A stretch of 54,882 nt of DNA, the filler included, from Jimgerdemannia flammicorona (Eukaryota), in the NCBI GenBank assembly GCA_003990765.1. It is 2 parts of 2 records of this genome, joined end to end, with 100 filler letters (N's around TTAATTAATTAA, not from the genome) between each part and the next. Parts side by side here need not be neighbours in the genome. Positions count along the whole stretch, not along the records: positions 27,498 to 54,882 come from RBNJ01000633.1; 1 more part is not named here. The stretch is one strand, 5' to 3'. Below the pieces are notes generated by a model. That model searched no databases. It was not told the DNA's origin and worked only from the letters and a program-made list of their open reading frames with translations. Shown here one piece after another: positions 1 through 54,882 of the stretch. How positions within the stretch are numbered: the stretch's first letter is position 1; each line of letters starts with the position of its first letter. The position numbers and the translations under genes are program-made.

Positions 1-2111
1 ACCAAACACAAAAAAGCCAACAAAGGGTCCATTTCTTGATTGGCTTTGGACAGTCTACGCCCTGTTCGGACGGTACATCTCAAAATTAGGGTCGGTGAAG
101 AATTTACGAGAAGAACAATTCCCCCCACCCAAAAAAAAAAAAAAAAAAAAAACTGACTTCCATACCCGAATTTTTATCCCATCAAGCTCGATTCGCATCA
201 GGTCCACCTGATCAGGCGTCAGCTCGCGGTACTCTGGTGGTTCTATATAGAAATCTTTACGGAAAGGCTCGTACTTAATTTGCGAGTGGTCCACAGCCGC
301 TAAGTCTTTCTTCTTCATCTTCTTTGCAGCGAGCCTACAAGGAAGGCGATTTGAAATAATTTCAACTTGATACCCTTTTCGTAAATACGCGCAAATGCGT
401 TTTCAACAGGAATATATTGAAATAGATGCAGTTGAAACTCACGCTAGAATATCTTCCGGATCGGACCCCACATCGTCTGGCTCCTCATCGCCAATTTCCT
501 CGCCATCTCCTACGGGTGTGCTTTCGAGCTTGTCCCCCTTTCCCTTGGATGCCTCCAGCTGCTTCAACCTCTTCAGGTCCTGTTTGTTCAATTGCTGTAC
601 TTCAGCGGTTACGTCGACCATAAAGGCATCTAACGGATCGACCTCGTCTTCCTCATCCTTGTTAGCTTTTGTATGTAAGACATCACCTTTTTGATGGTAA
701 GAATCGATCGCGGGATCTGTGATTTCTTTTGACAGTGTGATTATACGTCGTTTCGTAGTGGGCGACTGAACAACGATGCCTTCGGGTATTTTGGGTGAAT
801 TGGGAGTGACGGATATTGGTGAGATAATCGGTGCATTGTATTTTGCAGTTTTGCCTAAGCCTATTTGCATCATTGGTTTAGCCTTCTCAGAATCACCGGT
901 TCTATTCGTAGACAGCTTGTTGGTGAAGCTCATAAAGGGATTTCGACGAACGGTGGGTTTTGCTACCAGCGATTCAGAGTTATCATCTTCTTTCTCCAAC
1001 ATCTTCATCGGTAATAAATTGTGGTCCTTTGGAATCTCTGTGGAAGGTGATAGCATTAAGAAGTGAGTGTGAGGATTTCGTAAAAGACAAATGTGACATG
1101 ACAAACCCTCAACCTCATCACCGGATTACCATCAGGGATACCTGACGCCGATTCATGATCGACTTCCATCACATCGTCTTCGTCATCGTCTTCAAGGTTC
1201 CATCCTTTGGCATGCTCCTGACGATCTTCAACCTCATCCCCTTCTCCAGCAGTCGTTTCGACATGTGCCGTCGATTCTTGCATGGAAGATGAGGCGGTGA
1301 AGGCATCCTGGGCTGGCTCACTTTTGAGTTGTTCAGAAAACTTTGCTGCTTCTTCCGCTTTTTTGACAACCTCACGCTCTCGACGCCACTGCTCTACCCG
1401 CTCTCGTCGCTGGCGGATTTTCTCCTCGGGGTCAAGAAGGGCCGTTGATGTAGCATCAGGGGCAGACGACGACGTTAACGACACTGGTAACTGTAGTGTG
1501 TACAACGCGCATAGAAAGCGATGTATGCAATTATTGAGAAGCGAGCATTCGGTAACACAATCTTGAAATAAACGATTCGATTGTATACATACCTTCTCTT
1601 TGTGATCGTCTATCTGCTCTCTGACTGCTCCAACCCGGAATGCCGTAAGTAATTGAGATGATTGTCCAGAATTCAGTGAGAGTGATGACTGTGGTACAAA
1701 ATTACCTGTATCAACAGGCGAGAGTGACGCACCATTGCTCAACTCCTCAATGTCCTCAACATTCATAACAACTATATTTTCGAGCCGTTGCAGGTCAGAA
1801 CTTTTTTCAGCTTGTATCTTGTTGCCATCGCGGTGGTCTTTGTGTCGGGAAGAAGAGCTCGTGTGTTTTTCGTCAGATCGGGAAGACCTATGCGAATGGT
1901 CGCGGTGGCTCGAGGAACGGTCCTTTTCGCGACGGTCTCGGTCTCCTCGATCACGATCCCGGGTTCCATCTCTGTCTCGATGTGAGGATGAGGAAGATGA
2001 ATGTTTTCTCCGCTTAAAGGAAGGTGGAGAGCGAACCGGTGATCTTGAACGGTGTCGGGTCATGTCTGGTTTGTGGTTCGGAGTAAGAGAGGGTGAGACT
2101 GCTTCTTGCAT
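1..2111 (-). CDS. PRP5: Pre-mRNA-processing DEAD-box RNA helicase Prp5/DDX46, N-terminal part (multi-exon; helicase core lies beyond the window start)
   Basis: Arg/Ser/Asp-rich N-terminus, 'EEKIRQRRERVEQWR', 'EDEVDPLDAFM', 'KKKDLAAVDHSQIKYEPFRKDFYIEPPE...ELDGIKIR', then after a GT..AG intron 'GVDCPKPIKKW' (about 29-61). These are the hallmark segments that precede the Prp5 helicase core. GT-AG intron at 1592..1491. Start is 2111 or 2063. Confidence 0.9.
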
Positions 2112-2220
2112 TTTTACCTCCAGTAAATGTTTGTTGACGGTTCGATAAGGTGGCGAGTAGCTGACGTCAGCAAAGATTCGAATTTAGCACAGCAAGTCAC
2201 AACTCCCCCTCCCAAGTATT
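2112..2220. promoter_or_regulatory. Short bidirectional promoter between PRP5 and the PITH gene, with palindromic CRE/ATF-like site CTGACGTCAG (2161-2170)
   Basis: Head-to-head start codons about 110 bp apart, with a TGACGTCA palindrome in the middle. Confidence 0.5.
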
Positions 2221-3522
2221 ATGTCGCATTGTCACGACCACCACGACCACCACGACCACCACGACCACGAGGAGCATCCGGACGACGGGGAGCAGACTTC
2301 GCTCTTTGGCCGCATCGACCGGGACCACGTTCGTGTCCTTAACGAGGCAAATCCTGGGAGCGGCAAGGGGGTTATCCGCCCATGGAACGAACGAATGATA
2401 AACGACAAGGTTGGTCCACCTCTATGTCCGTAATGAACGAACGGGTATCTCTTCCAGGACCTTGGTTCCTATTAATGGCACGATACATTTGTCTTCAATG
2501 CGTTTAGTTTGTGGAGAGTGATGCTGATGAGCAACTGATATTCTTCATACCGTAAGCACCGGAAATGAATTTGTTCTGTCTTTCTACTATAAGCTTGCAC
2601 CGCCCTTTTTGAGCTCACCTCATGATGATGGCAGAATTGACAATGATATTTTCTCATCTAATGGTTCTTGCTCCAACAACTTAGTTTCACCGGTAGTGTT
2701 AAGCTGCGGTCAATATGCGTACGGGGTGGCTCTGGAGAAACGGCACCATCTAAATTGAAAGTGTATGTTATCATCGTTGGATCTTCAACAAAGTCCGTAT
2801 ACGTCGAAACGGGCATAGTTGTGAGACACATTTTTAAATGTGATTATCATAAGGAAGTTGCGCGGTTTGATACCAAAATTCACCTATGCAGGTTCATCAA
2901 TCGTGAAGATGTCGATTTTGATACAGTTGACAGTTACGAGCCTTTGCAGGAGTGGGAATTGGCGCAAGGTGCTCACGAAGTCGTCGAGTACAGCACAAGG
3001 TAATCGTTATAAGCACTATTTCCTGTTTCAGGTTTCCGAGATCTGGTTCACTTTGACAAACCGTATCAGAAGTTGGCAAATGATACTGATTGAAACCTAC
3101 TTCCCGTGTTCTTGGGGGATTCGCGCCCAATATATAACCAGGATCGCCAAGTTTGCAAACGTTCGTAACATCACACTCTATTTTCCGGAGAATTTCGGCG
3201 AGGAGTTGACGAGAATACATTTCATTGGGTTCAAAGGAGAGTGGACGGAGGTACGTAAACTCTATCATCTACATAAACATTGATTGAATGTTAGACACTG
3301 CGTGATACTCACCCGTGCATAACAATATATGTGTATGTCAGATCAAGCGCGACCCTATCATCACTGGTAAGATGTATGAGGCATGGTGTCGTATTGGGGG
3401 GGGGGGGTATTGAGGGATTGGCACTAATTGCCACCTCCGTCACAGTCTACGAAGCCAAGGCAAACCCTGCGGATCACAGGACGCCGGCTGGCGAGGACGT
3501 GGTCACGCGGTCGATCCAGTAG
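2221..3522 (+). CDS. PITH domain-containing protein (PITHD1-like), multi-exon
   Basis: His/Asp-rich N-terminus, then exons 'FVESDADEQLIFFIP', 'FTGSVKLRSICVRGG', 'FINREDVDFD', 'KFANVRNITLYFPENFG...IHFIGFKGEWTE', 'YEAKANPADH'. All are typical PITH-family motifs and are joined by GT-AG introns. Confidence 0.9.
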
Positions 3523-3706
3523 CAGTCACGGTCATGTGGTGTGCCTGATGCAGTATCCAATGACAGATAATAAAATCATGTTGAGTCAACCTGTGTCCCG
3601 CCTGTGCCCCTTGCTGCTGCCCCGTTGTGGTGATGACACGGAAACTCGAATATAAGCTAAGTTTGGACGCCACTCTTCCGGAAACCCAACATTCCCGCTT
3701 GCAGCC

Positions 3707-6700
3707 ATGACCGAAACCCGACAGAACGCCGATGCTTCCGCCGTAACCGCCCTTGCCTCTCAGCTTGCGAACATATCACTGCAGCATAACCATGGTCACC
3801 ACTTAGGCGACAGCCAGCCGGCCTCGCTTTTCAACCCCGATGATCAGTTCGATCTTGGTGACTTAAGCGGCTTTGTCGAGGGTAACGCGGGACATTCGGC
3901 CGTCTCTTTGAAGGTATTAGTATCGTTGTCGCTGTCGCTCCGTGATCCGCTCATTCTTCTCGGCAGCCATGACGGATTTTCAGTAACACAACCAGAGGAA
4001 AATCACTTGCGTTCCAAATTTTAAAGAACAAACTTCTGCATCCTACCGAAGCTGATTTAAAGTCTTTGAAGGATCAGCTTGATCATCGAATACGTGACGG
4101 TCACGGAGAAACAATGTTTGAGATCGGTATCGAGGGTATGTTTTTGAATCACACACGAAACGATGTCATTGAGTTCACATATCATCATTGAACCATAAAT
4201 CAATTCTTCCTTCGCCCTGCGTGTTTCGTATTTAGACGACGGGACGCCTATGAATCTTGAGCTTGAGGAGTTCCAAGTTGCATTATTGACACTCGAAAAG
4301 GTGTTGAAGGAACTCGGAGCTGACTACGCAATTATGGACGAGAGAGATACCACTGGGTCCACATCTTCAACATTTGCAATACCAGGGATGGATGAGACGG
4401 CTGAAGAGGTTCCGAAACCTGTGGAGGATACGATTACATTAGGGATAGTAACTCCCTCGTCTGGAAAAGTGGCGCACCTCATGATTCGCAAGAAACCGTT
4501 ATCAGTTGATGAGCTTCTGGAAATTCGTGTGGCCGTTGTGGGCAATGTGGTGCGTCTCGTTTTTCTCTTGCCGACATTGAAATGGTGACGTGACTGTTCA
4601 TTCTACGAAATTCACACTCAGTCTACATTTTTGAATTCGCGCTACATTAACAACAGGATGCTGGGAAGGTTTGTGCTACGATTATCCCGATAAATTTGAA
4701 TATTATTTCCACTCAACATGGCGTTGATTGGTTGCTTTTTTGATAGTCAACGTTGTTAGGTGTCTTGACGAAAGGTGTTTTGGACGACGGCAGAGGGAAG
4801 GCTCGTGTCAATCTCTTCCGGTAATTCATCTTATAACGTGCACATAAATGAGCAATTTTCACAATGGCTATTCCTGGGTGGTAAATGACAATGAGTCCTA
4901 TTTTCAACATCTAGTCATAAGCATGAGGTCCAGAGTGGCCGGACTTCAAGTGTGTGTATGGAGATTCTCGGATTCGACTCGAAATCGCAGATAATCACAC
5001 ACGTGGACGGCCAGCACGGTCGTAACTTAACTTGGGATGATATATGTACACATGCTTCCAAAGTTCTTTCGTTCATTGACCTTGCAGGACATGAGAAATA
5101 TCTCAAGGTTAGTGACTCTAGGTATTTCTATAATGTGTGATCTTATGACATTGTCAGACAGCGTGGTATGACCTCACAACGATTCCACAAACTGATCAGT
5201 TCGGGGGGGATTTTTTTCTTTAGACGACTGTGTTTGGTATGACTGGTTGTGCTCCTGACTTTGTTATGCTAATGGTAAGCAGATTCAATTGAATCTTCTG
5301 TCATTATATATATATATGTGTGTGCATATGGAAGATGCCTATTAATTCGTGGATTACGATGTTATTGTGGCATGAATGGTGCTACTAGGTTGGTGCTAAT
5401 GCTGGTGCGTGCAGTCAATTCCATGAAAAACACTAACATTGCAGGGTTGGTAGGGACTCGAACATTAATTAACAAATCTTTTAAACTCAACAATTCTTTT
5501 ATATTTGTGATATCCTGTAATATAATAGGCGTTATTGGGATGACTAAGGAACATCTTGGCTTGGCCCTGTCGCTCGCGATACCGGTGTTAGTGGTGATCA
5601 CTAAGATTGATATGTGTCCCACTAACATACTCGAGAATACGGTCAAGCAACTCACAAAAATCCTTCGAAGCCCTGGTTGCCGTAAAATCCCAATGTTCAT
5701 CAAGACTACGGAGGATGTGGTTGTCACCGCTGTGAGCATTGTATTATATTAGATGGTATTTATGGAAGGCAAATTTTGCCGCGTTTCTATCGTCAAAAAT
5801 ATCTCACCAATGTTTCCTATTGACATCAGCAAAATTTTGTCAGTGAGAGGTTGTGCCCGATTTTTCAAGTCAGCAATGTGTCTGGGGAGGTAGATTTCCC
5901 AGCATGTGCTCTTCATACATTGTTTTGACATGAAAAGTCGTATGGTTGGTAAAGCCGTAAGATATATATGCTTACAAAAGCTTTATGACTACAGGGACTC
6001 GATTTATTGCGTGGATTCCTCAACATCCTTCCTACCCACGGAAAGTATGACATCAATCAGCCGTTTGAATATCAGATCACGGATACCTTTTCTGTTCCCC
6101 ATGTCGGCACGGTAGTCAGCGGAGTTGTGATGGGCGGTAAGCCTCCACAAAAGGATTCTGTAATCATTTACAAGTTTGGTAACTACTTACATTCGTTTCT
6201 GTCATACTAATCATCGTCACTTAAACGATTGCGTCAGGTGTCGTTCATATCGGCGATACACTCCTCTTGGGGCCTGACTCTTTAGGTCACTTCCAAACAA
6301 CAACAGTGAAAAGTATCCAGCGTAAGCGCGTCAATGTTCCCCTGGCATCGGCGGGACAAAGTACAAGTTTCGCGTTAAAGAAGATTAGGAGAAATGCGAT
6401 ACGGAAAGGTTGGCGCTCTTATCAAAATGCTAAGAAATTAATTCATACTGATTAGGGGGTGAGAGGTTGATGGGAATCGCATCTTAACTGCAGTAGCATG
6501 TCCTCATCCTTTTCTTGTATTTTTCTGATTGTGATCCAGGCATGGTCATGCTGAGGTTGGTGTGGTTTATCACGCGCGATTTCAGTTATCGCGATATAGC
6601 TTGCTTATTGACGTCATATTATAACACCGTTGTATCGTCTTTATGTCTCTAACAATAGCAAAGAGGATATTCCTCCAAAAGGTACGTTCGTTCTCCAAAT

Positions 6701-7229
6701 AAACCTTACTCGTTTTATATTAACGAACCAGAGTAGTATTTCATTGAGCCAAGAGCTTTCAAGCTGATGCCTACTGTAAAATGAATGGAAATAGCCTGCA
6801 GGGAATTCGAGGCCGAAATCCTTGTCTTGTACCATTCAACGACTATCGGCCAAAAATATCAAGCTATGCTTCATTGTGGTGGGATCCGCCAGACAGCTCG
6901 TATCATGAACATGGACAAGACTGTATTAAGGACTGGTGATCGTGCCTTAGTGGTAAGTGATACTTCGAAGACTGTGTGGAACGATTACTCTCATCGAACC
7001 TGAATCTGACGATTTTGCGCCAATTTGTTCGTTGAAACCAACAGCAGTTCCAGTTTATCAAGAATCCAGAATATTTGAAGGTTGGCGCGAGACTGGTATG
7101 TTTTCGAAATGTTGTTGATCACTTAATTGTTTCTCGACTGATCTAATCGTATATATGGTGTATGCGCTGTAGATCTTCCGCGAGGGCCGTACGAAAGGGA
7201 TCGGGAAAGTGACCAGGATATTAGCTTAA
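3707..7229 (+). CDS. GTP-binding protein 1/2-like translational GTPase (GTPBP1 family), many exons including micro-exons
   Basis: '[34 protein letters not shown]', '[10 protein letters not shown]', '[20 protein letters not shown]', '[13 protein letters not shown]', 'VITKIDMCP', '[12 protein letters not shown]', '[12 protein letters not shown]'. Stop TAA at 7227-7229. Confidence 0.92.
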
Positions 7230-7964
7230 CGGAGTTTGGCAATTAAGCGAAGGGAAATAATACACTGATGTAATGTATAAGTGAATGGGAACTCTTACTG
7301 AAGGGAATTTCCAATCATGAATTTTAAGGCCCGCATATTATTATCTACTACATAGGGGTGAATCCGAAAACCCCGCACATAAGTAAATGAGTATATATTC
7401 TATTAGGATTGTGTTGGGTTTAACAACTTGCCTTGGTGCTTGTTATTATTCGACACAAGCACAGACACCGCAAGGTTAGGTACATTTTATACATTTTAAT
7501 GAATTGGTTATGGTGGGTAAATTAGTGAGATTGGAGGGGATGCTTGTAATTAATTAATAAATAAAATAAAAATAAAAATAAAGCTATCGAAAAAGCAAAA
7601 AAGTGGGCTTTGCAACAGTCGCATCACTTTTTTTTTTGATTTATCTCCCGCGCACCCGGAACACAACTATGTACAAGGACACGGGCTGAAAATAATAATA
7701 ATAATAATAATAAATCGAAAGAATGGCAATCGTGCGAGAAGGGATTATTAACATGTACACTACATCAAGTAGATAGAGAAACGGTGTTGAACAGACATCC
7801 CGAAACGTCAAACGGTGCGAGGGAGGACAGGTGGCACAAGGGTTTGTCGTTATGAATTTTTGAGGTTTGAGAAGCGAATGAGAAAGGATGATGCCAGATT
7901 AAAGGGTGAGAGAAAAGAAAAAGTGTCCATTGGCCAACGACCACCTGAGCCCAAGTAAAACAAT

Positions 7965-10031
7965 TTAGAACTTGTTTTCAGGTTCCTCGTGGAAGATCTT
8001 CTCTGCGACGATATACTTATCCTCGTGCTTGATGAGCCTCTTGACGCACGCAACAGTGGACGGGAGGGTCAAGAACAACCACGCAGCGACGGGAAGCCAA
8101 ACGTAATCAAGGATATTCCTCCAGGTGCGAGATTCAGTGCGGGACTTGCGGAGAAGTTCTCGGTCGACGGTGCGGTGAAGGTTCTCGTAGACGGCAAGCA
8201 TGCCGAAGAGCGGCATGGGAAGAAGAACGGTGACGATCTTAACAAGGTTCCAGAGGGTCGCGTAGAACTCAGATGTGAGGATGGGGTTTTCAGTGGGGGC
8301 AACGTATGAGAGGAGCGGGTGCGGTGGGAAGAGGAGGAACTGCATGACGGGAACCGCGGCGAACATGAGCCAGCCCGACGTGCATGGGATCAGGTGCGCC
8401 TCGAGGACGTGGAAACAGACGACGATCTTGTCGAACAAATTGGCGACGGAGAAATAGTTGCCGTACTTGTTGGAGAGGGGAAGGAGGGATTTGGAATCGA
8501 AGTTGTTCTGCTGCTTGGGCAGGAAAGCGCTCTTGAGGGTGTAAGCGACATCGGCGACGCCGTTCATGTGACGGGTAGCCTGAACGTAACGGGCGTACAT
8601 GTTGGAAACATAGCCTGTGGTCTGGACGTTGGTGAGGTTGATGGGGACAAAGATAGGGACGGTGCGTGCGGCACCCTCGGTCTTGAAGAAGCATTTGAGC
8701 CACATGTGCATGTCCTCGCCAACGGAATCGGCGTCCACATCCCAGTAGCCCACGCGCTCTGCTAGCACCATACTCAGGCTGTACGTGGAGCAGGGGAAGG
8801 ACAGGCCTCGACTGTTGCTCAGGTTCTGCATCACCATGATCGACCACGTCGTATCGGTGACGCGGACCGCCGCGGGGACTTCGAAGGAATTGCGGGAGAA
8901 GAAAATCGGGGGGGAACAAAGGGTTGTGTAGGGATCCTCAGCCTGGCTTATAGCTTTCTCGACCTGTCCACCAATAATGATAATAATAAGATTTGAGATA
9001 AAACAATCCCACAAACATGTCTGACAGACAGCCAACGCAAATTACCAAGCGATAACCGTTCCTCCGCGTGAAACCCCCCCACCCACCCCCCCCCCAAAAC
9101 CTTTCGCGCATTTTCTTACCTCTGTAACATACAACTCAGGGATGGCCGAATCAGAATCAGTAACAGTGAAGACGACCCTCCGCTTCTCGACATTACGATG
9201 GATGAGCTCCTGGGCGCCGGTCCTGGCAGCGTAGGCGACGTTGCTGCCCTTGCCGCGGGCCTCTCCGGGGATGCCGGAGGGATGGGAGGTGATAATGAAG
9301 TGGAGAAAGTGGTTGGTGAAGTGGTCCTTCAAGTTCTGAGCCTTCGCCTCGTGGCCGAGCTCAGATTCCTCCATGGCCAAGATGATGACGTAGTTAGTTT
9401 GGGCATTCCTGCGGAAATGAAGAGGTGTGATGAGCGTGGTGCTACTAACAAAATTTTGATCTGCCAAAAATGCCAAGATTCTAGGCACCTGGAAATAGTC
9501 CCTCCCCCGCAACCTTTTGACAACTAAACCCTCCTTCATTGATCATTTCCCCAACCCAACGGATGCTAGCACCGAAGTTTACCTATGGTTTGCCAACCTC
9601 TTGATTGTATCTCTCAGGAGCGGCTCAGGTTCAGCGTAGTTGGGAATGATGAACGCATGAATCCAGTGCGAGTCCTCGTATAGCTTGAGGCTTGCCTCCA
9701 TCTCGTCAAAGTCCGACAGTGGGGTGTAGCTGGTGCGGGTCGGGGTGGGCAGTGGGGAACCGGAGAGAGAGCCTGCGACGCTCGAGGTATTGCTGTCGCC
9801 TGAGGTAACGCGCTGGGTGGCGTTCCACTGCCGAATATTGTACTTGATCTTGCGGGCACTGATACAAAACTTGAAGAAGTGATTGATCGACAAATAGAGG
9901 TACGTGATGAAATAGGTGAACAGGAAGAGCAGATAAGCGCGCGGGAAGAGGAGCGGGCCAAACGGCATCAGCAGGATAGCACCGATGGCAGCCGTGGGGG
10001 CGACCAGCTCGAAGGGGCGGAGGTAGTTCAT
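7965..10031 (-). CDS. Membrane-bound glycosyltransferase family 2 protein (3 exons: about 10031-9583, 9412-9120, 8963-7965)
   Basis: N-terminal TM helices, 'HAFIIPNYAEP', 'GKGSNV', DxD motif 'TDSDS', 'GEDMHM' catalytic-base motif, QxxRW-like 'QATRH', C-terminal TM helices. Strong GC3 codon bias. Confidence 0.8.
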
Positions 10032-12202
10032 TCTGCTTGTGAGATTGTCCTTTAGTGTATGTGGAGAGAGGAGAGTGAGAGGTGGAGGTTTGGCCGAAAG
10101 GTTATATGGAATTGTATAAAAATTACAGGGGATGTGGCCTTTACAAAGACTATAAGAATTGTTGAGAGGGATAAAGCACGAAATAAAGAGGTAAGAAAAA
10201 AGGGTAGGAAGTCAAGAGAACTACGACGGAGATTGCGGATTGTGCGACGGACGGGGAATCAAGGTATACAGGGAGTCAAGGGGAAGAAAAAGGAATAAAT
10301 TGATGAGTCAAAGAACAGCCAAGCCTTCCGCGGTAGAGCAACGAAAAACCTTCCGCCAAGGTCCCGTCTCAAAGGCTCACCTTTTGGGTGCTACAACGTT
10401 GCGAAAAAAGAGCGTTCTGTGTTTCTTTGCGGTTGTCACAGATGTGAAACCAGCAAGGAAAAGGGGGGACGGAGAAGCACAGAAGGGTTCTATGTCATGG
10501 CAGGCAACCGACAGCATTTTTATGGGCCGATGATTCAACAAAAAAAATTAGCTAAGCCTTGCTACCCGAAATGGCCACCAACCGTCGTCACGATTCGGAA
10601 AGCCGCGCGACAGCACCCTTACCCAACATCCATTCACAGTGCATCCATGCAACGGGGCGAACGACAAATTTTATGCGAACGGGGGATATAGGTCATGGAG
10701 CCGAGCGTAGAGGACGAGGAGGCAGGATTAGCGGGATAGCGGGGCGAGCCAACACTGTATCTCGAATGTCAGAAAACAATGAGCCCCCTGGTGCTACCGT
10801 GTCCACCCGTCCGTCCATCAGGCCAGAAGATACCCATCTTTCACCTGGCCTACGAATCATCCTTAATCTACACCCCCGGCCCTGCAGAGCGGATCTCGAA
10901 ATTCTCCATCTGCATTATCATCCCGTCAGCCTATTACAGTCGCACAGTCGGCTTTTCGGGCCCCCGTAAACGTGACGGAGCGATGACGAGACTATTCTCC
11001 TCCTGCACACTTTCCTCGCGTTGATTGGCTGGCTCGACTTTGTACCACCGGAGCACATGAAAGTGTTTGACGCATTGGTCCATCATAAACATTGTCAAAA
11101 AGATATTGGTAAAAATATATGAGTTTATATCTACTAGTTAATATAAATATTCTATGTTAAAATAATAAAAATTGGTCTTTTCAAAATTATTTTATAAATT
11201 GTAAGTATTATTAATATATTATTTAAATGAATATAAATATAATAAATAACTTACATAGATTTAAAATTTTCAGAAACTCTTGCCTAAATAACCCTGTTAT
11301 TGATAACATACAAGTAGAGAGCAGTAGAACATCCACATGGACACAATGAATGCTTTGTCAGTTACAAAGCAGAAAGTATGGAGCCACCAATATTGGATCA
11401 GTCTAATAATATAGCACTGGTGGGAATTAAACCACGTGAAGAATGACCCATCTATGACGCATCGTGCGCTCCGCGATCTAGATGTTCCCGCATTTCCATG
11501 ACAACAACGGTGTAAGTTCCGCAACCCGGTCGAACGACGTTTTCTTGTATTGCATGGGTTTCTTCCACAGAAATATCTGTTTCCTGTAGAATAAGTGAGT
11601 TGATTTTTTTTTTTTTTTAAAAAAAAAGCTCGTCACGTAACTGATGGTGGTACCAACATTCAGCCCTCAGCATGACGTCCTGTCCTCTGCTTCGCTCTGG
11701 ACAATATGGCGGTCTCCAGGGACATTGCCAAACATTACTCTGACTTCCGAAGGCACTACACCGATACAAAACTCGACAGCACTGCAAACGGACCAGCCGT
11801 CAGAAGGTATTTACAGGATGGGCACACATTTGGAAATTCAATAGATGCAAAACTATCTGCAGCGAAGTCGATCGGCGATGCTTTAGACTGCGTGAATATG
11901 AACTAGGTAAGAAATGAAAATTATGAAAACAATGGCAATTGCAGATTGGAGCGAAAAGGTTTGAAGACGAACCCAGAACAGAAATGTCAACAATGCCATT
12001 ATCAGAGGTAAAATGTAAATGTATGTACATTATGAAATGCGAATCAACCATGCGATTTGAAAGGATAAATAGAATACAGACACAGAAGGATACGACGTGA
12101 TATGTATAAATTGTCAACAAAAATACTAGTGTTCTCGGGTACCGAAGAATATTTCTTGTCTCTCCATCTCTCCCTCCTTGGGACTCACGAAATTAAAAAA
12201 AG

Positions 12203-15200
12203 TCACGAATCAATCAAAGATGTGGAAGGCTTTAGTCGTTTGACGCCGCGAGAGGAAGTTGAAATTGACTCAGCGGGCGATGCCATCGGCGTCCCAACAA
12301 TCATCTGTCCATTTTCACTCACTGCCTTGGGTATCTCCGAACTAACGGGGTGCAGGATTTTCTACGCAGACAATATTGATGAATACAATTTCATGGTCAA
12401 CAATGGTCCGTTAGTATAAAGCATATAGGAACCGATGGCAACAACCTACCTTCGCTTTCGATTTCGTGCCCTGCCCTGTATGCCCATGACGATGTCCGCC
12501 TGAGGTTCCACCCGAATGCGAGACCCTAACCCTCCTTGCCCTTCGTTCCGGCCATTCTCTCCCGAAAATACGACGATGCCTCTCGCAACGCGGACAACGC
12601 ATAGGCACCATGGCCGATGAAAGAATGTATGCTGTCGTGGCAGTCGAATCTGTGCCTTTGTTGGCGTTGGGCTCGAGTGAACGATGACATCCAATGCAAG
12701 AAGATTCCTTTGGGGTATGGTGTGAATGGTGTGAATGGTGTGAATGCTGGTTGTGCTGATGGTAGTAATGGTGGTTTGGTGCAAGCACATTGCTTGTCGC
12801 GCCCACCGTAATTTTACTGGAACTAGCTGTGGAACTAGCTGTGGAACTAGCCGTGGAACTAGCTGTGGAACTAGCCGTGGAACTAGCTGTGGAACAAGCC
12901 GTGGAACTAGCTGTGGAACTAGCCGTTGAACTAGCCGTGGAACTAGTTGTGGAACTAGCCGCTCTGACTGACAGATCGATATTGTCAACAGTCGATGAAA
13001 CAGAGGAAGGTGGAGTATCAGTGGTTGCGATGCTTTCGATCGAGTCTGCGGTCGAGTCGTCGGCTTCGGAATCCGAATCCGAAAGAGAAGAATCAATGGA
13101 TGACAAATCCGACAAGTCCGAAGACGATAATTCAGAGAGGTCAGAGCCGAAGTCGAATAGTGAGAGGGTGGAAACAGTATCAGAAGATTGCTGTTGGGGG
13201 TCAGGCACTGCAGGTGAAGTTTCTCGCTTGGGAGAAGTGGAAGTGAATAAATTGGGTTGCTGTGTTTGATTTTCATGATCTATTGTTTCTTCTTGAGGCA
13301 CAAGTTTGGGCCACGGTCGCGGGAGATTAAGTTGCTCGACCACCGTGAGTGCTGGTTGTGGGGGTGTCGGCAATCGCAGATGTATTCGTGGCTCTATTGG
13401 TATCGGTTCAGGCACCAAAGACGACGATCCAGGATCGGACGTTGGAGAAACTGGTTCTTGCGTCAATAATAGCGCTTTTGCCTGTTCACTTGCCAATTTG
13501 TCCAGCCGCTCCCGTTCATGAATTGCCTCCCACAGTAGGTCGAGCGATGCCTCAGGCGGTCGGAATATATCCCTGTATTCCGCACTACTATCGTCGTCAT
13601 ATATATAACTTTGCGTTGGCTGATACGTCTCTGATTGCGAATGCTCTTGTTCACTGATATGCTGTTCGTGCATTTCATCCTCTGTCGTGAACCCACAGAG
13701 GAAAGCAACCGACATAACAGAAGGGCGACGTGCACTCTCGTTGATAGTGGGCGTTGATGGTGAAGGCAATGCTGGAAAGGGTGATGGAGAGGAAGATGAT
13801 ATTGATGTAGTATTCAAGTAAGGATAGATAGATTCAGTTTTGATCCTGCTGCTGGGAAAGCTTCCTATCGCTGTTGTAATAGTCGCATGACGCAATGGTG
13901 TCCCGCTACGAGATGACAATGGTGTGATGTCTGTTTGTCGCCGAGCACCAACAGACATCGGAGAAGGAAATTCGTCCAATGATGAAGAATGTGTCGCCGG
14001 TGGCCGTCGTTGCCGTGTGGGATGTGGCACGAAGTCTTTGCAAAAAAAAAAAAAAAAAAAAAAAAAAAGACAACATGAAAGGGGGGATTAGACGAAATAT
14101 AAAATGGCTAATCACAGTGGCGATGAATACTACTGCACCTTCATGTAAGGTCGGCTTCCGTCTCCGACCACTTCGCCGCGCGTTATCTGTGGCATTTTGT
14201 GGTGTATTGCTGTTCTCCGTAGTCAAGGTCATGGGAACATCCATCAGCGATTGTTCAGGTTTGAAAGCGCCATCCTTCGTGCTAAGACAGCAAAATACCA
14301 AAGAAAAACTGTCGGGTTTTAATATGTTCGAAATAATAGCAGCCAAACCTCTTTGAGTCTGAATAGCACAATACGAGGCGCACGCCTTTCTACAGTCACT
14401 GACCTCTCACAAGTGACACATTTGCACTCGCAGTTATTATCCCCAAAATAATGTTTTCCATAGTAGGTGGTAATTTCTTCGCCAACCTTGATTTCACGTA
14501 TCACCTTAAATGTGATAGCATTCTGACCAAGAGATATAAACTGTGTAGATCGATATGATTTGAAGCCATGAGATGATACGACCCGATATAGATATCTCTG
14601 GACAGTGTGGAACAAACACGGTTACTTGAAAGAACGGCAGGACGAAATACCTTGCAATTTGAATTGCAGTCGTGCTATGCCGGTAACAAAGGAACGTTGA
14701 CGAAGAACGGCGGTGAATACAGCAGAGACCTTCTACTTCTTTCGTGCTTTATAGTCAATCCATGTCCCCAAATGGTGGATCAAACCCGGTGTCCCTTCTC
14801 TTTTCCCCTATCTCTTGCTCCTCCACTTCCCTGTCTCAAGCCGAAAATCACGTCATCACTTACGTTAACAAATCTCGCAGGCCCGAGAAACAAACAGCTG
14901 CACCCTTTGCGTGTAGACCACATAACGCTGAAGTCGCGATGTCCATTCAGGAGAGTACGCTCGTCTTCCGGCGTGAGACAAGCAATGGCACCTGTACACA
15001 TGCGAATCTCGTCGCCGGCTTGCCATTCACGGGTGGCAATAACGCATGCCTCAACGCGCTCCGAAGTGCTGTAGCGTTTCGTGTCACTGATCTCGTAACC
15101 AGCATTGGGGAGGTACCTAAGTTCATGGAAGGGGACGAATGAGGGATTTAGTTAGATGGGTAAACTATGTAGGGGAAGAGCTCAAACAACAGAAAACTCT

Positions 15201-15631
15201 TGACATTCAATGCTACTTGCATTGATAGATATCGTTTCATGTGTTGAATAAAGTCTGCAATTTGCTTCGAATTTTTCTTTTCCAGAAAGGCCTTGAAGTA
15301 GTCCATTCTGCGGAGCGTTGAAGAAAGAGCATGACGGCGATGGGGTGAGAGACATGTTGTCCACGTTGTAGAGTCGCGCTTCCAAGGAGAATTATATGGC
15401 GGACGGTTTAGACAACAGAGGGAGGACATACTCCATAAGTTCGTTGACAGCGTCGTTCACGCGGGCCTTTGCGACGACGTTCCGTTGTATGATGTCGAGG
15501 ACCTTCGCGGAGGGGATACGAGCCCTCCTGTGGTCGGTGTTCATCTTTATTGTCTGGAACCACAGCAGCAATGCGTCGAGGAAGACGTCCGACAGAAGGT
15601 CGTCGTATTTTGATAGCGAGCCGAAGTCCAT
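12203..15631 (-). CDS. SET9: Histone H4K20 methyltransferase Set9/KMT5 with long low-complexity C-terminus
   Basis: 'LSKYDDLLSDVFLD', 'YLPNAGYEI', 'RDFSVMWSTRKGCSCLFLGPARFVN|HDCNSNCK', 'IKVGEEITTYYGKHYFGDNNCECKCVTCE' (SET + post-SET). Late C-terminal CxxC..CxxC 'CIGC...CPRCERHRRIFG'. Last exon inferred at about 12361-12203. Confidence 0.9.
12818..12960 (-). repeat. 12-bp coding tandem repeat (about 12 copies) encoding (Ser-Thr-Ala-Ser)n in Set9
   Basis: Repeated gtggaactagc(t/c) on the + strand. Confidence 0.95.
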
Positions 15632-15791
15632 TGGGGGTGTGGGAGAAGTTCAAAAGAAAGAGAAAGATGTGCGATGACGATTCGAGGGTTTGGTCGCCAT
15701 GATTTTATTGATCATTGATTCCGTTTTGGGCATTTGTGTGCGGGGTACAAAAACCACAGCCCAAGCCACCACCTGCAGAAGCGTCATCTTG

Positions 15792-18700
15792 ATGACTCTT
15801 CTAATGGCAAAGCGAAGGCGCGACGACCACGCTCCCTACAACCCAAACCCGCTCGCTGTTATCCATTCTAACCTTCGCTTCCGTGCCGCAAACACGTACG
15901 TATCTCTCTTCCTGACCCTGCCTTCATGGACCCTTCCTCTTCCTCACTCCCCCCTTTCCTTCCGTAGCTGCCTGGCATGGTCGTCCAACAATGTTCTCGC
16001 CTACGTCCCGCCAAAACCGACAACTAGTGTGCGCCTGCACCAACTCTCCGACGGAAAACGCCCAAAGATTGCAGAAACCGCTGAGCACTTACAGAACGAT
16101 CAGTCCAACCTGAAACAGTATGTACAATGCCGTTAATTCTCCTACTACTTCAGTAGTCTGGCGCCATGCAATTGTACAACTCGGCGAAGCGCCAGTCGGT
16201 GACATTTGATTCCAACCACTTGAACTCACCTAGGCCGTTTGTTTTGGCCACTGCTGCCGACCCGTCCATCGACCAACCGTTACGATACGTCACCATGATC
16301 ACCCAGGCGCAGCAATGTCATAAACACCATACTATTACCCACTTAAGCTGGAACCAACGCGGCACGTGTCTCGCCTCCGTAGACGAAACCGGAAAAATTG
16401 CATTATGGGAAATGAAAGTACGTACGAACTCCTACGAAACATCAACGACTATCCTCGGTTTTCCTCTCTCCCCCCCCTCTCTCTCTTTCCTCCTTCCTCC
16501 CCCCCCCCTTTTTTCCCCCTATCTTTGTATTCGACGAAACGCTTTACACGCTCTTTGCATTTGCATAGCAAGCTGTGGATGATTGGGCATGCGTCAAGGA
16601 ACTGGACATGGAGCAACCCGTGGTGGCGTTCCTGTGGCTGAACACGCATCGTCGGGTACGTAGTTACCCTGGGTCGCGCAAAATGCGTGGCCAAAGAGAC
16701 TCAGAAAGGATTATTTGAAGCTTAACGTCACCTGAAATGTTCGCCCCTACAGTACATCGCGTCCACGCAAATGAATCCAGACGGTCTTCCTACTCCTTCG
16801 TACACATTTGAAAAGTACAAGGGGCCGCGCAACCCTCACGGCCACTTAGCCTTTGTGGCTGTTACTGCTAATGGCGAGGTATGAATGTATGGCTGGCGCT
16901 AAATGTGGAACCTGGTTCAGAGTACCAACGCAATGTTCCAATCGACCAACGATGATATTGAAGGACAATGACGTAACGCGGGAAAATTGTCTTTTGGTTG
17001 ACAGATAGCTGTGCGTTATCAGCACGAAGGTAATATATTTTCTGAGATGTCGACGCGCCTACAGCGCCCCCCGAATGTCCAGGCGGACCGTTGTCGAATT
17101 TCGCATGCTAGTTTGGTCCTTAATGATGGTAAGCATCGGTTGAAAACACAACCCGGCAGCCCTCAGCTATGAGCACTGATAATATTCAGAGAGGGAATCG
17201 TGGAGGTTATCTTTCTGTGCAAACGCTGCCTCATGTTAAAATTTATATTTTCAGACGGCCACATATACCTCGCCACCCATTGGGCCAGTTCAACTCCCAA
17301 ACTCGTGTGCATGTATGAGATTCCTATCAAATTCACCTCTATAACTCCTCAAGGGGGTACGCAAATTTTTCCTTTATATTCAATTGGCATCAAGCCAGTG
17401 CGGTTTCCTTGATTGAAACATGAATCATTCTAGTTAATGTGCATTTTTGTGTTCCCCAAATCAACATACTCGAACATAGTGATACAATGCCGTCCTATCA
17501 CCCGCCTTCGCCTTTGTCTCCCACTTCCTAACAAATCCTTGTCCCTCGTCTCGCACGCATCTGTGCTTCACTTAAAATTATTGGCGCATGCCGCGAAACC
17601 ACGATTGGTCATCGTGGTAGCAGAGGAGCAAGGTAGATGTTGCGCATCGGTCTTCTATTTATTGTGAATGCAGGGTCCCGTGCAAGAGTGGTCCCCCTTT
17701 CGAGAACTATTGAGCTAGAGTTTGCTTTATCCCGTCACCGAAAGATGTGCCACATACCGAGCAAGCTTACGTCGATGCGAATAGTGATGGTTATACCAGT
17801 GCTTTAGCGATTTGGGAGCTCGCAGAGACAAGCAGTCAGCTACGCAACGATTTCTCGGACCCAGACCCAATGCAAAACGATACGTTCTCGACTCAACCAA
17901 AACCGGTGAGCTGCCTTTCATGCATTGACGTCTGTTACAAAAGCTTGCATGTATTCGATCCAAGCACACAGCCAAACCCCAAGGATTTTATATGAACTTC
18001 TGTTTAATCTGTTTTCGATGCATAAAGACAATGAAATTTGTTACGGGTCACCTTATTCCGGACCGTTTGGTGACAGCTCTTTCGACCACGGGCGGCGGAC
18101 GGGAACTTGTGCTTGGTTTCTCCAACGGCACTGTGAACCTCGAGTACCGCGACAGGTCAGCACATTTTTGTAATAAATACTGTCGTCGTGCCCGATTTAT
18201 TTATTTATTTTTATTTTTACTATTTTCGTCTCTCCCCCTTTTGTAATCTTCTCAAATTGTTTTTGTATTGATTAGCCTGCGACATGGTGTGTCGAAAACC
18301 CAATCAGCACACGACTGGACGACGGTGGTTGAAAACGATTGCATTGGGTATGAGTTTTGGAGGCCTGTGAGGCGGGACGATAACATAACAGGTAAAACAA
18401 TGCCAAACCATGGAACGGGATCAGGTCCCACCCGAATGTTGACTTTGTAGAAAATATCTCACTTTGTATATTAAATCAACAGATTACGGATGTGTCGTCG
18501 ATATTGCGGTATCTCCCAATGAGGCTTCGCTTACATATGTTTCGTCCTCAGGTGATGTCATGGGGGTTGATATTACGGATTACGAAGCGAAACCAGAGCA
18601 GGACCTGCCAGGTAGGTTCTCCATCACATTGTAACGTTTTTTTCGTTTTTTTTACCGACCACGATTTTTTTTTTTTTTTTTATGTATGCCAATTTGTTGA

Positions 18701-20754
18701 TAATCCGGAATATGGGTTTGTATTCCGATTTTATGATTCAATAGATACAGTGCTATCCTTGCCCGTGACATCCTTGGCCGACAATCTCTCCCAGATGATA
18801 GTGCTCAGCCTGCTCAACAATGTTGATTATGCTGACCTCATCACTGTCGTAAAGAAACTCTCCAGCTCGTTGAAACGCCCAGGTATATTGACAATTGCAA
18901 AGGGATTCGCCTAAAAGGTGGCATTGGTTCTTTTTTCTTTTTTTGGGAGAGGTTTGTATCGTGCCTTCCGAATATCCTTATTTTTATTTCGCAACAGATC
19001 TCGCAGAGTCGATCCTAGAACAGGTCATAGACGAATATGACCATATTAGGAATCCTGACATTGGAGGCACTGATCACCGTACTCCACAATTTCCTACGTT
19101 GTCGGACATCAGTCAAACGTACGGCTTAATGTTATCCATGCTTAGGTATAAAGTTCAAAGAAAATCTATGTTTGGAATTTCAGTACGATCGCCTTTGCTG
19201 TAAAAAATCATATCTTTCCTAACTGCTTGCTGGGCCCTGCGGTTACCACGTCGACGCAGAGCATTTTCGCGCAAACATGTGCAATACGCCAACCTTTATT
19301 TCGCGATCCAACTCCATTCAATTCTGGAGGCTATGATGGGTAGCTGTGTAACAGAAAATGCCAACGTCCTGGCATGTTTCGGTTAGAGTTTTTTTTTTTT
19401 TTCTTGGTCTACTATCACGCATTGCGCATTGACAATATATTTGAGGTCAATACTAAGGCTACGAATTTGCGTCGCTTTCTTGGGGACATGATCTGAAATC
19501 ACTGACGCCACCTAATTGCCATAGAAACCGATTCTAGTCCAAAAACAGAGCCGCTTAAATTTGAAAATAGTGAGTTTGCGACATCAATACCTCTTTGAAG
19601 CCGTGATGTCGCGTTATTTTGTCCTATGGTATGCTAAAAGAAGAAAAAAGAAAAAATGTTGAACATTCGCCCACTTATTCTTGTACATTGCCTGCATGAC
19701 TCTACAGCTGCCCTTTGGTCCCTTGTCCCGCTTGTTACATGGACGATTGACTTTGCCACTCAGTTGTTCCGCAACTTGTACATCCATTTCAATTCGTATC
19801 GGCGGCCGCGACGTAAATCTCCTGGTTTTGATCCAGTTTATTTGGATGGGTGTTGCATTGATTTCAAACCGTTGAATTCTTTCGCGTTCTACGATATCAC
19901 TTATACTAGTTTCTGTCTCGATATTTATCAAATAATAACGCTTCTCCTGTAGCGGGGTCGAAATCCGCGTCAGTGCCGATGATAGACACGATTCCGACGG
20001 CTGCTGCTCTCATCATTCACAATGCCACGCGCGAATGCTTGCGCCGCTGCTTGATTCTCGTTCAGCAGCTGGAGCTTTCTTTAAAAGTAGACTCCGCCCC
20101 GACTACAAATAATCTAGAATCTCTCAAGGGCCACATTGAAAACCTGCTTGCCGGTTTACCTATCCCCCTTGAGATGATGCTAACATTCTTGAAAGATGTA
20201 GCTGCGGTAGTGTCGGGCGTCTCTAAAGGTATATCACACGATCTTCATTTTTAGCGCGTGTGTGCAAACTTCGTTGACTTTGAATTACTACAATTGGATC
20301 CTTCCATTCCATCAGATTCCGTTGACGCTCCATCGAATTGGAGCGAACGACTGTTGACTCGTGGCCTAATTCCTCGGCACCTCGAATCTCAACTGCGGAA
20401 GGTGTTGGCGAAGCACCGGTCGATTTTTGAGTCGGCCCAACTGTGTCTTAGTTCTAAGGGAGAAGGGCCAGGCGATACGTCGGACGTGGTGAGGAAGTAC
20501 GCGATTTTAGGAGGAGTGACAGTGAGACAATGTTCCAAGTGAGTGAGCATCGTTTGGTAAGCAGTTTGTGGAGCATGAATGTGTTGAAAATCTCATGTCA
20601 TGAATTGTTTTGAATTAGATGTTCGAATTCATCGATTGTGGGATCGAGTGGGACAGACGATCCAACGGCGAAGACGGCATGGTATGCGAGCTTTGATCGT
20701 ACGTGTGTGTGCGGCGGGTTCTGGAGAAGTAGGAAATCTGGCATACAGGGATAG
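15792..20754 (+). CDS. MED16: Probable Mediator subunit Med16/Sin4, multi-exon
   Basis: WD40-like N-terminus 'CLAWSSNNVLAY', 'ITHLSWNQRGTCLASVDETGKIALW'. C-terminal 'DVVRKY...VRQCSK|CS...W...RTCVCGGFW' matches the Cys-rich Med16 tail. Divergent from SET9 with about 160 bp between starts. Confidence 0.72.
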
Positions 20755-20880
20755 TTTTCAATAAATTATATATTAGAATTGGCAGTCCTGCACCTTGACA
20801 CGTAATTATATACAAACTCGTCATTTTCCCTTGACGTCACGCACCCTGCGAGGTGTCCTTCCCTGCACCTGCACGAAGCC

Positions 20881-23747
20881 ATGCAACTGACACACCTCAT
20901 AACACAAAGCATCGTGGCTTGCACCGTCGCCACTCTCGCCGTAGCAAAAGAGTCCTTCGACGAGGAGCTTGTATTAAAATCTTTGGCCGACGGAAAGCTT
21001 TTTACACACTTCCAATTCACGACTCGTCTAGATTACGAACCCTCGGGAGACGCTCTTTGTATGTCCGATTCTTTTTGCCGCACCCTGCCAATTCTCGCGC
21101 TCCACCAACTTCTTTGCTAACCACGCTCGATCTCTACAGTCTCTCATTATGGTTTATTTCCTAAAGCCATTGGTCAGATTATTCAACGTTATGGGGCAAG
21201 AGAACTTCATTTGACCTTCACGCAAGGAAGGTGGAACTATGAGGACTGGGGTTATCCCATCGCGCAGTCAGCTGGCACAGGGGTGGAACTATGGGCATGG
21301 ATGTATCGAACGGAAAGGTAAACATATATAACTCCTTTTCCTTGTGTTCGACTCGTTTAAAGAATTTTCGGTACCTTTTAGATTTCTTCATCCTCAGTCT
21401 ACTCTTCTCACATGACGCTTCCGATCTTTATTGATCTTTGCAGTATTGAACCCAATTGGAAAGCTCTCACCAATGCTCTCTCCGGACTCTTCTGCGCTTC
21501 CCTTAATTTCATCGATGAGACCATCACCAGTCGTCCCCGCATGTCCTTCCGTCCCGAGGGCTTCTATAATGAACAAGCTGACCCCATGCATGAGCGCCAA
21601 GATGACCCCTCTGATGATTCAGAGTTGCGTTATGGATCGTTACCGCATGAGAGTGTTTGTACGGAGAACTTGACACCGTGGATCAAATTATTGCCTTGCA
21701 AGGCTAAGGTATGTGGGTAAATAAAATTTATTCGCTTCTGTCTGACATTACCGATAATTATAGAGGTGCTAGAATGTTAAGTGTTAACCCTTGATACAGG
21801 CTGGTGTCTCCACCCTGCTCAACGCACACAAGCTTTACGACACCAACTTCCATTCTATGGCCATCCATGTACGACCTGTGTGTAAGGTCAGTGACCACTT
21901 TCCTCACAGTGGTATAGCAACTTCGTATTTATTCGGGTTTACGTGGAGCCCTAAAACGATTGACTGTTGTGTTGTACCACCTTTTATCTGTGACCACTTT
22001 CAGGACGTCGATTGCAATCAGAAGCAGCTGGAACTCGTGCAGACTGTGACATCGGTGTTCGACCCAGTGCGCGTGACGGCACGGCGTGGTAAGCATTCCA
22101 CCTACTATTTCCTCCTCGTAATTGCTAGCTCGACCAATGACATACTTACCTGGACCTCCTCACTCTGGAAGAGTGGTCATTCCAGTCCCTCTTTGACCGT
22201 AAAATCGAACGATCCTGTGCCGTGGCCTCCTTATCCCGCGTCCTTGTCCTGCTTCCCACGATTACGGAGGATAACGCATGGCAAATCTTCCCATCAGCGG
22301 ACGACAGTATGATGTATAAAGTGGGCGAAGAGACAAGGCAAGTTGCAGTGTACGATCTTGCGAAAGGTGAGTTGCTATTTGCTACTGTTTGTTTTTTTAG
22401 GATTGGAATTGATTATATGCAGTGGATTTCTCGAGTATTCAGTCTCAAATATCCAACTGTGTCTAGTTCATGTACCATTCGACCTCCAGATGATCTGGCA
22501 AGAGCATATCTTCCTTTTCCGTAAGTCTTCAGTAGTATCTTGAATTGTTGTATATTATCGGCTGCATTTGTAGCACAAACTAAAATCGAAGCCTTTATAC
22601 GATTATCGCCTCGACGTAGCTCTGCAGCCTTCCTTCCCCCCCTTTTTCGCACACCGATACTTTACAGGTACTGTATTTAATTCCCCCAAAGATACAGCGT
22701 TAAGCGTACAACATCAATGACCGTTTGATCCACAACATAGGGTATGGTCAAGAGCGCGGTGGTCTGACAGTCAACATCGTCAACCAGAACCCCAACGAGA
22801 CTGTCCCCGTCATTTACTTTGACTCGATACCCTGGTATCTCAAATTGTATTTGCATACGCTCAAGGTATCGGTCACGTGGGGACAAGATGTTAGGCAGGA
22901 TGGTAGGGCGAAATGGATCAATCCTGTTCGTCGTCGACTTTTGTGGTTTTCGTAACCATGGCAATATTGTCAACTTTTCACGCTTTCTCAATTACAGATT
23001 TGATCAAGCAAACCTATTACCAACCGGCTGTGGATCGCTCCCGTCCCTCGGTTCTCGAGATGTGGCTCACGCTCCCCCCGAATTCCGTCACGACTGTGTC
23101 GATTGAATTTGATAAGGTGTTCTTGAAGTACACCGAGCATCGGCCAGACGCGAATCGTGGGTTCGACGTTGGGTAGGATTGATGCATCTGTTACATTTTC
23201 AGGCATCTGTTACATTCTCATGCGAAAGTTGGAGATGATGAATTCGACGAGTAACAATGTGTTTTATATCGTCCGCTAATGGGTTCAGATCGGCTGTTTT
23301 GACCACTTGGATTCCCAATGATAGTGCTGATCTCATTATTCCTGGTAACCAGGAGTACGCGTTCGCATATCTAGATAGGTAATCCATCTTGCTAAACTGG
23401 CAACAAACAGCATTATTCTTTTCGACATCCCTAGATCAGCTCATAACTTATGTCTGCTTTTCTATAGCAATTCTTCCCTTTTCGGTTCCCTGCAACCAAT
23501 TCGGGTCTATACCGAGACGCTACTCGTGTCGTTACCCACACCGGACTTTAGTATGCCGTATAACGTGATCACGTTGACGTGTACAGTCATCGTGTTGTTC
23601 TTTGGTTCGATATTTAACTTGTTGACAAGATCCTTTGTGATTATGGAGGATGAAGAGGATGGCAAGGAGAAAGCCAAGAGCAAGGAAGAAAATGCGATGG
23701 GCGATGGTGTCGGAGACACCAAGGTGAGGGAAGAGCAAGGACCATAG
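20881..23747 (+). CDS. GPI16: GPI transamidase subunit Gpi16/PIG-T, multi-exon
   Basis: Signal peptide, '[13 protein letters not shown]', '[18 protein letters not shown]', '[13 protein letters not shown]', '[18 protein letters not shown]', '[11 protein letters not shown]', '[13 protein letters not shown]' + TM helix. Confidence 0.95.
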
Positions 23748-24455
23748 ATGTCATCATGTTTCGAAGAGCTGGTGAGTCAATAATGGAGTCGACGGATAGA
23801 AAAGAAATTGATTTAGATTCATTCGTAGATTGATTCTTTTAATTCTGAAATATTCACACTTGTCACTACATAAAAGTTATGTATGATGGCTAACTGTAGC
23901 TAACACTATACAACAATAGTCAAAACTATGGTTAGCTAAATGGCAAAACTAAAATGCCAAAGGTCTCATCAAGCAAAGTCTGTAGGAAGGTCCTCCAAGT
24001 GTATTGTTTGTCATCAGGTTGTGAGAGCTTTTTCTGGGATGTGGTTTGATGTATTGAGTTACTCATAATTTAATTTATTGATTCCTGAGTACTTTTTAGT
24101 GCTTTGGATTTTGCTAAAGAATTATTTAGATATAATTGAGGGATATTTATTTCAAAAGCTGTCTAGTAATAAGGATATGTAGATTGGTGGACGCCATTGC
24201 TTTGAAAAACTGATTTCACCATTTCATCTGATACGACTGAACAATTGCGCACCATTTTCACTCTGACGATACATGCACCAGGAAATGACGTAGTAACGAT
24301 ATGTTTTTCGGAGGGGTTTCCACCGAAAACGTGGATGTATGTTGATGTGGTACAACTCTTCGTAAGAACATATTGGAAGACTCGCTAAAAACTTATATGG
24401 ATTTGTTTTGTGGCAATTGTATCTGAGTGTCCCAAACTCAAACACGAAAAATGGA

Positions 24456-25452
24456 CTAGATGCTATCGCCAACGCTCCTTTCATACTTTTTTAACAACTC
24501 GTTGCGCCTCTGCACCCATCTTGTTGGGTCCAAAATATCCTCTTCCCTATCACTCGACGCTCCACCTCCACCCATCAAACGTCCGCTACCACTACCCAGC
24601 AGTAAGCTCCCGCCACTACTACCGAAGCTTAAATTTGGGCTAGCGCCAAATCGCCGGTTACTCATTCCATCAGTAGATCCTACATTTCGAGAAGGAATGT
24701 GGATCACGGGACTAATCGGGCTGACTGGTTGCCAGGGTGTATGAAAGCTCCGCCTTCGGTTGTCTGATGGTGGTGGCCGATTCCACTGATAGTACGTGGC
24801 GCTGCGTCGAACGTACGGTCGAGATTGCAGCAGTCTTTGGCGCTCTGGATCTTGACCCCGACAGCAGCAATACATGATGATGGCAAGTCCCCCAAAGGTG
24901 GCCAGCGAGATTACGATTGCCAGCCCATACAAAAGATATTTATGTGTCACTGGGAGATTGTTCAAATGGTAACAATGGTAAAACAATCTTTACATACAGA
25001 CGACTGATCCATAGTGAATAACGAAAAAAAAAAGTGGTACGAACCTTGACACTGTTGATACAAAAAATCGAACTTTGCGCCTTCACCACAGGAATCTTTT
25101 TCCGCAGGGCCCCACACACCACCAGCCACACACTTGTTTGCTTTCACGCAGAATCCACAGCTGTCCACAGCGACGCAGGAGCCGCAGTTAGTGTAAACCC
25201 CGCAAGAGTCTGATATCGAGTTGGATAAAGGTGTTGAATAGAGTTCTTGAAAAAACGTCAATGAAAATAATAAAATAAAATAAACAATGTTTTACCCAGA
25301 AGAGCGAGAGGGCTATTTGCGAAAGAAAGATCCTCAAGTACGGCCGCACCAAGCGCCGGAAGCGACATCATGCATGACCACCACACGTACTGCAACATGA
25401 CGATCAAAAGAGATGTGTTGCTGCGACTCCAAATTCCTTGGTGGCTTAGCAT
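24456..25452 (-). CDS. Small type-I membrane protein with PSI (plexin-repeat) domain, PTTG1IP/PBF-like
   Basis: Hydrophobic leader, Cys pattern 'CGVYTNCGSCVAVDSCGFCVKANKC...C...YQQC', one TM helix ending in 'YCCCR', and C-terminal 'RRNELLKKY'. Exons about 25452-25296, 25243-25044, 24949-24456. Confidence 0.65.
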
Positions 25453-25569
25453 TTTGATTGATGGCGATCGATGTCGAGCCGAGATCGATCGGCAACCGTT
25501 GCACAGCTCACAGCCAGGATGCATATATAAAGCCTACGTTCCCGATCCAGACATCCCCACCCAATTGCA

Positions 25570-26133
25570 CTTTACTGTTCAAGTCTTCGACAATTATTAC
25601 CTTGGCATCACCGCCTTGCTCACCATCCTATATCAGCTCTCCTTCTTTACTGTTGCAGCTCGACACCGTCACTGATTTTGCTGGAGGCACGAGTGGGTAT
25701 TGACGTTCGTACTATTCCCGTGTGCTGCTGGAACATATACCCGTCACTTAATTCTTATGCACTTTTTGTTACCAATAGATTTTATTGTGCTCGCTGTACT
25801 GACTTTGGCTCTGGGTGGGGTATGGGCCAACATTATTCTCTGCTTTACAATTGTGCTTGGATTCACTTGAATGAGATTCATGAGCTAGACGTTCCTTCTC
25901 GGCGTTCTAACATGATTTTGTAATCTACATTCGCCAAATCATCACCTCCGTATTTGTTGTACTCTGGGGAATCCGACTTACCGGGTATCTCTTCTATTGC
26001 ATCCTCAAAGCTGGCAAGGACGACCGTTTTGACGAAATCCGAGTTAATCTTCTCTCCTTCGCTGGGTTCTAGTTCTACCAAATGCTTTGGGTATGGACTG
26101 TTAACTTACCTATAACGCTCAGGAATTCCCCTA
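25570..26133 (+). pseudogene. Degenerate DUF1295 / steroid 5-alpha-reductase-like membrane protein gene
   Basis: 'VFDNYYLGITALLTILYQLSFF', 'DTVTDFAGGT', 'FIVLAVLTL', 'LWGIRLTGYLFY.ILK.GKDDRFDEIR', 'YQMLWVWTVNLP..NSP'. Frameshift near 25660, in-frame TAG at 26070-26072 where Trp is expected, no clear ATG, 3' half missing. Confidence 0.75.
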
Positions 26134-27057
26134 TCTGTTGGTATATACATGCTTGTGCATAACAGAACTTATCTTATTATCATATAGATACCTGGTAGAT
26201 ATATGATATGAGATCATTAAGGACAAGTAGCAGCTAGATTATGTATTGGATGTCATTTTCACCAAAGCAACTGTGACCTTATATAGATAAGTACTATATC
26301 AGAAAAATCCAAACACCAGAATCAATAGCATAGATATTGACTTTTACTTGGTCTTTATAGACTAATATAACTTCCTTATTATATATATATTTAAATGAAT
26401 ATCTACTATCTGAGTTGTTGATTGTATGAGAGTTTTGAGTTTATTTCAATAAGTCTATCATTAGACTAGTAGTAGTTCTTTCTTCAGTACTTATAATACA
26501 ATAGTAGTTTCACCTTATGAAATAAGTAGTCAAGATCTGTAGATAGTAGCTCCTTATTGTGTAATAGCCAAAGGTAGAATCAGAGAAATATGTAACAATA
26601 CTGAGTACAGATTATAAGAGTTTGGATGAAAATCTTCTTAATACAAAACTAAGTTTATACTATAATAACTATTCTATATTTCTGAGCTCATTATTACATC
26701 AATATACCTCATCTTATACTTAGATTACTGATATAATTATATGGTCCAGAATCTCATATAGAACTGTCTTCATAAAGTACTAGTAATATATAATTCTGAT
26801 TTCATACTTGAGTAGAATATAGAAGAAAAACTGATAGTTGTAATATTTTATTTACTGATAGTTAGCAACAACTATATTATATATAACTCTTTTTTTTAAA
26901 AGAAAATAAATATATTAATAAAAAGTTTAAATAAATAAAATAAAATAAAATAAAATAAATAAACTTATCTAGTATAACCTATCTATTGTTTTATCAATAA
27001 ACTCTATTTTATATTTGAATATATCCTCACTTTTATTAATCTTATTACTATGTCTAT

Positions 27058-27373
27058 TAGTACTCCCAAATGAATTAAATCAATTTAAATCAAATTAAAT
27101 TTAAATTGAATTGAGGATCTGATTTGAATACTATTTTTCAAAATATAATAACTCAATGAAAATTAATTTAAATTTAATAATCTTTAGCTTGTTAGATTTC
27201 TCTTATATAGAGAAATCTAACAAGCTAAGAATTATTAAATTTGAATATATTTTTATTAAGTTATTATATTTCAAAAAATAAAGTTCAAATTAAATCTTGA
27301 ATTAAATTGAATTAAACCTTTGATTTGATTGAATTGAATCAAATTTAAATTAAATTTAATTTAATTTGATTTG
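27058..27373. mobile_element. AT-rich palindromic MITE, truncated at the contig end; same family as 51575-51863
   Basis: Starts TAGTACTCCCAAATGAATT, similar to TAGTGCTCTTAAATGAATT at 51575. Shares internal blocks (caaaatataataactcaat, aacaagctaa, aatttgatttgtt). Central perfect hairpin ttagcttgttagatttctct-tatat-agagaaatctaacaagctaa. Confidence 0.7.
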
Positions 27374-27397
27374 TTTTTTTTTTTTTTTTTTTTTTTT

Positions 27398-27497
27398 NNN
27401 NNNNNNNNNNNNNNNNNNNNNNNNNNNNNNNNNNNNNNNNNTTAATTAATTAANNNNNNNNNNNNNNNNNNNNNNNNNNNNNNNNNNNNNNNNNNNN
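27398..27497. other. Artificial assembly/concatenation linker (44 N + TTAATTAATTAA + 44 N)
   Basis: Exactly 100 nt with a central six-frame stop cassette, flanked by homopolymer-rich contig ends. Confidence 0.95.
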
Positions 27498-27506
27498 AAA
27501 AAAAAA

Positions 27507-27537
<31 letters not shown>

Positions 27538-27661
27538 AAAAAAAAAAAACCTCTTCCGCATCTGTCACTGTCGCCGTCGCTACATTCGTAGCCGTGGATG
27601 TCGCAACATTCGTAGCAGTAATAGCATTAATCGTTGCCGTCGGAGTGAAGATACATACATG

Positions 27662-29160
27662 TTATGCTTGACGCGTAAAATACGCCCACCTAACGTCACC
27701 CGACCAGTCTCCTTGGAGTCCATTAATTGAGAACATCTGTGTGACTCTCCTTCCTTTCTCGCCTATGGCAATTGGCATACTTAGAAAAGAACGAATTCCT
27801 TGATATCCTCTTTTTGAAAGAATCCTGAAAATGCTGGAAAGACTCTCCTCCAGGGACTGCATCATACCTCTCTTGATAAGTTCGATTTCCACAAAGCCCC
27901 CTTGCCACAACTTCGACGGGCGCTTGTTCTCCTCCACATTCTTAGGTCGTTTGTCGCCGTTAGGACCAGAAAATTCACAACATATCCACAGGAATACATA
28001 CTGGAATGACTCGAGGTCGTCTCGAAAAGTCGCGCTCGTGGTGTCCGCTTCCTAGGACATTGATTGATATGAATGGCGCCGTTCAATTGCGGTAGACCGC
28101 GCCGAATTTTTTTGTTAATATCGTCTTGCACTCTATCAAGTTTATCTTCGTAATGGTAGCGCTCGGCTATATGCAAGTGTGTTCTCGTCTTGCTCAATCG
28201 CAACTGGTTTGTTGCATACTCCAGCATTGTCCTTCTGATTCGCGTTCTTCTTGTCATCAAGTGTCCTTGATGAGGAAACGCTTGTCACTTTCACCATCCT
28301 TGTACGCTTCCCAACAAACTGTACCACGGCCGCCGATCACGGGGCGATAGAATATCACTCTGACGAGAACAAAAAAGTTTCCTTCGAGCAATCTTCGCGC
28401 TGAATGTCGATACTACCATATAATGGAGCCTTTGCAATCCTGATAGTTGGATCGTATCCGAGATTCTTGATTTCCATCATGCAGAACCCGACGATGACAC
28501 GGACAAATGTCGTAATATCTGTGGGGATGTGGATTGAAACCGAACTGATTCCCCGGATCGATCGAATTGCCACACACGCATCCTGGTATCGCACAATGTG
28601 AAACCAAGCACGAAACGGCGATTTGGCTGAGTGCCGAACACCTCGCGCGCATAACTAGCAAGTTGTATATCTGTGCCGTTTCCATCACTGTCGGCATCAC
28701 GTTTACCTTCCCCACCGGCTATTACGTTGCGCCAATGGATGGAAGAGTTGCTTGTCTTGGGAATCTTGTTGGCGCGGACAAGTGTGTAATACATCTTGCG
28801 CTTCGCATAACTGCCCCTAAGCGGCTTTTTCGAGTGGTCAAAAAACTCCAGCGGCTTCACGTGAATGACAGGTTCTCTCTGTGTTATCTCGATGATTTTG
28901 TTCGCCAGATCCGTGAACAATGGGTAGTTTACGACTTCTTGGTCTTTGTGCGGAATGAATTTAGTGGTCTTAATCACCTCAGTGATTGCCTTAAATCTCT
29001 TCGACCCAGGAAACAGGGTCTCAATAAATTTCTCGACGTCCCGATGCAGGTTGCCCTCGAGTTCTTCCTTTAAAGCCGAGTCAACGGATCTGTGTGCGTG
29101 CGTCGAGCTGATCACTGTACCAAATGTCCGCCGTATAGGGATTGATTTCACTAGCAATTG
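27662..29160 (-). pseudogene. Fungal-type protein kinase (FunK1) pseudogene
   Basis: 'QLASYAREVFGTQPNRRFVLGFTLC...VWQFDRSG', 'LGYDPTI', 'GRGTVCW', 'LIKDT**', 'DDLESFQYVFLWIC'. Frameshift near 28552, TGA TGA at 28254-28259, and no HRD/DLD catalytic segment. Confidence 0.85.
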
Positions 29161-30399
29161 ATAGATGTCAATAGTAAAGAAGAATTACACAGGCGACTGA
29201 GTTAATAACTTACATTCAGGAACACCGGCATTGACGCCGCTCGCGTGTCGTGGTGTACTAGAACGCTCCAGCCGTTTGGTAACCAGAATAGAGTGCATTT
29301 TGATGAAATTACTTATGTAAGATTCAGTAACCGATGGCAAACAATGATATAGCGGATAGAGCATTACCCCATTCGCATCCCAATCCCAGATTATTTCTAT
29401 GCCGCATTCCCTCATCAGGATTTCCCACTTCCAGTCTGTTGGAGGGAACGAACGTTGTCAAATGTCAGTAAAATTCAATTTTACTCACAACAGTAGTAGT
29501 AGCCGTGACTAGACGTTCAGGTTGCTTTAGTAGGTTGACCGAAGGTTCTCTAGAGGAGAGAAGTTGACGAGAATATATGTAAATTGGGAATGTACCGAGT
29601 TGTAATCAGAAAATTTAAATACGCGTCCCTTTCCTACTCATTTGCACACTCTAAACAAAGGGAAAGAGACACTATACCTGGAATGGTTGAAACGGCGGAG
29701 AGTTACATAGCAATGGTGAGCGAATAGAAGGAGCAAATAGGAAATGAAATAGATGATAAAGGAGTCAGGATGAATGAACATTTAAGAAAGACTCGGGCAA
29801 ATGCGTGTATTTACAAGGATCCACCACTCCATAAGGGAGCCACGGAGGGCCCCATCGTATTACCGACCGTTCAACGAGTATACAAATGTATTCCCATCAC
29901 TTACCAGGAACAACGGCAAACAGGTACATGTCGGAGAAGGATTTAGAACTGAATAATTTCCTTTAAATGGAACTTCCACACTGAATTCGAGGACGGAAGC
30001 AAGATCATCTTCCGAGTCTAATTCCAGTGCCTGATCAATATTTTTCGTCCGGCGGCCTTAAAAGTAAGTTCGTGGGGTCGTAGCCATTGAAGACCATTGA
30101 CGATTCAGCTTTGATTGCTTTCTTGAAGTCACGAGTTTGAACCAAGCCTTTGGTAGTTTCATGGTGGTGTTGATCGAGTTAAATTTACTGGGAAAGCAGG
30201 GAAATAGCAGTTGACCCTTGAAATGATAGAGGTTTGGAGGAGTGAAGCGCAAAGATGTCGGTTAAGATTCTGACAAATAACTCCAGCACGAAAAATGGTT
30301 CAGTCTCCTGAATAAGCAAATGACACGTGATTCGAATCGATTACGCCACGCGATTGATGACTCTAATTTTGTCAATTAATCGCGTGGCGTAATTAATGG

Positions 30400-31390
30400 C
30401 CCTGAATGAAGATAGTGTATCAGATGATTTTTCGAGTTCCAGACTTAACTTTTATATCCTTAATTATGAAACAACGTTAACATTAGAAATTGTATTTTAG
30501 ATTATTATATTATATATTATTAATATACTAATAATAATTATATTAGCTATAATAATTATTATAAATTTTATCATTTCTTTTAAATAATAATAACAATAAA
30601 CCACTTTATATTTTATTCTAATTTAAATATAAAATAATTAAAATATATATATTATTAAGTTTAAATTATGTTTTTTTATTTTTATTTTCATAATTTTAAA
30701 TATTATTTCTATTTTATAATATATTAAATTTAAACTTATTTATAAATTATATCTATTAATATAAATAAAAATATAACTAAATAGATAATTTTTATTTTTA
30801 TTATAAATATAACTTGATTTATTCAAAGCAAAAACTTACATAAAAAAAAATTATAAAAATTATTAGTGAATTTTTTTTTATAAAGTTATTATTAATTTAT
30901 GAGTCAAACTTTAACCAAATTTGACTATATTATAGCTTAAAGAATAAAGTTATTTTTATTTTATAAATTTAATTAATTTTATTATATATTAGCTTTATCT
31001 ATCTCTTAATCTACATATAATATAGATAAATTTATTTATAAGAAAAATTATATATAATTCTATATTTATATAATAAATAATAAAAATAAAATAAATATAT
31101 TAATATTAATATAAAATCATTGATCCTTGTAGTATATAATTTTATTTATAATATAAATCTCACTTAGTATCATTATAGTAATATTAGAATTTAATTTTAT
31201 TATATTAGATATATTTTAAATTTTTCAAATTAAATTAAATTTATTAAATCTAAGTAATAGTCTACATAACTTATTCAAATTATATATATATATAGGTTAT
31301 AACTAACTATTAAATCACCTATAAAGTTAAGAATATAGATAACATTTTTAAACAAAAAATAAAATAAATAAAATAAAAATAAACCCTTGT
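30400..31390. repeat. Extremely AT-rich island, probably decayed repeat DNA
   Basis: Abrupt compositional shift to nearly pure A/T, with no ORFs in the track. Confidence 0.6.
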
Positions 31391-31621
31391 AAAAATGCTA
31401 CACAAGGTACAGTCAGAATTTGCATGACTTCTTGACACTTAGGTTCATTGCTCTGCGCTTAGTCGTCGTTATCGCTGTTCTGTTCAAATGATTTTATCGG
31501 AGATTAGCAATATACAAAAAATGAGTGTCAAATTCTCACCGTCACCTGTTCAGCAGTAGGCAAATGTCACGAGAAACCTGTTGTCCTAAGGATAATATCC
31601 ACATGCTCTTCGTAGTTCAAG

Positions 31622-34341
31622 ATGATCAATTTAAACCATTGCCTACTGCTCCTTGCTCTTATTCTCTCCAACAGTCTCGCCCACGCCGTCACCCTCCAGA
31701 CCTATACACCGGTCTCCGAGTGGCTGCCCATCGACCTGGCCTCGTACACCAGTGGCAACGCGAATTTTATGCATGATCTCTATAGGCTATTTTGGAAACT
31801 TAATTTGGATGCCGAAGTTCCCAGCATTGATATCGCTTTGGATGTGAAGACAGGCGGGTGGTATGTTTTTTATTTTATTTTATTTTATTTTATTGGAGGG
31901 AGGGAGGGAGGAAAGGAGGGGATATGGGAGAATGTCGGCACACTGATTTACAACACATAATTATCTATCAAAACTCATCTCCACTACCTATAGGCTTGGC
32001 TTCGGCCTTGCCGAACCTAACAGCGGCGGCATGCGTGGTTCCGATATCGTGACCCTGACAGTCCATCCCCACAACGCTACCCACTCCCTCACCAGTCTCA
32101 CCGACCGCCACGCCCTGCACCACGCCTTTCCAAGCGAGGATCTCTGCAACCAATACACGCTCCACGCCGGATGGCGGTCCCCACCGGGGGACGACCCGCG
32201 CGTGGTGGTCGCGTTTTCCAGGCCCATCGATACAAACGACAACCAGGATCGTCCATTTAAGGCTGGGCCTGTCAATATTGTCATGGCATATGGCGAGCAG
32301 AAGGATGTTGCGTATCATGGTGGAAATAGACATGCGTTTAGTGTTACGTTTTGGGAGGAGGAGAAGGAAGAGGAGGTATGGGAATCGATGATGGTCGAGG
32401 GCTCGCAGGAAGATCTTAGTGAGGCCAAATCAACAAAGGAGGAACGTATTTTCGATTACGAGTATGCCAACACCCCAACGCCCATTCTCGCACGCGAGAC
32501 CGTATACATGTGTACCGGTATGTCCTTGCTATCTTCCTGTGACTATTGTCCTCGATCACTCTGCTAATACATATACACTCCCTCACCCTACTGCTCCCCA
32601 CAGGCTTCGAGTTCAATCCACCCCACCCGACGAATGCTTCGCTCCTCGCCACAGGCCACATAGTTGAGATCCGTCCCATGATAGACCCCGCCACCATGCC
32701 CTACGTCCACCACTACATCGTGGGTGCGTGCAAAGGTAACACGGAAAAGTATAGAAGTATGGTCGGCAAGCCGACGGAGTGCATGACGAACGGATTCGAT
32801 GTTATGGACGTTTGTCCAATTATGGTTTACGGTATGGTATTACTTTTCTTTCATGGTGTTCGTCAATTGGACAACCTTCATGTTCCTTACCTTTCCGTTC
32901 TCAATTCCACAGGCTGGGCCGTCGGCTCAGGCCCGCTCGTCTTCCCACCCGTGGCCGGCCTCCCCTTCGGCGACCCCTCGGATCCTTTCGATACACGCCA
33001 CCTCCTCCTTCAAGTCCACTACGACAATCAGATGCCCGAACGGACCCCCGCTGGTCTTCACGACACTTCGGGCCTCGTCATCAGATACACGTTCGACAAG
33101 CGCCAGCATGACACGGCCCTCATTCATCTGGGCGATGGGATGGTTATGGGCGACCCCATGCCGTTCGGAACGGAGGGAAAAAGGAGAGAACTTGAGGTGG
33201 GTTGGGAGAGTGGTTTGGAAGTAGTTGTGTAAAGTTGTTCGTACGATTCTCATTATACTTCTCCTGTCACAGTACACCTGTCCTGGCGAATGCACTGCCC
33301 TCTGGCCATGGGACATCACCGCTTTCGCTGTAAGCACCCCTCCTTACTTCTTGTCTTTGAACCTTCCCACACAAATAACCGTCCTCGCCACTCGTCCTTC
33401 TATCCTCCCCTCCCTCCACATGCACAAATACGGCCGCCAGATGTGGTCGTCCATCACTTCGCTAGCGACCGACCCTGATGTCGTCACCACCACCACCGAC
33501 CTTGACCGCACCGACTTTTATGAATTTGAGTTCCAGCACGTGTCACATATTCATAAGGTCATCAAGAGGGGAGATAGGCTGAACGTGCATTGCGTGTGAG
33601 TAATAGCAGTCCCTTTTCGGGAAATGGTTATATGCTTTGTGTGAGCTCGGGAGGGGCCCTGATTGATCGTTCTGTCTGTGTGGTTTGCGGTGGTCATTGA
33701 TTATGTAGGTACGATACGTCACAGAACTTGTTTCCGCACATGCGTCCGAATGATACAAAGGTCTCTTTTGGCCTTGCCTCAGAAGATGAGATGTGTATTG
33801 ATTACAGTGCGTATTTTTTTTTTTTTCGAAAAGAGTCGATGTGTAACTTACCAACATGTGCACTGTTCGCGTTCTCGTGCCTGCCAACCAATCAATGCAA
33901 CCTTCCATTCCCACCCTCTACAGTATACTACTACCCCCGCTTCCCTAATCAACCTGACAACAGCGTCTGTGGTATGTCCTTCTATCTACCCGCCATTCCA
34001 TGATCTTCCATGATCCTGTCGATCCCCCTTCCATCTAAAATGCCCGTTCCCTTCACACAGGCCTTGGCTTCGACAATGGCACCGCCTGCGGCCCCTTCTC
34101 TGGCAATTTTCCCACCCGCTTCCCGTTGATCTCCAATCCGGTCCTGCCCAATAACACTCGCTACGCTGACCACAATAGCACCCGCGCCATCCGGTTCGGC
34201 ACCGCGCCAGACACGTGCTCGGCCCCGGTCATGGAAGTTGAGCGTGTCCCCGCTAGGGTCCTTATCGTGCAGAAGATTAGAAACAGGCTACAGGAGTGGT
34301 GGAGGGTGGTAGAGAGGTTGAGCAGGGGTTGGATTGCTTGA
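31622..34341 (+). CDS. Secreted DOMON + copper type II ascorbate-dependent monooxygenase (DBH/MOXD1-like), multi-exon
   Basis: Signal peptide. DOMON 'LFWKL...GG|WLGFGLAEPNSGGMRGSDIV'. CuH ligands 'VHHYIV' and 'LQVHYDN', 'GWAVG...FPPVAGLPFG', 'HDTSG'. CuM ligands 'LHMHKYGR' and 'EDEMC'. Also 'GDRLNVHCVYDT' and 'YYYPR'. Confidence 0.88.
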
Positions 34342-35643
34342 GGTGAGGATAGATGGACAATTTCGTCCGTGGAGTGAGGTGTGTCACTGAGAAGCGAAAA
34401 AGGTTCAGCGTAATTTATCGAAGATATTTATTCATCGATCAATTGAGCATGTTTGTTTTTACAATATTCGTTTGTGCTCAAGTTCGCAACTATGAATGAA
34501 ATAAAATATATAAAATAATCTGTGATATGTTAAAATCGCAGACAGAGAGCCGCAATTTCCTGCGCTCTTTTCTACTTTGCCATCACAATGACTATCTATT
34601 GCTACATACCAATCCATTCATACCATCAGTTTGCTAAAGTAGCCTTTAAAATATACTACATATGTATAGTTTCATAAGTCATGGCTGTGATTGCTTTAAT
34701 AAATTGAATGAGCTGATTTATTATTATAAATACTATTTTATATAAAGCAGATAGATAGTAGGTTAATAATATTAATAAATGCATCTAATTTATTTATATA
34801 ATATATCGGTTTATATATTAAAACTCTTTATAATTTTATAAGATTTTTTATTTTTATTTTTATATTATTAAACATATTATATTATATTTTTAAATATTTA
34901 ATATAAAATATTATATTAAAAAGATCTACAAAAACTAAGATATTTTTAATTAATAATATTATTTCTGTTCAATAGTTTTTGTTAGATAGGTAGACTTGCT
35001 TTTGAGGTTTTTACTGGCATATATTCTTCTATTATAGGGTATTCTGTCCAGAGGAAGCATACATGTCACTATGCATCTTTGCCTCGCTATTGGTATAAAT
35101 GTGTCATGTGTAACTGACAATATATACTGATCCTTTATCTTATTACAACATACGACAATTTGAGGTATTGTTGTTGGTTGAGGCAATTTTGACAATCTCA
35201 ATCGGATGGTGTTTTGACATAGAGGATTTGTGTTGTTGCGAGCAATAATCTGTCAACTCAAAAATGTGTCCGGAAGTCCCCGCCCGAAAGGTGTCGGCTA
35301 CTCGCGGGCGCACTGGGAATTGGGAACTCTGAATAGCGCATCTTTATTTGGGCTACTAAATAAAGTATATACAAGCACAGCTCTCACAAAGATGTAAGGG
35401 TTGATATGATTTTGCATACCGCAAGCAGTTAGTGGGCACAACGTTGCATGACATTGTTGCACCTGCCTGTTATGGATTTGCGTCTCGGAATCAGGGATTG
35501 TTGGGGGGCCGATTATTATACTGAAAGGCTGACACTGTTCTTGGTTCCGTCGCTCTTTCACTTCAACTTAGTAATAGTTTTTGGAGCCCCCAGCCGAATA
35601 ACGCGTGTACACTCTCTATATCACTGCCACACAACAAAAAGAT

Positions 35644-37436
35644 ATGTCAAAGAAATCCGGGTTCTGGGGAGGGTGGTGGGCCAAGAAGGAAGTCGAAGAA
35701 GCGAAACAGGGTAGGTCTTGGAGGAGTCTGCTTGTCGGTGTTCTTTGCCGCTTGGGCGAGTAGATGAGCCGGAATCTGTGACCCTCCCCGTGCCTCTCTG
35801 ACGCTGAAACCACCGCGCATCTCTCGCATCAGTCGACGTACCCATTAAGATCCTGGGAAACCGGTCCTCAGGCAAGACAACACTCCTGTACAAGATCTAT
35901 TTCAAGCATCTTGCAAAGACGGCGAGTAGCTCCCCTTCTCTTTTCGTGTCTGCGTGCATATTGGGGTATGTGTGTGTTGCCTGGTCGAGTGCCGTATCTC
36001 TGACCTCTTGGAATGGGTACCGCTCATCAGCCTGACGAGGCGTTCGGCGTCGTCCCCACGGAGTCGTTGAACGTTGAATCAATACCGTTCCGCGATGCGA
36101 TGTATCAGATATGGGAGTTTCCTGGTGAGTTTCTATTGCTTTTTGAGTCCGTGGGATTGGTATCTTTATGGAGAGGGTCTGTTGGTTTCGTTGAGGAAAC
36201 CTTGTCTTATTCCTATGTCTATTAATCGACATTCATTTATCCAACACAGAAATGGGATTGGCCATCGACTACATGAAAGACACTAAAGTTCTCATCTATG
36301 TTCTTGACTCTGTCGAGCAGTCAAAACCTGAGATCTTTGAAAAGGGGAAAAAAGATATGCGATGGCTGCTCGAAACGTACGCAGAGGACCTCCGATCCGC
36401 TATCATCATCACGATAGCGAACAAGCAAGACCTCGTCGGCGCCAACGGTGCGAAAGACGTGCAGGAGCTCGGCGAGATGTGGATGGAAGATGATGAGCTT
36501 CGACGAGCGCTAGAGGGACACCAGTGGCGTATCTTTCCATGCACGGCGTCCAAGGGCGAGGGGATCGACGCGGTACTCGATTACGTGTACCAGAAGACGG
36601 TCGCTATGCCCGCCACGAGCGAGGCCGGGATGGATTCCGCGGGCTCGTCCGCAGGCGGGTCAGCGAAATCGTCCATCGAGCACAGCATGTCGCAGTCGTC
36701 GCAGAACGGGCGCAAATCGCAAGCAATCGCGAAAGAGGCCGGGTCTGCAGTCCTCGTGTCGTCTTCGACAACGGACGGGACGAGCCCGAACCAGGTCGTG
36801 TTCCGGCGGCCGACGGGTAAGAGTGAGCAGATCCCCAAGTTCCCCGTCACGCCGTGGGAGGATGTGCCGAACCCGTACCACTTGTCGGACGACGACTTCC
36901 TTGCCTGGTTCGACGAGGGCCGCACCTTTCTCTTCTTCGACCATCACTCCCTCATTCGTGTCGCATACCTCTACATGCGCCGTTCAGAGACTTCCACTGA
37001 GCGTCGCTCCGACGCCACACGCCGCCTACTCTACTGCCTGCGCACCATCCTGAGGTCCATCGAGTTGCATGAAGAAGACGTGCAGAACGAATCAAACACC
37101 ACGGGGGCGTCGAGGAATGCCGAATTCGCGCACGATTCTATCGTTTACTCGGAGACCCATGCCTTGTTCTGGCTGCAGATGGTGTCGTACTCGTTGATAA
37201 AACACCCAGTGTTGGACGGCGAGGGGAGGAGTTTCGATAGGTTTTTAATGAGGAGCCCGGAGCTGTGGGACGGAGAGCTATGGCGGATCTATTATACGCC
37301 CAAGATTTTCCACTCGGAGAAGGCGCAGAACGAGTTCATGCCGCCGGATAAGAAGCAGCTGCCGAATGCATTCAAGCCCGCGAGCGTCGTGTTGAAGGGG
37401 TCCGGGTTAAATATCGATTATAAGGTCGTGGGGTGA
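35644..37436 (+). CDS. Atypical Arf-like (pseudo)GTPase fused to one uncharacterised C-terminal helical domain (exons 35644-35710, 35833-35921, 36031-36124, 36250-37436)
   Basis: P-loop 'ILGNRSSGKTTLL', switch I 'VPTESLNVE', G3 replaced by 'WEFPE', G4 'ANKQD', G5 'CTASKGEGI'. C-terminal domain 'LSDDDFL...DHHSLIRVAY...YSETHALFW...PELWDGELWRIYY...FMPPDKKQLP'. The second intron needs a GC donor. Confidence 0.8.
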
Positions 37437-38254
37437 AGGACTTGGGCTAGGATGGTGAGGTCAGGAGACGTTATGTATTATACATAGATGGAAGCGAGGA
37501 TTTGTATGTAGCAGAGGTTTTCACCTGTGGATGCCTACGCCATCGTGTTCTCATGATAGACACCATTTGTTCCCTTGTTTATTTAATATATTCCTTATTT
37601 GATCAAACAAACTATTACTTGATCGACTGCAATAAATCATGTCGTTCCCATTGTCTACGACATTTGTGACATTTGGCGGAAACTTGCAAAGAGGGGTCGG
37701 CTTTCCAACTACTTTACGGATACCCCTCAATCAAAGCCCTCAAAGCCTGGCTGGACTGAGGCAACATTCAAGACGGTCCGTAGGGGTGGGCATAAAATTT
37801 CCAAGCCGCCCCAAGCCACGGTGATGATCAAAACGAGGGAAGGTTCAGGCCTCTTTGTTATTGGGCCATGGTGAGTTTGTTCTTTTTTTTTGGGGGGGGG
37901 GGGACGTATATTTATATTTATATTGATTTTCCGAATTACGACTCATTCCCGACGTTTTCAACAGCAATCCGCCGCTACACCAGTCGAATTCACTGTCTAA
38001 TGTTTTCGAGGGCTTCCACAATCTGTATGAGCCGTGGCGCAGGTGCCACTGAGTGGCGGTCTAGTGAGTCGAGCATAATGCCAAGATTTTCTATTGGGGT
38101 GACAACGTGTTCGGCGTAGGGTTTGCCAGGTAATTAACTCGTTCCACAGTCTAATCTAACCAATCATCGGCGAGACGATTGCTGCGCTCCGTCCTACCTT
38201 CCCCCTTAAAACCCCCCCCCCATCGCAGGCATCAAGCAACTCCTCAAACGAAAC

Positions 38255-40356
38255 ATGAATTCGTGGCTGCAATCCATCAACCCATGGAAAAAGGCTCAAG
38301 TCCGAGGCCTCATACGTAAGTTACCCGATATTGCTGGCTGTTCCCACCATCCGCGACATCAATGCTACTTATCCAACAACGCACTAACATGTATATCCGC
38401 TGCCTCCCGAATCTCACGCAGTTGGCAATAGTGCGGCGGGAAAGACCACGTTCTTGTACAGGCTCGTACTTGTAGGTTCTTGTGTTTGCTCTCCTCGACG
38501 TAAGGAGTTTGTCTGGCTATTTTTTGCTCGACCTTGACTTCACCGCTTTCCGCCACAACAAGGGTGATCAGATGATAACGACCATACCGACCATCGGATT
38601 TAACGTCGAGGCTTACCAGCACAAAGACGTCAATTTTACGCTGTGGGATGTTGGCGGTAAGCCATATTCTTTTCAAATGACCGTTCAAATCTTCTGCATA
38701 ACGTAATCACTCGCCACAGCCTAACATCCCACCAACCACGTCCTCTTCCCAGGCTGCGACAAGATTCGCCCCCTCTGGCGACACTACTTTAACGACATGC
38801 AAACCCTCCTCTTCATCATCGACTGCAACGATCAAGACTTAAGCAACCGAGCGCAAGCCTTGGAAGACGTGCGGTGGGCGCTGACGGACGACACGCTGCG
38901 GGAGCAGAACCCGTTCGTGGTGATCGCGTGCAACAAGCAGGATGCACCGGGGGCGACCACCCCCGACGAGATCCGCACATGGTTGATGGCCCAGCCAAAC
39001 ATCGACTACATACTCAGACCGGGAAGGTGGGCCCTCACCGGATGCTCCGCAAATACGGGGCATGGCATAAGCGACGTGGTCGAGCTCGCGTATCAGGGTG
39101 TCGTGACGAAAAGAAAGGCACGGGGAAACGCATCGACGTCTTCATCAGCATCTGGGCCGTCCTCATCTTCCTCCGGTACCGAGGCGAGCTCCTCGACCAC
39201 ACCACCCCCACTTGACTTCCCCTCCCACCCCGAAATTCCGTCCCGTACAGCCCTCGAAGACCGTATCCGCGAGACAACCGACACGCCCGTCGATCATGAC
39301 CTCTTCCTCGCCGCGATTTGCTCTGGAACATTAACCCCCTTCGACCACCGCGCCCACCTCCGTCTCGCCTACATACATCTCGTTCGCTCTGCCGCGCGCA
39401 ACGAGCCGCAAGCCCTAGCCGTGAACCAGATCACGTCCCACCTGAAGGAGTTCTTCCGCAACGCCGACCCAACGCGGATCCGACTCACGTACCACGAAAC
39501 CATGACACGGTTCTGGAGCTACATTGTCGCATATGAGATTATGCGCTACGCCGTTGCGAAGGGGGGTACCGCCGTTCCGACCGAGGGCGAGTTCGAGGAC
39601 ATGCTTAGATACGCCCCGCACCTCATGTGGGGCGGCCTGTGGAAGGTGTACTACACGAAAGGTCGCCTTTTGGAGGGCGAGCCTGGCCAAGAAGCAAAGC
39701 GCGCGTTTGTTTTTCCAGATGTGAAGATCCTGCCATCATACACGATTGTCCCCGCGGGCTCTGTCGCGCCGGGTCAGGCCGAGGACGTGACGGACGAAGA
39801 CGGCGACGACGAGGGCGACGCCTGGGAGCTGATCCGTCCGACGGAATCCGCTGTCGACGACGCAACGCCCTCTCCCTACGACCTGTCTGACGACGTGCTT
39901 TTGGACTGGGTAGAGGCTGGACGGATGCTCGCTTTTCTGGACGACCGAACGTTCATCCGGTTGGTGTTTTTGCATCTACGCCGTGCGATGATGGCGGGGC
40001 AGCGCCGTGGGGACGCCGTGACACGCATGATGGTGACGCTGGAGTCGACGCTGATGCGGATCCGGGGGCGTGGGGCGATTGGAGGGATGTATGGCGGGGG
40101 GGATGTGGCGATCAAGTTCTCGGAGACGAAAGTGTATTTTTGGACCCAGATAGTGTGGCAGGGGCTGGTGGCGCAGGCGGGGAAGGGGAGGGAGGCGAGC
40201 GGGATAGGATTTAACAAGTTTAGGGATTTATGTCCTGAGTGCAGGGATGTTGGGTTTTGGAAGGTGTTTTATTCGGAGAAGGTGTGGTTATCGGTCGAGG
40301 CGAATATGGGGTTCGTGTTGCCGGATAGGAAACCGTTGCCGAATGTGTTGATGTGA
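38255..40356 (+). CDS. Atypical Arf-family GTPase fused to two copies of an uncharacterised helical domain (exons 38255-38315, 38422-38471, 38563-38656, 38753-40356)
   Basis: '[15 protein letters not shown]', '[11 protein letters not shown]', '[17 protein letters not shown]', 'NKQD', 'CSANTGHGI'. Then repeat 1 '[10 protein letters not shown]...YHETMTRFW...LWKVYY...[10 protein letters not shown]' and repeat 2 '[10 protein letters not shown]...FSETKVYFW...FWKVFYS...[10 protein letters not shown]'. Confidence 0.88.
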
Positions 40357-40425
40357 TTGGGTGGGGGTCCAGAAATAATTGTCGTGAGATTATTTTGTGA
40401 TGAACCTATCTGTTAATTGTTATTG

Positions 40426-40427
<2 letters not shown>

Positions 40428-40479
<52 letters not shown>

Positions 40480-40550
40480 TTTTTTTTTTTTTTTTTTTTT
40501 TTCTTATTTTGAAACTTTTTGGTTTTTTTTTTTTTTTTTTTTTTTTTTTT
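40428..40550. repeat. Long interrupted poly(T) tract
   Basis: About 120 nt, nearly all T, starting about 70 bp after the Arf-fusion stop codon. Confidence 0.9.
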
Positions 40551-41241
40551 GGTACCATTCATGTGGAAACCTGCTTGCATGTTGATCCTCTGTACAACAG
40601 TGGAACATCGTTGGCTTTTATTTATTCATTTATTTATTCCAAGACATGGGTTTCGTTACATGATTGTATCCCTTCCACTCTCTCGTTCTTTTTAGCATAA
40701 ATCTTTTTGCAGTGAACCGAAAGAAGGGCGTGTGGATTATAAACAGCAACAAATTACATTGGGTAGTGTATTTCCCAAGCGGAGCTAGTAGTTCTGATCG
40801 GTTTGTATACCCTCTTGGTAATTACTTGCTCTCCGCCCAAATTATTGGCTACAATGTGAGCAGTGGCTGCAGGCGGAGCGTGTCAAATAATAATAATAAT
40901 AAAAAAACAGGTGGCGTACATGTGGCACTGCCAGCCTATAAGTGAGGAGAATTTTCAGCGATCTAATCGTATTAGGAAGGAGTGTGTGAGGCGCAAGAAC
41001 ACTGGCTAAACGTAGGTTTCACTCGGAATTCTATTTTGGCTAGTTGGGTAAATCAAAGGTGGCGAGGTGTCGACATAACCATATTTGTCAATGATGCGCT
41101 ACGGATGGGCACGGCTTATCCGGCCGCTTGTCCATCTTCGTCCGTAACAAAACCTTATATAAACTTCCCATTGCTACTGTGCTCCGCTGTCATCCCCACA
41201 ACGTCGATCTTCTTCATTCACGTCATCCAGCCTCACACAAC

Positions 41242-42117
41242 ATGCTCACTCTCCGCTTCTTCGCTTCTGCCACTCTCTTCCTCGTCGCTATCGCCAGCCC
41301 CGTCGACCACGTCGCCCAGACCTTCGCGATCACGGTCGAGAACTTAAGCTATAAGCAAATATTTACGCCCGTCCTGACCGTGATCCACGAGTCCTCTGTT
41401 ACTATCTTCAAAACCGGCACCCCAGCTTCCCTGGAATTGCAGTATGTCGCCGAGGACGGAAATGCAACCATGTTCGTGCAACTATTTGAATCCGGCCTCA
41501 GTGGGATTTGCGGGTGGTCAGTCGGGTCTGAATTGACGTTCCCGGGGAAGACGTACAATGGCAACGTGACTATTACCAAGCCATGTCAGGATCCCCATAT
41601 CTCGATCGTCAGTATGCTCGGTATCAGCAACGACGCATTCACTGGTATTAGTAGCGTTCCCCTCGATGTTCAACACAAGATTTCGGAGGTATGTCGTCGA
41701 CTTTAGTTCTTGAATAAATTCATGAGGCATATACCGGTTAGAAAACTGGCAGGCAATACTAATTTTCTTTCCCTCTGATATACAATCAATAGCAAGTTAC
41801 TGCCTACGATGCCGGCACTGAAGAGAACAACGAAGACTGTGTATACGTTGGTGCTTGTGCGGGTTCTCACAACCTCCGCACCCCTGGACTTGGCGAAGGG
41901 TAATGCATCCACATCGAAATGTTTACTGTACAAATATAAGCGATTACTGGTGTTATGTAATCCCGCCAGTTTCCTAGATTCACTCTTGCTCTTCGTCCAT
42001 CTTAGCTTCGTCCACGTCCACCGCGGTATTCATGGTCTCAATGTCACCAAGCCTGGTCTCTCAGTCGAATACGACTGGCGGTTTCCTGTAGCGTACATCA
42101 CCGTTTCTAGCACCTAA
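41242..42117 (+). CDS. Secreted spondin_N-domain protein of the stand-alone bacterial type (3 exons: 41242-41688, 41793-about 41899, about 42006-42117)
   Basis: Signal peptide, 'ITVENLSYKQIFTP', 'ASLELQYVAEDG', 'SMLGISNDAFTG', 'AYDAGTEENNE', 'GEG|FVHVHRGI', 'DWRFPVAYITV'. Confidence 0.82.
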
Positions 42118-43689
42118 GAATAATACAACCACCACGCCTCGATGTTTCCCTTGAGCGATGCTTATGATGTTAGTTATAAAACATCAATGCAAAATTTTCC
42201 TATTTTTCACGGTGCTTTCTATATATATTTCGGTGTGTTGATCTTACCAATTTATATATAACTCGGCTTCACCGTTGAAACGGTTCAAGTTGAGCTCTAC
42301 CCCCTCAAATTCTTTGATATTTCAGCACCTCGAGAGCAGTGAAATAATTTGCTGTGCCAACTCATGATACACTATGTTAAGACGAACATCTCAACGAACA
42401 GATTTGGTTGCAATGCATTGCACGACGATCGACCACATCAGTGTCCCCCTTTCTTCTCACCTTCGACAACAAAGCAAACAGTTCCTAAGTGAGACAGGGA
42501 CAAATCCCGCTGCTACCACACATGGAAAAAAGAGATACCCGCCACGGACACGAGAAGGCCTCACCTGTTCCCCCGGTGCATGAAATGTGCCTAACCAGTG
42601 GTGAAAAAAGGCATCCTCGGAAAAAACTGATGGATATATATTTTACATTACGAGCGTCTTGCGTCATGTGTGTCGCTATCATTAACATGCTCACAATCTG
42701 AGATGCCGATAACGACACTGAACAGCGCCGCGAACCTTTCTTTATTCAATAATGATGGCTAACAGTCTCTCTTAGCTATTGACGGATTGGTGGCCAATGT
42801 ACTTGCATTGCGCTTTGTCCCGCCTTGTGTTTCTCCTAAGATATCACTCTTTTTAATCTTTGTTCAATTTCATCTTGCCTTGCCTTGTTCCTTTTCGTCT
42901 TGAGATACTATAAAATCCTCTCCCAAATGACTCTTTTTTCTGCACATCAAGCATACTTCATCACTGGCACAGCAGCGGCCATCCATCTTGTTGGGGATTA
43001 CTGAGTATTAGTGGAGAAACGGGAGAAACAAGAATAGTTTTTTATTGATCCTGTAGTTACGCGTTCCAAAGATTTCCTGATGACGCAAGATTGATGACGC
43101 AAGATTGATGACGTCACCTGGAGGACGTTTATTCCTTGTTACTCGAGTTGTCAACCCCTCCAAGCCTCCTCCCCAAGCAATAGAGCGACCTGTCACAAGA
43201 ACCTGAGTATACAGAAACAATGGCGCATTCATCTGGGCCTACGAGAAGGACGTGATTGCCTCCTGCGAAACCCTAGCGGGAGGCCCCCCTAAATCCTGAC
43301 GTCCTCAGCATGATCTGTCAATGTCAAGGATGCGGACTTGCATCGACCGTGATTACAATGGAGCTCGTGGGATCCTCCTACGGGCATTGCTTGATGGAGC
43401 CGTTGTCATGCTTTAGAGCATGGCAATACTAGTCGTGCTAGTGATTGCTAAGGGTTGCCTGGGATTACCTAGTATTGATGTAATAAAATCCATCCGAAAT
43501 GTGATGATTACCACGCAAATTTGCAAGACCATCAAGTTCGAAATCCTTTAGGTCAAGAAACGTGTAGGCATGTTGAGGCGGACAGCGTTTGTTGAACCAC
43601 TACGTCAGGTCGATCAAATTCTCACAGTTGTGCCTTCAATACTGCTTCAGATGCACAAATCGAAATCATTTTGGACGAAACTCGAAGGC

Positions 43690-43885
43690 GTTTAATAGCG
43701 TAAATAAGCATAAGTAGAAAATATGAAAATTTTTACATAAAATAATTTTGGGCGAAGAAAGTATCAAGAAAGTAAAATCGAAAATCGAAGCCGCTTAACA
43801 GCGTAAATAAGTAGAAAATGTGAAGTAAAATCGAAATCGAAGTCGCTTAACAGCGTAAATAAGCATAAGCAAAATTTTACATAGC
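43690..43885. repeat. Imperfect direct repeats (ttaa(c/t)agcgtaaataag x3; aaaatcgaa...gcttaacagcg x2)
   Basis: Visible repeated blocks just downstream of the orphan ORF. Confidence 0.7.
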
Positions 43886-43891
43886 AACAAA

Positions 43892-45280
43892 TCATTGCGG
43901 AATGTACAACGAGACCTTTCCGGACCAGTCCTGGACGCCAATAAAAATGATACTGCCGTCGGTATCGGGGGTGTACACATTGCCGTTGATAGCATGTCTG
44001 TAAAGCCTGCCGTTGGCGTTATGCGTGAACGGAGGAGTATCGAGGCCGGGTACAGTCTGGTTGAGAACTGGGTTGGTATCAAGTTGGTGTTGGTATTGGT
44101 TGACGGCATATGTTGTGTTACTGCCCATAATATCAATTGCGTTGCCAGCATGTACAGGCATATGTGAACTGACGCTTAGCGAGTTCGTTGATATGTTAAC
44201 GACCCCGTTTCCCGTGTAAAATGGGTTATTGTCTCCAAGGGTTGGGACGTCAAGCATATCGCAAATGTTGGTGTTTGATAAATCTGGTACAATACTGTTG
44301 GTCGTGTTCACTAGATCGACTCTCTTGTCGTGCAAAATGTAAGATATATTTTCGACGAGTCCGAACGCGTATGAGTCGGGACCTGGCAGATTCGGGAGGA
44401 CGGCGTACTCAAAAGTGCTATGCTGGATATTGTCCGTGAAGCCAGGTTGGATTTTGCTGTGACATTTTCTTGGTAGCTCGGTAGGGGAGGGTAGAACCCG
44501 CTGTGTGAAATGATTGTCGCTTGTCGCCATGGGGCCGCTGCCAGCGGCCTCCGCTGAAGTGTTTTCCATTACGGAAGATGGGTCAAAGGGTCCCGAGAAT
44601 ACGTCTGGCGTGGATAGGCTGCTCGGCCTCGGTTCAGGCGATTTGCCCACCATAGTGTGAACGACAGCGGCATTGTGCGGAAATTGAAACCAGTGTTGAT
44701 AAACCTCATCTGTTGTCGTCGTGTCACTGTGAGAGTATCTACTGAGCGTGAGAGGGGAAAAAATTGCGTCCGCCTTCACCGTAACCGAACCGTCCGCTGG
44801 GGTTGAGTCGTGAGGAGGTCCACTCTCCATGATCTGGACGAAGGCGGCAACGTGCGGATGAAGACGTTTCAGCTGACCAAGAAGTGCAGCGTGGCATTGA
44901 CTTTTCTTTGCGAGGCCTTCCTTTACTTTGTACGATGTTTTATATGGCTTTTGACCTGGAAAGATAACACGTCGTGTTAGCTATTCTAGCTTAAAGATGA
45001 TAATTTCAGATAATCGCACAATACATGCCTTTATGCAGAATGCCGATCATGGGCATAGGTCTAGCGGCATTGATAGATTTTTTGAACGCTTCTTCCAGCC
45101 GTTCGATCTTCTCTTCGATATTCGACTGCGTCATTTGATGAAACTGTTAATATACAGTCTGGAGTCCTTTGCTGTGCATAACGCTTTCTCACCTTGCTGT
45201 GACTGTTCGTCAGCAACGCCAGTTGAATCAATCGTCCTGCAAATAGGGCCTGAGTGGAATGTTGGCATATCCCACACTGA
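43892..45280 (-). CDS. Hypothetical (orphan) protein; long final exon plus uncertain upstream exons
   Basis: 312-aa open frame 43892-44830 extends upstream to an AG acceptor near 44956. Candidate upstream exons at about 45030-45145 and 45193-45281. No recognisable domain. Confidence 0.45.
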
Positions 45281-47071
45281 CCTAGGTGGCTCGCCCTAAT
45301 TAATTGTACGTACATCGAAAAGGAATAAGTGATAGCCTGGTAAGAGGAGTGCGGCACTTGGTTAGTTGCGGGAGACTTGCCATTTGTGTATCGTTTTTTC
45401 ACTCCATTCTATTCTCCTGTCGACTTTTCTTACAAGTTCTTGATAGGAATTCATCGCGAATATTTTAAATCTGGTTCGTCACGTTTGAATTGGGGAGTGT
45501 GCTTTACTGAGTCAATGAGTTCGGAAGACGTGGAGAATAGAAGTGAGAGAAATATAATAATAGTAAGTCAGCAGAACTATAACGATAAGATAGATAGTTA
45601 GTTGAGAAGAGGGGAAGTATAAGAAGAGAGATTAAGTCTATATATGAGGCGAAGTTTACCTTATGGCCTATCTGGATTGGTACCTTTTAGAAATATAATA
45701 ATGAGACTCCAAATTTAAGCGGAAAAAAAGAGCCGATAAAGCCTTTTTATTCTTTTACTGATTCCTGATCGGGAAATAATGGGCGTGTAACAGAAAAATT
45801 AGAAAGTTTCCAACGTTGCTTCCATTGTTTCCATTGTTTCCATTGTATTGTCCGAGGTCCCCCCCATCCTATTATAGTATAAACAAAACCAATACCATCA
45901 CATATATCTATTATAAAATAGGTTTGTTTATGGCTATTTCAAATGTGTTGTATAGTACAAAAGAAATGCTTCTTGCTTTTGTTGGCCCTTCCGCCTCTTT
46001 CATTCGGAACATAGGAGCATGAATATCAGTGTCCATGCCAATAGGTAGTAGTAGGTAGACAACAAGACGATGCTACTCCAATCGTGATATTTCCATATTT
46101 CGATATTTCGCTTCAAATGCCATCCATAATCATGAGCAGCAGCAGTGTCATGTCCCATGCAATAACGTCGTTATGATGAAGACTGATACTGGATTGCATA
46201 AGCACTCTGGACCCTGAACAACCCTCCTCACTCTCATAGGTCATAGGCTGGCAGTGCCACATGCCATCGCCCTGTTTCATTGGCTGAGGGCCTTCCTTCT
46301 GAAATAAGTATACAACCAACCTCAACTGAAAATCCTATAAGAAGTTAGATTCGGCAATTGTGTTTTCTATTTCAGCCTCAGAATCAAAAAAAGTTAGCAC
46401 GGTTTGCAACAAACAGTTCCCGCGAAACGTCCATTTCTACGTTAGGGAAACAGGGGTCTGGAGCTCCGCTATATATACCAATGAAATACCCATGGAGGCA
46501 CATGATAAAATCTACAACAATTTTTGCCAGTCGTTTCCAGGTACCTAAGATCATGGGGTTATTGAGAACATTGGGCGGGACGAACTGACTAACAAAACAG
46601 TCATGCAGAACCAGCCAACTGCGGCATATTGGAAATTCCCAAATGACGCTTACCGATTTGCAAGCTGCTTCGAACACATGACCGGCACAGTCCTCAACCT
46701 CTCAGATTTGATCGATGCACCATCATTTTACAAAAAAGGGAGACGTTTAGCATGTAGGCAACCGCTTTCCCGCAATTAACGTAGCATAGATAACCTAGCA
46801 TAAAGAACCTGTTGCCATGTGTGTATAAATGGATCCTTTGCATTGAACATTAGTAACAATACACACCATAAACATTCCCCAGTAATTGGGTTACTTGTAG
46901 CCAGCACTTTCGGAAGACACATTCTCATTTGTACGTTTGGCCAGTCAATCCGTTGCAAAAACCTACACATCAGCGTCAACTCGACGACTCGCATCTTATT
47001 AAAACCCCAGATTATTATACGTACATATTTAAACAATTCCCGTAAAGCTCTTCCCCAACCAATCGCCCAAC

Positions 47072-48240
47072 TCAAAAATTCTCAATATCCGGACACAGCT
47101 TAAACGCCCTCCTGTACAAGGCGACGGCCTCGGTCTGGCGCCCCTCGCTCTCGAGCTGCTCCGCGCGCTGCTTGAGCTGGATAGCCTCTGACTCCTTGGC
47201 GGAATTTTCGATGGGCTCAATACGCGAGAACATGATTTCGGAGCGGAGGATGTATTTTTTGCCCGAGAGGAGGACGTCTCCTTCGTGCAAGAGGCCGTGG
47301 TTGAAGACCAGGGCCATTCCAGCTTCGGGACGGACGCGCGAGGCAATTGTGCCGTCCTGGATGTAAAGAGGATGGATGGTGGTGAGTAGCAAGAAATTTC
47401 CGGAAAACGGGTTGGCTGATTTTGCGAACCGCACTATGTGGAAATAAATTAGTACCCTCGCCCGGATCTTGCCCGTGACTTCGTCTGTGTATAAGTCTTG
47501 GTCATCCACAAAGTTGGTTGTGCCTCCTTCGAAATCGCCATTCAGGTAAAACATGAAAGTCTTCATCGATCGGCGGTTCAGATCTGTGACGAGGACGCCG
47601 TCGCGGTGAGGGCCTGCGCGATCCAAAAAGTAAAATAACACCAATGTGTCAGTAGATGTTATAAAGAGAGAAAGATTTAAATAAAAGGGTAGGGAATAAA
47701 AAAAAGAGAGATGAAAGATTTCTACTCACCAAAATGACCTCCGGTCTCATATCTAACCAACCTCCACACCTCATTCAACCCGTCAGCCCTCCACCTCCCA
47801 TTCATCCTCCAGCTCTTCCCGACCATACCATCATCTTCATCCTTAACTTCCAACACCCCAGATATCTGCTCATCATATTTGCCCAATACGTCCCTAATCC
47901 TCTCCCACACGACGTTAGCCAGACTCAGGCTGTTAATAATGCCACGGTCGCTGTTGACGTAGCGCTGCGTACGACCATCGTTAGTCGGCACGAGCAGCGG
48001 CTCGCCCGAGGGCAAGATACCCGTGTCAGCAAGTTGGATGAAGCCGGCACATTCGGCGGGCGTGAGGATGTTGTGCAGGACGTAGGCCTTTGGTTCGATG
48101 GTAGACGTCGAGGAGAGCACGCTTGCCGGAAGGGTGAGGGGCTCGACGGTGATAGGGAGGCGAGTGGGATCGGACACCGGGAGGAGGAAGGATGAGAGGT
48201 CAATGGAAGGGAATTCGGTGGGGTTGGAGTTGGTTGTCAT
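47072..48240 (-). CDS. Prolyl 4-hydroxylase-like 2OG-Fe(II) dioxygenase with C-terminal TPR/MIT-like helical hairpin (3 exons)
   Basis: 'VLHNILTPAEC', 'GLNEVWRLVRYETGGHF|GPHRDG' (HxD), 'TFMFYLN.DFEGGTTNF', 'GMALVFNH.LLHEG' (distal His), 'KYILRSEIMF'. Tail 'EAVALYRRAFKLCPDIE'. Confidence 0.88.
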
Positions 48241-48900
48241 GGTATTCGGATGAGAGATTGAACTGCGCGTGAGCGTGGATTAAATATGTGATTTGTGCAG
48301 GTGGCGCAGCACATGAACTTACTAAACTGCGCCATGACCGAAATTCATTGGACTGTTCCATTAAGGATGCAGGGGAAGTTCGAAATTTCCCTGCTTAAGA
48401 GCCTCTGCTTATTCGCAAAGCATATTCCGTGTTTGGCAATGAACACAGCTTTTCGACTTGTGACGAGTCTAAAATTTCCTGTCACTATCGAGTCCATCGC
48501 ATACTGGAATCGACTTGGTTTTTCCATAACACATCACGCTTTGTTTTAAATAATAATAATAATAATAAAAAGGGACAGGAAGAGGAACTTGGTGTTCCCA
48601 TCTTGGGTCAAAAATTTCTATTCAATTATTTTTTACAGTTTATGTGAACATCATGAGATACTAGAACGTGCTGATCTTTGGTGAGCAGACAAATTGATCA
48701 TGTTTAGAGGGCTATCGTGATATAATTATATATATACGTACAACAAAAATATGTGAAACACCAGGGGATAGATTTCAGTGTAGTATTCCTTACGCACAGG
48801 AGCGGCGGGTGAGGAGAGAGAAGTGGGGAGTTGGCTGTGAAGAGGCTGGGCACGGGCTTGCGACACGAAGGGTGAGAGGGAATGAGAGTTTCGAGAATGG

Positions 48901-49161
48901 TCATGCGATCGGCTGGGAGCGATGAGGCGGCAATCGGCGGAGCGGAGTCATCTTGTTCCCAACGGGGTACACTGAAACCGGAGCATTGACCATCGGCTTG
49001 CGCTCGGTCTGGGCATAATTTGCGGCCATCCTCTGGGACGAATAGTTCGTATGTCCGGTGGAGGCGGTATTCGGCGTGGGCTGCGCTCTATCATAGAAAT
49101 CAGAGTTTGTGGAGGAATATGGGGTGGAGATGGCGATGGACGGATGGCTGCTGGGAACCAT
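48901..49161 (-). CDS. Small disordered hypothetical protein (86 aa)
   Basis: Intact ATG-TGA ORF with coding-like GC content and pyrimidine-rich UTR-like flanks on the coding strand. No motif recognised. Confidence 0.35.
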   Translation of the reverse strand: MVPSSHPSIAISTPYSSTNSDFYDRAQPTPNTASTGHTNYSSQRMAANYAQTERKPMVNAPVSVYPVGNKMTPLRRLPPHRSQPIA

Positions 49162-50617
49162 GTGTGTTCTGAGAGGGCAGAAGAGGGTGTTGCGACAGGA
49201 TTTGAGAGTGTCGCGGAGGAAGTGCCTTTTCTTGGCGGAATAAACGGAGTCGGTGAGATCGTCTGTGGGGTTGAGAGTGTTTGAAGATGTTTAAGCTTTT
49301 GATGAGCAGGAGTTTGACGAGAGGGAGTATTAATGGTTGATTGATGAGGGGATGGATCGATGGATCGATGGGGAAGAGGTATAGTGAATAAAAGAAGGAT
49401 GTGGGGGAAATGATGTTGAAAATTAAAGAAACGGCCAAGCGGCGCGATTGCATGAAATCTGGTTGTGCTCCTCGTAATCGATCCAACGACTCGAGTTGAT
49501 CTTGCCTTTTCCCGATGATTTCACGCACAAGTATCTCACCCACAATCGAGGCTAATTATTTTTGCATATTGAATCATGAAGTCTGAGTTTCGGTACTCCT
49601 CTGCAACGTTCGCACATCAAACCAGATCCATTCCCTTTGATCCAGCTGGTACATTTTTTTTTTTTTTTTTTAAGGGAGCCCAGACTTAGCATTCACTGTT
49701 TAGAAATATGTCGAACATTTCTTGACGATGGCATTCCCTATTCAGCGTTACAATCTCGATGAATGGAATACATTGGTCGTGCTCATCTTATTCTTGTCAC
49801 CATTTTTTGCATATAACACTGGCACTCTATACTAGTCCGTTGTCCAACCCTTACTCATTTTTTAACCGCATGCTGACCTTGCGACCATCCTCACCATGCC
49901 ACATTGCTTTCATGTCAATGCTGCAGTCCATCGCCTCCTTGATACACACATACACGTAGATCCCGAATCCTCTGGTAGAACATTGTGTTATTAAATAAAG
50001 AGAATAAATGCGAAGTCGGTGTATCAACCCAACCTCGCTGAGTTAGATATTGTATATTTCTCCAACACCAAAGTTAGTCATATAATAATAGCAATTGATA
50101 TCATACCTTATATTATCCAGATCGTATCCATATAATTAACAAAAGCACAAATAATAAATCCCAAAATGGCGGCTATTGGTATGCGCATGTATGTGTGTCC
50201 GAGGAGATGGAGCAGCAACAATTAACATGACGGGATGAAGCCTGGAAAGAGATGGCTGCATCAGCACTTTTTACAACATCAGTATGCAGCAGGTAAGAGG
50301 GAGGGGGGCTGACAGGCATCTGTGTAGATTACAAGTGTTTCAATATATATATATATATATAAGTGATATATAATAAATAAAAGTTGAAAATATTGTAAAA
50401 CATTAGATAAATTACAAAACTCAGATATAATTTATATTAAATTATAGAAAGAAAAACAAAATTAAGAATAATATTTTAAATATATAATAGTTTAAGATAT
50501 TAGTATTATCAATGAGATTAAAATAATAAAAAAGTAAGTAAACTAAAGTAGTAATAAGATACTTAAAGAGAAATTTATTAAGATTGTAATTTTTCTAATA
50601 GATAAGTCTACTAAATA

Positions 50618-51473
50618 CTATCCCTTAGATGGTATATGGGAACGTCTTTTAAGCAGTGATTTTTTAATTGAAAAAATCTGATTTTTTTAAGTTTGCATTT
50701 TCTGTTAGAAATATAACTCAATTCATCTAAATTCAAAATTTTATTTTTATATAAAATTTTACCCAAAGGTAAAAAAATATATAAAAAATCAATAATTTAA
50801 ATATTTTTGAAAAGTTATTATTATTTTCAGACTTATGAATTTTCAAAAATTTGCAGCCATATTTGGCTGCATTACTATCTAAAGAATAAGTACATAATAA
50901 TCTAATATCAGAGCTAAAGATAATTACTGATCAAAATAAAAATATAATAAGAATATATAATTTAAAAATCTTATCAGTCTTTTTATAGATAATAATTATA
51001 AATACCTATTATTATAAAAGTTAATATTATTGATAATTATATTATAAGTATTTTACTTTAGAATAAAATAATAGATCTTATTATATACTTTTTATTTTTT
51101 GATTAATATTTTTGGATATTATTCAATATATATATTTAATATCTATATTAATTACTTACTAATAATATAATATAATATTTTTAATCTTTATTTTAACTTT
51201 ACTCTATCCTTTAGATGGTAATGCAGCCAAATATGGTTGCAAATTTTTGAAAATTCATAAGTCTGAAAATAATAATAACTTTTCAAAAATATTTAAATTA
51301 TTGATTTTTTATATATTTTTTTATCTTTGGGTAAAATTTTATATAAAAATAAAATTTTAAATTTAGATGAATTGAGTTATATTTCTAACAGAAAATGCAA
51401 ACTTGAAAAAATCAGATTTTTTCAATTAAAAAATCACTGCTTAAAAGACGTTCCCATATCATCTAAGGGATAG
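50618..51473. mobile_element. 856-bp non-autonomous foldback DNA element with about 270-bp near-perfect terminal inverted repeats
   Basis: 50618-50889 is the reverse complement of 51204-51473 with 7 substitutions and one small indel. Flanks ctactaaata / ctactgaatt are a candidate 9-10-bp TSD. Confidence 0.8.
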
Positions 51474-51574
51474 CTACTGAATTTAATAGAAAATATAGAC
51501 TATTATATATATCTATTTAATATAATTCAAAATAATTTCAAGATAAATTTTAGTTTTAAATATATAGTAAAGAT

Positions 51575-51863
51575 TAGTGCTCTTAAATGAATTAAATTAA
51601 TTCAAATTGAATTGAGGTCTAATTTGATTTAATTTGAAATATTTATCTCAAATTCAAAATATAATAACTCAATAAAATTTAATATTCTTTATTGTATATA
51701 CTAGATTCTTTGTCATAAGGTATATTGAACAAGCTAAAATTTATTAAATTTATTTATATTTTTGGTCAAGTTATTAAATTTTGAAAAATTAGATTTAAAT
51801 TGGACTTTAAATTAAATTGAATTAGAGGCAAATTTGATTTAATTTGATTTGTTTCAAGCATTA
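51575..51863. mobile_element. 289-bp MITE with 8-bp target-site duplication (hAT-like)
   Basis: Exact direct repeat GTAAAGAT at 51567-51574 and 51864-51871. Ends TAGTGCTC... / ...AAGCATTA. Internally quasi-palindromic, with a related copy at 27058. Confidence 0.75.
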
Positions 51864-52682
51864 GTAAAGATTTTTTAAGATAATCTCATATTTAGTTTTG
51901 ATCTTACAGATATATAATATAGTAATAGTATATAACTTATTATCTTTAAATTATAATTTATAAGATACTTTGATAGATTATATATTAATATAAATAATCT
52001 TCTTATATTTTTATCAAAAAAAATACTTCAGAAACTAATAAAATATATTTTATAGCAAATATACAAAATTAAACTTTATTTTATCTTAGCTATATTATAT
52101 TAATTTTGATCTTACTGATATTTAAAGAACTGTAACTGAAGCAAAAATATATAAATATCATTAAAATGATTATCTGTTACTATTGTTGAATATTACAAAA
52201 CTACAATTATACTCTTACTCTTTTCTTATCAGAGTCAACCAGTTACTATTCATATAACTCATCTCTGTCAATCTATTCAGATTTTCAGCCCATCTTTAGA
52301 GAATTAACATATTTAATCTCATGGCTTTTACAATCTCTGTCTTTACTTTTAGTAATCACTGACCACTAGTATGGTGCACAAAGCATTTGAAATGTGTTAT
52401 CTATACAATTTTTTTTTTTTTAAAAAAAAAAATAAATAAATAAAAAATAGAGGTTAAGAATTTATAAAATAAAACATGGAACAATGAAACAGTTGACAAG
52501 CGTCCCGAACACCCTAAAACAGCTATCACGTCATATGTTTGGTAATGCCAACGGATTTCAATGCAGCTTTGGCAGGTGCTTGGGTTAAACTACGTTGGTG
52601 ACAACGACGTTTGTGTGGCTTGTCACACACTGGGGTTGGTGGGATTTCGGGGCCGATAGGGAAGGCGCAACGCCCACATCTG

Positions 52683-52769
52683 CGAAGTATATGTAAATTG
52701 CTGTTCTACAGTATCAAGCCCGTCTGTGTTTTTGACGGTGGCGCCCCAACCCTCAAGAGGACGACCATA
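52683..52769 (+). pseudogene. Isolated exon fragment of an XPG/Rad2 nuclease N-domain
   Basis: 'RSICKLLFYSIKPVCVFDGGAPTLKRTTI' followed by a GTGAGT donor. No other Rad2 motifs recognisable nearby. Confidence 0.7.
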
Positions 52770-54882
52770 GTGAGTACGATCTCGACTTCAGATCGAAGCG
52801 CGAACACCCGACCGCCATATACGCCTGGCAGCAAGTGTTGGAATCTAACGTGGACAAATGTGCATATGGGACTCTGACGTGGCTCTGGTTGCCCTAGGCG
52901 AAGTTTGTAATGGTCACGAATGCGGGTAAGATTGTAGACGTGCTAGTGATGTTGTGGAATGAAGGGTTGGGAAGTGTGTTTCACAGTAAACAAACGCGCA
53001 CTGGCATCTATGAGAATTCATCCCAGGTATACCAGACCCGACATGTGCAGCGGGCTGAACAAGAGTTACAAATGGTGGAAAATGAGCAACAGGCGCCGAA
53101 TCGGGAGCGACAAACAGAAAACGAGACACCCGTGGAAGGCGAGCAACGTATGGAGGAACGCGCGCAAGGAGTGGAAAGCGAGCAACTGGCGCGGACACGA
53201 CGAGTGGATCATGAACAGTGCCAGATACATTCTGCCACGATATTGATGAGCAACAGACACTTTTTATACATACTCCAACACGATTGCCATTGTCGTTTAA
53301 TGAGCACTGAACCCGACGAAATAATATCAAGAGCAATAAACCAAGTATTGGTCAACAGTCAAGTCAATGTTGCAAATGATTTAAGGATTAAATTTATTTA
53401 TCTATTTATTTGCCTCAGGCAAAAAGAAAAAGATAATAAAAGCAGGTCATGGAGACCTCTAACGGCATGCAACATTTCTGTTCCTAAGCATGCGGGAAAA
53501 CTACGAGCAGGAAATAAAACCGCAAAGACCTATGACTTTCGAGGTATGTGTGGAAGGGGACCGCATAGTTCTGCGTCTGTCCAGTCGCTGGCTGGGGGAT
53601 GTGCAAGTTGGCTGGGGGGTGGGGGAGGGGTGGCAAGTAGATGGACGTCGATTCGGTCGGGATTAATGGTTCGAGGTTGAGATGTTGGAATGTGGATACC
53701 GTTTCATGGCCCTTGGGAAATAATGAGACATAAATCCTAATTTCCCTGGTTACGAATCGATATCACGCAAGCCATACGAACGATGGACGGGTCGATCCTT
53801 ACATCGCGCCAACGATCCCAACTATCCTTACTCCCTGGGCGGAGCCGTTTCGAGAATGCCGAGGAGAGAATCTCGGAATTTGGTAGCGATATAGCGCCCA
53901 CATGTACCACGAGCTCCGGTAGCCAGATTGGTGAGGTGCCCCCATCACAGTGTAAATAATGGAGAGAGACGAAAAAATATATAATAATAATTAAAAATTC
54001 AAGTTGATCTTGAAAACTACGGGTTCCGTCTCGTTGGACCGATTGATGGTCATATTCTTTACCAGTGGCAACACAGGCCATTTGCAAAGGGGTAAGGGCA
54101 ACAAAACGAACTTGCAACAATTGGGAGGAGGATTGCAAAGGGTAAACCGAAACTACGTCGGGAACAAGAACATTTAGGCTACATGTATCGAGGGAAGATC
54201 TGAAATTAAGGACACTAGAGCATAATAAAGAATGTAGAGTATCCTAGTCAAAGTGACGACGAGAAAAAGGAGACAGGGATTACAAGTCATTAGAAGAAGA
54301 AACCGATTAAAAGAGAGAGAGAAAGACGAAAAGAAATGTCTTGTGTATTTTTTTTTGTACAGCTATTAGGAGTGCTCAAAAAGCATAAAAGCAAAAATAG
54401 ACAAAAGAACGAAATGAAAGAAAGAAATGGGAAATTTTTTTTTCACAAAACAAGCAAAGAAAAAGCATAGATGTAACCGCCACAAATCTCCTCGCCGCCT
54501 TGAAACTATATGAAAGGGACGACACAACAGATACCATTTGATACCAATGTTCCATGCAAACAGCCATCCAATCTAAACATGCGCATACTACGTTCGCTAA
54601 ATGGTCGACCAACGCTGTACCATTTTGCACATTGCTCCGTAGAAGATTATGAGGAGGTGGAGCACGAGTGGCAGAGCGTCACGTCCGGCCTAGGTTGGGA
54701 GGCGAGGACATGAGTCGGAAAGGAATGAGGGCGAGGTTTTGAAATCGTTTTTTATTTTATATTTTTTGTGAATATATAATTGGTTGGTTCTCCCATGTTT
54801 CTGTTGTCCCATGTCCGCGTGACCGTGCCACCCATCCCCCCTGACTTAGGAACCCCCCTTTTTTGATTGCACCCTGAAAAAA

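Follow-up and report, generated by a model that had tools for sequence, protein, structure and literature searches.

Arf1 and Arf6, the canonical members of the ARF family, carry the Arf P-loop, switch I, WDVGG and NKQD motifs and an N-terminal helix, together with Gly2 and a catalytic glutamine in the sequence DVGGQ. Arf1 Q71L is the classic GTP-locked mutant, and some pseudoGTPases keep nucleotide binding but lose the switch or hydrolysis. The described system closest to the genes reported here is the Arl17 group of the ARF family, which is defined by exactly the combination of an Arf domain and a C-terminal tail domain (Vargová et al. 2021, Genome Biol Evol, PMC8358228). As presented in that paper, Arl17 has a patchy distribution that includes some fungi and its function is unknown; bacterial stand-alone homologues of the tail domain are also mentioned, and a 2026 review, in the portion available, still states that the function is unknown (PMC13714605). 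The entries seen in the supplement of PMC8358228 name PblArl17 from Phycomyces blakesleeanus (XP_018290331.1) and SpnArl17 from Spizellomyces punctatus (XP_016605738.1). Within the ARF family, Arl17 is one of the paralogues that the last eukaryotic common ancestor is inferred to have had, and because it is missing from all model organisms nothing is known of its role.

Two Arl17 subtypes lie side by side in Jimgerdemannia flammicorona

The window analysed here is a stretch of 54,882 nucleotides from J. flammicorona (assembly GCA_003990765.1), and the genes of interest fall in the part derived from RBNJ01000633.1. An earlier note on this DNA had described two same-strand neighbours sharing an Arf G domain, a Ser-rich linker and a helical domain of about 150 aa, both with long intact frames. 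Our gene models reproduced these two genes to the nucleotide, with open frames of 478 and 602 aa, separated by 818 bp on the same strand.

35644..37436, + strand: gene 1, 478 aa, four exons, open frame; Arl17 paralogue, Mucoromycotina (PblArl17) type
35644-35710, 35833-35921, 36031-36124, 36250-37436, + strand: gene 1 exons
35711-35832, + strand: gene 1 intron 1, GT-AG, phase 1
35922-36030, + strand: gene 1 intron 2, GC-AG (GC donor), phase 0
36125-36249, + strand: gene 1 intron 3, GT-AG, phase 1
36112..36251, + strand: gene 1 degenerate G3/switch II, split by intron 3; W-E-F-P-E for Arf W-D-V-G-G
36585..36878, + strand: gene 1 Ser-rich linker, poorly conserved in the orthologue alignment
36879..37385, + strand: gene 1 single Arl17 C-terminal domain, His-less 'copy 2' type; hmmsearch envelope residues 294-462
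37386..37433, + strand: gene 1 C-terminal tail (…K-G-S-G-L-x-I-D-Y-x-V…), shared by all of the gene-1 family, absent from gene 2
38255..40356, + strand: gene 2, 602 aa, four exons, open frame; Arl17 paralogue, two-copy, chytrid-like type
38255-38315, 38422-38471, 38563-38656, 38753-40356, + strand: gene 2 exons
38316-38421, 38472-38562, 38657-38752, + strand: gene 2 introns, all GT-AG, phases 1, 0, 1
38755..38757, + strand: gene 2 codon for Cys70, which takes the place of the Arf1 catalytic Gln
39262..39747, + strand: gene 2 C-terminal domain copy 1, intact His triad then Glu (His codons 39346-39348, 39355-39357, 39493-39495)
39880..40350, + strand: second C-terminal domain copy of gene 2; triad positions read D/F/S (His-less)

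Both genes encode an ARF-family GTPase domain (PF00025), and their spliced models contain the P-loop, switch I and NKQD. When the two last exons were searched against Pfam, nothing but Arf rose above threshold (E 9.5e-13 for gene 1 and 5e-16 for gene 2), and a profile of the tail domain matched once in gene 1 and twice in gene 2. Each gene could also be tied to a protein named in the published supplement. PblArl17, recognized among our matches (P0180) by its printed sequence, is 44% identical to the gene 1 last exon at 100% coverage, and SpnArl17 has the switch II of gene 2, DVGGC included. The same tail domain occurs in other Arf fusions, among them chytrid, green-algal and amoebozoan ones. 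Gene 1 and gene 2 are further members of the published but uncharacterised Arl17 group and not a new kind of system. The earlier note knew of no described function for this architecture; the architecture had in fact been published as Arl17 (PMC8358228), and only its function remains uncharacterised. The note had also held that a fusion with a characterised function would speak against its reading, which applies by half, because the fusion has been named and catalogued in the published text but not functionally characterised. Whereas the supplementary entries seen give one Arl17 each for Phycomyces and Spizellomyces, two subtypes stand next to each other here.

The two G domains differ in their likely switch properties

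Gene 2 resembles Arf1 and Arf6 in having the Arf-like G1 (P-loop), switch I, WDVGG, G4 (NKQD) and G5 and an N-terminal helix. The near-canonical G domain that had been ascribed to it is borne out by these motifs but not by the catalytic glutamine: DVGGQ reads DVGGC, and switch II otherwise equals the Arf1 motif, DVGGQDKIRPLW. Its best named matches are chytrid Arf fusions, and the annotated J. flammicorona protein BC936DRAFT_137477 (P0008) agrees with it at 517 of 519 residues from residue 84 onward. The triad is complete in copy 1 and reads D/F/S in copy 2, so that gene 2 does have two domain copies, one of them with intact His motifs.

Gene 1 retains the P-loop, NKxD and SA motif but lacks DxxG, and its switch II is shortened. 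The wrecked G3/switch II and the lone His-less domain noticed earlier are both present, with WEFPE in place of Arf WDVGG and H/L/S at the three triad positions, two of the three histidines being lost. Unlike Arf1 and Arf6, both proteins lack Gly2 (gene 1 starts M-S-K-K and gene 2 M-N-S-W) and hence would not be N-myristoylated, and they carry 280-400 extra residues.

Our preferred reading, to which we give a probability of roughly 0.8, is that both genes are Arl17 members, in which an Arf1-derived G domain is joined to one to three copies of a helical domain of about 150 aa, gene 2 being the ancestral-looking form and gene 1 a derived Mucoromycotina form. In the mechanism that goes with it, gene 2 would associate with membranes and act as a GTP switch that is slow or insensitive to GAPs, with an effector module of its own, probably a His3/Glu site in copy 1 that binds a metal or cofactor. 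Judged by its motifs, gene 1 probably still binds nucleotide, as it keeps the P-loop, NKxD and SA motif; from established G-domain knowledge, the loss of DxxG and the short switch II would deprive it of gamma-phosphate sensing and of GTP hydrolysis of the usual kind. Gene 1 could then be a version of this module that stays loaded with nucleotide and works constitutively as a scaffold. The locus thus offers a compact natural comparison, with an ancestral-type and a putatively switch-dead Arl17 side by side and both transcribed.

Gene 1 is transcribed, spliced and conserved

The earlier note had named absence of expression, or neutral evolution, of gene 1 as evidence against its proposal. Gene 1 is expressed: contigs from two runs have all three introns removed. 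A 1752-nt contig of X1 is joined across all three, the GC-AG intron included, and a 1573-nt contig of X2 has the same three joints; that X1 and X2 are RNA runs is a guess from their records, and the spliced contigs themselves are the evidence. For gene 2, a metatranscriptome contig (run X4) has intron 2 removed, and a single low-depth X1 contig crosses intron 1 unspliced. Contig depth was 57-76 for gene 1 and 1-5 for gene 2, a quantity that cannot rank the genes.

The X2 contig represents a variant of gene 1. Among the 21 gene 1 positions listed in the variant table, which were counted by hand (11 further rows fall outside the count), 13 differences are synonymous and 8 non-synonymous. Six of these eight lie in codons 182-234, so that they cluster in the linker, and the tail-domain region (codons 294-478) shows eight synonymous to one non-synonymous difference among the positions listed.

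Conservation of gene 1 extends to 13 orthologues from Umbelopsis and five Mucorales genera (Apophysomyces, Radiomyces, Phycomyces, Blakeslea and Choanephora). They are full-length, 44-48% identical, and have the same degenerate G3, His-less domain and tail; their alignment contains 69 invariant columns, and in the tail G383, S384, G385, L386, I388, D389 and Y390 (numbering of P0001) are invariant. When the G domains of gene 1 and eight orthologues were compared, G1 and G5 were kept and G3 (DxxG) was gone from all. None of the nine has the Gly-Gly-Cys stretch, the corresponding sequence being WE[FY]xE/D, or WD[FL]xE in two, and G4 is NKxD in seven, gene 1 included, and NK[IV][ED] in the others. 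Scans of metagenome contigs with the gene 1 last exon and with the family alignment gave 122 and 109 pattern matches, respectively, none of which was confirmed as a relative. The contigs and the orthologues together show gene 1 to be transcribed, spliced and stably conserved, and not a decaying duplicate.

The conserved loss of a G motif in gene 1 and its eight compared orthologues looks pseudoGTPase-like at the level of sequence. It departs from that concept in that the gene 1 type is a whole orthologue group, in a family where the 'active' members, too, have no catalytic glutamine.

A switch-II cysteine and a first-copy histidine triad recur across Arl17

The Cys at the catalytic-Gln column is present in 50 of 64 Arl17 G domains. 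The His triad is likewise a regular feature: in 57 of 60 multi-copy Arl17 proteins it is found in the first copy and is missing from the later ones. In every row where the Cys is missing and G3 can be scored (13 rows), the triad is absent from the first copy too, and five rows keep the Cys despite an altered triad. Mapped on the best tree, paired loss of Cys and triad occurred four times, only once on well-supported branches, and the association was not significant. Neither 'glutamine' nor 'catalytic' appears as a word in the main text of PMC8358228, and in the portions of the paper available the Cys-for-Gln hallmark, the triad and the first-copy-only rule were not found, although supplementary figures 8-10 may show them.

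The switch-II Cys and the first-copy His3/Glu might make up one functional unit, for instance a metal site to which both contribute or a relay that senses redox state or a cofactor, with the gene 1 lineage having discarded the Cys, DxxG and the His-bearing copy together to leave a constitutive scaffold, but we consider this a long shot. If it were true, the Arl17 switch would be read or set by metal or redox state and not by a GAP, and the bacterial stand-alone relatives would form a new family of small metalloproteins or enzymes. The Cys-for-Gln exchange, the first-copy triad, their co-loss in four lineages of the best tree, a confident structural model and the bacterial homologues make the function of Arl17 experimentally approachable.

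Relationship between the two genes

The earlier note had gone further and cast gene 2 as a GTPase-gated enzyme and gene 1 as its dedicated pseudo-enzyme partner or decoy, such that the two proteins bind each other and adjacency serves co-regulation. The genes do lie close together in the same orientation and are both transcribed, their losses are complementary (gene 1 lacks DxxG and the triad, gene 2 keeps both), and the gene 1 domain is of the same subtype as gene 2 copy 2. However, the gene 1 type is the sole Arl17 listed for P. blakesleeanus among the supplementary entries of PMC8358228 seen, and all named gene 1 orthologues come from lineages that have no gene-2-type protein among the named matches, which indicates that gene 1 does not need gene 2. 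Moreover, gene 2 already possesses a His-less copy in cis, and since the contrast between intact and degenerate domains exists inside single Arl17 proteins (57 of 60), it is not special to this pair. The partner or decoy proposal is unsupported, and we consider it unlikely. A complex prediction of gene 2 copy 1 with the gene 1 tail domain scored 0.01 against a mark of 0.34; having been run without alignments or controls, it is no evidence either way.

The remaining features bear on how the pair arose. As had been noticed, the genes are paralogues of common architecture that diverged asymmetrically, gene 1 having neither DxxG nor a His-bearing copy. The matching of their introns stands in part: the phases are 1, 0, 1 in both and introns 2 and 3 occupy identical aligned positions, but intron 1 corresponds only approximately, preceding the P-loop Gly by eight residues in gene 1 and by one in gene 2 (manual count). 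Exon 3 measures 94 nt in both genes, and intron 3 breaks a codon four residues past the G3 Trp in both. The tail domain of gene 1 aligns with the second copy of gene 2, as the earlier note had it (32% identity, E 3e-26); copies 1 and 2 of gene 2 are 27% identical to each other (E 1e-12). In the domain tree, the gene 1 domain joins copy 2 of gene 2 and of chytrid proteins in one clade (17 rows, SH-aLRT 99).

An alternative history holds that the genes are ancient paralogues which split before the chytrid-Mucoromycota divergence, have unrelated roles and became neighbours by coincidence or later rearrangement. The free domain trees are in its favour, since in them the gene 1 family branches outside the group formed by copy 2 of gene 2 and of the chytrid proteins (support 89), as are the seven codons between the intron 1 positions and the G-domain tree, where gene 1 and gene 2 are not joined; that tree is poorly resolved, with 8 of 58 branches starred. 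Against this, a clade uniting the gene 1 family with the two copy 2 rows of Endogonales type is not rejected by the AU test (p-AU 0.386), and the long stem branch of the gene 1 family (0.87) can push the family to the base of the clade. Introns 2 and 3 and the length of exon 3 coincide, and chance placement of two members of a rare family 818 bp apart is unlikely. We therefore give this history a low probability. The simplest account of the adjacency is that it is left over from a tandem duplication long ago; it is not proof of joint work.

That gene 1 is a decaying duplicate, a transcribed pseudogene with its G3 wrecked under relaxed selection, might be argued from its lost DxxG and histidines and from eight non-synonymous differences among 21 listed positions between two close variants, but is scarcely credible given the intact 478-codon frame with three correctly spliced introns, orthologues in at least six genera with the same 'degenerate' motifs, and the clustering of non-synonymous changes in the linker, away from the tail-domain region.

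The tail domain is helical and has bacterial stand-alone homologues

An AlphaFold2 model of gene 2 copy 1 is all-helical (pLDDT 90.9, pTM 0.86). When both copies were modelled together, copy 2 adopted the same helix pattern; the pTM of 0.52 and the disordered linker indicate that there is no confident packing of one copy on the other. The invariant residues of the domain are H, H, H-E-T, W, Y and P-D…P. Pfam and NCBIfam hold no family for it, a sequence search of the PDB returned nothing credible, and Foldseek gave 0 PDB matches at E<=0.001 for the model. VIA-align against 48,161 chains reached a best Z of 5.3, which is within the chance range for helical models. Known helical His-triad metal-binding folds, such as the DinB/YfiT-like ones, are no more than a lead. 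A fusion scan of 29 proteins identified Arf as the only true fusion partner of the domain. Seven proteins with SWM_repeat or SEA repeats among the phmmer matches were not found by the domain profile and were set aside as false positives.

A protein atlas search with the domain returned only unnamed bacterial clusters (scores 0.87-0.88), and the domain was found in at least 552 bacterial loci. Unlike gene 1 and gene 2, the bacterial proteins (P0003-P0007 and loci L001-L080) are stand-alone, with a single domain of about 135-150 aa and no GTPase. They have the motifs DHRxHLRxAY … YHETxTxxW … PD..P and are homologous to gene 2 copy 1, with 30-37% identity over most of the domain and the same invariant His triad. 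Across 80 bacterial loci there was no conserved gene neighbourhood or general operon partner. The commonest neighbour cluster, ABC ATPases in eight loci, is probably paralogue noise. Seven related proteobacterial loci have a ctaB/ctaA/SCO1/SURF1 block on the opposite strand, and a MarR gene is present in four of the 80.

Two Arl17 genes lie side by side

Splice combinations were tested for both genes and gave the following models:

35644-35710, 35833-35921, 36031-36124 and 36250-37436, plus strand: exons of gene 1, encoding 478 amino acids
38255-38315, 38422-38471, 38563-38656 and 38753-40356, plus strand: exons of gene 2, encoding 602 amino acids

An earlier note on this DNA had the outer coordinates exactly right, as well as the common architecture of an Arf-family G domain, a Ser-rich linker and a helical tail domain; its position for intron 1 and its G3 for gene 2 were amended. 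Each gene has intron phases of 1, 0 and 1 and an exon 3 of 94 nt, and introns 2 and 3 of the two genes align exactly. For intron 1 the phase is shared, but the distance to the P-loop is 7 codons greater in gene 1. The second gene 1 intron (35922-36030) has a GC-AG boundary with a GCGAGT donor, and its removal was confirmed by spliced contigs from two runs. The public Jimgerdemannia flammicorona protein for gene 2 (P0008, BC936DRAFT_137477; 519 aa) matches our model at 517 of 519 residues; the 2 differences mean that the DNA described here represents a different strain, allele or assembly. Because the public protein begins at Met84 of the model, it misses the three short 5' exons (window 38255-38752) in which the P-loop, switch I and G3 are encoded.

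Arf was the sole Pfam family matched in the last exon of either gene, and an NCBIfam search of both returned nothing relevant. The gene 1 tail aligned with the second tail copy of gene 2 at 32% identity (E=3e-26), and the two gene 2 copies with each other at 27% (E=1e-12). This architecture has been published as Arl17 (Vargová et al. 2021, PMC8358228). That paper describes a G domain that is derived from Arf1 and often very divergent, and after it between one and three copies, not identical to each other, of a novel domain of ~100 residues, for which no homology to known domains could be detected and which also occurs alone in bacteria. Arl17 is placed there in a range of protists and some fungi and is traced by inference to the last eukaryotic common ancestor (LECA); its function is given as unknown. 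The supplementary table holds a single Arl17 for Phycomyces blakesleeanus, whose printed sequence is that of P0180, the gene 1 orthologue, and a Spizellomyces protein (SpnArl17) that shares a 12-residue stretch with gene 2. The earlier note knew of no described function, and the function is still called unknown in a 2026 review (PMC13714605). The Arl17 literature found from 2021 on consisted of these two papers plus work on the human ARL17 gene, which is unrelated. Genes 1 and 2 add two members to a known, uncharacterised kind, and nothing at this locus would surprise a specialist familiar with Arl17.

Both genes are transcribed

Four public sequencing runs were compared with the locus. Two of these, X1 and X2, had been typed as RNA by guess from their records; their contigs are spliced and must therefore derive from RNA. 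Expression of gene 1, left as a check by the earlier note, was borne out by an X1 contig of 1752 nt in which all three introns are joined, the GC-AG intron included, and by an X2 contig of 1573 nt with the same three joints in a variant 95-99% similar. For gene 2, a contig from the metatranscriptome X4 has intron 2 spliced out, and one low-depth X1 contig carries intron 1 unspliced. Among the 21 gene 1 differences listed for the X2 variant (the table holds 11 further rows), 13 are synonymous and 8 non-synonymous, with the linker holding 6 of the latter; listed differences in the tail-domain region number 8 synonymous versus 1 non-synonymous.

Gene 1 belongs to a conserved family

Both genes are conserved. 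The last exon of gene 1 matched 16 proteins, one of them at 74% identity. Full-length relatives with 44-48% identity were present in Umbelopsis, Apophysomyces, Radiomyces and Phycomyces, and further matches came from Blakeslea (36%) and Choanephora (42% over half the length). An alignment of 14 family sequences contained 69 invariant columns. In this alignment the P-loop is intact and NKxD mostly so, W-[ED]-x-x-[ED] replaces W-D-V-G-G, switch II is shortened, the tail domain is His-less, and an extra C-terminal tail is strongly conserved. The earlier note had described G3 and switch II of gene 1 as wrecked; the W-D-V-G-G motif is indeed lost, but its loss is itself conserved across the family. 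Judged from these sequences, gene 1 is a conserved gene rather than a wreck, and its apparently ruined features are conserved characters of its group.

The His triad is confined to the first tail copy

A phmmer search with gene 2 copy 1 against 1.84 billion cluster representatives found 275 proteins at E≤0.001, false positives included, and in most of them the domain lay at about residue 220-380, behind the Arf domain. Seven SWM_repeat/SEA repeat proteins among the 275, which the domain profile does not find, were rejected as false positives. These bacterial proteins (P0047, P0051, P0069, P0092, P0104, P0114 and P0167) reached phmmer E values down to 5e-17 via many weak stretches.

The tail-domain profile was then run over 192 proteins, of which 60 had at least two copies scored at all three His positions. 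The triad was present in the first copy only in 57 of the 60, in no copy in 3, and in a later copy in none. It follows that the contrast between intact and degenerate domains exists within single Arl17 proteins and is not peculiar to the gene pair. The gene 1 domain falls within the lineage of second copies: together with copy 2 of gene 2 and that of chytrid proteins it forms a clade of 17 rows (SH-aLRT 99). On the age of the duplication, the free tree placed the gene 1 family outside a group made up of the second copies of gene 2 and the chytrids (support 89), and a clade joining that family to copy 2 of the Endogonales type was not rejected (p-AU 0.386).

That gene 1 might serve gene 2 as an inactive partner or decoy, as the earlier note proposed, is unlikely and unsupported: the gene 1 type is the one Arl17 listed for Phycomyces, and gene 2 bears a degenerate copy of its own.

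A cysteine replaces the catalytic glutamine in most Arl17 G domains

Cys occupies the position of the Arf1 catalytic Gln in 50 of 64 Arl17 G domains, which makes the sole departure of gene 2 from Arf1, Cys70, a hallmark of the family. The words "glutamine" and "catalytic" are absent from the main text of PMC8358228, whose supplementary figures may show the Cys. Thirteen of the 14 rows without Cys also lack the His triad in the first tail copy, and the 14th is gapped at G3; the gene 1 family supplies 9 of the 13. Five rows keep Cys with an altered triad. The best tree implied four co-losses of Cys and triad, all in the same direction and with one pair on supported branches, which are too few for significance.

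Fold and proposed mechanism

AlphaFold2 modelled gene 2 copy 1 from a 20-row alignment as an all-helical domain (pLDDT 90.9, pTM 0.86). The model of the two-copy region has two confident domains joined by a disordered linker (pTM 0.52). Foldseek with the copy 1 model produced no PDB match at E≤0.001, a structural search of 48,161 chains gave a top Z of 5.3, within chance for helical models, and a profile search found nothing credible among PDB sequences. An invariant His3/Glu cluster at the starts of two helices marks copy 1 as a candidate for binding a metal or cofactor, a site of which the later copies and the gene 1 domain may be structural or binding versions.

From general knowledge of G domains, gene 2 is predicted to bind GTP and to act as an Arf-like switch; since it lacks the catalytic Gln, hydrolysis would be expected to be slow or to take another route. 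Gene 1 keeps the nucleotide-binding motifs without DxxG, so it should hold nucleotide but not switch, and may be a pseudoGTPase-like scaffold. Neither product is predicted to be myristoylatable, but each retains an aromatic or basic N-terminal helix that could bind membranes. Having the two subtypes next to each other, together with the Cys and His patterns, gives concrete handles on a LECA-age GTPase without an assigned function.

Bacterial relatives of the tail domain

Stand-alone homologues of 133-151 aa share invariant H, H, Y-H-E-T, W, Y and P-D…P. A pattern scan of prokaryotes (one genome per species) yielded at least 552 confirmed homologues, counted among the first 600 pattern matches, from Pseudomonadota, Gemmatimonadota, Acidobacteriota, Planctomycetota, Verrucomicrobiota, Chloroflexota and others; Parahaliea maris and Marinomonas fungiae (loci L035 and L038) are among the sources. 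The best 80 loci had no generally conserved neighbour gene. At 7 of the 80 (L008, L010, L012, L014, L015, L023 and one more) a cytochrome oxidase assembly block adjoins the stand-alone gene on the opposite strand, 1-5.6 kb upstream of the match, with genes for heme O synthase (UbiA family), heme A synthase (COX15/CtaA), SCO1/SenC and SURF1. The seven loci look related to each other, so the block hints only weakly at heme or copper. Four loci, mostly from Chloroflexota, have a MarR-family regulator gene directly beside the domain gene (L055, L061 and L074, same strand and directly upstream; L060, a Bryobacterales MAG).

Surroundings of the gene pair

Four neighbouring open frames had no evident link to the Arl17 genes:

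28480-29184, minus strand: fungal protein kinase fragment
31947-33232, plus strand: DOMON and copper type II ascorbate-dependent monooxygenase
41095-41703, plus strand: Spondin_N
47075-47725, minus strand: 2OG-Fe(II) oxygenase with TPR

Very long poly-T tracts lie just 3' of gene 2 (40437-40552) and a T/G homopolymer run occupies the spacer between the two genes (37880-37905); at both, reads or contigs seem to break off.
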